64,000 nt of DNA from a virus, in the IMG/VR virus record IMGVR_UViG_3300045988_020586; one strand, 5' to 3'. This document shows positions 1-64,000 of the stretch, one piece after another (position 1 is the stretch's first letter; each line of letters starts with the position of its first letter). Both the position numbers and the translations under genes were made by a program. The notes beneath the pieces were generated by a model. It did not search any database. It saw only the letters and a list, made by a program, of their open reading frames with translations, and was not told the origin of the DNA.

Positions 1-1483
1 CTTTCTTTTCTATCAGTCTCGGATCTCCAGATTGAGAGTATCCTTTGCGAACACCAAAGTAATTGTTCACGTCGTACTGATAAAACGACTCGTAATCATC
101 GGATTCGAATGTCAACTGGGTTAATTGCTCAACTTCCTTAATTGCATCGGCTATTGCGAAGCGGGCGGATTTGTCAGCAATGTAGACGACACCATCTGTA
201 TTGACTTGTACAATCTTACAATTCAATTCTAGAAGCTTATCCACTAACATAAGTAGTATAAGTTGCCCATTTATACGTATCTTGTATACGTTAAGTGGAT
301 CATATGCCCAGCTACTTTCTTGTTGCATCTTTCCGGTAAGAGCATTAAGAGCCTGTTTGAACGCCTTAGACTTTAATAACTCTCCATTACGTTTGGCAGC
401 TAACCGCTCCTTGTATAGAGCGTTGTACACATTCCAAAAATCTTCTCCTAAGTGAACCGGAAACCAATGGTTTATAATGGCTAACGAAGGATACATAGAC
501 GTAACGTCGGAGTGTCCTATAAATTGTTCATCTGTAGGTTTGTAGACTCTAGGTTCGTTGATGGTGTGTATACCACCTTCTCCTATAGAGTAGCAAATGT
601 TTGAGAGAACGAACTTCTTCTCATAGTTTTCTTGTTTCTTATCAGACTTACTTGCGTTGCAAGTAGCATTCTTTACATCCAATAAGACTTCTTTCAACTT
701 TGGATTAGAATATTGTATGAATGGGAGTATAATGTCACCTAAACGAATGTTTCCGACTTTTCGAGTACGAGTTTTTAGCTCGTCTTTTGTTGTGTTGGTA
801 ATGTCTAAAACTGTGCGCAAGAGTATTTCCTCTCCAAATCGTACGCCACTCATTGACAGTGCATCAAACCCCCATTCTTTTTCAACTTCAAGACGTAGTT
901 CTACATCTTCTTTTACTTTGTTAAGCAAAGCTTCAGTAGCATCTACGTCGTTCACATTATACTCTATCATAGCATCGATATTGCATTCTTCTATCTGCAT
1001 ATCAAAGTTACCTTCGTACTCTTGCACATTTGGCATATGTAAAAGTATTTCGATTTCTTTTAAGCTTTTCTGTTGCTTAGCACTATAGAGCATCAACATA
1101 AGATCAAACGAATAAAAGTAATTTGCATATTTGTATTGTTTTATCTTATCAATATTTCCTGTTTTTTCCGAACTTATTATTTCTTTACTAAGATAATACA
1201 GAGAACTACAAATTCTCGAGTATCCTAGTCGCTTCATTCTATTATAGAAACAGATAATATAGTTTATGATTATATCATCATAGTGCTTATTGTTATATCC
1301 GCACATTATATGTTCTGTTCTATTTGTATAGAAGAAGTCAACTAATTCTTTTAGTTGATTTTTTCGACAGGATATCTCGAATTTATATAGGTTATGATTC
1401 TCTGAATCTTTACAAGTACAATGAAAACAGTTTGGAAAAACTTCTATGTCATATAGAACTACTGGTCTTTCCTTTACTATCAT
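1..1483 (-). CDS. Family B DNA polymerase, N-terminal ~494 codons (gene continues past window start)
   Basis: Reverse frame is open from ATG 1483..1481 to position 1; it is missing from the ORF track because it has no stop in the window. Own translation shows MIVKERPVVLYDIEVFPN (ExoI-like), GYNNKHYDD (ExoII-like), DVTSMYPS (motif A) and VQVNTDGV (motif C). Confidence 0.8.
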   Translation of the reverse strand, partial: MIVKERPVVLYDIEVFPNCFHCTCKDSENHNLYKFEISCRKNQLKELVDFFYTNRTEHIMCGYNNKHYDDIIINYIICFYNRMKRLGYSRICSSLYYLSKEIISSEKTGNIDKIKQYKYANYFYSFDLMLMLYSAKQQKSLKEIEILLHMPNVQEYEGNFDMQIEECNIDAMIEYNVNDVDATEALLNKVKEDVELRLEVEKEWGFDALSMSGVRFGEEILLRTVLDITNTTKDELKTRTRKVGNIRLGDIILPFIQYSNPKLKEVLLDVKNATCNASKSDKKQENYEKKFVLSNICYSIGEGGIHTINEPRVYKPTDEQFIGHSDVTSMYPSLAIINHWFPVHLGEDFWNVYNALYKERLAAKRNGELLKSKAFKQALNALTGKMQQESSWAYDPLNVYKIRINGQLILLMLVDKLLELNCKIVQVNTDGVVYIADKSARFAIADAIKEVEQLTQLTFESDDYESFYQYDVNNYFGVRKGYSQSGDPRLIEKK

Positions 1484-1485
1484 AG

Positions 1486-1558
1486 TAGTTCTAACCGGAT
1501 TCGAACCGATGACCTCCGGGTTATCTACCCGGTGCTCTGGCCACTGAGCTATAGAACT
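1486..1558 (-). tRNA. tRNA, nominal anticodon GAT (Ile), with non-canonical A at position 33
   Basis: Reverse complement folds as a cloverleaf: acceptor AGTTCTA/TAGAACT, D arm GCTC-AGTGGCCA-GAGC, anticodon arm CCGGG-TAGATAA-CCCGG, T arm ATCGG-TTCGAAT-CCGGT. 73 nt, no encoded CCA. Confidence 0.75.
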
Positions 1559-1767
1559 GACCCCGTCGGGTCTGCATGACATACACGATATGTGCGGACG
1601 CTGATTGATGTTTTACGTCTTTCGGTACCTTTCTCGCTGCCACATATCAGTACCACATGTTGTCCCTAGTGAGGGTTTGCACCTCGCAGTCATATCCTTT
1701 CGGAGCACACTAGGGTGACCAGTGGTGTCCTGGTCTATTCCATTAACAGTAGGGAAGTTCGTATAAT
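1559..1767. ncRNA. ORF-free structured spacer between CDS 1768..2430 and the tRNA
   Basis: No ORF. Nested complementarity: CCCTAGTG (1664-1671) with CACTAGGG (1708-1715), GACCAG-TGGTGTC-CTGGTC, GTCTGCA/TGCGGAC. Confidence 0.3.
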
Positions 1768-2430
1768 CTAAGCCGCCATTCGCATTTTATTTGCGTTTGG
1801 CAACAGAATACGTCCTGTCTTCTTGCGATGGTCTTTAAGGTTTGTACAAACAAGATTACTGCGTTTTGCCTTTACCTTATTTGTCTCTTTACGAGCCATC
1901 TTCATGACTTTACTGTGTTCTGGAAGTTTGTTTACGCCTCCATACTTAGCAGTTTCGCCATTATCTTTTATCTGAGCAATTTCTTGCTCGTGGAACAACT
2001 CGTCAGTAGAAGAGAACCTACCAATAAGTTGTAATTTGTCATATTTAGCGACAACTAAGTCTCTAATACGTTCTTCAGCCGCGACTCTCTCTGCCTCCCA
2101 AACCGGGAATTGCTGCGAGTAGAATAAGTCGTCTTTCTTAACCGGACATGGGTTCTTTCGTTCCCATTTCTGCAGCTTGTGCTGAACATAGCCTTCCATG
2201 AGCTCGATGCGGTTAAGCTTTGTAACCTTTCTGCGAGATTCAATTTTGATTGAATTACGCTTGAGCAGTACGAACCAAGGTCTCTTACGAGAAAGACCGT
2301 GGATGCAATGTTCTTTACAGAACTTAGAAGTAGTTCCGTGAGACTTGTTAAAGTCCTTAAGCCACTTCTCTTTAGTGTCACGATAAGTTTTAACATAATC
2401 GTCCAAATATTGATTATTCTGGGTATTCAT
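1768..2430 (-). CDS. hypothetical protein (220 aa)
   Basis: ORF track; ATG start checked; stop codon is TAG (plus-strand CTA at 1768-1770). Confidence 0.7.
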   Translation of the reverse strand: MNTQNNQYLDDYVKTYRDTKEKWLKDFNKSHGTTSKFCKEHCIHGLSRKRPWFVLLKRNSIKIESRRKVTKLNRIELMEGYVQHKLQKWERKNPCPVKKDDLFYSQQFPVWEAERVAAEERIRDLVVAKYDKLQLIGRFSSTDELFHEQEIAQIKDNGETAKYGGVNKLPEHSKVMKMARKETNKVKAKRSNLVCTNLKDHRKKTGRILLPNANKMRMAA

Positions 2431-2447
2431 AACGTTGTCTCCTATAA

Positions 2448-3437
2448 TTAAGCTGCCTGTTTAGCTGACTTTTGTTTAATTTCCTTAACCTGTGTAGGCT
2501 TCTTGTTTACAGCCTTAGCCTTAACCTTAAGCCCACGACGAAGCTTACGTCCCTCGGCCTTAGATCCGTGACTGAAGTTGTACGTGTTCTTCTCAAGGGT
2601 CTCCTTAGCCTTCTTCTTAGCTCTACGGAGATTATAGAAGTTAACACTAGCATTCTTAGAACACTCGATAGTATGAGGATCACCTCCATTCTTGTGCTTA
2701 TTGTGGTTGCTTGCAGATACGTCTATACTAGCCTCATTAAATGGAGACTTACTATCAGAACGATACTGATAGAACGTAGCGTTACCCACAAGGTCACGCA
2801 GTTTTTCTACCACGTTTGCTGGCACATCCTTAAAGAATGCTGTAGAATTGGTAATACATGCAGATTTAATTCCGCAGTCTTTTACCAACTTCTCAAGTTC
2901 TCCCTTCTTCTTCAGAACGGAGTCGCACACAACTGTTATATTGTATACAGTAGCGTTGTCCCACTGTTTCTTTGCGATGTCTACTACCTTCTTGGTGTCA
3001 GCATCATTGAGACGCATTCGCTTGCATCGACGGGTAATTGATGCGATATGACGAGCCTGAGCGACATTGCGACGCTCTTCCTGCTTCTTCAAACGCTCCT
3101 CCAGAGTGATTTTAACAGGTCCTGAAGCCTTTGTCTTCTTGGAGTCGATCAACTTATCCATGATGCTCTTTTTACGCGCCTGACGAGCCTCTGCGCGAGC
3201 CTTAGAAGCAGCATACTTAGCCTGCTCCTTCTCGGCTTTAGCCTTCTTCTTAGCTGCCTTGAGTTCAGCATGCTTCTTAGCCTTCTCTGCATCAGCAGCA
3301 CGACGCTTCTTAATGTTCTCTATTGTCTTATTAGCAGCATTAGACTCTTCCTTCTTAGCTGCCTCAGCCTTAACTGGTGTAGTTCCTATCTTAGCCTGAA
3401 CCTTCTTGAGGTTCTTCTTATTATTCTTCTTAGACAT
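2448..3437 (-). CDS. hypothetical Lys/Ala-rich basic protein (329 aa)
   Basis: ORF track; ATG start; TAA stop. Long KKAKAEK-type N-terminal half and basic C-terminal tail; visibly biased codon usage. Confidence 0.75.
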   Translation of the reverse strand: MSKKNNKKNLKKVQAKIGTTPVKAEAAKKEESNAANKTIENIKKRRAADAEKAKKHAELKAAKKKAKAEKEQAKYAASKARAEARQARKKSIMDKLIDSKKTKASGPVKITLEERLKKQEERRNVAQARHIASITRRCKRMRLNDADTKKVVDIAKKQWDNATVYNITVVCDSVLKKKGELEKLVKDCGIKSACITNSTAFFKDVPANVVEKLRDLVGNATFYQYRSDSKSPFNEASIDVSASNHNKHKNGGDPHTIECSKNASVNFYNLRRAKKKAKETLEKNTYNFSHGSKAEGRKLRRGLKVKAKAVNKKPTQVKEIKQKSAKQAA

Positions 3438-3562
3438 AATCTTGATAATTTAATGTGTTAATAATGTTGTTTTTAAGGCAAGGGATTCCTTATTTGTGGT
3501 TCGTGTAAGCCTCGATCTTACTCCTTTCGGCGACCCTTGTATTTGTCTCGAACCTATAGCAT

Positions 3563-4111
3563 TTAAACTGCGAGATCCATCTCGAACTTATCTGCAATAG
3601 TATCCTTAATCTCAATAGAAGTCTCATTGTTAAACTTCTCGAGATTGGCGTCAAACTTATTTGCTAGTAGCTGCTGCTCGTGAATAAGCTGTGCAATCTT
3701 AGCTGATGAGAACACCTCACGCTTAGGCATAGCCTTCAATCCCTTCTTTGCCTTAGTTGATGGATCAAGTGTCTTGATCATCTTGAGCTGAGCTATAGCC
3801 TCCTTTGCCTCACATGCTGCAAAAATGCTATAGTTATTTGTCTTCTTAAAATCCTCATAAGAGAATGTAGTAGTACCTGTGTTAAGAGCTACCAAAATAC
3901 CCTTAATCATAATACGCTTCTCACTAAGCTGTACAATCTGATTATACAAACTCTTGAGATCTAAGCCAGAACCCTGCTTTGCTGCAATTGCCTTCTTAGA
4001 CATCAGGTTCTCTGCTCGAATGATTCGCCAATACTTATTGATAGTAATATCAATGTTCTTGCGAATTGTAATAATGTTTGCTGAGTTCAATTTAATTGAT
4101 TTCTTATTCAT
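3563..4111 (-). CDS. hypothetical protein (182 aa)
   Basis: ORF track; ATG start; TAA stop; co-directional with neighbours. Confidence 0.7.
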   Translation of the reverse strand: MNKKSIKLNSANIITIRKNIDITINKYWRIIRAENLMSKKAIAAKQGSGLDLKSLYNQIVQLSEKRIMIKGILVALNTGTTTFSYEDFKKTNNYSIFAACEAKEAIAQLKMIKTLDPSTKAKKGLKAMPKREVFSSAKIAQLIHEQQLLANKFDANLEKFNNETSIEIKDTIADKFEMDLAV

Positions 4112-4193
4112 ATAGTTTGATTAAAATTAAACAATTTACTTGAATCAGCCACTTACCTAGCTCCTATACTACATATTACTGTAATAAAGGATA

Positions 4194-4270
4194 AAAGGGT
4201 ATCCATTGGTAATCCTACCCCGCAGGGCGGATTACCTATTCTCCGCAGAGAACTTTTAAGGATGCCCTTT
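4194..4270. ncRNA. Three-helix intergenic RNA/DNA structure
   Basis: 11-bp closing helix AAAGGGTATCC/GGATGCCCTTT (one T.G) encloses GGTAATCC..GGATTACC (tip CCC-CGCA-GGG) and TTCTC-CGCA-GAGAA. Confidence 0.4.
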
Positions 4271-4388
4271 AATATAAACTAATAATATTGTTATTGTATT
4301 TTCTTGCAAACAATAACGGTAACTTCATGCATGAATGTGTACTCTTCTGCGCACAGATTGTACACCATTCCCGCAGGAATGTTTCTGT

Positions 4389-4973
4389 TTATGGCATTAC
4401 TCGTTTAGCGTTTACAATTCCATACTCCAACTCAATCATTGGTTTACCAATGCAGTCTTTCACCTGCAAAACTTCTTTACGTCCGTTGATATTGATAACA
4501 ATTTTATCAGGAAACTCTTGCTGAGCGTTAAGCCTTGGCCCTGACACCCGGGACCCCGCAGGGTCCGCTCCTACGCCATCAGCAATGCTAGAATTCTGAC
4601 ATACTTTTGTCGCAACATCATACAGTCGTTCTACGACCCAGTTAAAGTTTTTGTCTTTAACTCCTTTCATCACAATTTCTTGCGATAGTCCTTCCATAAT
4701 GGCTTTTTGGTTAAGCCCTGTAGAAAGACTCACTAGTGCATCCCATACCTTAAGAGCGAAGCTCTCAAATGGTAAGGTTTGCTCACAGCCGATTATCTTG
4801 TTCCAAAAATGGAATCTAGTTGAACCAAGAGTAATACTACCATCATCGTTAATGGTATAGATCTTGTATTTCTCTGTATGGTCCAACTTTTCATAAACGG
4901 CTGCCTTAATTTTCGGTTCTGAGAGCATTACTGCTATAAGCTTAACGCTCTTTTCTGTTAAAACAGCCTCCAT
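4389..4973 (-). CDS. hypothetical protein (194 aa)
   Basis: ORF track; ATG; TAA. Contains an internal GC-rich hairpin GGACCC-CGCA-GGGTCC at 4551-4566. Confidence 0.7.
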   Translation of the reverse strand: MEAVLTEKSVKLIAVMLSEPKIKAAVYEKLDHTEKYKIYTINDDGSITLGSTRFHFWNKIIGCEQTLPFESFALKVWDALVSLSTGLNQKAIMEGLSQEIVMKGVKDKNFNWVVERLYDVATKVCQNSSIADGVGADPAGSRVSGPRLNAQQEFPDKIVININGRKEVLQVKDCIGKPMIELEYGIVNAKRVMP

Positions 4974-4977
4974 GAAC

Positions 4978-5571
4978 TTATGCTATCTTATCAGCTGGTT
5001 TAGAATCTGCCTTCTGACGCTCGTAGTCGGCAACGATCTTCTCGTTTGCTGCAATGGCAGACAAACACTGAGCCTTAGCCTTATTAGCCTGCTCAATAAT
5101 TGCCTCAAGGCGAGCGATCTCACCACGGTTAAGATCGTTAAGAATGCCACTCAAATCCTTAGGATCTGAGAACACAGCCTTAGAGTTCTTGTCCTTAAGA
5201 GCGTTCTGAACTGCCTCCTCTGTGGTCTCACCAAACTTGGTGCTGTTCTCACCGAGAGGGATATCAATCTGGTGCTCGGTGCCCTCATTGAGACGGCAAA
5301 CGACATCACCGATTGCATTCTGCTTGGTTGCCATAGACTCAATCGTAATATAGCCGATCGCAAAACGGCGAGGTGAACGATTGAGGACAAGGTTTACATT
5401 GGAGCCCTGCTTAGCCTGCTCCAAAACCTTATCATGATCTGGGTTGAACATACGGGTCTGAGGAATAAATACGTCCTGACCGAACATTCTGCCACCGAGC
5501 AAGCTCAGTGGGGTACGATTTGACTTAATTGTAGTTTCCACGATGTTTACATTAATTTCTGACATAATCAT
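4978..5571 (-). CDS. hypothetical protein (197 aa)
   Basis: ORF track; ATG; TAA; 4 nt from the downstream gene; biased codon usage. Confidence 0.75.
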   Translation of the reverse strand: MIMSEINVNIVETTIKSNRTPLSLLGGRMFGQDVFIPQTRMFNPDHDKVLEQAKQGSNVNLVLNRSPRRFAIGYITIESMATKQNAIGDVVCRLNEGTEHQIDIPLGENSTKFGETTEEAVQNALKDKNSKAVFSDPKDLSGILNDLNRGEIARLEAIIEQANKAKAQCLSAIAANEKIVADYERQKADSKPADKIA

Positions 5572-5581
5572 ATCCTTTTTG

Positions 5582-5608
5582 ATATCGTTATTGATTAACT
5601 AACGATAT
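5582..5608. promoter_or_regulatory. 9-bp perfect hairpin 11 nt upstream of the start of CDS 4978..5571
   Basis: ATATCGTTA-TTGATTAAC-TAACGATAT. Confidence 0.35.
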
Positions 5609-5666
5609 GATTTTTAAAATATGGTGTATTTTGGCTACACCTTTGCCGTTGTTTATTGAATAAAGC

Positions 5667-5691
5667 AACGCTGATACGAAGATACTCGGTT
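5667..5691. repeat. Family A conserved-loop hairpin, copy A0
   Basis: Loop CTGATACGAAGATACT is closed by a short bulged stem (AAC.G/C.GTT). The 15-mer TGATACGAAGATACT is shared with 13143, 13314 and 13412. Confidence 0.5.
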
Positions 5692-7101
5692 ACTACTTTG
5701 CTTACTTAGTTTTCTAAAGAAAGTTCTACTATTGTAGACGCTTTTCATAGACTTAGCTACACTATTTCTACTACAACAATAGGGTAGTAGACTTGTAGCA
5801 GGAATTACGTACGTATGACGTAATTAACATTTACTGGATTATCCAGGCCCATCGTCTAAAGCTTTGAATGCTTTCTTTGCATAATCAAATGCTGAACTAT
5901 TTTCTGCTATTTTGTTCACGTTTTTTCTAACTTAACTATTCTAATCTTCGTTGGTGAAATTTTGCAGAGCAACTAACACTCATAGAATCTTAGAATCCTT
6001 ATAACCCACGAAAATATGTAGAATCTCGGTCGTATTTCCCTTACTATACTTACAAGATATTCCTACACGATTGTTATTAAAGCAGATGATCTCTACTGCT
6101 AACTTAAAAGCGACTGTCAGCTAGGTCTCCTTACTGCGGTACTCGGCTTATGGCATGTACCCAGCGGTTGGTTATCGGAATGTCTCAGGATCAAACCCAT
6201 CACAGACTTTACGGCTTTTTACATCTTTGCTGATGTTTGCAATTTTTCTGTACCGGTATTACTACCTCCTATTTATAGTGCACGAATATTGGGAATTCAA
6301 CCCATACATTTCATCTTGTCACCCACTTATAAACGTAATATACATGTATAGAGACAGTATACACATATAATATACACAGTCGTTTTACAACATAGAATAT
6401 AAGCTGCCCATCAATTTCCTGTATTGCTTCGAACCTTTGTGTTTACATATACTGTTGCACAGTATACTTTAGCATGGTTGGCATATCGGTTGGCACTCGA
6501 TTTCTTTACCTCAAGTCCTTACTTACAACGTAAGATACACTCTATAAAGGGACATCAATTTTTTGTTAAACATGTTACATTTTAAACTTTCTAGATTTTC
6601 ATAGTCTATATCTTTTGCATACAACATACGCATATATAATATACCAGCTTACTACTCTGTAGAGACTATATAATATTGCATATCATAATACAAATAGACT
6701 ATTGGTCTAAATTGTTTTGGATGAAAGTGGAGGTCAAATGATCCTGGCTGGATATATCTCGAATCAACTTTCTACCTATTTTGCTATTTCTTATTCTAGG
6801 ATAGCTTTCCATCAATTTTCTTTGACTGTAACGGAGTCATCGATCATAGTCTCATGAACGATTTAATTTTCATGGAAATTGGCTGTAAGTTCGGATTGCC
6901 TAACATCCTAATTGCAACTGGAATAGATTTTCACCGCGATCTTCACCCGCGTACGATACTCCCGTAGAGCTTCGATTAAGGGACTGCCCAACCCTTGTGC
7001 TTGTTTTACTTTTATATACCGCATAAACAAGAAAAGCCTGGCGGTCTACCATGAACTCAGACGTCTTACACCTCATCCCTGGCACCCCTTCAATGGAGTT
7101 G

Positions 7102-7118
7102 TGACGAATCGAACGTCA
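7102..7118 (-). other. Orphan tRNA T-arm-like hairpin
   Basis: Reverse strand reads TGACG-TTCGATT-CGTCA. I could not build an acceptor, D arm or anticodon arm around it. Confidence 0.4.
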
Positions 7119-7731
7119 AGGACTATATGCCAACGTATTCACCATACGTCCCGTGAGTATTATCCTCACGATATTGCGTCTTAGATAAATTTTTCGGCCT
7201 TTATACTAGCTTTGGACACTAGAAACACTACCTACGGCTTAATAATACTTCTATATTGTTTGGGATATCCTCGGTTCTTCCAGCACCATGCACCATACCA
7301 TGTATGCAATTCTGTTCACCTACTGGGGACCAATATAGTTCATCTCGTGTAACGTTCGTGTATGCTTAGTATTATCACATACAATTCCGATACGGTTCAT
7401 TATGCCCTTCTTGGGACTTATGCGTTTTTAGATTACACAGCCTCATCCAGCTTGTCTCCAGACGGTTCTCACAAGTCCAGCTGTGTAATCTATAGGAGTT
7501 GATACAACGCTACTCCTACCTATATCAAACCGTTTCAATGTTTGATACATTTCATCCTACCTTTTGAGTGATCTCGCCCTGCAAGACAGGGTTAACATAT
7601 TCTCGGATCCAGTTTAATTTGATTGAGTTTTTCTTCTAGCTCCTTCGCGGGGGGATGTTCCAGAATAGTACGTAGACTAATGGGATCTACTATATGTACT
7701 TACCTAATTATAGCACATAGGGTTCTTATGT

Positions 7732-8133
7732 TTACTTATGTACATTAGAGGCGATTTGGATATAATCACGGAGCTCTCCCTTACGAATGGTAGAGTTGTG
7801 ATTAGTGGAGTCGACCTTTTCTCCAGGTTCCATAATATACAGAAGTGGTACATACGACGTATCTGTCTTCTTAATTATGGTGCGTTTAACAATTGCCTTT
7901 GCAGGCAACTGTTTATGATTACAAGGTACAGGCACTTTTACCTTAACGGTATCATGCACTGTATCAGGATTAGCACGATTCATCTGACCAAACAAATGGT
8001 CCATTGGTTGCGATACAGTAGATGCTGCTACTGTTTGCACTGTCGTCGGAAGGGGCACGTTCTTAAGATCTGCAATATTCATGCCGATCGCAAGAAATGC
8101 TGCACCTAGCAACGTTGTTACTAATTTTTTCAT
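7732..8133 (-). CDS. hypothetical secreted/membrane protein (133 aa)
   Basis: ORF track; ATG; TAA; N-terminal MKKLVTTLLGAAFLAIG looks like a signal peptide. Confidence 0.7.
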   Translation of the reverse strand: MKKLVTTLLGAAFLAIGMNIADLKNVPLPTTVQTVAASTVSQPMDHLFGQMNRANPDTVHDTVKVKVPVPCNHKQLPAKAIVKRTIIKKTDTSYVPLLYIMEPGEKVDSTNHNSTIRKGELRDYIQIASNVHK

Positions 8134-8234
8134 ACTTTGATAGTTAAATTATTTGCGTTCACTTTGCCATTGGATATCAAAGGCTCTTCTAACGCGACCA
8201 ACTAGTTGTGAACCAGCTTTCTTAATTGGCCGTA

Positions 8235-9746
8235 TTATTTTTTTACCTGAGCCTTAGCCTTACCCTTGGCTTCCTTCTTCTTGTTCTCTGCTGCCTTCTT
8301 ATCAGCTGCTTCCTTAGCAGCCTTGGCAACAGCCTCTTCCTCGGCCTTGATCTCTTCGTCGGTCTTAAATGCCAAGTCGATAATATTCTCCTTAGCATAA
8401 CCTACGAGCGGATCAGAAGGATTACGGAACAGATTAGAGATGATACCTGCATACTGAGTAGCGTTATCCAGCATAGAATCAGACTTAACCTTAGCCATCA
8501 TCTCTGGAACTACATCGCGATAGTATGCACGCTTAATAGAGATAACAGTCTTCTTAGCGAAGCTATTACCATCCAAGAAGTTCTTCTTCAGGTTCTCAAC
8601 AAACTCACCTGGAGCTGCAATAACTGCTGCAGTAGCCTTATCGGCAAATGCGATATTCTTGTTAGCTGTATCGATATGCGCCTGAACACGCTCCTTCTCA
8701 GGAAGCTTGTTCTCTTCCTCAATCATAATCTTGCCCTTAGAGCGAACCTCATCAGCACTGATAAGAACAAGACATCTTACAGCGTCTGCAATCTGATTAT
8801 CGGTATACTTACATACACCGGTGTTCTTGTCTGTAGAATGGTCAAGAAGCTCACAGAACGCAGATACAGGAGATCCTGACGTAGCGGTAACGTTGAAGAG
8901 GTGAGCGCCAATTCCATAAGTGAGAGTTCCGACACGACCCGTAAGGCTAACAACCTCACGAAACACGTCATGAAAATTCATGTTGTTGACACGCTCAAGA
9001 TTACTCTTAGCAGAAGCAAGAGCCTTCTCAGCGTTTTCCTTGTACTTCTTGTCCTTGGTGTCCTTAAGTGTCTTCTCGGCGGACTCGATCGCACGCTTAG
9101 CTTCGATAGAGCGATATGCCTTATAGAAGTTCACGCACTGCATAATGCTGTCCATAAGCTTAGAATCACGATTCATAGCCAGGAAACCAGACAACGCCTC
9201 CTTAAGCTCTTCCTCATCCTTGATCTTTGTAGGATCAAAGACCTTACCTGCTGTTGCAGCACGAGCCTGTGCGTCTTTGTCAAGATTCTTTGCAGTCTCT
9301 TCTGAAACTTGTACAGCTGCACCTGTAACCTCAACTGCTTCAGCGTCTTCGGTCGAAGGCAAGAGCTTAGCCTCGTCAAAGTTTACACCAATCTCTTTAA
9401 GAGCTTCCTTAAGCTCTGGGAGCGCAGACTTGCGAATTACTAACGCAAAGTCACTAGAACCATACTTAACCTCATTGCACATGCATACAGCAATGCCAAG
9501 AGCATTAATATGATTGATCTTGTCGATGGCTCCCTGCGGGATACCAGTATGCTCTGCAGCGTTCTCATCCAAGAAGAAACGATCATGAGCCATCTTCAAC
9601 AAGTCTACCTGATGGTTACGGTCCATGCTTGACCCACCTGTTGTTGTGAGCATAGCTGCAGCCTCAACAGCTGCATTTACACCGTTATCACCATTGTTGT
9701 TATTCTGGGCAACCTTAACGTTACCCTTGTTCTTTTTATTAGCCAT
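8235..9746 (-). CDS. hypothetical protein (503 aa) with Lys/Ala/Glu-rich C-terminal tail
   Basis: ORF track; ATG; TAA; strong codon bias. The antisense ORFs 8226..8879, 8901..9305 and 9145..9513 are mirror artefacts. Confidence 0.8.
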   Translation of the reverse strand: MANKKNKGNVKVAQNNNNGDNGVNAAVEAAAMLTTTGGSSMDRNHQVDLLKMAHDRFFLDENAAEHTGIPQGAIDKINHINALGIAVCMCNEVKYGSSDFALVIRKSALPELKEALKEIGVNFDEAKLLPSTEDAEAVEVTGAAVQVSEETAKNLDKDAQARAATAGKVFDPTKIKDEEELKEALSGFLAMNRDSKLMDSIMQCVNFYKAYRSIEAKRAIESAEKTLKDTKDKKYKENAEKALASAKSNLERVNNMNFHDVFREVVSLTGRVGTLTYGIGAHLFNVTATSGSPVSAFCELLDHSTDKNTGVCKYTDNQIADAVRCLVLISADEVRSKGKIMIEEENKLPEKERVQAHIDTANKNIAFADKATAAVIAAPGEFVENLKKNFLDGNSFAKKTVISIKRAYYRDVVPEMMAKVKSDSMLDNATQYAGIISNLFRNPSDPLVGYAKENIIDLAFKTDEEIKAEEEAVAKAAKEAADKKAAENKKKEAKGKAKAQVKK

Positions 9747-9814
9747 TTTGATAATGTTTTAAAAATGTTAAATACTAAAATTAATTAATAAAATCCTGGG
9801 CAACTAACTTAGAT

Positions 9815-10210
9815 TCAACTTGTGTCGAATATAAAGTTCGTTTTTAACCAATCTTGTGGAGGCTTAGTGAGCACTTTAATATGCCCATCTTCACTCAAGT
9901 TAAGCGCAGCGACAGTATCTGCTACAACTGTATCCTTACCTGCTGGTTTTATCTCATTACATGTACCAGCGCCCTCTGAGGGTTCCAAAGCCTGAAGTGA
10001 GCACGTCGGTGCCAGCATGGGAGTTGTAGAAGATTTAACTGTGCTGGCTTCACTTTTATGGTCAACAAAGGCACTGTTGACCATGCTCTTACCAGTAAAA
10101 CCAAGCAAGAGACTCACAAGAATGATCCAGAACAACTTGTTACTCTTGTTGTATCTTGCGAAACCAAGAGCGATAAAGATTGAGAGAATCAATAATAAAA
10201 GTGAAGTCAT
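9815..10210 (-). CDS. hypothetical membrane protein (131 aa, two N-terminal TM segments)
   Basis: ORF track; ATG; TGA; begins 4 nt after the sigma-factor stop. Confidence 0.65.
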   Translation of the reverse strand: MTSLLLLILSIFIALGFARYNKSNKLFWIILVSLLLGFTGKSMVNSAFVDHKSEASTVKSSTTPMLAPTCSLQALEPSEGAGTCNEIKPAGKDTVVADTVAALNLSEDGHIKVLTKPPQDWLKTNFIFDTS

Positions 10211-10214
10211 TTTG

Positions 10215-10772
10215 TTAAACTTTTAAGTTATTTTTAATTTTCCTACGAGTGCGGCTTAATGCTGCTTTTATAGTGCCTGTAGGAGTTTTTAGCACTTTGC
10301 TAATTTCGTCAACTGATAGATCCTCTACGTAAAACAAATTAAAAATCTTTTGTGTCTTTTTAGGGAGCTTTTCAAACTCCTTTAAAAGAAATTCGTGTTC
10401 AAGAAGATTGACAAGATCTTCTTCTTCCGAAGAACTAGTTAATTCTACGGGTAGTCGGCCCATATCTTCTCCTAATTCCATAGATTTCTCCTTTATCTTT
10501 CGTAAATAATCTATAGCCGTTCTATTAGCTATAATTCTCAGCCATCCGCCAAAAGACGAATAATCTGTGAATGTCGAGAGTTTCTGGTGAACCTTAAGAA
10601 ATACAACATTTGTAAGATCTTTAGCTTCATCCATATCATTCACGTAATGAAAGAGTACGTTGTCAACGAACTCCTTATAACGGTTAAACAATTTATTAAA
10701 CGCAAGCTCATTTCCCTTCTGAGCTTCTTTTATGGTCTCAATCTCAGATTGAGTGATACGCTGATACTCCAT
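10215..10772 (-). CDS. ECF-type sigma-70 family sigma factor
   Basis: 185 aa. Region 2-like DLTNVVFLKVHQKL...FGGWLRIIANRTAIDYLRK and region 4-like LSVDEISKVLKTPTGTIKAALSRTRRKIK. Confidence 0.75.
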   Translation of the reverse strand: MEYQRITQSEIETIKEAQKGNELAFNKLFNRYKEFVDNVLFHYVNDMDEAKDLTNVVFLKVHQKLSTFTDYSSFGGWLRIIANRTAIDYLRKIKEKSMELGEDMGRLPVELTSSSEEEDLVNLLEHEFLLKEFEKLPKKTQKIFNLFYVEDLSVDEISKVLKTPTGTIKAALSRTRRKIKNNLKV

Positions 10773-10801
10773 ATTGTGGAGTAGGGGAGATCTCTCTCAC
10801 C

Positions 10802-11218
10802 CTACCCCTGATAAAACGGAAGGTCATATACCATCTTTTGACGGTACAATGACCAAACGTTGTTGACGAAATTGTTGAAAAGAATCAATTTTAAATCCTT
10901 TCCGCCGGTCTTCATTTCTACTTTTTCAAGTAGTCCTGAACCAATACGCATACGAGTTGTAAGTGTTTTGAACTTCATAGAATTGGTTAGGACTATTGTT
11001 TTCATAATCCAATCACCAACTCTACGCAAATGTTCATTACAACAGTATTCGTATATACAATCTTCGTCTAGGCTATCTCCAGCACAGAATACGTGCGCTC
11101 CATCAGTGAAGCCCTTTTTAAGGCGATTGTGGAACCAGTTAATCACATCTTCTACGTTGTCACTTTCATAGCCTAACAGACTAGCTCTGTAAATTAGCAT
11201 TTTAGGGAAATACTCCAT
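10802..11218 (-). CDS. hypothetical protein (138 aa)
   Basis: ORF track; ATG; stop codon is TAG (CTA at 10802-10804). Confidence 0.7.
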   Translation of the reverse strand: MEYFPKMLIYRASLLGYESDNVEDVINWFHNRLKKGFTDGAHVFCAGDSLDEDCIYEYCCNEHLRRVGDWIMKTIVLTNSMKFKTLTTRMRIGSGLLEKVEMKTGGKDLKLILFNNFVNNVWSLYRQKMVYDLPFYQG

Positions 11219-11230
11219 TTTCTATTTTGT

Positions 11231-11752
11231 TTAATTAAATGTTTTCTTAATAAACTTAGAAAAATCTTCAAGATATTCATCTAGAAATCCAGCTTTCTCT
11301 GACAAGAAATTATCAAATAGTGCCATATTACCGCATTTACATGATATTTTGTAATAGTTATCTAGGAATTTATAGTTATTTTGAAACCATACAACCCAAC
11401 TATTAACCCATATCCAAAATGCGTATTCTCCAGCATTGAAAGTCTTGTTAATACATTCTAAGTTTATAGAGTCTGCAAAATTAAAATTTTGAGACCCCTC
11501 GTGGATTCCAAGAGCTTTTCTTATTGACGCATTCTTTTCATCTGTTCTAGGTCTCCCTTTTCCAGTGTTGTAGATTGCTATATTCTCTTGATATACACGG
11601 TCTATCCATCGCGTTTTAACGGCATACTTAATTCTTTCGTGTGGCTTCTTACCAATATTTGATAATCTACCAAACTCTGTACACCATTTAAACGCGAGGT
11701 CGACAACATAAGGACACCTGTCCTTTATCATCGCTTTGTATCCCTTTGTCAT
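11231..11752 (-). CDS. hypothetical protein (173 aa)
   Basis: ORF track; ATG; TAA. Confidence 0.7.
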   Translation of the reverse strand: MTKGYKAMIKDRCPYVVDLAFKWCTEFGRLSNIGKKPHERIKYAVKTRWIDRVYQENIAIYNTGKGRPRTDEKNASIRKALGIHEGSQNFNFADSINLECINKTFNAGEYAFWIWVNSWVVWFQNNYKFLDNYYKISCKCGNMALFDNFLSEKAGFLDEYLEDFSKFIKKTFN

Positions 11753-11761
11753 AACTAATAG

Positions 11762-11820
11762 GAAGAAGCTGGGGAATCGAACCCCAGACCCAAACCAAAA
11801 GGCGACGGTACCAACTTCTT
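11762..11820 (-). other. tRNA-like minihelix (acceptor + T arm only)
   Basis: Reverse strand has acceptor AAGAAGT/GCTTCTT and T arm TGGGG-TTCGATT-CCCCA. Only 27 nt lie between them and no D or anticodon arm can be drawn. Confidence 0.4.
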
Positions 11821-11967
11821 TCTTCTCTCCACTTAGGTAGGAAGCACCTAGACTAAACTTACGCTACGCAAGTATAGTCTACAATGTTATTTACATTGCC
11901 GTTTAATTTATAGTATAGTGCTTAATGTATTTATCTCCTCTGTCTGTCAAAACCAAACACGCCCGTG

Positions 11968-11990
11968 TAGGCAGTTTTACAACATGCCTA
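11968..11990. repeat. Family C conserved-loop hairpin, copy C1
   Basis: TAGGCA-GTTTTACAACA-TGCCTA followed by GGTTG. Confidence 0.55.
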
Positions 11991-12047
11991 GGTTGCCACG
12001 TTTTCGCGAACAAAAATGTGATCTGTCATACATAGACACAAACAGAA

Positions 12048-12070
12048 TAGACAGTTTTACAACATGTCTG
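12048..12070. repeat. Family C conserved-loop hairpin, copy C2
   Basis: TAGACA-GTTTTACAACA-TGTCTG followed by GGTTG. Stem differences from C1 are compensatory (G-C to A-T; T-A to T.G). Confidence 0.55.
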
Positions 12071-12180
12071 GGTTGTTGTTCAGATTGAACACTCTCTGCG
12101 GGAGGGTGTGGACGTGAGGGGAGTCGACAAAATCTTCAAGTTCATTGCAACTATTCCACTCTGCTCCACGTTATATTTAT

Positions 12181-12798
12181 ATGGAACAGATAAAGAAATA
12201 TATGCAAAACAGAAAGTTAATAACTTTCGTTTGTGATTGTTGTGGAAAAGAAGCTCAAAAACCTCTTTCCGAATACAACAGAAACAAGAAACTTGGTAGG
12301 AAGAATTTTTGTAGTAGAAGTTGTGCAATTCGTTATGCTAATAAAAATAAATTACATACATTTACAGATAAATGTAGAGAACATCTTTTAAGTATTTGCA
12401 ACAATCAAATAGACGAATATACCGATTTTAGATATATCCTTAGAAGTGTCTATAAAAGATTTAAAGAAGTAGATATAGATTTAGAGTATCTAAAACAACT
12501 TTGGGAGACACAAAAAGGAATTTGCCCTTATACTGGTATAAAATTAAAGCTTCCAACATATAAAAGCCATAACTTCTATTTTGATTGTGCATCTTTAGAC
12601 AGAATAGATTCTTCTAAAGGCTACGTTAAAGGAAATGTTCAATTCATATCATTACCTATAAATTATATGAAATCTACTAAATCAGATATTGAAATCAGAC
12701 AATTTCTTAAACAAATTTCTTCTTACACTTCACATTTCTGCGAAGATGAGACTATCTCTTCACCTAAAGAGGTGTTGGGCGCTCGAGCTGGTAATTAA
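12181..12798 (+). CDS. HNH-family homing endonuclease-like protein, free-standing and opposite to the surrounding operon
   Basis: First ATG inside track ORF 12145..12798 (which starts at TTG). N-terminal CxxC...C...C zinc-finger-like segment; C-terminal CPYTG...ASLDRIDSSKGYVKGNVQFISLPINYMK. Confidence 0.6.
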   Translation: MEQIKKYMQNRKLITFVCDCCGKEAQKPLSEYNRNKKLGRKNFCSRSCAIRYANKNKLHTFTDKCREHLLSICNNQIDEYTDFRYILRSVYKRFKEVDIDLEYLKQLWETQKGICPYTGIKLKLPTYKSHNFYFDCASLDRIDSSKGYVKGNVQFISLPINYMKSTKSDIEIRQFLKQISSYTSHFCEDETISSPKEVLGARAGN

Positions 12799-12832
12799 GA
12801 AGACTATACTTCTCCAGTAGTCGTTGCACTTT

Positions 12833-12850
12833 CTTGTGGTGTACCACAAG
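12833..12850 (+). terminator. Hairpin downstream of the HNH gene (weak terminator candidate)
   Basis: CTTGTGG-TGTA-CCACAAG, 7 bp, no U-tract. Confidence 0.25.
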
Positions 12851-13136
12851 CTTAGCTCAGGGTTAGCATGAACAATACTAGCTTTGAGCTATTATTGTTT
12901 TTAGCCTTCCTTGAATTCACCCAATATGGGCTCGGTAAGAACCCCTGTCCAAACAGATTATTTCATACACACTGTACATTTGTTTTGTAAATGTCCTGAT
13001 GATCAGTCAGAACATTTGATTTAAACCACTTTAGGTGCGTTCTAAGGCATTTTTGCGACACTTGTGGTTAATTACTCCACTCGGTGACATACTCTGCCTC
13101 AGAATGCATTAGAACATGGTTGAAAATATATAGGAA

Positions 13137-13164
13137 TCCTCATGATACGAAGATACTTAGAGGG
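13137..13164. repeat. Family A conserved-loop hairpin, copy A1
   Basis: Stem TCCTC/GAGGG (one T.G); loop A-TGATACGAAGATACT-TA. Confidence 0.55.
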
Positions 13165-13231
13165 CTATATTCAGCATTTTTGATACATTTTGCAGGGTTC
13201 GATTAACTTTCTCAGAGCAACCAAATCTCCC

Positions 13232-13246
13232 CGATACAAAGATACG
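13232..13246. repeat. Degenerate family A core, copy A2, without a clear stem
   Basis: CGATACAAAGATACG compared with TGATACGAAGATACT. Confidence 0.3.
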
Positions 13247-13304
13247 CACAAAACATATTGTTTGATCTACTGTCCCAATTTATTGTGTGGGTTCACATCT
13301 CTTC

Positions 13305-13337
13305 TTCTCATCGTGATACGAAGATACTTGATGAGAA
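13305..13337. repeat. Family A conserved-loop hairpin, copy A3
   Basis: 8-bp stem TTCTCATC/GATGAGAA; 17-nt loop GTGATACGAAGATACTT. Confidence 0.6.
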
Positions 13338-13406
13338 TGTTAATTCATTCTGAGATTCCTTCACTGTCTCGTCCCTCGGGACCTCCTGTAGTACTTGAGA
13401 ATCTGT

Positions 13407-13431
13407 GTACGTGATACGAAGATACTTGTAC
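13407..13431. repeat. Family A conserved-loop hairpin, copy A4
   Basis: 4-bp stem GTAC/GTAC; identical 17-nt loop GTGATACGAAGATACTT; 12 nt from the stop of CDS 13443..13937. Confidence 0.55.
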
Positions 13432-13442
13432 TAGAAGAAGAA

Positions 13443-13937
13443 TTAGAAGCGATCGAACTGATAGTTGGCATAATACCAGCTGTTTGGATACTTGTCGCGC
13501 AACTCACGGTCGTGCTTCTCGTACTCCTGGTTCAGTTCGGTCATCTGCTTACGCTGATCCTCATCGATCTTCTGAGACAGGTCACGGAACATATTTGGCG
13601 TGATCTTCTGGTCGTCAGGAACGACGGTACCATTCTCGTCCTTGCCCAGAAGACGGGCCAACAGCTCTGTACGCTTCTTCAGAATATCGAGGGTGATCTT
13701 TGCCTTCGCACGGTCCTTACGGACATTGAGAAGCTCCTTAATACGGAGATAGTCAGCACACTTAACGATCTCTTTGACCTGGGAGATCTTACGCTTCTCC
13801 TCATCCTGGCGGATCTCTTCTGCCGCCTTGTCTGCAATGTCGGTTACGAGGTTACCCTTAACCAACTTTTCAACAACGTTGTCTACTGACGCATTCTGCT
13901 GCTCTTTAGCAGCACCTTTTGTTTCTGCTTTTGCCAT
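13443..13937 (-). CDS. hypothetical charged coiled-coil-like protein (164 aa)
   Basis: ORF track; ATG; TAA; biased codons. The equal-length + ORF 13395..13889 is a Leu-rich mirror artefact. Confidence 0.75.
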   Translation of the reverse strand: MAKAETKGAAKEQQNASVDNVVEKLVKGNLVTDIADKAAEEIRQDEEKRKISQVKEIVKCADYLRIKELLNVRKDRAKAKITLDILKKRTELLARLLGKDENGTVVPDDQKITPNMFRDLSQKIDEDQRKQMTELNQEYEKHDRELRDKYPNSWYYANYQFDRF

Positions 13938-13970
13938 TTTGATAATGATTTAAAATGTTTGTAAATAAAA

Positions 13971-14204
13971 TTAATTAACACATGTTACTTCGCCCACACT
14001 CCATGATGGATTCTTAACCAATACTGCACCGTCGCTATTAACGGTGATATCACATGGAGCCTTGTGGGCGTAGTTAGCCAAATGAATGAGTGCGAATCTA
14101 GCTTTTTGAGCTTGACTCTCATCAGGGTATTTGGATTCGAATGCCAATGTCTTGACAATCTTACCCTTTACCTTCTTAGTCGTATACACTGGAATCTTCC
14201 ACAT
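13971..14204 (-). CDS. hypothetical protein (77 aa)
   Basis: ORF track; ATG; TAA. Confidence 0.6.
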   Translation of the reverse strand: MWKIPVYTTKKVKGKIVKTLAFESKYPDESQAQKARFALIHLANYAHKAPCDITVNSDGAVLVKNPSWSVGEVTCVN

Positions 14205-14316
14205 AATCGAGAGGATTTAATTTGTTCTGAAACTTGTCACGCTTATAAGCTTTTGCTTTAGCTTCTGCATGACGTTGACGATACACTTTCTTTGTATTAC
14301 GTTGTGTTCTACACAT
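14176..14316 (-). CDS. possible small basic protein (46 aa)
   Basis: Own translation MCRTQRNTKKVYRQRHAEAKAKAYKRDKFQNKLNPLDYVEDSSVYD. It fills the gap between 14319 and 14204 and overlaps the next start. Below the track's size cut-off. Confidence 0.35.
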   Translation of the reverse strand: MCRTQRNTKKVYRQRHAEAKAKAYKRDKFQNKLNPLDYVEDSSVYD

Positions 14317-14318
14317 AG

Positions 14319-14738
14319 TTACATATTATCTTGAACCATTTTGAATACACAAATAACATCGGTAGAAATACCATAAGAATCACGCATTCTCTTACTTACA
14401 CCACAAGATATAATCTTGATAGCGCTTGTGAGAGACTCGTTGTTAGGCTCGTCATTTACAGCCTCGGACAATGCAAGCAACAACTTCATTTTTGAGTTGA
14501 AGAACTTGCCAAACTTCTCTTTTGCGTAGATGCACGCAGACTCTGCGACAGACAATTCTGTAGCACTCTTGTTTTCTGCGTGGCGGATAACAATGGAACT
14601 GACTTCTCTTTCATCCATTGTAGATACATGCACATCCGTAACATCTGATTTAATAACCTTTAATTGTGAGGCTATCAACGCAACTTCAGATGGGCCCAAA
14701 TCTGAACCTTTGTAAGAGATAACGATGTACTGCTTCAT
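14319..14738 (-). CDS. hypothetical protein (139 aa)
   Basis: ORF track; ATG; TAA. Confidence 0.7.
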   Translation of the reverse strand: MKQYIVISYKGSDLGPSEVALIASQLKVIKSDVTDVHVSTMDEREVSSIVIRHAENKSATELSVAESACIYAKEKFGKFFNSKMKLLLALSEAVNDEPNNESLTSAIKIISCGVSKRMRDSYGISTDVICVFKMVQDNM

Positions 14739-14740
14739 AG

Positions 14741-15232
14741 CTAATCCTCCTTTGGTATTATGTTAGTACTGGAGGACTGCACAATCTGCACATGCTTACC
14801 ATCAATAATGGTATCAATTGTTTCCGTGTTAGGAATGTCTGGCGGAGTCAAGATATTGTATTGGTCTGATTTATCGGGCAAGTTCATATACACATGCTTG
14901 TTAACCTCGAACTCATGGGATATACTTCCCTTAGTTATTGGTTCCCCAGATTTCTCTAGGACCGATACAACGTCACGCATAACCTTTTCAGGTATGCTGA
15001 AGAATACAGAATCCTGATGTCTCCACTGACCTTCCGTCTTCTGATATGTCAATGCATCAGAATAGTCGGCGAATGTAGGATTGTCAATTTCCTGCATCAT
15101 CTTTGATACCATGAGCGAATCATCGTGTCTGATTTCGCTCTTTGTCTGCTTCACATAGTCACATGATGACACTGCGAAAGCTACAATAAGCACGATTAAG
15201 CACATGCTAAGCTTTTCAAATAATCTCTTCAT
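14741..15232 (-). CDS. hypothetical lipoprotein-like protein (163 aa)
   Basis: ORF track; N-terminus ...IVLIVAFAVSSC looks like a lipobox; stop codon is TAG (CTA at 14741-14743). Confidence 0.7.
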   Translation of the reverse strand: MKRLFEKLSMCLIVLIVAFAVSSCDYVKQTKSEIRHDDSLMVSKMMQEIDNPTFADYSDALTYQKTEGQWRHQDSVFFSIPEKVMRDVVSVLEKSGEPITKGSISHEFEVNKHVYMNLPDKSDQYNILTPPDIPNTETIDTIIDGKHVQIVQSSSTNIIPKED

Positions 15233-15303
15233 TTTGATAATTTATTAGAGATTTAACAAATGTTAACTATCCGGGTTTTAAAGATTCACGGAATCATCTA
15301 TTG

Positions 15304-15376
15304 TGATACATATGGGACTCGAACCCATGACCCATAGATTAAAAATCTATTGCTCTACCAACTGAGCTAATGTATC
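15304..15376 (-). tRNA. tRNA-Lys (anticodon TTT)
   Basis: Reverse complement: GATACAT-TA-GCTC AGTTGGTA GAGC-A-ATAGA TTTTTAA TCTAT-GGGTC-ATGGG TTCGAGT CCCAT-ATGTATC-A. Confidence 0.85.
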
Positions 15377-15378
15377 AA

Positions 15379-15467
15379 AAGAAGGAATACACACATACAC
15401 CTAGTATTCGTTTAAGTATGCCCTCCTACAGCGGTTACCAGGAACGCCGCACCACCTCTTCCTTCTT
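15379..15467 (-). ncRNA. Stem-closed ~89-nt element between two tRNAs (not a canonical tRNA)
   Basis: 9-bp terminal helix AAGAAGGAA/TTCCTTCTT with internal helices GCGG/CCGC and CATAC/GTATG. No T loop or anticodon arm. Confidence 0.35.
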
Positions 15468-15468
15468 G

Positions 15469-15542
15469 TGGACCAGCTAGGGTTTGAACCTAGGACCTCC
15501 AGATTATGAGTCTGTTGCTCTAACCGACTGAGCTACAAGTCC
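15469..15542 (-). tRNA. tRNA with anticodon CAT (Met, or Ile2 if lysidine-modified)
   Basis: Reverse complement: GGACTTG-TA-GCTC AGTCGGTTA GAGC-A-ACAGA CTCATAA TCTGG-AGGTC-CTAGG TTCAAAC CCTAG-CTGGTCC-A. One T.T mismatch in the acceptor stem. Confidence 0.8.
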
Positions 15543-15659
15543 AAATGGCAGTTTTTCGTCTTGTTTTTATCCCTTTCTTAGATACTGCCAAACTCTACCC
15601 AGGACGCTATAATGCGTGATTTTATGCAGACTTGAACTGCTATGTAGGCCTTTAACCTA

Positions 15660-15690
15660 ATAAATCTCGGGGACAGTATAAACTGCCCCC
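15660..15690 (-). terminator. Hairpin downstream of CDS 15702..15923
   Basis: Reverse strand GGGGCAGT-TTAT-ACTG(T)CCCC followed by GAGATTTATT. Confidence 0.45.
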
Positions 15691-15701
15691 TTGAAATGCA
15701 A

Positions 15702-15923
15702 CTAAATATATTTTTCCTCCTCCTCTTCTATTATATCATTCCACGTAAAGTAGAATAATAGAAGGCCAAAAATCAAAGCAACTACCAACCATATTATTAT
15801 AAGACCAATAGCAAGTGTACTTATCTCTCGCACATTACCTAATGCCTTTATAAGGCTAAGTAGCGGATAAAATGAAGCTAACATAATCAATAAGCTTCCA
15901 CCTAAATATATTAATCTACTCAT
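15702..15923 (-). CDS. small membrane protein (73 aa)
   Basis: ORF track; hydrophobic segments; stop codon is TAG. Confidence 0.6.
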   Translation of the reverse strand: MSRLIYLGGSLLIMLASFYPLLSLIKALGNVREISTLAIGLIIIWLVVALIFGLLLFYFTWNDIIEEEEEKYI

Positions 15924-16188
15924 GATCTAGTAATTGTTGAGTTCTACTAAAATTGAAGTCGTGCACAAAATAACTCTCTAGACTATTGCTAAGATATTCT
16001 TTTGTAGACCCAACTTCATATTCACTTTGAGACAATATACATACATCATCATTAAGGGCTTCATCAAACTCTAACAACGCGATATTATTATCTCTACATA
16101 CTTTCTTGAGCTTTCTTACGTCGCTATGAAAACGACGCAACTCAAGTTCAGATTCGGACATTTGTCCGTTCTTTCTACGTTTTGCCAT
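15916..16188 (-). CDS. hypothetical protein (90 aa)
   Basis: ORF track; ATG; overlaps the next gene by 8 nt. Confidence 0.6.
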   Translation of the reverse strand: MAKRRKNGQMSESELELRRFHSDVRKLKKVCRDNNIALLEFDEALNDDVCILSQSEYEVGSTKEYLSNSLESYFVHDFNFSRTQQLLDHE

Positions 16189-16190
16189 AA

Positions 16191-16385
16191 TTAAGGACTA
16201 ATAAAAATTATTCCGTCTTCAATGCAAGATGGTGATTCTTTATTATCCAAATTCTTTGAGTCGTTTATTCTTGGACAAGAAAAAGGATTATTAAAGACAC
16301 ATCCATTGCAATTGTATTGACGTTTAGCCCTAACAATAATGCCATTTATTTTGTAGATTCTGCCAGGACTAAGTTTTTTACTCAT
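16191..16385 (-). CDS. small Cys-containing protein (64 aa)
   Basis: ORF track; PGRIYKINGIIVRAKRQ..CNGC resembles PGQLITICKNVFRIVKNK..CYMC in CDS 18370..18618. Confidence 0.55.
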   Translation of the reverse strand: MSKKLSPGRIYKINGIIVRAKRQYNCNGCVFNNPFSCPRINDSKNLDNKESPSCIEDGIIFISP

Positions 16386-16834
16386 AGTTCATCAATCAAT
16401 TGTAGTTTATACATTGGCTTTTTGACTGGAACGATTTGATAATCTTTAATAGTTTCGCCAACTTTTCGTAGTACTCTAGATACTTCTCCAAGATGAAATG
16501 TTCTATGTACAGTTTCTCCATTCTTAGCTAGAATAAAGCATACAAATTTTGTAGGGTTTGCGTATAATTTATCATACACATAGGATACTTCGTGATAGAA
16601 CGAACCAACTCCTTTCATAGCGTCAATTTTATTCATATCACTTTCTCCAACCATAATTTTTGTAGTTTCTAGCTTTTCCAGACTGCTTGACTTATATATA
16701 CAACATTTCCCAGTTGATACATCTCTAACAGCTGTGCATTTACCACCAGCTCCAGTGATTACCACCATCAAACCACCTACCATTGTTCCACTTGGTAGAA
16801 CTCGGCGAACTACATCATTCTTCTGAAATTTCAT
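16382..16834 (-). CDS. hypothetical protein (150 aa)
   Basis: ORF track; ATGA start/stop overlaps on both sides. Confidence 0.7.
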   Translation of the reverse strand: MKFQKNDVVRRVLPSGTMVGGLMVVITGAGGKCTAVRDVSTGKCCIYKSSSLEKLETTKIMVGESDMNKIDAMKGVGSFYHEVSYVYDKLYANPTKFVCFILAKNGETVHRTFHLGEVSRVLRKVGETIKDYQIVPVKKPMYKLQLIDEL

Positions 16835-17211
16835 TTACGTACAAATTTAATTTTATAACGAACAATAGACGTAATTACGCCATTTCTCAATCTAATACCA
16901 AGTGTTGGCTCAATAGAGAATTGCTTGCACGTATTGATGTAATCAACAACACTCTTTGAGATTGGGATAATCTCTGAGAATCCTGCTGACTTATCAATGT
17001 ATGCAGCCATATACTTAACGGTTTTGCCGTTAGAACTAGGTTGTTGTACTATTTGCTTAATACATTCAACCTTACAGATCATAGTATCAATCGCTGCTTT
17101 TTGCTGCGCGTGACACTTTGAGGTCAGGAGTAGTAATAATATTATTACAACTACTGCTATCAGTGGGCCAGGATTGTTTTTGTCCGGCTTCTCGTATAAT
17201 CTTACAGCCAT
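16831..17211 (-). CDS. hypothetical membrane-anchored/secreted protein (126 aa)
   Basis: ORF track; hydrophobic segment LIAVVVIILLLLLTS. Confidence 0.65.
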   Translation of the reverse strand: MAVRLYEKPDKNNPGPLIAVVVIILLLLLTSKCHAQQKAAIDTMICKVECIKQIVQQPSSNGKTVKYMAAYIDKSAGFSEIIPISKSVVDYINTCKQFSIEPTLGIRLRNGVITSIVRYKIKFVRK

Positions 17212-17217
17212 TTTTTA

Positions 17218-17598
17218 TCATCCTTTAGTAATTTCACAAATACATCCTACAGATTCAAGATCGGCCTTCATATTATGAATGTAAGATTCGTCGAAGGACT
17301 GAGATAACAACACTTCTTCGCTTTCAACAGACGCATCCATAATAGCTTTTGCTTTTCCCAAAGAAATACTAAGCTGTGCTGATAACTCTCTTGCCGTACT
17401 CAATTTATTATCATTTTTTACTTTATTCAAGTATAAATAATAAGTGGTTCGTACAGGCCCTTTGTTGACTTTCTCTTCCATCTCCATAGATGATACTAAT
17501 GCTAACAACAAATTAACATTATGTCTCATCTCTTTTACACCAGAGCATTCTGTCTGAATCTTGATCTTTCCATCGTTCTGGATAGTAACATTCAACAT
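17218..17598 (-). CDS. hypothetical protein (126 aa)
   Basis: ORF track; ATG; TGA. Confidence 0.65.
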   Translation of the reverse strand: MLNVTIQNDGKIKIQTECSGVKEMRHNVNLLLALVSSMEMEEKVNKGPVRTTYYLYLNKVKNDNKLSTARELSAQLSISLGKAKAIMDASVESEEVLLSQSFDESYIHNMKADLESVGCICEITKG

Positions 17599-17602
17599 AA
17601 GT

Positions 17603-17860
17603 TCAATGAATCGTTAAAAATTTAACACTTGTCTTGCCAGCTCCTGGAACATTTGCATGCTTGTTATTAATATAACTTCTCAAAGTGTTCTCAAGGGACT
17701 TAGCATTGACCTTACTTAACCCAGAAGAGAGGATCATTGTAGATCCTCCCTCTTTAGCAACTACCTTGTAGTTAAGATACTCAGCATCAGGTTTCCCTTT
17801 TGCTGACTGTGGCTTAACTGCTTGGTTATGCGTCTGCTTGTGTTTCTTCTGACTCATCAT
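17603..17860 (-). CDS. hypothetical basic protein (85 aa)
   Basis: ORF track; ATG; TGA. Confidence 0.55.
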   Translation of the reverse strand: MMSQKKHKQTHNQAVKPQSAKGKPDAEYLNYKVVAKEGGSTMILSSGLSKVNAKSLENTLRSYINNKHANVPGAGKTSVKFLTIH

Positions 17861-18242
17861 CTACATGAATAAATGGTTTGCAATCCATTCCGATGTTCTT
17901 GATAGTCTCAGGCTCACTGAGCTTTTCTTCCGCAATGCTGCTGATAGCAGCGGCAATATGTACAAGATGGTTCAGATGAGTGATACCATTGAACTTTCCA
18001 GCTACTTCAACTGTCACATTAATACTCTGCTCCCCAGTCTCCTGGTTCTTCGTAACTCCAATCCCATTAAGAATTGGAACATACTTCTCGAACTTGGTCT
18101 CCACATAACTTGGAGAGTCAAGATCAACGTGGTTAGGAGACAGTATACAAGACACTGTCACAATTGTTGTAGCACCATCAGCAAAAATAGCTGTTTCAAA
18201 CTTTGGGTAATCATTATCCACCAACTTATTTAAAATGTTCAT
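17826..18242 (-). CDS. hypothetical protein (138 aa)
   Basis: ORF track; ATG preceded by the TTATCAAAATT leader; overlaps the next gene by 35 nt. Confidence 0.7.
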   Translation of the reverse strand: MNILNKLVDNDYPKFETAIFADGATTIVTVSCILSPNHVDLDSPSYVETKFEKYVPILNGIGVTKNQETGEQSINVTVEVAGKFNGITHLNHLVHIAAAISSIAEEKLSEPETIKNIGMDCKPFIHVDDESEETQADA

Positions 18243-18369
18243 AATTTTGATAATTTAAACATTATTTACTTGTATAGGACTACTTCTCACCTATACTTGA
18301 GTTTTGTGTTCCATCTGTAATTCGGTTTCCCTTTGGAGGCTTTGGACTCCCTACGGCTACATTAAACAC

Positions 18370-18618
18370 TTAGGGTTGATGCAACTCAACCCTTATGTTT
18401 TTAATTAATCTAAAATAGCACCAATGTAAGTTATGAAGACAATACTTACACCAGTCTTTTTGTTCATGAAAATTTAAATCGCACATGTAACAATCTGTAA
18501 AACTAGATTTATTTTTCACAATTCTAAATACATTCTTACAAATTGTAATCAATTGCCCTGGTTTATAATTCTTATGAGTACCAGATGTCTTCTGTGTGGT
18601 CTTCTTTTTCAAATTCAT
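18370..18618 (-). CDS. small Cys-rich protein (82 aa)
   Basis: ORF track; CxxC-type spacing; N-terminal half resembles CDS 16191..16385. Confidence 0.55.
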   Translation of the reverse strand: MNLKKKTTQKTSGTHKNYKPGQLITICKNVFRIVKNKSSFTDCYMCDLNFHEQKDWCKYCLHNLHWCYFRLIKNIRVELHQP

Positions 18619-18626
18619 TCATACAC

Positions 18627-18920
18627 TTACTTGTTAATTAAGTTGTCTACTTTGGATTTTGCTTCTAAGTAATCACTACCATAATCTGTTGCAAGATCTG
18701 TATCCATAAGATCAAGATTATGTGTTCCATTGAGAGAGTCAAGCAATGTTTCGACACATGTATAGTATCTTTCATATGCTTCTATCTTTTTCTCTGCTTT
18801 TTTGCCCTTACCTGTATGGTAATTTGACATAAAGCAGGCACCCACAAAGCAGCCTAATACTGCTCCTACTAACAATAAATTCATGTTGTCCATAAAACGA
18901 TGTACTTTATTCTTTTCCAT
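18627..18920 (-). CDS. small membrane protein (97 aa)
   Basis: ORF track; TM segment LLLVGAVLGCFVGACF. Confidence 0.6.
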   Translation of the reverse strand: MEKNKVHRFMDNMNLLLVGAVLGCFVGACFMSNYHTGKGKKAEKKIEAYERYYTCVETLLDSLNGTHNLDLMDTDLATDYGSDYLEAKSKVDNLINK

Positions 18921-18952
18921 ATATATAATTATTGATTAATATACATAATAAA

Positions 18953-18982
18953 AACGTGCCTATCTTCACAGACCAGCACGTT
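18953..18982. repeat. Family B conserved-loop hairpin, copy B1
   Basis: Stem AACGTGC/GCACGTT (7 bp); loop CTATCTTCACAGACCA (16 nt). Confidence 0.65.
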
Positions 18983-19460
18983 GAGCATCGAAATAAAACC
19001 TACGTCACTTAGTAAAAGATGATGTAAGAAAATCGGTATGGTAAAAAACAAATTGAAGTGGTTACTGGACTCGAACCGTCGCTATGTTGCGCTTTACTAT
19101 AGCCAAGTACAATATCCATATAATGCATTTGTACATAGTATACCCTCTTGCTTTAGCAAGTGTATAATAACCACTATCCGTCTCTCCAGATTGTCATAGA
19201 GACTGGGTCTACATTTGACAGATTGCACCTTTTGCAAATAGGCTGTAGTTACCGTATCTCAGTTTTACACGTAAACCTATTGCCTATAGACGACTCACCC
19301 TCTGTGTTCTACAATCGACATCTTATAGCTTTGCAAGTACCATAAGCACGTGTTGTAGTCATGGGCTTGGGACCATGAACGCCACATTACTGCCTACGAT
19401 TTATCACGTTAGCGTAGGCGCTCCGTCATCCTAGTTTATATACCGCATGAGATAACGGTT

Positions 19461-19492
19461 TAATACAACTATCTTCACAGACCATTGTATTA
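19461..19492. repeat. Family B conserved-loop hairpin, copy B2
   Basis: Stem TAATACAA/TTGTATTA (8 bp); identical 16-nt loop. Confidence 0.65.
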
Positions 19493-19609
19493 TGAGGTCT
19501 ATTCGCGCTTTGAGTAATGAATCAGACTACACCATGATGCAACATGTGTAGTTTCGTCTAGGTCTCATCAGTGATGATTTTAGACTCTCCCTAGCTGAGT
19601 TTAAATAAA

Positions 19610-19641
19610 ACATACCACTATCTTCACAGACCATGGTATGT
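19610..19641. repeat. Family B conserved-loop hairpin, copy B3
   Basis: Stem ACATACCA/TGGTATGT (8 bp); identical 16-nt loop. Confidence 0.65.
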
Positions 19642-19791
19642 GCCAAACCTATTGTTGTTACACTTAACAACTACAACCTACATCCTAACTAAAAAACCTG
19701 ACATTTATTTGATTATTATACGTCTTTATTTGTCTTTCCAAATGCCAACGCTTATTTATACTCTTGCGTATAGAGTTATGTTATTATACAT

Positions 19792-19980
19792 TTAATCAAA
19801 AATGTAATATACTAACACCTTGTTTGCAGCCTTTACATACGAAATACAAGGTATATTCAATGATGAAGCAAACTTGTCTGCTAAATCATTGCCATCAAAC
19901 ATTATCTCGACACCAAATTCTGTTATTAAACAGTTTTGGATATCTTTGTTTGCTGCTCCATTCTCAATTATTGCTTTCAT
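19792..19980 (-). CDS. hypothetical protein (62 aa)
   Basis: ORF track; ATG; TAA; isolated between two ORF-free tracts. Confidence 0.45.
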   Translation of the reverse strand: MKAIIENGAANKDIQNCLITEFGVEIMFDGNDLADKFASSLNIPCISYVKAANKVLVYYIFD

Positions 19981-20354
19981 ATTGATTATGTTTTTATTAC
20001 CGATTTAAAAGTGTTCGTCTGTTCCGAACTGCCAACACAAGTCTTGTCTTGTGATTAATTTACTTTCCAAGATGTCTGTTACTAATTTTTATGTGCTATA
20101 TGTAACAATATATACACAAGTATTTTTGTAGAAAAACACAAAACTATTTATCTCATACTATTTGCTCGGTTATGATAAATAGTTTACCGAACAAAGCTTC
20201 TATAATGATTACACAACTAATTTGTCCTTCGTAATAACTTGTATTACGAAATTAGTTTCCATGTTGTTATAGAAGCAATTAAGTTTACACATCTACGCAA
20301 TGTGCATAAAAGCTATATATTAAAACAGCCTATTTGAGCTGTTACGTAGAATTT

Positions 20355-20396
20355 TTCTGAAAAAAGGGGTTTGGGAGATTGTTTTACCAATCCCCA
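20355..20396 (-). terminator. Rho-independent-like terminator after CDS 20403..20921
   Basis: Reverse strand TGGGGATTG-GTAAAA-CAATC(T)CCCA followed by AACCCCTTTTTT. Confidence 0.55.
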
Positions 20397-20402
20397 TCCC
20401 CA

Positions 20403-20921
20403 CTAGTCTTCGTCGTCTGTTGAGTAGTCGAAATTGTCGCTTATCATATCAGCCAGGCGGACTTTTAGTTTCTTTACTTCTGCTTGCTCATCATCAACAT
20501 TGCCAAGGTAAGTATTGGCAAGGCTTGAGTAAGTGTGCTCCCCGTCAGTGATTGATTTTTCTTTTCCGTCAGTAAGTTCAGAAATTGTGTAATCAAACGT
20601 GCTAAAGCGCGCCTTTTTACCTACAAACTTTGCGGACAATTCTTTTAACGCTTCATCCTGTGCCTTTTCTGTATGCTTATTACCTTCTAGCACTCTATCA
20701 AAATTAAGAATGCAAGAATAAGACTTTCCGACAACTGCGCCGGCATCAGCGAAAGCCGCCAAAGAAAGGAAATCTTTATCCTCCTTATTATCGGAAGAAT
20801 TAGAAATTGCGTAAGTTACACGCAATGCTACTCTGAATGTTTCGTTATCCTCATTAAATGAGTATAACTTTTCATTGAGTGATACGCTGTTAATTACAGC
20901 GATTTCGTTAACTTTTTTCAT
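20403..20921 (-). CDS. hypothetical protein (172 aa) with acidic C-terminal tail (SSB-like tail; speculative)
   Basis: Track ORF 20403..21044 starts at TTG; trimmed to the first ATG (MKKVNEIAV...). Ends ...DNFDYSTDDED; stop codon is TAG. Confidence 0.65.
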   Translation of the reverse strand: MKKVNEIAVINSVSLNEKLYSFNEDNETFRVALRVTYAISNSSDNKEDKDFLSLAAFADAGAVVGKSYSCILNFDRVLEGNKHTEKAQDEALKELSAKFVGKKARFSTFDYTISELTDGKEKSITDGEHTYSSLANTYLGNVDDEQAEVKKLKVRLADMISDNFDYSTDDED

Positions 20922-21080
20922 GTGCTTTGAGTTTTTAATGTGAATAAATTGTGTTTTGTCTTGGGGGGATATCCCAATCCGAAAGTATATACCGGGGTGT
21001 GATTCATTGCTGTTTCTCGTCTTTACACATTTATCACAATTCAAAAAAAATCAAAAAAATATTTTTCTTACGTCCAAACA

Positions 21081-21109
21081 ACAAAAAAGCCGAGGCGTAA
21101 ACCCCGGCT
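21081..21109 (-). terminator. Rho-independent-like terminator
   Basis: Reverse strand AGCCGGGG-TTTACG-CC(T)CGGCT followed by TTTTTTGT. Confidence 0.55.
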
Positions 21110-21281
21110 AATTAGCTTTTGCATTTTACTTTATACGCACATATATATACGTTTTAACTGCTCTAAATCCTTGAATATATCCAGATGTTCTGCTTCTTTA
21201 ACTATCATGCCAACAAGGAAGAAATCAAATAATTTACACAGATGTAGTGTATAATCGTGATAAATTACGCACGGAAGACGC

Positions 21282-21701
21282 TTATTTTGCTATGTTGAAA
21301 TCTTCGTTGTTTTTAGAATCATCTTCTGCATAATCTTCGCATTCTACTTCTTTTACAAGTATTTGTCTACCTCCCTTATGGCCCCTAGGAACATATCCCG
21401 ATCCAAGCTGATCATGTATAATCTCTGTTACAGTCTTCTGTTTCTTAGGCTTTAAAGTATTTTGCATAGTAGGCGTAGAGTCTATCTCGCCATTCTCTAC
21501 TATAGATTCGTAATCGGTATATAAAGGAGAACTTACATCCTCAAACTTCTTAAAGAAATCCTTTACTTCGCGCATGTATTTGTGACCTTCTCTCTCATAT
21601 AATACCGAATCTATCCATGCGCCATCAAAATCGTTTTTAAATTTTCCAATTCCAAGGTATTTGTAGTCTTTACCTTTATATCTGTATATATAATCTTCCA
21701 T
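21282..21701 (-). CDS. hypothetical protein (139 aa)
   Basis: ORF track; ATG; TAA. Confidence 0.7.
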   Translation of the reverse strand: MEDYIYRYKGKDYKYLGIGKFKNDFDGAWIDSVLYEREGHKYMREVKDFFKKFEDVSSPLYTDYESIVENGEIDSTPTMQNTLKPKKQKTVTEIIHDQLGSGYVPRGHKGGRQILVKEVECEDYAEDDSKNNEDFNIAK

Positions 21702-21754
21702 TACCTTGTCTCCTTATTAGCAATTTTTAACCTATTTATCTATCTCTAGAAATA

Positions 21755-22030
21755 CTATTCTGCATCTGCAGTATTATGTTCGGCTTTATCTGGCTCAATA
21801 CCAGGAGTGCATCCAGTGCCAATAATGTCTCCGATTCTATCAAGTGTAGTAGATCTATCTGGCTCTGCGAGTCTTATAAACTCAGATGCTTCCATCATTT
21901 TGTATACTCCACGGTATTTGTAGAGTATGGTATCTACCAATTTTCCAGAAGCTAATTGAAATTGACCGGTGCCGATATATATTACTTTTACATCACTATT
22001 TCTATTTAATATAAATCTATCATTCTCCAT
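21755..22030 (-). CDS. hypothetical protein (91 aa)
   Basis: ORF track; the N-terminal region resembles that of 21282..21701 (KY.GIG.F / Y.GTGQF); stop codon is TAG. Confidence 0.6.
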   Translation of the reverse strand: MENDRFILNRNSDVKVIYIGTGQFQLASGKLVDTILYKYRGVYKMMEASEFIRLAEPDRSTTLDRIGDIIGTGCTPGIEPDKAEHNTADAE

Positions 22031-22035
22031 ACACG

Positions 22036-22356
22036 TTATTTCTTTAAATTAGCAATCTTTAATCTAATTGACAATAGCTTCTTATTAACATTCTTGTCGT
22101 TCTTGATCAATCTCTTTGCCACAGTTATGTATTTAATGATCTTTACGACAGGGATTGCAAGTTTTATTCCAATAAGAGAAATAGCTGCCCATAAAGGTAG
22201 AATTGCAAAGCATACGTACAATAGTATCGCCCAAAATGCCAAGTTTAGCATACTTACTGTAACACTTTTAGCATTCATAGCCTTACATACATTATCAAAT
22301 ATCTCCTTTTCATCTGCGTTTAATTCGTTTCTAATCTCATATATATCTACTAACAT
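22036..22356 (-). CDS. membrane protein (106 aa)
   Basis: ORF track; TM stretch AFWAILLYVCFAILPLWAAISLIGIKLAIPVV. Confidence 0.65.
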   Translation of the reverse strand: MLVDIYEIRNELNADEKEIFDNVCKAMNAKSVTVSMLNLAFWAILLYVCFAILPLWAAISLIGIKLAIPVVKIIKYITVAKRLIKNDKNVNKKLLSIRLKIANLKK

Positions 22357-22373
22357 ATTTTAATCTCCTATTT

Positions 22374-22637
22374 TTAAAATCTCCACCATCTAGTAGTCTC
22401 TTTCTTTAATTCATTGAGACACGTCTCATATTTGTCTTTCCAATAACTAGTGTGCTCTTCCTGGCGTGCCAACTGTCTCTGCAGCAGTGTTATCTGAGCA
22501 TCTCTAGCTTCTAACGCACTCTCATTATCTATTGACTTACTATTCTGTACAAGCTTTTCGTAATCTTTTCTATCTAGAATTACATAATCCCTAAGCTGTC
22601 TAATCAATTGAACTAAGTCTAATTCCTTCGTCTCCAT
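22374..22637 (-). CDS. hypothetical protein (87 aa)
   Basis: ORF track; ATG; TAA. Confidence 0.6.
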   Translation of the reverse strand: METKELDLVQLIRQLRDYVILDRKDYEKLVQNSKSIDNESALEARDAQITLLQRQLARQEEHTSYWKDKYETCLNELKKETTRWWRF

Positions 22638-22657
22638 ATATAATATCCAATAACATT

Positions 22658-22888
22658 TTAGTTGTTTCGGGATAATCCGAGAACATCTTTATCATCTATT
22701 CTGCTATCCCCGAACACTTCTTTAAATTTGTAGAACTCTCCTTTTTCATCAAGCTGCAGCGCTAATTGTAATATCTGTCTCGTTGGTGCTGCTTCCTCTC
22801 CTAGATTTTCTAGTTCCTTCAGTAATGTCTGATACGCATCCCTCTGTCCTGGATCCATCTTTTCCTGTCTCTTCATCTTCTGTGTCAT
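22658..22888 (-). CDS. hypothetical protein (76 aa)
   Basis: ORF track; helical-looking sequence; its 5' 140 nt overlap ORF 22749..23087 in another frame. Confidence 0.55.
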   Translation of the reverse strand: MTQKMKRQEKMDPGQRDAYQTLLKELENLGEEAAPTRQILQLALQLDEKGEFYKFKEVFGDSRIDDKDVLGLSRNN

Positions 22889-23087
22889 TTAAAGCGTTTG
22901 TACCCATTTTTACTTTCTTTTTGAAGTTGTCATATCTTTCAATAACTTCATCAGCTGCCACATCCTTATCCTTAGGATCGTTTGGGTTATATAATACTTC
23001 TACTGGCCCAAAGCTTTTTAATATCTCTAGAAGCTCTTTGAAGTCCTCTTCATCTGCTCCGTCATTAAGTACTTGCATTGTTTCCAT
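22749..23087 (-). CDS. hypothetical acidic protein (112 aa; C-terminal third doubtful)
   Basis: ORF track. The N-terminal 65 aa look protein-like; the tail overlapping 22658..22888 is low-complexity. Confidence 0.5.
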   Translation of the reverse strand: METMQVLNDGADEEDFKELLEILKSFGPVEVLYNPNDPKDKDVAADEVIERYDNFKKKVKMGTNALNDTEDEETGKDGSRTEGCVSDITEGTRKSRRGSSTNETDITISAAA

Positions 23088-23174
23088 CTTTTTGGATTAT
23101 TTTGTCTGTATTCTTTTATAGCTTTCCCTATAAAGGTACACGCTTCGATAGGCGTGAGTACAATTGGTTTTGGG

Positions 23175-23462
23175 TTAAGCTGCGATCGTCTCATTTGCTT
23201 CGTTTAAAGCGTTTACAACTTCAGCTTTGGTAGTCTTTGTTTTAGACTGCTCAATAAGCTTTTGTACAAGTTCGTCCTTATGAGGATTACCTTTTTGTGC
23301 ATACATGTGCATAAGGATTGCTGTAGCACTTGCAAACTCTCTAGAGTTTTTGTCAAGTGTGTCTATAAGTTCCTCAAGTTCTTCAATTGTATATTTTCCT
23401 GGCTTATGCAAGAACTTTCCATCTTTGTCGTACAGGTTACTATTTTTGCTAATTTTTCCCAT
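23175..23462 (-). CDS. hypothetical protein (95 aa)
   Basis: ORF track; ATG; TAA. Confidence 0.6.
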   Translation of the reverse strand: MGKISKNSNLYDKDGKFLHKPGKYTIEELEELIDTLDKNSREFASATAILMHMYAQKGNPHKDELVQKLIEQSKTKTTKAEVVNALNEANETIAA

Positions 23463-23556
23463 TATTACTTACTCCTTTAAGTATTACCCAACCAGCTGTA
23501 ACAGCTATTATTGGGATGATTAAAAATATAGTTATTATATCAAATGGATTCATCAT
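23449..23556 (-). CDS. possible 35-aa single-TM peptide
   Basis: Own translation MMNPFDIITIFLIIPIIAVTAGWVILKGVSNNGKN; stop is TAG; overlaps the start of 23175..23462. Confidence 0.3.
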   Translation of the reverse strand: MMNPFDIITIFLIIPIIAVTAGWVILKGVSNNGKN

Positions 23557-23633
23557 TGTCTGGTTCATAAAACCCTAATCTTCTTCCGTTTTTCTCGGCT
23601 CTTTCTATTATTTCCGCAGCTCTTAAAAAGTCT

Positions 23634-24089
23634 TTATCTTTTGCTATTTTGCTCAGCATGGGCTATGTATTTTGTGCACTCTTCCTCTATAATTTCACCA
23701 TCGTCGTTACGTGTTAAATGTGTGTATTTCATCTTTGATCTGTTGAATTTAAACGCTCTAAACGCCTTATCTCGCTCCTATTTGTCATCATATCTATGGA
23801 TGTATTTCATCATTTGTGTAGCATTTACAGATCCTGCTACCCCAAGATTACATAGGTTTTTAATAAAGCTCATAGCCCCGTCTTCTCCAAACTTATGCTT
23901 TAGCATACTATACTCTTTAAGGCTCTTCTAGAACCACTAATTGTCTATATCGTATACTGGATCTTGCTCAACAATATATGCTATATTTATTGGCACACCG
24001 TGCACAAAGAAGTATTTGCACTACTATGTACAAGGTTTATTTTGATATTGTAGAGATAAGAAGTCAGCGTAATATAGTACGGCGCTCAT
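23634..24089 (-). CDS. hypothetical protein (151 aa) readable only with TAG as sense (5 in-frame TAG)
   Basis: Codon-by-codon check from ATG 24089..24087 to TAA 23636..23634 gives 152 codons with no TAA or TGA. TAG at codons 22, 23, 51, 54 and 104. Not in the ORF track. Confidence 0.6.
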
Positions 24090-24100
24090 CTCAAACTAAT

Positions 24101-24496
24101 TCATACTTTACTTGCTGTTTTGTTTACACACTCTGTAAAGTATCCAATCAAGTATGCGAATACCTCGTTAGTATCTTCAGAGAGATTTATATGACACGAT
24201 TCTAGTATATCTACAGCCGCATGAAATGACTCGTGAGCAAACGTGTTTACATCATTATAATCATTCCAGATCTTGTTTACTACTATGATTTCGCAATCTT
24301 CGTCCGTTGATTTATCATATGCTCCATTTACTGTATAAGCCGTATATTTAGAATATTCACCATCGCATATAGATGATTCATCTTGTCTAAATGCAAATCT
24401 TTTATCTATTACAGACTTATCTGGGTTAACTATAACGAATAAACTAAACCCATATACTGTATTGTATTCGTCTATTATACACTTCTTTTTATCCAT
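24101..24496 (-). CDS. small HExxH-motif protein (putative Zn-metallopeptidase-like), first gene of the leftward arm
   Basis: ORF track; 131 aa; motif FAHESFHAAVDIL. Confidence 0.6.
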   Translation of the reverse strand: MDKKKCIIDEYNTVYGFSLFVIVNPDKSVIDKRFAFRQDESSICDGEYSKYTAYTVNGAYDKSTDEDCEIIVVNKIWNDYNDVNTFAHESFHAAVDILESCHINLSEDTNEVFAYLIGYFTECVNKTASKV

Positions 24497-24507
24497 ACTA
24501 TTCTTAT

Positions 24508-24597
24508 TAGTCTTACTATTATTGTTAAGCTTATATATAGCTCTACTATACTGTAATAGCTTATTATACTATATAGTCTTACTATACTGTAATAGCT
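24508..24597. repeat. Direct repeats in the divergent intergenic region
   Basis: ACTATACTGTAATAGCT at 24545-24561 and 24581-24597; TAGTCTTACTAT at 24508-24519 and 24574-24585. Confidence 0.6.
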
Positions 24598-24799
24598 GTA
24601 CTACTAAAGTAGATCTCCTAAAGAGAATATATAAGAGAAAGGGTTCTTAGTCTGACTAACCCCTACTATCCCCCTAACGCAAAAAAGCTAAAAAAGTTGC
24701 ATATTGAATAGAAAAGTGCAATTTATATAAAATTTTTATGCAGTTTGCAACCATTCTTACAAAAGTTTACGTTATGACGGCGTAAAACAATTAAATTTA

Positions 24800-25225
24800 A
24801 TGGATATGACAAAGATTTTAAAGGTTATTAAGCCTTTCTTCGTAATGGAGGTTGGCGATACATTTGAGTACAACGACAAAACAAAGGAGTACAAGAGTGT
24901 ATATAACGAAGAGCATAATAGTTCAAACGAAGAGAATTCTACAGTTGTTTCCTCATACAATTCAGTTTACACTATTTCTGAAGACTACGCAAAGATGCTG
25001 GTTGAAAACGGTTATCTTGAAGAGGTTATGCAAAACACAAACAATGACAAGCAGTTTGTTAACATATTTGATGAGATTGAACATTTGCTTATTCAGTATA
25101 ATACTGATTTGAATATTCTCTTAAACTCTGATGACGATACACCTCAGTGTTTGAAAGTCGAGAAAGAGACAGTTCTTCGCAATATGATCAAATTACTCAA
25201 ACACCTTAAGTCGTTGAAAAAGTAA
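24800..25225 (+). CDS. hypothetical protein (141 aa), first gene of the rightward arm
   Basis: ORF track; ATG; TAA. Confidence 0.7.
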   Translation: MDMTKILKVIKPFFVMEVGDTFEYNDKTKEYKSVYNEEHNSSNEENSTVVSSYNSVYTISEDYAKMLVENGYLEEVMQNTNNDKQFVNIFDEIEHLLIQYNTDLNILLNSDDDTPQCLKVEKETVLRNMIKLLKHLKSLKK

Positions 25226-25226
25226 T

Positions 25227-25658
25227 ATGGAAGAAGAGAAGATGATAGATCAGACTCAGCTGGCAGAGGACTTAAGCTCAAAGATAAAGTATGAGTTTAG
25301 ACAGATGTTCTTGGTAAAGCCGCTTGAGCCTGTTAAAGTTAAAAAGAAGATCTCCGAACCTGTGGCTAAGGACACTAAGCCAAAGAAGGATAAGGATGGG
25401 ATCGAAGCAGTTGATTACGATGATGTAAAGACAGAGATTAAGGAAGTTGATTCAGATTTCTCTAGAGCTGTTGTGCTTAAGTTGCCATATGAGTATACAC
25501 ACCCATACGACGATGAAAAGATTCAGCAGATGCCTATCAAGGTTGGTGATATTGTTATATACAGATCTGCTAGAGGAGCTATGTATTTCGACTTACTTAA
25601 AGATTCTCAACTTGTATCTCTTTACGATATTGTAGCAACGGAGACAGTAGAGAAGTAA
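25227..25658 (+). CDS. hypothetical protein (143 aa)
   Basis: ORF track; ATG 1 nt after the previous stop. Confidence 0.7.
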   Translation: MEEEKMIDQTQLAEDLSSKIKYEFRQMFLVKPLEPVKVKKKISEPVAKDTKPKKDKDGIEAVDYDDVKTEIKEVDSDFSRAVVLKLPYEYTHPYDDEKIQQMPIKVGDIVIYRSARGAMYFDLLKDSQLVSLYDIVATETVEK

Positions 25659-25888
25659 TGAATATAGATAAAGTTTGTAGATAGATCGGACGACAATTAA
25701 ACGAAGATCCAGAACTAGTAAAGCAAATAGTAATGCATTAGTTCTAGTTTGTAGTTGATGTTATGAAAGATCCAGATGACACTAGAGATGTGTTAATAAA
25801 CAAACTATTTAGATTCAAGCTTAAGAATAGATTTAAAGATAATAAGAATAAACCATTAAGTCCATATGAAGAAGATAATAAACATTGA
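25658..25888 (+). CDS. possible 76-aa protein with 3 in-frame TAG
   Basis: TAATG start overlap. With TAG=Q it reads MNIDKVCRQIGRQLNEDPELVKQIVMHQFQFVVDVMKDPDDTRDVLINKLFRFKLKNRFKDNKNKPLSPYEEDNKH; TGA stop. Confidence 0.45.
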
Positions 25889-26240
25889 TCGTAAGCCGAT
25901 TATGGTTGACACAGAGACGGCTTTTGTAACATCGATAGATAGATCTACAAGAGGAATTGATGATGTATACGTTATCCCAGAAGATGCTCATATCGAATGG
26001 AGATCAAGAATGTTCCCAGACAAAACAATTGAGGCGGATGTAAAGAAAGATGATATTCTTGTCACATTCTACGATAAGGATCTCGGTACAGATTTTGTAA
26101 TAATCAAGTCTGCTGATTGGTTAAACGCTCTTAATAATGCAGCAGATGCTGATCAGAAGAGAAAGGAAGAGTGGGCAGCTAAACAGAAAAGCTCAAATTC
26201 TGAAGCTCTTGATTGTGGAGATAATTGTAGACCATGTTAA
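25866..26240 (+). CDS. hypothetical protein (124 aa)
   Basis: ORF track; ATG; TAA. Confidence 0.65.
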   Translation: MKKIINIDRKPIMVDTETAFVTSIDRSTRGIDDVYVIPEDAHIEWRSRMFPDKTIEADVKKDDILVTFYDKDLGTDFVIIKSADWLNALNNAADADQKRKEEWAAKQKSSNSEALDCGDNCRPC

Positions 26241-26250
26241 TATTTAAGTT

Positions 26251-26574
26251 ATGAAGAAAGTTGTTAAAAAGACAGTTAAGGTAGCAAAGCCAAAGTACAC
26301 AATTTCTATGATTGATGCAGCTAATGTAAGTGATATTACAGCATACTTTATTGGCCAGAAGATTTTAAATGGCATGAAGCTCACTGATTCAGATATCAGT
26401 ACAATCGTATCAATTGTTACAGATATTGTACTTGAGGATCTTATGCCAGAGGATTGTGCAGCAATTGTAAACGATAATGGCACATACAGAAAGTGTACTG
26501 CTATTAGAGTTGAGAACAAGGTTAAGAAGCCTTGGTACAAGCGAGTATGGAATTGGATTACTCGTACTAAGTAA
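26251..26574 (+). CDS. hypothetical protein (107 aa)
   Basis: ORF track; ATG; TAA. Confidence 0.65.
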   Translation: MKKVVKKTVKVAKPKYTISMIDAANVSDITAYFIGQKILNGMKLTDSDISTIVSIVTDIVLEDLMPEDCAAIVNDNGTYRKCTAIRVENKVKKPWYKRVWNWITRTK

Positions 26575-26584
26575 TCACCTTTAG

Positions 26585-26658
26585 AGTCTATTAGTCAAAC
26601 GGTAAAGACAGCCCGATATAAAGGGAATAGTTAGCAGGTTCGACTCCTGCATAGACTC
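26585..26658 (+). tRNA. tRNA-like gene with aberrant anticodon arm (identity undetermined; possibly a pseudo-tRNA)
   Basis: Good acceptor AGTCTAT/ATAGACT, D arm GTC(A)..(A)GAC and T arm GCAGG-TTCGACT-CCTGC. The anticodon region gives only CCC/GGG with an 8-nt loop GATATAAA. Confidence 0.45.
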
Positions 26659-26689
26659 CGACTTTTTGAATTCATTTGTTATCATATAA

Positions 26690-27115
26690 AAAGAATTTAA
26701 GATTTATTTGAAATAGATTACGCCCGATTTTGTAATCTCGACCAGTTTGCTGGAATTAGTCGTTAAATATAGTAAACCAGCCGGTATTGCACCAGATGCC
26801 GTTATTTGTCTGGCGAAGACAAAGACACGAAGGAGGTCCAGCTTATTGGTGAGGCTAAACCAATCCCTTCCTGGTAGGGGTTAGATACCATTTGAGTGGC
26901 ATCCCTGTGTGTACACTATAAATAAAAGGCTTCCATTGTAAGCTGACACAGGGACCCAATACTGGTTCTGCGTAACTCCAGCTAAAGGTTACGTGCTTAT
27001 ATCGAATGGGGTGCAGGTGGCAATACCTCATTAGATATTTTCATCATAAAAATGAATTTATTTTAATAGGTCGCATGAGTTTTGCGAAATAGTTTTGTGT
27101 GTTTCTATAAAAAAT
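26690..27115 (+). ncRNA. ~0.4-kb structured RNA candidate between the two tRNA genes
   Basis: No ORF. Many helices, several with T.G pairs valid only in + sense: AGATTAC/GTAATCT, CGAC[CAG-TTTG-CTG]..GTCG, CGGTAT/ATGCCG, GTCT-GGCGA-AGAC, ATTGGT/ACCAAT, CCCTGTG/CACAGGG. Confidence 0.4.
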
Positions 27116-27124
27116 ACACAATAT

Positions 27125-27195
27125 CGCGGGATGGTGAAATGGTATCACGTGTGGCTCATAACCATAGATTGCTAGTTCGACTCTAGCTCCCGCAA
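27125..27195 (+). tRNA. tRNA with anticodon CAT (Met), with a C1.A72 mismatch
   Basis: CGCGGGA-TG-GTGA AATGGTA TCAC-G-TGTGG CTCATAA CCATA-GATT-GCTAG TTCGACT CTAGC-TCCCGCA-A. Confidence 0.75.
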
Positions 27196-27349
27196 CACTG
27201 AGCTTCGATTGTGTGGTGTTCTACATATTTGGCCACCAGGAGCGAAATTGATATCAGAAAAATATGTCGGCTACAATGGTTTAAAGTGTAGCAATGTAGT
27301 TTTAGGCAGATAAAAAGCTCGGTAGCCTAAGGTGAGCTTCTACAATATT
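27196..27349 (+). ncRNA. Structured spacer downstream of tRNA-Met
   Basis: AAGCTC-GGTAGCCTAAGGT-GAGCTT; CTACAT/ATGTAG long-range pair; shares the 11-mer GAGCTTCGATT with position 6967. Confidence 0.3.
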
Positions 27350-27387
27350 GCCCATTCGCGTACCAGCTAGCGCACCGGGCTCTTTTG
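27350..27387 (+). terminator. Candidate terminator of the tRNA/ncRNA cluster
   Basis: GCCC..GCG..CGC..GGGC interrupted hairpin followed by TCTTTTG. Confidence 0.35.
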
Positions 27388-27413
27388 TCCAATGAATAAT
27401 TGAATATATAATA

Positions 27414-28316
27414 ATGGAAAATAAAATATATAAACTCTCAGACGAACAGTTTGTTGAGTTACTCAAGAAAAGTTCAACAATATCTGAAGTGTTGTTTAAA
27501 CTTGGTTATACAGTTAAAGGAAACTCTTGGGGATATTCCCAAGTAAAAAGAAGAATGGATGATCTGAATTTAGACTATTCTATATTCAAAGGCAAATCAG
27601 CTGTTATAAAAACAACCAAGTTAAACAATGTAAAGAAGGAAGATATACTAAAGAAAAATTGTAGGCATCAGCGTACAGTACTAAGGAGATACGTTATTAA
27701 AAATAATTTAATCCCATACAAATGCGCGATATGCGGATGCACCGAATGGCAAGGAAAAACATTAAGCTTGGAACTTGATCATATAAATGGTGTAAACAAT
27801 GACAATAGATTAGAAAACCTTAGGTTTTTATGCCCTAATTGTCATAGTCAAACTTCAACGTATGGAAGCAGAAATCAGCAACTTAATAGTTCTGAATATG
27901 ATATCCCAGACGATTTAAGAAAGATGGTTGAAGAGAAGTATGATGAAGTTAAAAGTGTTAAAAGAGTATCATCAATACTTGGAATACGAAGATGCGTTGT
28001 TACAAAAATAGTTAATGAATCAGGTCAAAAACATTCTAATCAAAAGTATATAATAAGGTACGATAAAGATTGGAATGAGCTCGCAAGATACGGTTCTCTC
28101 GTAGAAGCTGCCAAAGCTTTAATAGAAGCTAATGAAGTTAAAACAAAGCGAGTAAAGACTTGTACTAGAACTATAATGTACAATAAAGATAATTTTTGGT
28201 TGAACAGTCATTGGAAAATATTGGATGGTAGCGGGATAATAAATAATCCGCTATTAGAACCTTCTCTAATTGACTCGGAAGACACTGTTGACGAGGCGCA
28301 AGCGAAAGCAGCGTGA
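27414..28316 (+). CDS. HNH homing endonuclease, free-standing
   Basis: 300 aa; CAICGCTEWQGKTLSLELDHINGVNNDNRLENLRFLCPNCH; no internal TAG; TGA stop. Confidence 0.8.
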   Translation: MENKIYKLSDEQFVELLKKSSTISEVLFKLGYTVKGNSWGYSQVKRRMDDLNLDYSIFKGKSAVIKTTKLNNVKKEDILKKNCRHQRTVLRRYVIKNNLIPYKCAICGCTEWQGKTLSLELDHINGVNNDNRLENLRFLCPNCHSQTSTYGSRNQQLNSSEYDIPDDLRKMVEEKYDEVKSVKRVSSILGIRRCVVTKIVNESGQKHSNQKYIIRYDKDWNELARYGSLVEAAKALIEANEVKTKRVKTCTRTIMYNKDNFWLNSHWKILDGSGIINNPLLEPSLIDSEDTVDEAQAKAA

Positions 28317-28433
28317 CAGACTAAACGAGAAGGCTGACCTTAGGGTTGGATGCAATAGTCGAGCTAATGAACCCCGGGGGAGTGGGGGCAGCACCTACAT
28401 GGGCGACAATAATTAAACAATATTATAAATACT

Positions 28434-29908
28434 ATGGAGTTAAAATTTAAGAGACTTGAGGACGAAGCGGTCCTCCCTATTCGTAGCACAGAAGGTGCTG
28501 CAGGAATTGATTTGACATGCATTAAGATTGATACAGCTCTTAATGAAGCAAATCAGCTAATGTTGGTTTACCATACAGGATTGGCAGTTGAGATTCCTGC
28601 CGGATATGTTGGTTTACTTATACCACGCTCTAGTATTTGGAAGAAATCATTATGGCTTACTGATAATGTTGGAGTGATTGACGCTAGAATATTGATACGT
28701 TATTGAGTATCAATGCAACCAACTCTATTCGCATATCGTTATGATGATATAACTAAACACAAAATATCATGATAACAAAAATTTGCAAACAATGTGGTAA
28801 GGAATTTGATGTACCAGAATACAGAAAGGATGCTAAATACTGCTGTGACGAATGTAAACACAAAGCACTGCATGGAGATTTAAATTGTGAGTGTGAGGTT
28901 TGTGGCAAGAAATTCCACTTAAAACCATACGCTCTTAAAAAGAGTAAACATCATACATGTAGCCGCGAGTGTTTAAACAAACTTAAAAGTACATTATATA
29001 AAGGTGAAGGAAATCATCAATATGGTCTAAAAGGCGATAAGAATTCATCTTTCAAAGGAAACGTAATCCTGCGTAAGAACAATGGACTAATCGAGAGAAT
29101 GATCTACAATCCTAGACACCCATACGCTGATCGTAATGGTAGGATTAAGGAACACAGATTAATAGTTGAGCAGAATTACAAAATGTTTGACGATAAATAC
29201 TTTGAAGTTATAAACGGAGAGCATTATTTAAAGAAGAATGTAGATGTACATCACATTAACTTTAATCATAACGATAATAGAATAGAAAACCTAATTCCCT
29301 TGACTAGAGCGGAACATACAAAGCTTCATAACCAAAATGAAGTTATATACAGAAATGAGAAGGGAATGATAATTGGTGTCTTAAAACAGGGTGAATTGCT
29401 GGAAAAGCCTGAAGAGGTCAATCAGCAGCCAAGCTTGGGTAGTGATACCCTTGAAGGTTCAGAGACTAACAGCCGAGTCTTACGAGACAGTAATGCTGAC
29501 ACGAGTGCCCTGCCCGGAAACGGTGAAGATATAGTCCGATCTACTGATAACAAAATAAACAGTAGAAATATAGAGATAAAGAGCTCTATAGATTAACAAC
29601 TCCTAATTTTGTTGGATTATAGAGGAGAGATTATAGCTATAATGAAAGCCACAACAGATGTGGTTCCTGCTATTTATAAGCAGGGCGAGCGCTTCTGTCA
29701 GTTGGTCATAGTTCCGGTGCCAGAATACGAGGTTACAGAAGTGTCTGAGCTTTCTGATACAAAACGAGGCGAGAATGGCTTTGGTTCAACTGGTACCGAT
29801 AATAAGGAAGTTAGCGCAGCTGCGGGAACTGAGGCACAGGCTAGCGAACAGCCACAGTCCGTACCAGAGCAAGCGGCGGCACAAGATGGTGCTGAGGTAG
29901 GTGAGTGA
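28434..29908 (+). CDS. dut: dUTPase, split gene: join(28434..28685, 29615..29908)
   Basis: Exon 1 ends ...NVGVIDA and exon 2 starts DYRGEIIAIM..., so joining restores the GVID.DYRGE motif. Other motifs: AAGIDL, IPRSS, KRGENGFGSTG. Confidence 0.8.
28686..29614 (+). mobile_element. Group I-like intron in dUTPase carrying an HNH ORF
   Basis: The junction is set by the protein motif. The 5' exon ends in T (28685) and the intron ends in G (29614), as expected for group I. Local helix ATTGATAC-GTTATTGA-GTATCAAT near the 5' end. Confidence 0.65.
28769..29596 (+). CDS. Intron-encoded HNH homing endonuclease
   Basis: 275 aa; N-terminal Cys clusters; VDVHHINFNHNDNRIENLIPLTRAEHTKLH; no internal TAG; TAA stop. 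Confidence 0.8.
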   Translation: MITKICKQCGKEFDVPEYRKDAKYCCDECKHKALHGDLNCECEVCGKKFHLKPYALKKSKHHTCSRECLNKLKSTLYKGEGNHQYGLKGDKNSSFKGNVILRKNNGLIERMIYNPRHPYADRNGRIKEHRLIVEQNYKMFDDKYFEVINGEHYLKKNVDVHHINFNHNDNRIENLIPLTRAEHTKLHNQNEVIYRNEKGMIIGVLKQGELLEKPEEVNQQPSLGSDTLEGSETNSRVLRDSNADTSALPGNGEDIVRSTDNKINSRNIEIKSSID

Positions 29909-29928
29909 CAAGCTTGACGATCCTACAT

Positions 29929-29965
29929 AAAGGGGATTACCGAAAGGTAGTTCCCTTTTACTGTT
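29929..29965 (+). terminator. Terminator-like hairpin after dUTPase
   Basis: AAAGGGGATTACC-GAAA-GGTAGTTCCCTTT (GNRA tip) followed by a T-rich stretch. Confidence 0.55.
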
Positions 29966-29994
29966 TATATATAAACAATATAGTATTAAATAAT

Positions 29995-31431
29995 ATGAAT
30001 TTTAAGAAACAACCATTAAAAGGTGTAGAGATACATGGCGCTCCACAAGTTGGTACGCGTACAGTAAATATCTTAATGGGCGAACACGCAAACGAATTTG
30101 TCCGTGGTGATATTATGGATGCTAATGCAGTATTGCAGGCATTTGATGAGCTTAAGGGTAATGTTGATACAGATCATGATACGCTTGAAGAGCTTGTTAA
30201 TGAAATCCATAAAAATGCTAATAATATTAGCAATAATAGCACATAGATACAAAAAGTTGATGCCGCATCAAAGGCTAGAGACGAAAAAGAAGCAAAGGAT
30301 AGAACCGATGCAGATAATGCTCTCGGGGTAAGAATTGACGAAGAGGCAGCTGCTCGTAAGGCAGCAGACGCAGCAGAGTTATCTAGAGCAACACAGGAAG
30401 AGGCTAGACTTGATGCAGCAATTAAAGCTGAGGCTAATACCAGAAAGCTTAACGATGATACTATTACAAGCGCATTAAATGCAGAGATTGCCCGTGCAAA
30501 GGCTGCTGAAAAAGATAATAGTAACTCAATTGCAGCAGAAGCTGCTACAAGAAAGTCAGAAGACGACGCTATTAAGAATCTTCTTCAGAATGAGGTAACT
30601 AGAGCTACTGCTGCAGAGACAACACTTCAGGGTAACATAGATAGAGAAGCTGAAGAAAGAAAGGCAAGCGATAACACTATTACAACTAATCTTAACAATG
30701 AAATAGCAAGAGCAAAAGCTGCCGAAAAAGACAACAAGGATAGGATTGATGTACTTGATGGAGATTCTAACACAGAAGGATCTTATAGAAAAGCTATTAA
30801 AGATCTTATCAACGGCGCTCCAGAAGCATATGACACACTTAAAGAAATTGCTGACAAGCTTGCAGAAAATGATGATCTTCATCAGGCTATTGAAGAAGCT
30901 ATTGCAACAAAAGCCTCTAAGGAAGAGCTTAAAGCAGAATCAAATAGAGCAAAGGCTGCTGAAGCTGATAATGCCGCTGCAATAACAGCAGAGAAGAATA
31001 GAGCTACACAGGCAGAAAGTAATATTACTTCAAATCTCAACAAAGAGATAGATAGAGCCAAGAAGGCAGAGTAGGCTAACACTACAGCTATTACAAGCGA
31101 GGTAACCAGAGCTACTGCTAAGGAGGCAGAGTTATCTAATTCTATCGCTGCCGAAGCTAGTACTGCTAGAGCTGCTGAAAAGGCAAACACAGATAAGATT
31201 AATACAGAAATTCAGGATAGAAAGAACGCTGATACAATACTTAATAACGCAATTAATAAAGAGGTAACAGATAGAACTACTGCAATCTCTAATGCTACAA
31301 CAACTCTGAATAATAGTATTAATCAGGTTAGTACAAATCTTGCTAATCTTACAGCTACTGTAAACAACATTAGTGCATCAGTATCAAATATCACAGCAAT
31401 TAGCACAGATTATATTAACGGTTTAAGCTAA
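29995..31431 (+). CDS. Tail fibre-like coiled-coil protein (478 aa; 2 in-frame TAG)
   Basis: ATG at 29995. Frame checked across TAG 30244 and 31072. Repeated ..EIARAKAAEKDN.., ..RATAAE.. heptad-like segments. TAA stop. Confidence 0.7.
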
Positions 31432-31437
31432 TAAGAT

Positions 31438-32709
31438 ATGAAAGAGAATATTGAAACAAAAGACGTACAGAGAACCGAGTATCTTGACAAGAATGGTCTT
31501 GATATGTTGTGGGCAAAGGTCAAGGAAAACACACATAATCAGGTTGAAGTAGAAAGAAATAGAGCTGTAGCTAAAGAGAATAGTATAATTGATACAAAAG
31601 CTGATAAATCTGCACTTGATAATTACGTTCTTAGCACCGCTCTTGCAGAATATGCAAAGAAGACAGATATTCCAGAAGTCGACACTAGTGATTTTGTAAG
31701 CAAAACTACTACCGACGCACAAATCATTAATTCTTCCTTAGGTATCGTTGGTGGTGATAAATATATACAAATTGTCGAATCTATTGTAGATGAAGACCCT
31801 GTATTTGCGACTTTATCCCCTGCTCTGTTAGAATTCAATGGTAGTGATAGATCTACTATAGAATTAAATGGTTACGATGTAGATTCTAATAAAAGAAGCA
31901 GGATTACAATAGACGCTTTTAACGAAAATCCGCAGATTTTGTTGAATAACACTTCAATTAGCGACACTACCTTTTAGAACTATCTAGAAATAACCAACAA
32001 AGGCATTTCTAGCCTTGATAATAACGCTAACCACGTTTATGCTACAGATGGTTCTATAGCTGATTTGACACAATATGCTAAGAAGAGCGAGATTTCTGCA
32101 AGTGGCAATGTTGACGATGTACAAGTTAATGGCGTAAGTGTTGTAGAAAACAAGATAGCTAATATTAAACCTGCTACTAAAGAAAGTCTTGGAGTTGTAA
32201 AGGTTGGTGATGGTCTTAATGTTGCTGATGGTACTATAAGTGTTGATAGTACTGCTATAGGTGCTGGCAACTATATTCCTTATGCGAGATATGAAAGCGG
32301 CGAGTATATTATGCTTAACAATATTTGTGTAGAAGGCGCCAGAACTAAATCACTTATAGGTGGTAACGGTTTGTCTGTGTTTAAAATTGCAAATAATGGT
32401 ATACATTCCAATATATAGTGTGCTGAAATAGAATTGCAAAGTGATAAAAATCGAGTACGTATTAACGACGACGGTATTGATATATGGAAACTTGATGTTC
32501 ATGCTGAGTTAGGCATTTCTGATCATCTGCTTGGTTTAAGCAATAGAGGCATAACATTACATGGTGGTGACAATAATCATGTATTAACTTCTAACGCTTC
32601 TACTATAGATATAACTCAATATGTATTGAAGTCAGTATACGATGAAAAGATTGCAGCACTTGAAGCACGTATTGCAGCACTTGAAGCTAAGCATACAGAA
32701 ACTGCTTAA
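31438..32709 (+). CDS. Tail fibre-like protein (423 aa; 2 in-frame TAG)
   Basis: Track pieces 31438.., 32065.. and 32434.. share one frame and are separated only by TAG (31975, 32416). C-terminal IAALEARIAALEAK. Confidence 0.7.
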
Positions 32710-32722
32710 TGAAATAAAAAAT

Positions 32723-32746
32723 AACGTTAAGAAAGATTTTAACGTT
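32723..32746 (+). terminator. Hairpin after the tail fibre gene
   Basis: AACGTTAA-GAAAGATT-TTAACGTT (8 bp). Confidence 0.35.
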
Positions 32747-32772
32747 TAAGCTAGGTCTTAATGAAAGCATGA

Positions 32773-32789
32773 CGGGGTTCGCTGCCCCG
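32773..32789 (+). other. T-arm-like hairpin in the 32710-32961 leader
   Basis: CGGGG-TTCGCTG-CCCCG. Nearby helix GGGACTAG/CTAGTTCC has a G.T pair valid in + sense. Confidence 0.3.
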
Positions 32790-32961
32790 CCTAGCACAAC
32801 AGATTCTACCACGACTCCTTCCAAATGCGTACCAGGGTAGGACTTTTATTACTCCTAGGTGGAATATACTAGGACACGCGTAGCAATACGCTTATATTTA
32901 ACGGGACTAGGATTAATCCAGTCCTAGTTCCATATTGTTTTACTTTTAAAACTTAAAGACT

Positions 32962-33774
32962 ATGGATACAATCGAGAAAGTTTATTGTACAGGACACGAC
33001 AATAACGACGCTTTAGTAGCCGCTTTGGCTTCTAAGAATAACTGTGATCCAATGGCTATGGCAGCCATGATGAATCAGAATGATTATATGAATAACCCAT
33101 TTGCTTACCTTATCTGGATGATCTTCGCTATGCGTATGTGGAACAACCAGGATGGTGGTAACCAGGGAAATGCAATTCAGAGTCAGCTCGACGCAATGCG
33201 CTCACAGATCGCTGACAATCAGAATAGTTCATTGGTAATGGATGCCATAAGAGGCAATAGTAATGCAATTACTCAGTTAGCCTCTAATCTGAATTGTGAT
33301 TTCAACGCATTGAATAACGCTATTTGCTGCGTTAAGTCAGGAATTCAGGAAGTAGCAGGTAATGTAAACTTCTCTGCAGAACGCGTTATTAACGCTATTA
33401 ATCTCGGAGACGCTAATATTACATCTGCATTGCAGAACTGCTGCTGCCAGACGCAATAGAACATTATCAAGATGGGCTACGAGAATCAACTTGGGCAGAA
33501 GGACATCGTTAACCAGATGCAGACAGGTTTCAGCTACACAAACGCAGGTTTGGAAAGAGCTGCAAGTAACCTTGGTTTCCAGATGAGTTAGATGGCTTGC
33601 GATCTTAAGACGAACGCAAATGCTAATACTCAGAGAATTGTAGATGTATTGAATAATCATTGGCAGTCAGATTTGCAGTAGAGATACAATGACGCACGCC
33701 TTGAATTATCACAGTAGAAACAGAATGCTACTCTTATAGCAGCACTCAAGACTACTCCAACAGCTGCAGCTTAA
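32962..33774 (+). CDS. hypothetical virion-module protein (270 aa; 4 in-frame TAG)
   Basis: Track ORF 32962..33459 continues in frame through 4 TAG to TAA at 33772. Confidence 0.65.
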
Positions 33775-33798
33775 TTAAGTTTTAAATTATGTGTAAGT

Positions 33799-33816
33799 GC
33801 TCCTTCGGGAGCCTTT
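33799..33816 (+). terminator. UUCG-tetraloop hairpin
   Basis: GCTCC-TTCG-GGAGC followed by CTTTG. Confidence 0.5.
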
Positions 33817-33837
33817 GCATGTTAAATATGACATAAT

Positions 33838-34341
33838 ATGGCATTTAAAGACGTAAAACAAAATTATTCAATCTACATATTGAATAAACAGGATATATCT
33901 ATTACCGACGGTAAGGTTATATCAGTTGGTTTTCCGCATATGGATTTAAACAATAAGCCAACTATTGGTTAGTCATAGATGGTTATAGATGTAACTATAG
34001 AATCTAATGACAAAACCGCAACATATACAATTCCTGAAAATCTTTCTGTTACATATGCTGGAGATATTGTGCTCTCTACAGATAAGCAAGGTCTTATAGC
34101 AGAAGTTGAATCTATGAAGAATACTGCTGAAAAGATTCTCGAGTCTGTTCCAAAATAGAAAGAGGTTGTTGAAAAAGCAACAACCCTTCTATCTGATCTT
34201 AATCCAATATATAAGGAAAAGAAAGAGACTGAGTAGAGATTTGCTAAGATAGAGGAAACTATTAACAGAATGGAATCAACTGTAACTAACTTTATTAATT
34301 CGTTTCACAATGGACAAGGTAATAGTAATACGGCACAGTGA
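33838..34341 (+). CDS. hypothetical protein (167 aa; 4 in-frame TAG)
   Basis: Own translation from ATG 33838 to TGA 34339; no TAA or TGA in between. Confidence 0.6.
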
Positions 34342-34795
34342 TGAAGAATTGCCAAATACAAAGTATACTGCTAATGTGAAAAAGAACGAAGATGGCAGCT
34401 ATACAGCTAGCTTAGATATTTAGAAGTAGAGCGATTATAAAGACTATGTGAATAAGAATGGATTACATTTTACAAAGTCATTACAAGAATACGCTAGCAA
34501 ACAGATGGTTAATTCAAATGGATTAGAACATACATGGACTCCAGAATAGGTTCAAAATGTATGCAATGTTCTCAATCTAAAGATACCAAGCACATCAACA
34601 ATATATGATGTTACATATACAGCAAACATGGCTTATGCTGATTTCTATCCAGAGTTGCTTACTGAGCACGAGTGTGTTAAGTATGCAATGGCAGTTGCAA
34701 ACGACGAAGATGGATACGAAGGAATATAGTTTTGTAGATGGATTGCTGATGTAATAGCAAAGAAAGAAAATATAGATTGGGAGAAATTTAAGTAA
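34310..34795 (+). CDS. hypothetical protein (161 aa; 4 in-frame TAG)
   Basis: Own translation MDKVIVIRHSDEELPNTKY...IDWEKFK; overlaps the previous gene by 32 nt; TAA stop. Confidence 0.55.
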
Positions 34796-34873
34796 TCTTT
34801 AACTGTGGCGTTTTAGACGTAGTCTTCAATGACACCACAGTACTATAATTAATAATAATTTAAACGAATTAAC

Positions 34874-37654
34874 ATGACTGAATTACTATCATAGAATGAT
34901 TAGGTTATCGAGAAGAAACCAAATCCAATCGAAGAACTTAATACAACGATGGCTTAGTATTATTCTGTATTACACTCGAAGATTTATAGTCACGAGAGCA
35001 ATAATGATATACACGTAACTTCAGATGATAAAAAGATCTGGAACAATAAAGCCAATTAGTCTGATTTAGAATCTGTTAAAGAATATGCTGATAGTTTAAA
35101 GTAGTCTTTAGATAAAGTTAAGCCAGATATAATTAAGGAAGTCGAGACTATGATAGATAATAGTAAAGACATTAATTTATCTGACTATGCCACAAAGGTT
35201 TATGTAGATGCCAAGATTGCAGCACTTAATATAAGTGATGACATTGCTACAAAAACATGGGTGTCAAATAACTTTGTAAACTCTACAAATTATCAAAGAT
35301 TTGACTCTACAAAGTATTATACAAAAGATGAAATTGATAATAAAATTGCAGGAGCAAATGTAGATAACTATCAGATAACAGAGTTTAGTTTGGCTAATGA
35401 TTATCTTAACCTTACATAGAATAATGGTATATCTACACAGGTAAAACTTTCTGATGTATCTGGCGGAGCAATAACCAGCGATAATTTGGATAGAAAGCTA
35501 TAGGACTATTTAAAGATATCTGCTATAGGAAATATTACATTTACTAGAGGCGGAAGAATAGTTAAAACATGGAATCCTGCTGCAGAAAATGCTACAGTAG
35601 AGCTTTCTGGAGGAAGCGGAGCAGATTCTTAGAGTGGTGGATATTATAAGCCGTACTTTAAGAATTATCCATCAGATGATAGCCTGCCTACATCACAATT
35701 ACCAATAGTTGGATAGGATCCTACAAATGCAGGATGGAGCTCTGTTAATGTAAATCCTGAACAAGGATATTTTACTTGGGAGATATGGGTATACATTAAA
35801 ACTGGTGGTGGCTTTGGTGATATCATAGGTCCAGTTTGTATTTCTGGAAAAGATGGAGATAACGGCTCAGATGTTACTGGAAAAGAATATATATATCAGT
35901 TAAATAATAATCAGCCTACAAAACCAACAACAAAACCAGCATGGGGTGATGTTCCGGCTGGATGGACAGATAATCCTACAGGTATAGATTCTACTCATCG
36001 TACAGAATGGATGATGTATAGAACATAGGATTCCAATGGAGTTATAAGTAATTGGCTCCCAGCTAAGGGCCCTGTGATTTGGGCGCATTGGGGTAAAGAT
36101 GGAACAGATGGCGATGGTGTACAATATATATTCTGTGCATTAAAACCTGGTGAAACCACATCTGTATTTACAGGTGTAAACGATCCTGCATCGTGGACAA
36201 ACGATTCAGGTTTTCAGAATGGAAAAGCTGGAGAATACATTAAACCAGGATCTAGATGGACAGATAACCCAATAGATATTAAAACAGCAATTGGTTACGG
36301 TTAGGGATCAAGTTAGTATGTAAGTATAAGAAGATATAGAGGGTCTACAGGAAGCGCTGAAGATAGCGATGGAAGATGGGAAGCTTATAGCGAGCCTAGC
36401 TTGTGGACATACATGGCAAAGGATGGAGAAAGTTCATCCCAGACATTAAAGGGATCTCCTTTAAGAAATAGAGGTGTATGGCAGGCTGGCGTACAATATT
36501 TTGATGGTACAACCTAGTCTGATGGAGGTCTATTTTACTAGGACTTTGTATCATATACTCATTCTGTAGTAGCTGATGGAACATCTAAGAATGTTACAGA
36601 TTTCTACGTTTGTAAAAGACAATGTGCAAGCATCGTTCCTACAAATACTGATTATTGGGACAAGCTTAGTGATATGGGCCCAATATACACCGACGTCCTT
36701 GTAGCTATGAAGGCATACATAAAAGAGCTTACAGCAGAAGAGGTTATAATCACAGATAACGAGAATATTGTAGCTGGTATGACTTCTGGTAATTCTGATA
36801 AAGTTTCATCTCAAGGAAATGTGAGAATATGGGCCGGCACAAATGATAAGAATGCTAGTAATATAGCAGAAGCTCCATTTACTGTTACAGATAAAGGTGT
36901 GTTAACCTGTAGAGGAAACGATGGAAACATCGTATTAAAAGATGGCACAATTTATTTCATAGTCGGCGGAGTAGAATATAAGTTGGGCATAACGCATGGT
37001 AAGCCGGATTGGATTAATAGCGCCGGAGCTGACTCAGTTGAACAATGGCATACTAAAATTGAAACAGAGCACAACGTTTCATTTAGCGCTATTGATTCTT
37101 TTAGTATCAAAGATAACATTTATTATACAAATGGTACGATGTCAGATATGGTAAATGGTACATATTATAAACGCGCATTAAAAATGACATGTTTGTATAA
37201 TATTAGTGAGGGTATTGTATTTACATTTAAAGATACATTCGGAATAGATATATATACTAAAGCAATATTTTCGAATGGTATTAAAACAGTAGAAGGCGTA
37301 GTTGCTATCAGTGGATATTCTACTACAATATCTATACCTACTTAGGATATTCCTGGAAAAATAAATATAGATACAACTAGCAAATAGTGGTGTTCTATAG
37401 AGAAAGAAAACAAAGATATTTTGCCAAGTATGTATTATACAAAGGACACTCCTGTAGGTAAATTACACGAAGCTAGTTATCGTTCAGTTGATGATAGAAA
37501 TATTACATATGGAAGTGGTACAGAAGATGGTATATATGTAATAAAGCCAGCGTCAAAAGAAACTGTAAGCACAGATAGAAAAATATCAATATTTGTCGAC
37601 GAGTCTTCTGAGTAGAATGTATTTAGACCAACAGTAACAACAGTATCATTATAA
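34874..37654 (+). CDS. Large tail/receptor-binding-like structural protein (926 aa; 17 in-frame TAG)
   Basis: Track pieces 35150.., 36074.., 36674.. and 37421.. share one frame. I read the whole frame from ATG 34874 to TAA 37652 with only TAG interruptions. Confidence 0.75.
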
Positions 37655-38163
37655 TGTTTGACATAGTACAGAATAAGATATAGTTAAGTACAGAAGATCT
37701 AGCTATACCACCATTTAAAGACTTCTATAATAATGCAAAAGATAAGCAAGACGCATTAAAGAAGATTGAATTCATAGTGTGGAGATACAAATGGAATAGT
37801 CCATATGAGGCTTATCCAGAGAAAGAACGCACATGGAGAGTAGCTAAAGATGTACTTAATGATGAGAATTACAAACCTGATGACGTTGTAAAAGAATTAG
37901 CAAAAAGGTTCCAGGAGTTCCAAGAGACTCCTGCTACCCGTCTGCTTAAATCTTCTAAGAGCGCAGCAGAGGGCATTATGAACACGATGGATAGCTATGC
38001 TGAAGAAGAACTTGATATAGATACAGCTAAGAAGCTTTCTGCCATATTGAAAGATGTTAGTGGTATTATCAAGTCGTTAGACATGGCTACGAAGTAGGCA
38101 AAAGCAGAACAAGCAGAAACCGGTAGAGTCAAGGGTGGTGGCGTTATTGGTATGTACGAATAA
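37654..38163 (+). CDS. hypothetical protein upstream of TerL (169 aa; 2 in-frame TAG); small-terminase role possible but unverified
   Basis: TAATG overlap start; includes track ORF 37777..38097 in frame; TAA stop 2 nt before the TerL ATG. Confidence 0.6.
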
Positions 38164-38165
38164 TT

Positions 38166-40229
38166 ATGATAGACTTTAATTAGAAGCTCCATAATACTGA
38201 TAAGTTCAGATAGGCAGCTATTTTTTTTGAAAAGCATGGGTGCTACACTTTAGCTCCAAGAGGTACTACTGATTATAAGAAATATTGGGACCAGGAAACA
38301 GAAAGGTGCCTAAATGGTTATACGGCTCCAGATGGAGAAGGTATAACAGGTTATAACTATTTTTATCTGAATTATAGTCCTATCTTTAAGCTTGTAGAAA
38401 CAGAGTACACTGACAGAAACGGAGATATAAGAAAAAGAAGAGAGCGTGTGCTTTAGTTCCCTAGTTTTTGGGATTACGATTATTATTATTTTTGTGCTAT
38501 AGAAGAAGCCGAGCAACAAGGCAAACATATGGCTGTTCTAAAATCAAGACAAAGAGGATACAGTTTCAAAGGAGCTTCTATGCTCGTAAGAAACTATATG
38601 CTTATTCCTGGATCAAAGAACTTTGCTGTAGCTTCGGAGTAGAAGTTTCTTGTAGGAGATGGATTGCTTACAAAAGCTTGGTAGATAATGGACTTCCTTG
38701 ACAAACATACAGAATGGGCGAAACAAAGACTTGTATCAACTCGTATGGAAAGAGTTTCTGGTTATAAAGTTACAGATGAATTTGGAAAACAAACTGAACA
38801 GGGATACCTTTCTAGTATAGTTGGAATAACACTTAAGAACGACCCTGAACGTATCCGTGGTACTCGTGGTAAACTTGTACTATGGGAGGAGGGAGGTAAG
38901 TTTCCGGACCTTCTTGATGCATGGCGTATTGAATAGCCTTCTGTAGAAACTGATGATGGTGTAGCATTTGGATTGATGATAGCGTTTGGAACTGGAGGTA
39001 CGATAGGTGCAAGTTTCGAAGGACTAAAAGAATTATTTTATAAGCCTAATGCTAATAATGTACTAGCATTCCCTAACATATGGGATGATGGTAGAGAGAA
39101 TACAGAATGCGGATTCTTTGTTCCAGCTTATTCAAATCTAGAATCATTTGATGATGACGGAAATCAAAGGTTCATGGACAAAGATGGTAATAGCCTAAAA
39201 GAGTTAGCTATACAAAATTTAATAGACCAAAGAAACAAAATAAAAGACGGTGGTGCTAGCTAGCAATCTATAGACCGTTTTATATCAGAACGTCCTATGA
39301 AGCCAGCAGAAGCAGTATTGGAGCTTGGTAAGAACATATTCCCTAGAAAACTATTAATGGACTAGTTGACCAGAATAAGGACAAACAAGAAGCTTCAAAG
39401 TATGAAGCATATAGTTGATCTAGAATGGGATGGAAATGGTCAAGTAAAGGCTACAGAAAAGCCTAGTGGGGATATAACTAACTACCCTCTTAAGAAAGGC
39501 GACAAACCTCATGGATCCGTAGTTATATGGGAGTACCCAGTAAAGGATCCTCCGCTTGGATTATATATAGGAGGATGTGATCCATACGACCACGATGACA
39601 GCTTTACAAACTCTCTTGGTTCTACATTTATATTTAAGCGTGTAAGAGCTGGAGAAGCTTGGACCGATGTAATAGTAGCAGAGTATTCTGGAAGACCAGA
39701 TACGGCAGAAGAATACTACGAGAATGTACGTAAACTACTTACGTTTTATAATGCTAGATTATTGTTTGAGAATGAAAGAAAAGGAATCTACCCTTACTTT
39801 ACGAATAAACACTGCGATTACCTCTTGGCTGATTAGCCAGATAAAATCATATCTGAAGTCTTCAAAGACAGTAAAGTACAAAGAAGAAAAGGATGCCACA
39901 TGACCAAATAGATTAGGGCATATGGCGAAGGATTAATATTAGAGTGGCTATTAGACGAGTTTGAAGAAGGCCACCCTAATGTAGAAAGAGTATACAGCGA
40001 ACCTCTAATAGAAGAGCTTATAGAGAACGATGGTGTACGAAATGTAGACCGTGTGATAGCTTTGTGTATGGTAATGATATACAGAGAGGAGCTCTATTAG
40101 GTAAAGGTGTCGTCTGCAAAAGAACAAAACAAATAGGTTGAACTCTTCGAGATGCCGTTATTTAGCAAACAATGGTTTGAAGAAGATAGCAGCACAAGTG
40201 AAGACGGTATGCCGATATTCACATTTTAA
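38166..40229 (+). CDS. terL: Terminase large subunit (687 aa; 12 in-frame TAG)
   Basis: Track pieces 38688.., 38973.. and 39366.. share one frame. Whole frame verified from ATG 38166 to TAA 40227. Walker A-like VLKSRQRGYSFKGA; the position before portal fits. Confidence 0.8.
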
Positions 40230-40232
40230 TAC

Positions 40233-43200
40233 ATGGAAGATAACTTATACAATTCAGCTTTCCCCAGACAAAAGCTCCCTCTTTCAAAGAAAGGAAAGAA
40301 GTGGCAGGAGGATTGCGTTAACTATATTATAGGTGAAGGTAACGTAACATCTGGAGGAAATAGTACATCATATTACGGAGAGCTGTAGACCTATTATAAC
40401 TTATATAACAGCATCTTCGACGAGAAGGATTTTAAATCAATTACAAACCCATTCAAGGTCGAGGATGGTTTTCCTGCTACTCCTCATGACTTTAATATTA
40501 TAAGACCTAAAGTAGACTTACTTATAGGCGAGGAGACAAAAAGACCTCTTAACTTCAGAGTTATCAGAACTTCATAGGAGGCCACATCAGAAATGCAGGA
40601 GAAAGAGAAGTAGATGATACTACAATATATAGAAGCAGCTATCACAGCTAGAATGAGCCCGGAAGAAGCTCAGTAGTTCCAGGAGCAGCTATAGTTTGGA
40701 GAGGTTATGCCGCCAGAATAGATAGCTAAGTATATGGATAAGGACTACAAAGATATTGTAGAGAATACTGCATATCATTCACTTACCTATCTGAGAGAAA
40801 AGCTTGATCTTGACAATGAGTTTATCAAAGGCTGGAAAGATGGATTGATCTCAGGTAGAGAAATTTATTACGTTGGTGTGCTTAATGCAGAGCCATATGC
40901 CGAAAGAGTTAATCCTATATGTTTCTCTTACGACAAGAGTCCAGACCTTGAGTTTATTGAGGATGGTTCATGGTGCTGTAGAAAGATGCGTATGCCTATA
41001 ACTGAAGTATACGACAGATATTACGATAAGCTTGAAGAGAAAGATCTTGATAAGCTTGAAGAAATGATTGGTTCTACTCCTGGTAGAAACCTTGGAGACA
41101 GAAGCCCTGTTGATATGGGTATACAGTTACGTATATACGACAACCCAATATTCGAAGGATCCGGCAAATCACTTGTAAACGTATGGCATTGCTGTTGGAA
41201 ATCTTTCAAAAAGATATTCTACGTAACTACTACAGATGAAGCAGGATAGCCTTAGATTAACATAGTTGATGAAACATATCAGCCTGTTGGTAATGAGGTT
41301 AGCGTAGAACCAGATTGGATTATAGAAGTATGGGAGGGATATAGAGCTGGTAGCGACTTATACTTTGGTATATAGCCTATTGAATACCAGCATGTAAGTA
41401 TTGATAATCCTAATAGTCAGAAGCTTCCTTATTGTGGAGCTATTTATAGCAATACAAATAGTAAGCCTAGATCATTGGTTAGCATTCTTAAGCCATTACA
41501 GTATATGTATATTGTACTGTGGTACAGACTTGAGTTAGCTATTGCTAGAGATAAAGGTAAGGTTGTTAATATGGATATTACATAGATTCCTAAGTCTATG
41601 AATATTAGCCCAGCTAAATGGATGCATTACTTATCTAGTGTCGGTGTTAACTTTATTAATCCATACGAAGAAGGCTGGTGTTTCGATCCAGAAACGCTTG
41701 TGGCTACACCTAGTGGTAATACTAAGATGAATGATATTAGATTAGGATAGTTTGTATATACTCCTGGTCACCATCTAGCTTAGGTTACAAATCTTTTCCA
41801 TGGAGAAGATGAGATGTACAACATAATACCATCTATAGGGTCTAATGTTTAGAAAGTTACAGCTAATCACTTGGTTAGGTATAGATATAGAATAAACGGA
41901 CATTCCGATTCTGAAGTAAGAGTAGATAAAGCTAAAGATCTTATGCTTAAATTTAAGCAAAATAAGTATTACGCACAGAGATGTTTCCTTGAGAGAGAAG
42001 ATAATTTCTTTGATCCTAAGGAACCTAGTAAATTTGGTGGAAGAGATATGTATTTGCTTGGGCTTTGGCTTGGAGGTGGTACAAAGAATACTCCTGAATT
42101 TGAATCTATGGATCCTGAAATAATACAGTATCTTGAGGATTATGCTTGTACGCACGGATTAAGATGTTCTTATAGACATAAGAATGGTAGCAGATCAATG
42201 ACAATTAGACTTAGCTCTGTTAACAACAAAAAGAAAGGATAGGCTTTCTTGAATCCATTTATAGAAGATCTTAGATATTTCGGCGTATACGATAACAAAG
42301 AAGTAAGCGGTTTGCATATAGATAATATTGATGACGCTTTAAACTTCTTAGCGGGATTAATAGATACTGATGGAAGCGTATTTAAAGGAAACGGAAATCA
42401 TAAAGGGTATGTAGAATTTACACAATGTGAATCACATAAAGATATATTTGATTTATTCGTTGACTTGGCGAGAAAATTAGGATATAGAGTATCTGTAAAG
42501 AGAAAAGAATCAGTTGTTAAGAAGATATACAAAAATAAGACTATAACTATTTATGAACCTTTCTATAAAGCTAGAATATTTGATGGGAACTATGATATAC
42601 CTACAAAGATAGAAAGAAAGAAATTTCATTTTACATAGGGTAGAGTATATAATAAGAACTATTCACATTTCAAGATAGAATACGCTGGCAGAGGTGAATA
42701 TTACGGATTTGCTATTGATGATCCAAAGCATGAATTCTTACTCTCTGATATGACAATAGTTCATAACTGTATCCCAGGAAGAGAAGGTGGTAAGCCTGCG
42801 CAGTTTAATCAGATAACGGCATTGGATCTTACAATGTCTAATGTCATAGCTGAATATATCCAGCTTATGGACAAGATAGAATAGCTTGCTGGAACTATCT
42901 CTGGTATTACAGCACAACGCGAAGGAGCTGTAAGCTCATCAGAAATGGTAGGTAACGTAGAGAGATCTGTAGTACAGAGCTCGCATATTACTGAGCCGTT
43001 GTTCTGGGTTCATAACCAGTGTAAGCGAAGAGTGCTTAATATGCTTCTCAATACAGCTAAAGGTGCTTGGGAAGAGACCGGTAAGCAGAAGCTTCAATAT
43101 ATCTTTGATAATGGAGAAAGAGCGTTCTTGGATATTACTCCTAAGTTCTACTACGAGGATATGGATGTATTCGTAAGTGATACATCTAAAGACCTTGAGA

Positions 43201-43793
43201 ATATACAGAAACTTCAGCAGCTTATACAGCCAGCTATGCAGAATGGCGCAAGCTTACTTGAAGCAGCAGAGGTTCTTACAAACGACAACTTCAATATCAT
43301 TAAGCAGAAGCTTAAGGATATGTAGACTAGACAGTAGCAGATGTAGCAACAGCAGCAGGAGGCAGAAGCTCAGCAGCAACAGCAGTTACAGCAGATGCAG
43401 AACGAAGCTAAACAGCAGGAGCTTATGTTGCAGGAAGCTCAGATGGATCTTCAGAGATACCAGATTGACCAAGATAATCAGACTAAGATAGCTGTAGCAC
43501 AGATTAACGCTTATCGTGGAACAGAGGAATTAGATCAGGATCAAAACGGAATCCCAGACCCAATCGAAATCGGAAAGCAAGCTATTGAGCAGCAGAAGAT
43601 TAATCAGGAGGCTTACAACAAGCGTTACGAAGCAAAACAGAAGCGCGAGATAGAAGACTAGAAGATTTAGCTTGAGAAGGATAAGATGAAGCATGAGACA
43701 GAGCTATAGAAGGCAAAGGACGATGCTGCTTACGAACGCGAGAAACTTAAGGCAAAGACAGCTATCAAAAATAGGGTTCCGGGAGAGAAGTAA
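40233..43793 (+). CDS. Portal protein interrupted by an intein (1186 codons; 17 TAG in exteins, 5 in the intein)
   Basis: Frame verified codon by codon across every gap between track pieces (40734.., 41871.., 42249.., 42945.., 43395..). Follows TerL. C-terminal poly-Q tract. Confidence 0.75.
41679..42767 (+). mobile_element. Intein with LAGLIDADG homing endonuclease domain (363 aa) inside portal
   Basis: Starts ..EEGW|CFDPETLVATPSG and ends ..DMTIVHN|CIPGREGG. LAGLIDADG-type motifs LLGLWLGGGTK and FLAGLIDTDGSV. Confidence 0.8.
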
Positions 43794-43795
43794 TC

Positions 43796-44818
43796 ATGAA
43801 GTTCGACAACAAGACATTTCAATAGAAGTATGAAGCGTGGAAGAATGGCGCTGATTACTGGAAGGACATTAGAGGAATCAACTTTGGTGGAGACACCCAG
43901 GCTGAGGAACCTAGTCCAGAAGAGCAGTAGTAGCTTGATTAGAGTGTATAGTCTATACTTAATGCTTACAATGAAGGTAAAGATGTTAATATAGCTGAAG
44001 ATATTATTAAGCCATTACCTTTTGATACCCCATTAAATGAAGAGCATCCAATACTGCATAAATATAAAGGAGGCAAGAATGATTCTATTAATACTTTTGT
44101 TCACCGAATGGGCCCTCTTGTAGGACAATAGTTAAATAGATACGGTTATGGTGATACTGCATTTTACAATGTAATGCGTTAGCTTGCATACGAATCAAAT
44201 TACGGTAGATCAAGAGTTGCTAGACAACAGCATAATTATGGCGGAGTAGGATGGAATGGCAAGACTTATACAACATATAAGAGTGATGCAGATTTTGTTA
44301 AGGACTATGTAAGGCTTATGCACACTAGGTACGGAGCAGCACTTAGAGCCAAATCTACACAGGATTATGCAAGAGCGCTTAAACAGAAGGGATATTATAC
44401 AGATTCTCTCGAGAATTATTCTAGAAACCTTAGGAGTATGGATAGCTTAGTAAAGGCGGCCCACTATCACAGGAATGCACATAAAGACGCTTACAACTAT
44501 AATGTTAAGTTTGATGATCTTGTGTAGGATTATGAAGATGCAAAGAATGCTAGCCCTATAATTATTAATTCTCCTTCTACGAAACAGCCTAAAACTATTA
44601 GAACTGATGTTCCAACAACGTTGATTGGTCCTACTTAGGAAGAGATTAAAGCTTAGCAATAGCGCGATCTTGATCTGTATAAACAATAGATGTATAATAA
44701 TATAACTTAGCCTTCACTTCCGAACATACTTAATCTACTTCCTTAGAATAACTTTGGTAAAGATTCTTATGGCTAGAAGTTCTGGTGGAGAAAAGGCAAC
44801 AATCTTAAACTGATGTAA
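43796..44818 (+). CDS. Virion-module protein with glucosaminidase/muramidase-like domain (340 aa; 15 in-frame TAG)
   Basis: LAYESNYGRSRVARQQHNYGGVGWNGKTYTTYKSDADFVKDYVRLMHTRYGAALRA...KQKGYYTD resembles FlgJ/LytD-type glucosaminidase domains. Confidence 0.6.
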
Positions 44819-44820
44819 TT

Positions 44821-45000
44821 ATGACACAGATGGAAAGTCCTAAGCGAAAGATGTAGAAGAAGAACGACTATCAGCGTCATAAGCTCTTTCGTAAGATTAA
44901 ACGTAGAAGAAAAGTATAGGCTGAAGCAGAGTAGTAGGTAGCTATGAAGCAGCTTAGAAAGAAATTAAGGAAACCATAGAGAGGAGGTGCTTATGCCTAA
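44821..45000 (+). CDS. possible small basic protein (59 aa; 5 in-frame TAG)
   Basis: Own translation MTQMESPKRKM*KKNDYQRHKLFRKIKRRRKV*AEAE**VAMKQLRKKLRKP*RGGAYA (* = TAG). Confidence 0.4.
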
Positions 45001-46489
45001 GCGTTTAAATAAGCCTGTACTTGTTAGAACAAGAGATGAGAATGGTAATTATGTTACTTTAAATATGACTACTGGTTCTCGCAAAATAAATTAGTAGACA
45101 AAACAATCTACCAGTATAAATAAGCCTAGACGCAAACAAAATGTAAAGCGAACTTTAAAGCAAGGAGAACAAATATTTACAGATTGGAGGACAGGAAAGA
45201 AAACTGTATTTACTCCTAGGAGAGCTGAAGTCAAAAGTGATAATCGTAGTGAATATCAAAAGCAAGAAGATTAGAAGACTGCTGATATTTTGCATTAGAA
45301 ATATTCTCAACAAAAAACAACTAAAGAGGGATTAAAAAACCTTGAAGCTATTGGTAAAGTAATTAGCCCTTCTACATATTTTGGACCATTGGCAAACAAA
45401 TTTGTCGCTTCGGTTTAGGGTGATAAGCAAGATCATAGATCTATTGGCGAGTAGATTTTGTCTGGAGAAGGAACTGGTGATACTGCTGGTAATTTGTTGC
45501 TAGATTTTGCTAGTCCATATGTATTCTCAAAATTACCAAATGCTACTAAATAGTTATATAAAGCCGCTAGATATGCTAACAATAAAGTTTTAGATAATCT
45601 TGGTTCTGCAGCTATATATGCGAATGGATTAGGATTTGATGGAACTGTTGGTAAATCATTCTTTAGAGATCCAAACAAAGCTTATAGAATTACAGAGTTT
45701 CCGGAAGTTGAAGGTATACGTGAAGCCGGTAAAAATGTAACAACAATAGATGCAAGACCAGGTATTGACAGAGCCAATGATTGGAGATTGGCCGCATTTG
45801 ATAATTATGCATATTCTAAAGATGGTAGTTGGTATAAACTCCCATAGAGTGTTAGTTCGTATGAAGAAGAAAACCCTTTTATGTTTACTGATATTGTAGG
45901 AGATGACATAATGTCTAAACGAATGGGGATTAAAACTGGATCTGCTCATGGTAATAGAACATAGGCGTCTCTTGGTAAGATATGGAATGGCAGCACATCA
46001 ACTTCGGATGGATTATTTCCTGGTGGCATATTAGAAATACAGGGAGGCAACAAAGTCTCATATGGTGTTGGTAATAATAGAAAATTTTTTAAATTATCTG
46101 ATTGGGAAGATGTTCCAATAGGGAACAGAGTTGGGTACAAAACGGGCGAAATGCCACTAGATAATCTTACTTGGTATTAGAGACTACCTAATGGTAGGTA
46201 CACTATGGGCGAACCTGTTCTTCCAAATAAAACAATAAAATATACGACTAATCTTTCTCCAGGATATGACAATAAAATGTTTTGGGTAACAGATCATTAT
46301 AATTACAATTCTGGTAAAGATATTCATATAAAGAAATCTAAACGTGGAACATTTACCAAAGCAGCTAAATAGCATGGCATGAGCGTACAAGGTTTTGCTA
46401 ATAAGGTTTTAAGGAATCCAAGTAATTATAGTGCAGCTATGAGAAAGAAAGCCAACTTTGCGCGCAATGCATCAAAGTGGAATAAATAA
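44993..46489 (+). CDS. hypothetical structural protein (498 aa; 11 in-frame TAG)
   Basis: Continuous frame read from ATG 44993 to TAA 46487. The track shows only antisense ORFs here because every TAG-delimited piece is under 60 aa. Confidence 0.65.
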
Positions 46490-46495
46490 TAACAT

Positions 46496-46518
46496 TACAC
46501 GGGTTCGAATCCCGTGTA
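46496..46518 (+). other. Orphan T-arm-like hairpin
   Basis: TACACGGG-TTCGAAT-CCCGTGTA: 8 bp with a canonical T-loop sequence, and no other tRNA parts. Confidence 0.45.
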
Positions 46519-46561
46519 GCGTACAACAATTAAAAATATTAACTTAGTTATAATTTAAATT

Positions 46562-47758
46562 ATGGCAAGAAAGAAGAAAAATCCATTAGGTGATTTTGAA
46601 GACGCTTTGAGCTCTCTCGGGTTCGGTGGCCAGGAAGGTGGCGATAGCGTTACAGACATCGATAACCAGGATGTGGCTAATCAGGTGTTAGACGACCCTA
46701 ATGATGATGTTGAAAATTTAGACAATCCAGATGACGATAAGTCTTCTGAGGATAATAAAGATAATAAGAATGTAACTGGCGATCCTAATGCTCATGATGA
46801 CGAGACACAGATCCCAGATAATATTTTAAATAATAATACGTCCGACACAACTATAGTTGACAACGAATAGGATAATGACAATGATGATAATGATCAGTAG
46901 ACTGACACTGATGTCGTAGATCCTGGAGAGGCAGAACAGATTGGTGCCTTCTTTGACGCATTCGCCGAAGCTAATGGTTGGAGTGTTGATGAAGACGAGA
47001 AACCTAAGACAATTGAGGGTATCGTAGAATACATCAAAGATGTCGTAGATGAGAATTCAACCCCACAGTACGCCGATGATCGTATTGCTAAACTTGATCA
47101 GTACGTAAAGAATGGTGGTAGATTTGAAGACTTCTATCAGACACAACAGAAATCTATGTCTTATGATAGTATAGATTTGGAGGACGAATCTAATCAGAAA
47201 GCAGCTGTTCGTGAGTTCTATAGATTACAAGGAATGAACGACGAACAGATTAGTCGCAAGATTGAGCGCTATGAAGATGCTGATATGCTGGAAGACGAAG
47301 CAGCTGATGCTGTTAATTATCTTAAGGCGTACGAGCAGCAACAGCAAGAATATATGGCTCAGCAATAGGAAGCTCAAAGACAAAAACAGGAGCAGCAAGC
47401 TGCATAGTTCATGAATGATCTTACATCTAGTATTAATGGTCTTACTAATATTAGAGGTATTAATATCCCAAAGGAGGATAGAAAAGCGTTGTTCGATTAT
47501 ATTACGAGAACTGATGCAGATGGCTTAACAGAGTATCAGAAGGCTTTTAACGATAACCTTGTTAACAATTTGATAGAATCAGCCTACTTCACAATGAAGG
47601 GTGATGCTCTACTGGGCGAAGCACAGCGCAATGGTCAGACATCTGCTGCGAGTAAACTTAGACAAATGCTCAAACATCAAACAAAAAATCATACATCATA
47701 CAATGTTGGGCATGAAAAACAACCTCAGGCATGGGATATCGCGTCAAAATACCTATGA
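46562..47758 (+). CDS. Acidic protein upstream of the capsid gene (398 aa; 4 in-frame TAG); scaffold-like by position only
   Basis: Track pieces 46562.., 47156.. and 47411.. share one frame. D/N-rich N-terminus; Q-rich segment with TAG embedded. Confidence 0.65.
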
Positions 47759-47776
47759 TGAGACAATTAACATATT

Positions 47777-50190
47777 ATGAATAATTCAAGTTCTTTATTA
47801 AATAATCTTCAGCTCTACCGTGGTAAGCGTTTTGCTGACTTGGTAGACGAAAACATGATTGCTAATGCAATGCTTACAAAGCCTCATGAAGTAGCAGGCT
47901 TGTTGTCATTGGTTTTTGGTACAAAGGATGATGGTATTTCAACTACCATCGACTTGTTAACTGGTGGTCTTGGTTCAACCATGACTATCGAAAACAGAGA
48001 GTATGAGTGGTCTGTAATGATTGATGCTGACCACGCTGTTAATATCCGCTATGCTAAGTGGAATGGCAAGGAGATCACTCCTAAGTCAATTACAGACGGT
48101 TTGACCCCAGGTATTAATAATACTCCTATTTATCTTGGTCTTGAGGAGAAATGGTTCGGTGGGTTCTATAGCGCATAACCTGTGCCGCCTTTTATAGTAA
48201 TATAAATTGAAAAATCCAGAGAATTGCTGGAAACTCCTAAAGAATTTTATACCCTAGAGTTATAAATAAAATTATAGATATATGAATAATATAAAAAATG
48301 GACAATCAGCAGCCGAGCAAGGCTACTAGATGAAAGACATACCGGGATGGGAAGGTCTTTACGCATGTACAACACATGGTGATATTTGGTCATATAGAAG
48401 TGATAAGTTTTTATCGCCAAGTAAAAATAAAAGAGGTTATCTACACGTTACTTTTACAAAAGATGGCAAAAGATACGATTATAGAGTCAATAGACTTGTA
48501 GCTATGACATTTCTAGATAACCCAAACAATTTGCCACAAGTAAACCATATAGATGGAAACAAATTGAATAATTATCTATCTAATCTAGAATGGTGCACAC
48601 CAGAATATAATATACAACACGGAAAGGAACACGGATTGTTTAAAGGACATTGCTTTAATCCTCCAATACATACAAAAGATGGTCCACAAGTTGCATATGT
48701 ATTTACTAATGTTTATAATGGGGCGCAGTTCACCATATATGGTTTTAAAGCTTTGAGGAAGCAATTTAGAATAAGTGGTTATACTTATGGGTTGATTCAA
48801 AAACATGCGAACACAGGAGACTATATTAAAGCTGGATTGCTTAAAGGTCTTCGTGTTGACAAAGTAGACTTGAAGGTTCATCGACTAACCGCTAACCACG
48901 GTGTAGGGTCAAGTGACCCGAAGTACTGGAAACCCTTTCTTTAGGGTTGTGATATAGTCAATTCTTCATCGAAAGATGAAGCTGCTAGCGAGAATGCCAT
49001 AGCTAGCGATTCGGAATTAACGACTCCGAGTGAATAAAAAGCCAGGCGCTATTTTGGCATTTGACAACGTAAACTTCCAGGTACGTGTAAACGGTACTCC
49101 ATATCAGGATGGTAGCACATGGGTATATGAGTGCTACGTAGCAGAAGGCTTCCAGGGTTCTTATATTCCTTGTGAGTATTTGCTCCCAGGTCGTCAGGTA
49201 GATCGTATCGGTTCTGCATACGAGGAGTACAGTGATGAGGCAGATATCATCAACTATCAGACTCCATTTAAGATGCGTAATAGCTTGATGACTATGCGTC
49301 TTACTTACGATATCACCGGTGATGCTTACTCTACAGTATTGGCTATCGCTTTGACTGATCCTGAGACAGGCAAGAAGTCTTATTTGTGGTCTGACTATCA
49401 GTATTGGAAGGCTCTTCGTGAGTGGAAGAAGAGAGAGGAGAAGCAGTTGCTGTTCGCTCACTCTAACCGTAATGCAGATGGTACTTATAATCTGAAGGGT
49501 ACTAATGGTCGTTTCGTTCCAATCTCTGCAGGTTTGTTCGAGCAGATTGCTCCAGCTAACGTACGTTACTATACAAAGCTGACTACAGAGTTGTTTGAGG
49601 ATTACCTGTTCGACCTCTGCTATAATATCATCGGTACTAACGAGCGTAAGTTTGTTGCCTTGACTGGTGAGATGGGTATCCGTGAGTTCGACCGTATCTT
49701 GAAGGAGAAGGCAGCTAGCTTCAATATGATTGACACACACTTCATTACAGGTTCTGGTCAGGATCTGAAGTTGGGTGGTCAGTTCACAACTTACACTATG
49801 ACTAATGGTATTGAGTTGACAGTTAAGCGTTGCGCTATGTTTGATAACATGGAGATGTTCCGTCAGCTTCACCCATTGACAGGTAAGCCATTGATGTCTT
49901 ACACATTCTTGTTCGTTGATCTTGGTCGTCGTGATGGTCAGGCTAACATCGTTAAGGTATGTCGTAAGGGTCGTGAGTTCGTACAGTGGTGTACTGGTGG
50001 TTCTGTATTGCCAAATGGTTATGCAAACAACATCAATACTATGCGTTCTAACAGCCGTGATGGTTACCAGGTACACTTCCTTGGTGAAGAGGGTATCATG
50101 TTGAGAAACCCATTGTCATGTGGTATCTTGTACTGTGATGCTGAAGACCAGGAGTCTATTGCAGTTGAGAATAGAGCAGCAGAGCTCTAA
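47777..50190 (+). CDS. Major capsid protein, split gene: approx. join(47777..48160, 49033..50190); no TAG codons
   Basis: Two long, strongly codon-biased ORFs flank an HNH ORF, at the expected position after portal/scaffold. The combined ~513 aa is capsid-sized. The junction is inferred from a P1-like helix with T48160.G48182 and from frame continuity. Confidence 0.7.
48161..49032 (+). mobile_element. Group I-like intron in the capsid gene (boundaries +/- ~10 nt)
   Basis: Exon frames differ and are separated by stops. P1-like pairing GT|GGGTT..AACCTGT; 3' hairpins TCATC-GAAA-GATGA and TCGGA..TCCGA; the intron would end in G49032. Confidence 0.6.
48330..48944 (+). CDS. Intron-encoded HNH homing endonuclease (NUMOD4-like N-terminus)
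   Basis: IPGWEGLYACTTHGDIWS...QVNHIDGNKLNNYLSNLEWCTPEYNIQH; no internal TAG, but the stop codon itself is TAG (48942-48944). Confidence 0.8.
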   Translation: MKDIPGWEGLYACTTHGDIWSYRSDKFLSPSKNKRGYLHVTFTKDGKRYDYRVNRLVAMTFLDNPNNLPQVNHIDGNKLNNYLSNLEWCTPEYNIQHGKEHGLFKGHCFNPPIHTKDGPQVAYVFTNVYNGAQFTIYGFKALRKQFRISGYTYGLIQKHANTGDYIKAGLLKGLRVDKVDLKVHRLTANHGVGSSDPKYWKPFL

Positions 50191-50217
50191 TTAATTAAAT
50201 AATATACAATGTTCAAC

Positions 50218-50237
50218 CCCACCCAAAATCGGGTGGG
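50218..50237 (+). terminator. Hairpin after the capsid gene
   Basis: CCCACCC-AAAATC-GGGTGGG (7 bp, GC-rich), no clear U-tract. Confidence 0.4.
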
Positions 50238-50269
50238 AGCTTGGCATTGCAACAACTAATTGAAAAATT

Positions 50270-51022
50270 ATGGTAGTTGAATTAAAGATCAGAAAGAAAA
50301 ATCCCTGGGCTGGATTGTTAAAGTACAAACATTGTTTTGATTATATTGCACCTTACTTTACCAGATCTGGGTCGATATACACAGGTTTAACACCTGAGGA
50401 CGAAAAGAAATTTGAAAAGGAGCTTGGCTATCCAGAAGGCCATCTCGCTAAGAATTCACCATTCTGGAATACATTCTGTGTTAAGGTTGGCTCTAAGAGC
50501 ACAATTCTCGACGATTCGTTCCCACGATAGGCTATGATTATTAAGTTCCTTGAGGGACATAAGAGAGTAGCTACATCGCTTGATAAGCTTAATGCTGGTA
50601 AGGATTATCTGCTTATTAATAGGCAGGCTGAAGCTATTGAGAAGAATAAGATTAATAAGCTTCGTAGAGACGCTATTATTGCCTTTGGCAAGCTTTCTCT
50701 TGAAGAGATGCGTAAGTGTCTCAGACTGTTCGGTGTTAGCGCTGATACAATGTCTAATGAGCTTGTAGAGTCTACATTGTTCTCATTGGTTGACAAGTAG
50801 CCATAGAACTTCTTTACTAAGTGGGTTAATAACAAGACAAAGGAAACAGAGTTCTTGATCGAGAGTGCTATTGCCAAGGGTATTATCCGCAAGGATAGAA
50901 CACAGTACTATTATGGTTCTGAGATGCTTGCAGACTCATTGTAGGATTGTATTGCATACTTGGACGCAAAGAAGAATCAAGACTTAAAGATCTCGATCAT
51001 TAATCAGGTTGAGAATAAATAA
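50270..51022 (+). CDS. hypothetical head-module protein (250 aa; 4 in-frame TAG)
   Basis: Track pieces 50270.. and 50534.. share one frame; continues to TAA at 51020. Confidence 0.65.
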
Positions 51023-51036
51023 TAAACTAACGACGT

Positions 51037-51753
51037 ATGACGCACAGTGATATTTATATTAAGTTTATGATTGAATATGACAAGGCAAATATAACTTCGT
51101 CATATCCGTCGCTAACTGAATATGAAATTGCAACAATATTAGATAAAGCGTACTTAGCTTTAATAGCTCAAAAATTAACAGGGAACAATCCAAGAAGATC
51201 TGCTTTTGAATCTGATGTTAAAGCAATTGAAGATTTAAGACCGCTAATAAAACAAGCTTCATTACATGGAGAACATAGCAATATTGTTACAAATGAATAC
51301 ATTTATTCATTAAATATACAAGACTATCTATATTACATTTCTAGCACAATATCATTAAATGCTAATAATAGTTCTATAGATAATCAGAAGCATATAATTC
51401 AGTCTATTAGTCTTATCTCTCATGAAAATGCAAATAAATTTAAGTCCACATCAACAAATTTACCTTGGGTTAAGAACCCAGTATGTTACATAGATAATAA
51501 GCGTATACATGTTTTAATTGATCCGTATGACGTTAAAAACAACAGCGGTGATATGGTGTTAGATGTAACATATATAAAGACTCCTAACAAGTTTGTAAAA
51601 GGCACAAGTTTAGTTGATTTTGGAGATACAGAATTAGAGATAAATGATGCTATGGCTGAAGAGCTTGTTAATTTAGCAATTATAATGTCTACTGAGATTG
51701 TAGAATCCAGTAGATTATCTACTAAAGTAAATACTAGACCACTAGAATCATGA
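51037..51753 (+). CDS. hypothetical structural protein (238 aa; no TAG)
   Basis: ORF track; ATG; TGA overlapping the next ATG. Confidence 0.7.
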   Translation: MTHSDIYIKFMIEYDKANITSSYPSLTEYEIATILDKAYLALIAQKLTGNNPRRSAFESDVKAIEDLRPLIKQASLHGEHSNIVTNEYIYSLNIQDYLYYISSTISLNANNSSIDNQKHIIQSISLISHENANKFKSTSTNLPWVKNPVCYIDNKRIHVLIDPYDVKNNSGDMVLDVTYIKTPNKFVKGTSLVDFGDTELEINDAMAEELVNLAIIMSTEIVESSRLSTKVNTRPLES

Positions 51754-52508
51754 CGCAAGAACAAACTAGAAAGCTTGGTATTGAGTTTGAAAGAAGGATA
51801 ACAGAAATGTATCCACAGTTCGCAATAGAAGATAAACTTGATACCGATACAATATATTCTTTTTTAAGTGAATATCAATCCTAGTATGTAAAGACTTTAT
51901 ATGTAGCCGAAGGTTAGACACAAAGTGGTACTAGGCAAGATAATAAAATTCACGACATATTGTCTAATCTTATTAGACATGAAGATATCAAACCTTCAAA
52001 TGAAGTAGATAACTGCTAGTTAGAGTTTGACTTACCTGCAGACTATTCTATGTATATTACTTCATATAGTGTCGTAGATAGAACTTATAAAAGTAACAAA
52101 ACCTTAGACACGCCTGTGTATCTTGATAATGTAAACGTTAAGCAAGATTTGGCTGTTAGGTTTTTAGATGTAGCCTATAACTAGAAAGGGGTTCTGTAGA
52201 AACCATTGGTAGTATTAGATCAGAATAATCAAAATACCACAATCAGACTTATACATGATACTTATACGCATATATCTAGTATAAATCTTACATACTATTG
52301 TTACCCATACGCATTCAATGTGATGAAGTTTAATGATTAGGATAAATCAACTGGAGCTGTACATAGTTATTGTGAATTACCTTATAGCTGCTTTGAAGAC
52401 ATAGTTTCAGGAGCTGTAGATATGTATATAACTTAGTATAAATTCAGATTATAGCTTGGAGGTAAACAGCAATAGTAGAAACCACAACAAGAATAGGAGG
52501 ATAAGTAA
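51750..52508 (+). CDS. hypothetical structural protein (252 aa; 11 in-frame TAG)
   Basis: ATGA overlap start; own translation through to TAA 52506; C-terminal ..GGKQQ**KPQQE*EDK (* = TAG). Confidence 0.6.
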
Positions 52509-53203
52509 TGAGATATATAGATATATTAGTAAGCCTCGAAAGAGAAATTAATAAGTTTGACGACCCAGTACAGAAGCCTTCTACAGACGAATCATTATTC
52601 TGGCTTAATCAGGCTGTAGCCAAGTTTGTTAAAACTAGGTTTAATGGAGATATCGTTCACGGTACGTCATACGAACAGAATGAGAAGCGTAGAAACGATT
52701 TAATTAAGCTGTATCAAACAATTGTCTATCAAAGTGACAATATGTAGGTAGACGAATCAGAACCGTCTTATACTTCATACTATGCGCAATATCCTAATGA
52801 TTTTATGTTCGCTCTTAACGAAGATGTTGTTATATCTGATTTGCAAAACCACAATAAGATTAACACTTGTATGTTTGAGTGTACTTAGGATAGTTTTATG
52901 TATAGAGTCAATAATAGTTTAACCGACTTCCATTATAGATACCACAGAGCTAGACCATTAAGAGTTCGTGTTAATGATGGATGTAAACTATTAACTGACA
53001 AATAGTACAAAATATATAAATATTCTTTAGGTTATTTGCGCAAGCCTAAAGAGATAACCCTCGAAAAACCATATGATGAGTACAATGATTTCGAGGATAT
53101 TATAATGCCTGAGATAATTAAAATAGCAGCACAAATGTATCTTGAAAACAAGAAGGACGAAAGATACCGCACTATTACTCAGGAAGTTAGTACTCAAGAA
53201 TAA
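52508..53203 (+). CDS. hypothetical structural protein (231 aa; 3 in-frame TAG)
   Basis: TAATG overlap start; track ORF 52508..52747 extended in frame to TAA 53201. Confidence 0.65.
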
Positions 53204-53275
53204 TTTTAACGCGGAAAGCCCAGCTGGTTAGGTCCAGTGTAACTAATTAGGGTGAGTAGAAAAAATTAATATATT

Positions 53276-54400
53276 ATGATTACATATGTAAATACCGTAT
53301 TGGTATCAAATAAGGGTGGTGATACACTCGCTACAAAGGAAGAGCTTGCAGGCAAGCAGAAGAAGGGTGATCTTAAAGAGTTGGTTGGTAAGTTCGTATT
53401 TATGAATTGCGACGCAGCTGCTCAGGATGGCTCAAATATCGAGGATATTTATGCAGTTGATGAGAACTGCGATAGATTTAAGATTGGTGTTGTAACTAGT
53501 GATAGTTTCCAGAAGGCTGACAAGATGGGTAATGTAACATACATCCCTGTTGTTAAGTGGTCTAATATCATCAATGCAGCAGACATTAAGTCTATTACAA
53601 AGCTCGATTATAAGGAGGATACAGAGGATACAATTTCAATTGATTTCTCTACAATTCCTGCAGAGACTTTGGATATTCTTTCAGCAGGTGGTTGTCCTGT
53701 AGTACTTCGCCTTACTTTCAAGGATATGCCTATGCGTTATCGTAAGTGGACTGAGTCTTATAGCTATGTAACAATGCCTGGCGATGGTATTCAGAATATT
53801 ATGCAGGGCCTTGTTAAGGATATCGTACGTGCTTCTAAGCGTCAGCGTGTATACGCAAAGATTGATGGCACTAAGCTCGTGCTTGAGGCAATGAAGTATG
53901 ACGATGATGAGCAGGCTGTAACAGAGAACGTTTATGCAAAGGTTCGCTTTGATGCAAATGCTTATTGGATGAATCCACAGGCTCCAGGTTGGGCGGCTAA
54001 TAACAAGTATGACCTTGGTGTTAAGTTTGTTAAGAAGGAGGGTGTAACTTACCCTGCATCTGCAAAGCTTGTACGTGATCGCGAGCGTTCAGCATTTGAC
54101 TATCAGGGTGTACTCCATCGTAGCTGCTGGTATGACCCACAGCCTAATATGGTTACAAATATTGATAACCATTACGGTGGTATTACTATCGAGTTCGAGA
54201 ACCAGTATCGTACAGCTGACGATCTCTGGCGTAGAACAAAGCAGACAGTAGAAATCTATGCTTCTAACAATGGTACCGAGATTGGTGCTGCAGAGATCGG
54301 TGATGGTCTCTTGGCTAAGTTTGGCAAGATGGTTGCTACTCGTCAGAACATCGCTAACCCAGTTAGCAATTCAACTGCGTACGACGGTACAAAGTATTAA
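53276..54400 (+). CDS. Abundant-looking structural protein (374 aa; no TAG)
   Basis: ORF track; capsid-like codon bias; followed by the strongest terminator in the window. Confidence 0.75.
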   Translation: MITYVNTVLVSNKGGDTLATKEELAGKQKKGDLKELVGKFVFMNCDAAAQDGSNIEDIYAVDENCDRFKIGVVTSDSFQKADKMGNVTYIPVVKWSNIINAADIKSITKLDYKEDTEDTISIDFSTIPAETLDILSAGGCPVVLRLTFKDMPMRYRKWTESYSYVTMPGDGIQNIMQGLVKDIVRASKRQRVYAKIDGTKLVLEAMKYDDDEQAVTENVYAKVRFDANAYWMNPQAPGWAANNKYDLGVKFVKKEGVTYPASAKLVRDRERSAFDYQGVLHRSCWYDPQPNMVTNIDNHYGGITIEFENQYRTADDLWRRTKQTVEIYASNNGTEIGAAEIGDGLLAKFGKMVATRQNIANPVSNSTAYDGTKY

Positions 54401-54407
54401 TTTAAAT

Positions 54408-54448
54408 ACCGGGGTGGGGTTCTTACCCTATCTCGGTTTTTTGTTTTT
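54408..54448 (+). terminator. Rho-independent terminator
   Basis: ~30-nt imperfect hairpin ACCGGGGTGGGGT-TCTT-ACCCTATCTCGGT followed by TTTTTTGTTTTT. Confidence 0.7.
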
Positions 54449-54462
54449 AAACATATTATAAT

Positions 54463-55815
54463 ATGCAAAAGATTAGAATTGGAAACGATATTAGATTAAA
54501 TCTAACTCTTCGTGGTCCTAGAACATACGATTAGGCTAGTATTAAGAAATTAGCTTGTTATTTAATAAATACATCTGTAGCAGACTTTTATACTGGTGAG
54601 ACATGTTGCAATGACCCACATATGTATGGCCATCCTTGCTTTAATAGATGCGGTTGCCATTCATATCATGTAGAGCCACGTTGCTGCAGACCATATCATC
54701 ACGACTGTAGATTAAGTGGTAGAGGATGCAATCCTTGCGCAGGAGCTTCTTGTATTCCACCTGCATATTGCAAGCCGTTTGATAGAGTACTTGCTGGCTA
54801 TGATGATAAGTTCTGCTATACAGCATATTCTAAGGTTCTTCCTAAGGCTAACAGTATTCAGTGCTATTTCCCTGCTAAGGATCAGCTTTTCTGCGGAGTA
54901 TATAAACTTGTAGTTGTAGCAGAGATGTATGAACCAGGTTGGGGTAAGACCGACCTTCATACATACACAATGGATTACGGTGAAGTACTTATGCTTGTAA
55001 ATGACAATACTGGAGCAAGTGGCGACATTACTCTTGATGTAGATAAGGACGATATTCTTAATAAGAATATTATTGATATAAGAGTAAAGACTCACGACTT
55101 GTATTTGTATGGTGGTAATCAGATTAGACTTGGTGAACAGGATAAGAAAGACCATTATTATATCATAGAGGTAGAGCTTGAAAATGGTTCTGTACTTGAA
55201 TATACTCCTGGCAATTGGCCTTACGAGAAGCTTCAGTTTGTTGCTACAAAGTCTAGTGTTATATCAATCGAGGAAGAGACTGGTATAATTAGAGCTATTA
55301 ATCAGGAGAATACAAACAGTACTTACGTAACTGTAAAAGCTAAGAACAACGATATTACAACCGGATTTAATGTAACTGTAGTTGGTGGTGATTACGATTA
55401 TATTGGTTATCTCCCAGTTAGACCATTTGCTGCTAATGTTGAAGATGATACAGAAGTAGGATTTAATAGAACTGATCAGTCGTACGAAGACAGTAGCCAG
55501 GAGTATTATACAGCTACAGGTGTAGAAGCTGTTAATACAGACGATCTTAAGAGAGTTGATGATCTTACAAAGCCTGTACAGGTAGAGAATACAAGAGATG
55601 GACAGTATCTTTGGATTGTTACACGTAGACCTATTGCTTATGCTGCAAACATCACAGATAATGGTACAACGGATCTTAACTCAGCTATATATGTACCTCT
55701 CACAAAGTATCAGTAGAAATTGAACGATAGCAAGTATTATTATTGCTGTCCTAACCCAATGAGCGCTAATACTAAGTCTGGTGGAGATATTTTCTATATT
55801 AAACTTGAAGCTTAA
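54463..55815 (+). CDS. Cys-rich / Ig-like domain structural protein (450 aa; 2 in-frame TAG)
   Basis: ATG 54463; TAG at 54532 and 55714. Cys cluster CCNDPHMYGHPCFNRCGCH...RCCRPYHHDCRLSGRGCNPCAGASCIPPAYC; Big_2-like VISIEEETGIIRAINQ...VTVKAKNNDITTGFNVTVV. Confidence 0.65.
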
Positions 55816-55820
55816 TAACT

Positions 55821-56852
55821 ATGGAAGCAAAGAAAGAAGATATTAAAATATATGGTAAGCTTGTAAATGTTACCACAGAGAATGTTGTTGCAGATGCTGA
55901 GCAAATCTGGGACTCTTATTACAAAAAGAACCAGACAGCTGTAAACAGATCTATGCGTGATGACTTTACAAAGTTTGCTAAGAATCCTACATTTGAATCT
56001 GCCGTATTTACAGGAGACTCTACATTCCAGGGCAATATGGCTGTAGAGAAATCTCTTTCTGTAAAAGGCTCTTCAAAATTCTAGGATTAGGCTACATTTA
56101 ACAGTACTATTAGAGCTCATGGAACTCCTAATGGATTGGTTGTAGACCATAAGATTATTACAAACGATATTGAGGTTATGGGTACATTCTAGGCACTTAA
56201 TATTGACACAAATAACCTTGTAGTTCATAATTTGTTAAAGGTAGAGAATGGTGGCTCATTTAGAGTTGATGGAGATACTATCCTTAATAATCTTTCGGTT
56301 AGTGGTACTCTTGATGTTCCTAATGCTACTACAGCTAAATACGGAAGCGTTAGACTTGCTACATCACCATCAGGTTAGGCTAGTACAGATGTCCTTACAG
56401 TTGGCCTTGTAAAGAATATGTTACAGTATGTTCTCCCTGCCTCATCTGAGAACAATATACTTATCTACAGTAATGGCAAGTGGGTTACATCTGCTATTGA
56501 CTAGGTTATTAATAGCAATGCAACTATTAATGAGCATATTAAAAGTATTACTAAGAATACATCTTATACAAAGAATGAGGTATATACCAAGGGAGATGTA
56601 TATAACAAATCTGAAGTAGACAATAAGATTTCTAGCAATATGAATACAGTATATACTAAACAAGAGGTATATACAAAGAGCTAGACGTATAGCAAGGCAG
56701 AAGTAACATAGCTGTTGCAGGATCTTAAAGAGTCAATTCTTAGAGAATACAAGAACAGCTGTTTATGGGAGACTAGCGGAACTGAATTTATTGTTCCTAA
56801 AGATAATAAGAAGATCAAGGTTAACGCAGCTTATAAAAATGCAACATCTTAA
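55821..56852 (+). CDS. Tail fibre/spike-like protein (343 aa; 7 in-frame TAG)
   Basis: Track ORF 55821..56084 extended in frame to TAA 56850. Repeated ..YTK.EVY.K.. motifs. Confidence 0.6.
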
Positions 56853-56866
56853 TAGAGGAGGTATTT

Positions 56867-58426
56867 ATGGAAGAATCAAGTTATAAACATAATTATGAAT
56901 ACCTCTCTATTGAAGAGGCTAAGGCAATTGTAAACGGAACATTTGTACAAGGAACTACAAATATTGGAGGCGAGCTTGCTACTAAGGCTGATATTGACAA
57001 ATTGCTTACAGCTGCTGATAAAAAGTTAACCTCTATTGTTCCTTCTACTGAGGTAAGTAATGAGTTTGTGTGTTTCTTTGAATGCGTTGATAATAGAGTA
57101 GACCCAACTGGTGTTCATGTTACAAATGTTATTATACAGGTTGGTCAGAACCAGAAAATACAATACGAATTAACTCCATCTAATGCTACTGTAGATACAT
57201 GTACATATGAAGTAACAAGTGGATCAGAATACGTTCATATAGCAGATGGTGTAGTTTACGCCGATGCTATTGGAGAAGCTACATGCAAGATAACTATAAA
57301 TGGAAATATTGTTGCTACATTTGTAGTTACTGTTACAAATAATCAGACTGTAAGGTTTGTTGGAAATATATATTTATTAACAAACAAATGGCAATTTGAT
57401 GCGAAGATTCTTTTTTATCATAAAGACTATTTGTATCAATTATCAGACGATCTATAGGATAATGATTATATGATTCATCCAACTTGTTATGTAAAAGGAT
57501 TGCCTGCGTCAATTTGGACTGGAGTTCCTAGAACCATGCTTATAGATTTGCAAGAAATTAAAAATGTGTATCAAAAAATTAAAGATGAACCATCTTTAAT
57601 TAGGGGTAAAACTGTAGAATAGGCCTGTGAGATAAATGGTGGACATTATGTAAAGATAGAGTTTGTTTGTTGGAATAATAATAACGGAGTAGAATACCCG
57701 TTTGTAGTTGATAATTTTGATATAGAGTCTTACTCTTTTGAGAAATATTCAAATTCTTCTATTGTTGCTACAGATAGACTAAATAGACGATTAACATTGG
57801 TTAATTGTAAACAGATGAGTGAAAAAGTTAGTTTTTCTGCTGGTACTATTTATGGAAAATTTGAAGAATACAGTAATGAATTTGACGGAGAGCGCTATAG
57901 TTATACAGATGATAAAAAATAGGATTTGCTTATAACAGATTCTGCTACTTGTATTGGATATATACTTGTAGATCTTGATGCAGAAAATCAAAGTATATAT
58001 ACATTAGTCAAAAATAATGGATCATATATTAGAAAAGGATACCCTTTGTATGGAAATACTATAAAAGAACCAAATATAAGTATAACTACAAATAGTGTGG
58101 ACTCAACTGGTGATACTGTAAAAATAAATGCAACTATAAATAGTGTTAATGGAAAAACGGACATTACTAGCATTAGAGGTGGAATATATGCGTTGTGTGT
58201 TAAAGACGGGAAAACTAATGGAAAGAGATTATTTGGATATGATGACAACGGAGCGTACTGTTGGTTTAATCAGATAGATACCTTACCTTATACTACGTAG
58301 ATAAATATACCTAAAGAAGATTATAAAAAAATACAATTAAAGGCAATGTATTATGACACATCTGAAGAAAAGCCTGTAAGATATGCAAGCAAGGATACCC
58401 CTTTAATTGACGAAATTACATTATAA
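56867..58426 (+). CDS. Structural protein with Ig-like domain (519 aa; 4 in-frame TAG)
   Basis: Track pieces 56867.. and 57926.. share one frame; the link region was read through. Confidence 0.65.
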
Positions 58427-58671
58427 TGGAAGTACTTAGTAAAACTGGACTAGATACGCTCTGGTCTAAAATAAAGGCTAAATTTGCTCTGATATCTGAT
58501 CTCAATGCCTTATCAACAAGAGTTTCAACATTAGAGGCATCATTAAGATCTCTAACTACAACCGTCAATAATCTTCCAACAGCAGTAACTAACGACTAGA
58601 AATATCTTCGTAAGGATAGAAATGATTCTACAAGTTACACCATAACAGCAAAAGGTGTTTATAAAGCTTAA
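58426..58671 (+). CDS. hypothetical protein (81 aa; 1 in-frame TAG)
   Basis: TAATG overlap start; MEVLSKTGLDTLWSKIKAKF resembles the N-terminus of 31438.. (GLDMLWAKVKE). Confidence 0.5.
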
Positions 58672-58676
58672 TTACT

Positions 58677-59102
58677 ATGAAGTTAACATTAAAGAGAATG
58701 GCTTTAAAACCAACATATACAATTGGTAAGCTATACATAGACGATAATTATTTCTGTGACACATTGGAGGATACCGTAAGAGATCTTAATAAAGACGGTA
58801 AGTTTGATAACGGAGAGAAAAAGATTAAAGGTAAAACTGCTATTCCGTACGGTACGTACGAGATTAAGTGGACGTATTCACCTAGGTTCAAGAAATATAC
58901 ACCACAACTTATGAATGTTCCTTCGTTTGAAGGTATCCGTATACACGCAGGAAATACTAATGCATCAACATCAGGGTGCTTACTGCTTGGTGAGAATAAA
59001 AAGGTTGGAATGGTCCTTAACTCAAAAGCTACCATAGCGAAGTTTTGTCCAATTATAAAGGACGCTTGCGCCAAAGGAAAGGTAACAATTGAGATTAAAT
59101 GA
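58677..59102 (+). CDS. Endolysin candidate (His..Cys, YkuD/L,D-peptidase-like signature; no TAG)
   Basis: 141 aa; ..VPSFEGIRIHAGNTNASTSGCLLLG..; lies immediately upstream of holin-like and spanin-like ORFs. Confidence 0.45.
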   Translation: MKLTLKRMALKPTYTIGKLYIDDNYFCDTLEDTVRDLNKDGKFDNGEKKIKGKTAIPYGTYEIKWTYSPRFKKYTPQLMNVPSFEGIRIHAGNTNASTSGCLLLGENKKVGMVLNSKATIAKFCPIIKDACAKGKVTIEIK

Positions 59103-59389
59103 GCAAGATAACAGGAACGTGGCGTGAGAAAATTTAGTACACAACCGCATGTCTCGCGTTTTTAAGCGGTCAAGCTCTAACTTGGATATAGTATTTACAA
59201 TATGGTGAAATCTCCACAGGAGTACTAGGGTTTGTAGCCCAAACATTAGTTTATTCTGCTAGTATCTATGGAGTATCTATTTATATACAGGGCAAGTTTG
59301 GAGAAATGAGAACATATTTAAAAGAATATTTAACAAACAATGAAGCAGCTAATTCAAACAATAAAGAAGAACTACAAGCTGCTGCTTAA
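59099..59389 (+). CDS. Holin-like two-TM protein (96 aa; 2 in-frame TAG)
   Basis: Frame verified codon by codon. TM-like TTACLAFLSGQALTWI and GVLGFVAQTLVYSASIYGVSIYI; start overlaps the previous stop (ATGA). Confidence 0.5.
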
Positions 59390-59990
59390 CGCTGTTTTAG
59401 GGCTTCTAACGGCCTTTTGCTTAGCATCTGGTATATTCTACCACAACAAAGCTAATAGGCTCTCAGAGGAGCTTAAAATGGCTAATAACAACATCGAAGC
59501 CTATTAGGATGCCTTATATGGTGCCTAGTAGGCTTCTGGTGTTTTAAGACTAGATGTAAAAAAGTTGTCAGAATATAATGATAAACTTGTATAGTAGATA
59601 GACTCTATTAGAAAGATACAGAAGGTCAAAAAGAACGAAATACAGGTAGCAGCAACTCAAAAGTAGATATTAAACGTTAATAAAAGTAAGGGGGTAGGGG
59701 GTGATATTATAGCAATTATTAAATACTCTACTTATAAAGATAGTTTATAGTATAACCCTTTAACTAAAGTATACTATACAATCGGTAAAGATAGTGTTAA
59801 TATTAAGCTTGATGTATAGAATACGTAGTACCTCTACGTCTATAAACATAGAGAATATAAGAATAAGAAGAACTTCTTTAAGAGACTTATAACATTCGAT
59901 TGGAAGAAGAAGGATGTATACAAATATAAGATACACAATACAAATGATTTACTTAAAGAAGATAGTATTAAAATAATAGAAGCAATATGA
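59340..59990 (+). CDS. Spanin/Rz-like protein: N-terminal TM plus coiled coil (216 aa; 9 in-frame TAG)
   Basis: MKQLIQTIKKNYKLLLNAVLGLLTAFCLASGIFY...; overlaps the holin-like gene in another frame; TGA stop. Confidence 0.45.
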
Positions 59991-60673
59991 ATTACTTTTC
60001 ACTTAGAACATTAATAGATGATATTCTCCTTATTGTCCGCAATAACAATATAAGTGAAAGTGAGGATCTTTCAAGGGATTAGGTAGCGTCTTGGATAATA
60101 CAATATAAGACTTATTTACAAAAGAAGAAAGAGGAGCAAGATAAAGAAAACGACGAAAGTGAACCAGATGATTCATTATAGTCAACTGTTGGTCCGATTG
60201 AACTTATTGTAGATAAAACAGAAAAGAACGTAGATTGTGAAGATTGCTGCTGTGATACTATTAAGCGTACAAAAGATAAAATATACACAGTAAACAAAAG
60301 TGCTGATGATATAGTTAGTGTATGTGATAAGAATGGTTGTGTTATACAATATATGCATAAGCTTAGAAAGCATTATCATAACTTTAGAAGATACACTTAC
60401 GCAGAGCCTGTATGCTGGTTTGATGATGGATATATTTACGTAGAAGGGGATGTTGATTCAATAAACTCTGTATACATTACAGGATATATAGATGAATCTA
60501 AAACCGCTGATACCGAAGATGATATAACAATACCAGGCTGGATGATCCCTGACATAAAGAAAGCTATACTTACAAATGAGCTTGCATTTATGATTAAGAG
60601 ACCTAGTGATGATAGTAACAATTCAACATTAGCTAGTGTAAAACCAAATGGTCCTCAAGATAAGGAAGAATAA
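59987..60673 (+). CDS. hypothetical protein (228 aa; 2 in-frame TAG)
   Basis: ATGA overlap start; track ORF 60353..60673 lies in the same frame. Confidence 0.6.
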
Positions 60674-61115
60674 AAAGAGTTATACGATCTTAGACATATA
60701 TAGAGCGTATAATAAAATCAATGAGAACGTCCCATATTTGCGATATAAGCGCATATTGGACGAGTTTAATAAAGTTGTAAAGGATGAGATTTTAGAGCGC
60801 TCACAGCTATTTAAAATGCCATATGGACTAGGTAGTATATGTATAGTAAAATACAAACCAAAGTCATATACACCAAAGTCGTTATCTGTAGATTATAAAA
60901 CATCTAAAGAAGAAGGTAAGAAGATATATCACCTAAACGAGCATTCTAATGGATACAAATACAGATTATACTGGACAAAGATACCTAGAACATTTCCAAA
61001 AAGATATATGTATCAGATACAGTTTGTAAGAGATAATAAAAGGCATCTAGCACAACTTATATTCAATAAACAAGATTATATAAACATAAATGATATTCAA
61101 GTATACAAAATGTGA
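60648..61115 (+). CDS. hypothetical basic protein (155 aa; no TAG)
   Basis: ORF track; ATG; TGA. Confidence 0.65.
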   Translation: MVLKIRKNKKSYTILDIYRAYNKINENVPYLRYKRILDEFNKVVKDEILERSQLFKMPYGLGSICIVKYKPKSYTPKSLSVDYKTSKEEGKKIYHLNEHSNGYKYRLYWTKIPRTFPKRYMYQIQFVRDNKRHLAQLIFNKQDYININDIQVYKM

Positions 61116-61953
61116 ATCTGTTATAGCCAAAATAATGGCTGATGCAGACATGTCTGAAAAGAATATTCGGGTCACAGATATACGTGAATGGATATTCGAA
61201 GCTGTTGAAAAAATAGGTGCACCAGTATAGTATGTATAGAAGGAATCTGGAGATGATTGCGTTCCTATATTTGAGATACATGAGAACCAAATATCTATAC
61301 CAGATGATCTAGAATCTCTTACGTCTGTAGCGTATTCTGTAGACGGTACAAATTGGATGTAGGCAAGGAAGGATGAAAGTTCATTTAAACTGAAAGCAAA
61401 CGCTCATAAGAATCCTAGTTATACTCCACAATAGCCACCTAGATAGCCTTTAATAACACATAGATCTTAGCTGTTAGGTATTAATGGTTCAACAGCTGTA
61501 TTAAACGTATTAAACAACAAAAATGTTAACGAGCCAACATACTGGATTAAACCTGGTTGGATAGTATTTAACAAAGATAAGGGATTTGTAAAGCTTTCGT
61601 ACAAAGCAATTGCTACTGATGAAAGAGGTTATCCTCTTATCCCAGATTTAGCTTCATATCAAGAAGCTATATATTGGTACGTAATGATGAAGCTTAACTT
61701 TCCTAAGTTCTTAAAAGGTTAGCTTGGAGGTAAAGTAAGATTTAACTAGAATACTTATTTTTACATGCAATAGCAGTGGAACTTTTATAGAAACCAAGCA
61801 TATGCAGAAGCTATGATGCCTAATGAAAGTGAAATGTCTTCAATAAAGAACGAGTGGACAAAACTTATTCCAGACTGGGATTCTGATGACACGCTGTTTA
61901 ATAACGTCGGAAAGAGATAGTTAAACTTTAATGATTACTACTATGGCTACTGA
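61090..61953 (+). CDS. hypothetical tail-module protein (287 aa; 10 in-frame TAG)
   Basis: ATG 61090; frame spot-checked at 61201-61260; TGA at 61951. Confidence 0.55.
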
Positions 61954-64000
61954 TAATAATACATTCGTAAATAGCTTTGTAACAGGAATAGATAGTGATA
62001 GCTCTTTAGATAGAGTAAAAAATACCAGTTACTTAGAGGCTAAGAATATTAGGGTGCTATCATTCGATTCTACAAACCAACACGGATCCATTAAACCTAT
62101 AAATGGAATAAAGCAGGTTGGATCAATAATTGACGAAAAGGTAGAAAGAATATTAGCTACAGGAGCAGTACGAGATAGAGGCGTAATTATATACATATCA
62201 GAGAAAAGAAATAAGCCAGAGTTCTGTATATCCTGCTTTGATAATAAAATTGGTCAAGATAGTGATACTGACAGCTCTGTAAAAGAAATATAGAATATAT
62301 CTAATATATTTAGATCAGAACTTATAGATTGGCCTACAGATAGATCAAAGTGGCCTAAGAATGTATCAATTACATTCAAATATGAAGGCGATGATAATAT
62401 TAAATTATATGTTGCTACAGGATTCAATCCTATAATGGTTTTTAATATAGCGAAATTATACAGCTATAATAATACATCATTCAACACAGTATAGTCTTAC
62501 CCAAAGATTATATTTCAGAAACCTAAGTTTGTTAAATATGTAGATGGAACACTTAAGACATCTTACGTAAGCTACTCGTACTAGATATACAGCAATCACG
62601 GAGTATCTACAGATATATCTCCAGCTTGTTAGTCTATACCTGTTATTAATGTACCATCAGATAGAACAGACGTATTAGGAATAAAGACTGATTAGTTTGA
62701 TAAGAAAACTAACTGCGGTGTTTAGATTTTAATTAAACCAGAGACAGATTATTCTTTTCTTAACAGAATAAAGATATATAGAATCTCAGTATAGATTAAT
62801 GGTTAGTTGCCAACAATTGAAGTTATATATGACTCTGCGTACGAACCAAACAGAAATGGAGATTTCTTTGTAAATGATACAGGCCAACAGGCTTTGGACA
62901 CCATAACAATAGAAGAATACAACAGTATGTCTGGTGTACACATTATTCCAAAGGTTATAGAAAGCAAGGATAATATATTGTTTGCTGCAAACATATAGGA
63001 AAGATCAACTTTCATTGATACAGACCTGTTTAAAAAATGGGACGCTAGATCGTTTAGAGCAAATGGACAAGGATAGATAGTTCTGTAGAATACATCCGGA
63101 GATCAAAAGGTAACATATAAATGGTCTGAGCTTAACGAATTGTCTATAAGTAACGGGTATATTGAAAGAGACTCTTATAATCCATATAATGATATAAATA
63201 AGCAATACTATCTTAGTGACTCGTACTGTATATATGACAAAGATAATTTCTATGGAGGAACTGGAGTAAACGTTTCCTGGAGATTTACAGTTACGTATAT
63301 TCCTATTGATACTTGTAGTACTACTGGATCAAAGGAGATTGGAACGATGTGGAACGTTCTCAAGGTTAAGAACACACAGGACAGGCCAACTCTTTATTTT
63401 GTTAACAAGAACGGCCTTTAGAAAGCCGACATTGAGATATCTACAGAAGAGGGTAGAATTAATAACTCATGGGTAACAAAGTCTCTTAAACGAAACGAAT
63501 TGTATAGATATGGTATTATACTATACGACTCTACAGGAAGCCCTAGCCCTGTAAAATGGATAGCAGATATTCGTACACCAAATTTATATGATAAGTATTT
63601 CAATACTTTCATATCGCATTATAACAATATGTACGATCTAGCATCAATTCCTCTTGGTGTAGCATTCAATGTTAAAAACTTACCAGAAGGATGTACTGGA
63701 TATGAAATCGTAAGATGTTAGAGAAGAGAGTAGGATATAGCCTCAATAGCATAGGGTGTTATTAGTAAGCCAATAGTTGGATATAGCACACCTGAATGCC
63801 ATAGACCAGATAGAACTACATACTTCCCTACAGGATTACTTACAACCGCAATGGTGGCCCAAGGATCAGTATTTAAGTATTTTACAGAGAACTACAATCC
63901 TGCTAACGATGGTAAAGTAGATGCGATACAAGCCGCTGGTAGAGTATGCGCATCAAATTTTGGTAATACATAGATATTCTAGTTTGTATCAGCAGAAACT
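61931..64000 (+). CDS. Large tail protein, 5' part (continues beyond window end; about 20 in-frame TAG so far)
   Basis: Track pieces 61931.., 62807.., 63140.. and 63500.. share one frame and are separated only by TAG. Confidence 0.7.

Follow-up and report, generated by a model that had tools for sequence, protein, structure and literature searches.

Introduction

The tRNA cluster of bacteriophage T4 yields two stable non-tRNA RNAs, species 1 and 2, which are co-transcribed and processed with the tRNAs. The locus described here likewise places small structured RNAs among phage tRNA genes; it differs from the T4 cluster in that its RNAs are tandem H-type pseudoknots that form interchangeable cassettes beside a suppressor tRNA, and in that their processing is only proposed. 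We know of no sequence or fold relationship between these RNAs and species 1 and 2. RNase P, cutting at a tRNA-like structure, generates the 3′ end of MALAT1, which is shielded by a triple helix. MALAT1 and MEN-beta with mascRNA thus resemble our locus in having a stable structure with an A-rich strand just 5′ of a tRNA-shaped RNase P site, and a protected 3′ end without a terminator, whereas they are eukaryotic and use a U-A.U triple helix, the structure here being an H-type pseudoknot whose cleavage and protective effect are presumed.

Rows of H-type pseudoknots directly 5′ of a tRNA-shaped element are also seen in the upstream pseudoknot domains (UPD) of tobamovirus and tymovirus 3′ UTRs, but these belong to plant RNA viruses and serve translation and replication, while the present locus holds real tRNA genes of a DNA phage. 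GOLLD and ROOL are phage-borne structured RNAs often found near tRNAs; they are single RNAs of 500-800 nt, in contrast to the modular 100-200-nt cassettes reported below. In gut phages that are recoded, theta (HDV-like) ribozymes stand beside tRNA-Met and suppressor tRNA genes (PMC10879173). They share with our elements a small size, a pseudoknotted fold and a place beside such tRNAs in UAG-reassigning gut phages, but they lie 3′ of the tRNA and have a nested P1/P2/P3/P1.1 core with a catalytic C, none of which was found here. In crAss-like phages, the mismatch between a recoded genome and an apparent lack of suppressor tRNA is known (PMC7886860). The locus analysed here is relevant to the timing and enforcement of the UAG switch in recoded gut phages: with a conserved family of pseudoknot RNAs that is in no database, it sits exactly at the recoding boundary, beside a suppressor tRNA.

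Layout of the Array

The window, i.e., the whole 64,000-nt stretch of viral DNA that was analysed (IMG/VR record IMGVR_UViG_3300045988_020586), comes from a crAss-like gut phage related to Burzaovirus. Positions 26585-28406 hold a mosaic tRNA array heading the late arm, in which TAG stands for glutamine. The plus-strand arm downstream of the array needs the TAG=Gln reading: with it, the ORFs of this arm add up to 12359 aa, against 5205 aa without it, and the longest of them has 1187 aa in place of 393 aa. The best explanation for the stretch flagged by the first-pass annotation is that it belongs to a presumably polycistronic array of tRNAs and ncRNAs with which the TAG-recoded late arm begins. 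The order of elements, 5′ to 3′, is T, cassette X, cassette A, spacer Y, tRNA-Met, cassette Z and amber-suppressor tRNA(CUA), and the features are as follows:

26585..26658, plus strand: T, a tRNA-like gene (Rfam tRNA, 37.9 bits against a cut-off of 29)
26659..26714, plus strand: AT-rich spacer, differing in length and sequence among relatives
26715..26890, plus strand: cassette X (~176 nt), predicted to have two H-type pseudoknots, one near each end
26895..26954, plus strand: cassette A, predicted pseudoknot PK-a (stems S1a and S2a, hairpin H2)
26956..26995, plus strand: cassette A, linker and predicted pseudoknot PK-b (alignment A4)
26996..27124, plus strand: spacer Y, hairpins and an AT-rich repeat
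27125..27196 (or 27195), plus strand: tRNA-Met (CAU) (ARAGORN; Rfam, 57.8 bits)
27196..27348, plus strand: cassette Z, predicted to have two H-type pseudoknots, one near each end
27349..27383, plus strand: tRNA(CUA), 5′ half (acceptor, D arm, anticodon stem, loop up to U35)
27384..28369, plus strand: 986-nt insert, placed in the anticodon loop, with the HNH ORF 27414-28316
28370..28406, plus strand: tRNA(CUA), 3′ half (A36, 3′ strand of the anticodon stem, T arm, 3′ strand of the acceptor with the discriminator)

The first-pass annotation had placed the region inside a tRNA cluster, with a tRNA-like gene at 26585-26658 and tRNA-Met at 27125-27195, and had described a structured forward-sense RNA without an ORF that it could assign to no family by eye. 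These claims hold: the cluster is that of a phage, the two genes are backed by the Rfam scores listed (tRNA-Met also by ARAGORN), and the RNA has no Rfam match at E<=10. The interval from T to tRNA-Met is 466 nt long and has no ORF of more than 58 aa. Its minimum free energy (MFE) has a z-score of −3.5 on the given strand and −3.6 on the opposite one, values so close that MFE alone does not tell the strands apart. The base pairs point to a plus-sense array RNA, since many selected G.U pairs would become C.A on the other strand. Nothing convincing was seen when the AT-rich spacers were searched for sigma-70 or Bacteroides-type promoters.

T stands first in every array. Across 136 copies (21 variants) its arms hardly change; variation is seen at positions 26-27 and at a single base of the loop (U/C). 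The acceptor, D and T arms are canonical, whereas the anticodon arm departs from the standard of a 5-bp stem and a 7-nt loop with U33 and a readable anticodon: its stem, CCC/GGG, has 3 bp, and its loop, GAUAUAAA (GAUAYAAA across copies), has 8 nt. ARAGORN either makes no call on T or reports its type as undetermined. Several tRNAs neighbouring T likewise have abnormal anticodon loops.

Parts of the spacer after T recur as direct repeats (D7 and D9) at 27039-27069, within spacer Y. The latter is restricted to a minority of arrays (e.g., L011 and L022) and consists of hairpin Y1, AAUGGGGU/ACCUCAUU (27005-32), followed by AGAUAUUUU, the AT-rich repeat at 27039-69 and hairpins at 27071-87 and 27095-121, the last of which ends 3 nt 5′ of tRNA-Met. 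Hairpin 27071-87 was scored terminator-like by a scan, and a terminator or promoter role for spacer Y may be inferred. A leader word, CAAUA, that seemed to be shared before tRNAs and PK-b was dropped; all that the leaders have in common is a high AU content and a final AU.

Cassette A and Its Family

For comparison we used 139 related loci, with 114 complete arrays that represent 100 distinct sequences and ~50 architectures. Each of the 114 complete arrays contains T and at least one PK-b unit.

In PK-a, stem S1a is formed by AGUGGCA (26895-901) and UGU-A-CACU (26910-17), and its 8-nt loop, UCCCUGUG (26902-09), pairs with CACAGGGA (26947-54) to give S2a; the connecting loop is made of AUAAAUAAAA and hairpin H2 (26928-44). 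In alignment A5, 99.0% of cells are paired in S1a and 99.1% in S2a, and none of 500 shuffles reached the observed values. Pair 7-16 of this alignment is A-U in 39 cases, G-C in 3, and C-G in A′ units, while pair 11-57 is C-G in 30 cases and A-U in 10. Other types have quite different S2a duplexes (GCCUG/CGGGC, GCUGAU/AUUAGC and GCCCGGUG/CAUCGGGC).

The linker CCAAUA (26956-61), conserved across the family formed by A, A′ and B, leads into PK-b, whose parts are, 5′ to 3′, CUGG (26962-65), UU, CUGCGUAAC(U) (26968-77), CCAG (26978-81), CUAAAG and GUUACGUG (26988-95). PK-b occurs in 62 distinct copies. In alignment A4, 97.8% of cells are paired, a value reached by 0 of 500 shuffles; both sides are changed at four pairs (20 cells), and slid controls gave 11-47%. 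The first stem, CUGG/CCAG, becomes CUAG/CUAG in one type, and at least six different duplexes occur as the second. Cassette B and its 152-nt mini form (L013) have the same plan, a-b-a′-AUAAA..-b′-CCAAUA-PK-b; CCAAUA and AUAAAY are conserved single-stranded words. Taken together, the helices of the A/B family show compensatory changes: the share of paired cells is 97.8% and 94.6%, which none of 500 shuffles equalled. Shuffle controls overstate significance here, since the sequences are all related members of one clade, the Burzaovirus-like phages. The pairing counts and the several quite different duplexes at the same positions support the view that selection acts on the fold of both predicted pseudoknots of cassette A.

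These results bear on whether the locus is mere debris, made up of functionless remnants of tRNA genes and introns together with scars of recombination. It is indeed a homing-endonuclease hot spot, with HNH inserts in tRNA(CUA), an insert in the tRNA-Met of relative L005, an intron in the dUTPase gene and ~50 architectures. Debris would not be expected to show compensatory changes that preserve 95-99% of pairs, conserved single-stranded motifs and the retention of at least one unit in every array, and we find this explanation scarcely credible and already disfavoured.

Cassettes X and Z

Cassette X begins with hairpin h1 (26715-26738). It is followed by PK-x1, with stems CGAC (26739-42)/GUCG (26759-62) and GCUGG (26749-53)/CCAGC (26777-81), by a middle part with hairpins at 26782-26801, 26805-26823 and 26839-26857, by the word CCAAU (26860-64) and by PK-x2 (26865-26890), which combines CCCU/AGGG with UGGU/ACCA. 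The cassette was found in 23 of the 139 loci, as 13 distinct sequences. GCUGG/CCAGC of PK-x1 changes to GCUGA/UCAGC in relatives, a compensatory change; YAGCU/RGCUA changes are also seen, and ACCA of PK-x2 becomes ACUA or AUCA, both still G.U-paired. The helix at 26782-26801, CGGUAU/AUGCCG, holds a U.G pair that had been singled out earlier as workable in the forward sense only; the relatives agree, their versions (CGGCAU/AUGCCG or CGGCAU/AUGUCG) pairing only in plus-sense RNA. One contrary variant, in L225, weakens hairpin 26805-26823, and the inner fold given here for X is provisional.

The first-pass annotation had also noted a structured spacer of ~150 nt after tRNA-Met. That spacer is real and corresponds to cassette Z, which is conserved in 29 loci (14 distinct copies). 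PK-z1 pairs UGGUG (27214-18) with CACCA (27234-38) and ACAUAUUU (27223-30) with AAAUAUGU (27260-67); a hairpin, GCUACA/UGUAGC, follows at 27270-92; PK-z2 (27303-39) consists of UAGGC/GCCUA and AAGCUC/GAGCUU and ends 9 nt 5′ of the suppressor tRNA. Compensatory changes were seen in ACAUACUU/AAGUAUGU and UAUGC/GCAUA, and CACCA is replaced by CAUCA or CACUA with G.U pairing kept; a contrary variant, UGGCG, breaks one pair. The folds proposed for X and for Z are each backed by a small number of independent compensatory events.

Modular Order in Relatives

Cassettes are shuffled, duplicated or lost among near-identical phages, as tRNA genes in arrays are. Relatives carry other cassettes (B and A′) in one to three copies, with A and B standing alone or in other orders, and in some, X is absent and the suppressor tRNA comes immediately after T and A. 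Units abut without a spacer, and if the next element is a tRNA, its +1 base lies a constant 5 nt after PK-b (..GUUACGYG CUUAU, then the tRNA). What follows PK-b varies: the suppressor, tRNA-Met, odd tRNAs, tRNA-Ile, another cassette or, in the window, spacer Y. All arrays end in the suppressor tRNA and sit at the code-switch boundary. As judged from these comparisons, X, A and Z are autonomous RNA cassettes of predicted H-type pseudoknots, one near each end.

The 430-466 nt between T and tRNA-Met had earlier been taken for one large ornate RNA of ~0.4 kb, of a new class akin to GOLLD and ROOL. There are many helices and no ORF in this interval, and X and A, being adjacent and only 4 nt apart, could fold and act together where both are present. 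Yet A, the 3′ part of ~110 nt, is kept in 116 of the 139 loci where X, the 5′ part of ~175 nt, is absent; A and B occur solo or reordered; and no covarying long-range helix between X and A was found. GOLLD (RF01998) and ROOL (RF03087) gave no match to 26450-27500 at E<=10 and none in four relatives at E<=1, and the reading of one contiguous RNA of >500 nt as the unit failed, since the modules are separate and vary in order and number. We thus regard a single RNA of this kind as highly improbable. The sequence features on which it was founded are real; what they compose is a chain of small cassettes (spacer, two separable cassettes and second spacer), and the units, described at first as nested helices, are better drawn as pseudoknots.

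Comparison with Known RNA Families

Rfam was searched with gathering thresholds on the whole window, at E<=10 on 26450-27500 and 27340-28440, and at E<=1 on seven relatives; for the arrays, nothing came back but tRNAs and matches that are unrelated noise. Elsewhere in the window, Rfam registers a RAGATH-1 hammerhead and group I introns. The hammerhead, at 19520-19601 on the minus strand, has a similar 5′ hairpin and CUAAAAU, and a link to the cassettes was rejected because its loop pairs into the hammerhead core. SBWMV1_UPD-PKh (16 bits, E=6.5) was the only Rfam echo of the UPD kind and is noise.

RNase P RNA (RF00010/RF00011) gave no match at E<=10, and no tmRNA was called in the window by ARAGORN or Rfam, in agreement with the first-pass annotation, which had seen hallmarks of neither. 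The loose resemblance that it saw between GAAGGAGGTCCAGC and the RNase P P4 region was discarded: the word lies in the optional X, and relatives without X keep no P4 partner. A likeness to CR-I/CR-V (GAAGGAGGUCCAGC and ACAGGGACCCAAUA, by eye) was dropped as well, since arrays can lack X, and GGGAC takes part in the covarying helix S2a. The relative cr124_1 has an annotated tmRNA 13 kb away, on the other strand.

PK-b has the a-b-a′-b′ topology of preQ1-I (RF00522), its first loop being short and rich in U and its third rich in A, and by eye it resembles the Thermoanaerobacter preQ1-I aptamer. This assignment was rejected: Rfam gave no match at E<=10, and with 8-9 covarying pairs in stem 2, the second loop is only 0-1 nt long, which leaves no ligand pocket. 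No regulated ORF follows PK-b, the place being taken by a tRNA or another cassette.

The tRNA precursor might be trimmed by one or more of the modules, acting as self-cleaving ribozymes of a class not yet described, in the way that theta ribozymes trim such precursors in gut phages. Pseudoknots are frequent in small ribozymes, ribozymes of other kinds (the RAGATH-1 hammerhead and the group I introns) are present in the genome, and theta ribozymes adjoin the same types of tRNA in recoded gut phages (PMC10879173). Nevertheless, no Rfam ribozyme family, HDV families included, matched 26450-27500 at E<=10, and a scan with an HDV-like descriptor, covering both strands of 26551-27450, turned up nothing but chance matches in AT-rich sequence, with none at a tRNA end and nothing credible at either tRNA border. 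PK-a is without P3/L3, the two tandem H-type pseudoknots are independent and form no nested core of the HDV kind, and theta ribozymes lie immediately 3′ of the tRNA, whereas the modules lie 5′ of it. Self-cleavage is therefore, in our judgement, very unlikely.

A Split Suppressor tRNA

When the sequences flanking the 986-nt insert are joined, the resulting 72 nt fold, at minimum free energy (−29.3 kcal/mol), into a perfect cloverleaf with the loop CUCUAAC. By this model, the split gene encodes an amber-suppressor tRNA with anticodon CUA. The terminator-like hairpin reported earlier at 27349-27383 is actually the 5′ half of this gene. The T loop, GGCAGCA, is non-canonical, and ARAGORN makes no call on the split tRNA. 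In relative L007, the acceptor changes from GGGCG to GGGUA with pairing kept. The split allele is present in 12 distinct arrays, relatives carry an intact tRNA(CUA) at the same place, and no other tRNA(CUA) was found in a complete relative genome with the same split allele. Together with the need of the late arm for TAG=Gln, this last point lends indirect support to a removal of the insert from the RNA. A split suppressor with an unusual elbow, missed by ARAGORN, shows how a recoded phage can seem suppressor-less.

Homing-endonuclease cassettes occur in phage tRNA clusters, SegB of T4 being an example. ORF 27414-28316 does encode an HNH endonuclease, as first supposed (PF01844, 23.1 bits against a cut-off of 21.4), but it is not free-standing, since it lies inside the insert that splits the tRNA. 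The insert resembles group I introns of bacterial tRNA anticodon loops in its position and endonuclease, in beginning after a U and ending in G, and in the P7/P3/P8-like words of its last ~100 nt (CAGACUA ... AAUAGUC and hairpin AAGG/CCUU). It differs from them in that Intron_gpI (RF00028) gave no match to 27340-28440 at E<=10, no P1 of at least 5 bp was found at the putative splice site, and the gene that it interrupts encodes an amber suppressor whose D/T-loop pair is unusual.

Possible Roles

We tentatively favour a reading to which we would give somewhat less than an even chance, namely that the cassettes are stable, pseudoknot-capped RNAs cut out together with the tRNAs. They would be co-transcribed with the tRNAs and excised by the maturation enzymes of neighbouring tRNAs. 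On the 3′ side, cleavage would be by RNase P where the next tRNA begins, which in relatives is 5 nt past PK-b; on the 5′ side, an enzyme of 3′-end processing would cut behind the preceding tRNA or T. The products would persist as compact RNAs of ~100-200 nt (~280 nt for X and A in the window), with the terminal pseudoknots as presumed caps against exonucleases. It may be guessed that the released RNAs act in trans on the translation/tRNA machinery during the switch to UAG as glutamine. This excision model is weakened by unit-unit junctions, where there is no tRNA to guide cleavage, and by the window itself, in which spacer Y and not a tRNA directly follows PK-b. Were the cassettes stable trans-acting RNAs, they would be candidates for missing players in the UAG switch.

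The pseudoknots could instead be cis-acting leaders or spacers that shield the tRNA precursor or govern when, how fast or in what order RNase P processes it, and so gate the supply of tRNA-Met and of the amber suppressor that gives access to the late, TAG-recoded genes; as processing signals, they would represent a new way of organising tRNA operons. The short distances agree with such a role, the next tRNA lying 5 nt after PK-b and 9 nt after PK-z2, and Z2, as read by eye, ending in a pseudoknot 5 nt before the suppressor, which closes every array at the code-switch boundary. The element after PK-b, however, varies (tRNAs of several kinds, a cassette or spacer Y), copy number ranges from 1 to 3, and the conserved single-stranded CCAAUA and AUAAAY are left without explanation. 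We hold a cis-acting role to be rather unlikely.

A part in countering tRNA-cleaving defences has been proposed for phage tRNA arrays, and phage TE reportedly evades ToxIN through a pseudo-ToxI RNA. The cassettes could accordingly be anti-defence decoys, either ToxI-like mimics of type III antitoxins or sponges for tRNA-targeting nucleases. Head-to-tail pseudoknots, A-rich single-stranded motifs, variable copy number and fast turnover among near-identical phages would fit, and the abnormal anticodon loops of T and several neighbouring tRNAs would suit a decoy. But type III antitoxins are identical repeats of ~36-45 nt, the units here are heterogeneous and 100-200 nt long, and there is no known toxin partner in the host, which makes decoys distinctly unlikely.

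Going beyond the stable, co-processed RNAs that we prefer, the cassettes, T and the split suppressor might form an RNA-level device that runs the genetic-code switch of the phage. The released RNAs would then be a new trans-acting class that binds a part of the host machinery for translation or tRNA maturation (e.g., release factor 1, RNase P or an aminoacyl-tRNA synthetase), so that UAG would come to mean glutamine only once the late programme starts. We consider this a long shot.

Distribution

Literature searches on crAss phages concerning pseudoknots and tRNAs, or ribozymes, brought up no account of the cassettes. The family is known from one clade only, the Burzaovirus-like phages, and a looser pattern (AATACTGG..CCAG.TAAA) run over viral contigs returned mostly chance matches. 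The cassette borders and pseudoknot models given above make it possible to build an Rfam-style family. A pattern scan of bacterial genomes retrieved seven stretches, six of which are chance matches outside the family; the seventh lies on a ~101-kb contig that was binned with Segatella copri and is probably the phage itself.

Genomic Context of the Array

The window matches two RefSeq crAss-like phages, cr124_1 and cr7_1 (Crassvirales, Suoliviridae, Burzaovirus). In both phages, a small gene homologous to window 26251-26574 precedes an unannotated gap, beyond which come a tRNA(CUA) annotated as Gln and then dUTPase. The gene frame is the same in the window, and the gap is much longer. Reading TAG as an amino acid raises the ORF total on the + strand of 28400-64000 from 5205 to 12359 aa and lengthens the longest ORF from 393 aa to 1187 aa; reading TGA as W brings little gain in ORF length in this rightward late arm. 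Since the downstream + strand ORFs are long only with TAG as an amino acid, the locus forms the head of a recoded late arm.

About 13.5 kb upstream of the tRNA-like gene T, a group I intron (81 bits) lies at 12728-13020 (− strand), roughly at the position of the tmRNA annotated in cr124_1 (34357-34713, minus strand), which precedes the T of that phage by 13.0-13.3 kb. ARAGORN made no tmRNA call in the window, where an interruption or replacement of the gene is possible.

RNA Cassettes and tRNAs Form a Mosaic Array

The following features were mapped:
26585-26658, + strand: tRNA-like gene T (Rfam tRNA, 37.9 bits, above the cut-off)
26715-26890, + strand: cassette X, in a minority of loci
26895-26995, + strand: cassette A, in most loci
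26996-27124, + strand: spacer Y, in few loci
27125-27196, + strand: tRNA-Met (ARAGORN, Rfam)
27349-27383, + strand: tRNA(CUA) 5′ half, UGCCCAUUCGCGUACCAGCUAGCGCACCGGGCUCU, directly after cassette Z
28370-28406, + strand: tRNA(CUA) 3′ half, AACCCCGGGGGAGUGGGGGCAGCACCUACAUGGGCGA, which joins the 5′ half

The anticodon stem of T has 3 bp and its loop 8 nt, and ARAGORN skips the gene. The longest ORF in the 466 nt between T and tRNA-Met is at most 58 aa. This gap folds better than shuffles (z −3.5), which by itself says little, because the reverse strand folds equally well (z −3.6). Modules were defined by aligning the window with cr124_1 and cr7_1 and then with 20 IMG/VR loci. That X, A and the others make up one large RNA is an unlikely alternative; the alignments resolve the gap into separable modules, with T always there, followed by an AT-rich spacer of variable sequence. 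Relatives carry an additional cassette B (130-200 nt) and a short form of A, termed A′, in one to three units.

A metagenome pattern scan brought the total to 139 loci with T. The 114 complete arrays comprise 100 distinct sequences and about 50 architectures; T is present in all of them, alongside at least one unit that the pseudoknot PK-b closes and at least one tRNA, and an identifiable tRNA(CUA) stands at the array end in 85 of the 100 distinct arrays. In bacterial genomes, a scan found the cassette family on no stretch except a ~101-kb contig (JAJXAL010000002.1, 101,041 bp) binned as a Segatella copri MAG, which carries a full-length array. The contig is probably the phage genome itself, and its bin is a hint, no more, to the host.

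Cassettes A, A′ and B Share a Two-Pseudoknot Plan

Cassette A consists of two H-type pseudoknots, PK-a and PK-b, linked by a conserved CCAAUA. In PK-a, the 8-nt loop UCCCUGUG of a hairpin (AGUGGCA/UGU-A-CACU) is paired to CACAGGGA, which lies 38 nt further 3′; the strand connecting the two starts with AUAAAUAAAA and contains a small hairpin, H2. PK-b runs CUGG, UU, CUGCGUAAC(U), CCAG, CUAAAG, GUUACGUG.

In a gap-free alignment of PK-b (42 distinct sequences), 97.8% of cells are paired, with four pairs and 20 cells changed on both sides, and slid controls pair at 11-47%. For PK-a (42 sequences), 94.6% of cells are paired overall, 99.0% in stem 1 and 99.1% in stem 2. None of 500 shuffles did as well in either case, figures that overstate independence because the sequences come from one phage clade. 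Other types have wholly different duplexes for PK-b stem 2 (among them UUAUAAG/CUUAUAA, UGUACAAC/GUUGUACA, UGUAUA/UAUACA and UACGU/ACGUA), CUAG/CUAG for PK-b stem 1, and GCCUG/CGGGC, GCUGAU/AUUAGC or GCCCGGUG/CAUCGGGC at the same places in PK-a, whose innermost stem 1 pair is A-U, G-C or C-G. Cassette B follows the plan of A (AGAGGU - CGCCAUUU - AUCUCU - AUAAAC .. AAAUGGCG - CCAAUA - PK-b); in a 152-nt mini form of B (locus L013), the second duplex is swapped for CUCACC/GGUGAG. As many of the kept pairs are G.U, the RNA is of + sense. That the region is debris is a very unlikely alternative; the folds of the cassettes are under selection.

In most relatives, the H2 loop region of cassette A contains a perfect palindrome, UACCAUGGUA (e.g., L001 extract 150-170), through which two RNAs could dimerise. 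The copy in the window, UUCCAUUGUA, lacks this symmetry and has a hairpin stem one pair longer instead.

Cassettes X and Z

Cassette X is nearly invariant (13 distinct forms in 23 loci). A change of GCUGG/CCAGC to GCUGA/UCAGC, together with CGAC/GUCG, defines a pseudoknot with the third loop UUAAAUAUAGUAAA. The CGGUAU/AUGCCG helix, which the first-pass annotation had picked out, shows U.G, C-G and G.U swaps among variants; the hairpin YAGCU/RGCUA gains pairs, and that at 26805-26823 is weakened in one variant. At the 3′ end, CCAAU precedes a small pseudoknot formed by CCCU/AGGG and UGGU/ACCA; the only changes in its 3′ strand are to G.U-compatible forms. The putative pseudoknots near the X ends, read from few informative changes, are lightly supported, and the fold between them is tentative.

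What had been described as a 150-nt spacer after tRNA-Met is structured, as claimed, and is not a mere spacer: it is cassette Z, read as a pseudoknot near the 5′ end, a hairpin and a pseudoknot at the 3′ end. The first combines UGGUG/CACCA with ACAUAUUU/AAAUAUGU, for which one variant has the compensated duplex ACAUACUU/AAGUAUGU. The second combines UAGGC/GCCUA, which has the compensated form UAUGC/GCAUA, with AAGCUC/GAGCUU; 9 nt separate it from the tRNA that follows. On this interpretation, about 650 nt of non-tRNA sequence in the window accommodate six pseudoknots: the two of A have strong support, and the four of X and Z have lighter support.

The Suppressor tRNA Is Split by an HNH Insert

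Arrays of relatives mostly end in tRNA(CUA), and ARAGORN called no intact tRNA(CUA) anywhere in the 64-kb window. The hairpin at 27349-27383, earlier described as terminator-like, is in fact the 5′ half of this tRNA. Joined, the halves form a 72-nt RNA that at minimum energy (−29.3 kcal/mol) folds into an exact cloverleaf, with the anticodon loop CUCUAAC and hence the anticodon CUA. The HNH gene (PF01844) was correctly recognised; rather than free-standing, it lies within the 986 nt separating the halves. The insert is preceded by U and has a terminal G, and its last ~100 nt contain words that resemble those of group I introns (CAGACUA ... AAUAGUC, flanking an AAGG/CCUU hairpin); Rfam gave no group I intron match in the insert, and no convincing P1 was found. 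The same split allele is present in 12 distinct arrays, and no second tRNA(CUA) is present in a complete 102,162-bp genome of a relative, with terminal repeats, that has this allele. Because the late genes need TAG to be read as Q, the insert is likely removed from RNA.

A second allele, contiguous and likewise missed by ARAGORN, occurs at L003 (about 3675-3750), with equivalents in L004, L008 and L013 (D loop ACCGCCUG, T loop AUGGACA). A different HNH gene lies 3′ of it, and then a residual 3′ fragment of the canonical allele (..UAGUCUGGGUUCGAAUCCUAGUGGGGCGA), as if an endonuclease cassette had brought its own tRNA. The split allele and the contiguous one share CC in the D loop and GG in the T loop, which may be a swapped elbow contact. 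In L005, the anticodon loop of the tRNA-Met after PK-b is seemingly interrupted (..GGCUCAU|UAAAAUG..) by an ORF-bearing insert. Such inserts thus favour the array locus in general.

Relation to Known RNAs and Possible Processing

Searches against Rfam families gave no match at E ≤ 10 for the gap between T and tRNA-Met and none for the cassettes in the relatives searched. The cassettes are not members of GOLLD, ROOL, RNase P RNA, tmRNA, HDV-like/theta ribozymes or preQ1-I, a defining feature of each having been tested and having failed. Literature searches found no description of the family; new here are the common plan of A, A′ and B, the pseudoknot models for X and Z, the cassette census, and the interpretation of the HNH region as an interrupted tRNA(CUA). 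A RAGATH-1 hammerhead at 19520-19601 (− strand, 71.9 bits) has a 5′ hairpin loop, CUAGG, that can pair with CCUAG, standing in place of stem II and followed by CUAAAAU; this H-type arrangement resembles the pseudoknots of the cassettes but belongs to a different RNA.

The cassettes are modular, of + sense and tightly packed against tRNAs at a code-switch boundary. From this layout, one can propose a single precursor, in which RNase P would cut at each tRNA 5′ end and a 3′-end enzyme after each tRNA or T, freeing the cassettes as small RNAs whose terminal pseudoknots would resist exonucleases. The stable RNAs of the T4 tRNA cluster and the MALAT1/mascRNA 3′ end offer parallels. Because the cassettes constantly accompany tRNA-Met and the suppressor, their position suggests that the freed RNAs may act on translation or the tRNA machinery. 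Alternatively, the cassettes might be cis-acting leaders gating tRNA maturation, anti-defence decoys or new ribozymes.

Other tRNA Genes

Arrays of relatives include several tRNA-shaped genes, placed between tRNA-Met and the suppressor, whose anticodon loops have 6 or 8 nt (for example L011 937-1011, L012 296-370, L022 620-692 and L006 823-895, in 1500-nt extracts). ARAGORN lists them as tRNA-??? with (ca), (aa), (taaa), (tgaa), (acac) or (aagg). Such genes turn up in many arrays and might serve as decoys or as frameshift or ochre-type suppressors, or be pseudogenes. The window's other tRNAs are also preceded by strongly structured ORF-free leaders, at 15543-15700 (− strand) and 1559-1700 (− strand). 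These include a T-arm-like hairpin, GCAGUUCAAGUCUGC, and GGCAGU..ACUGCC, which ends 4 nt before the tRNA-Met at 15542.
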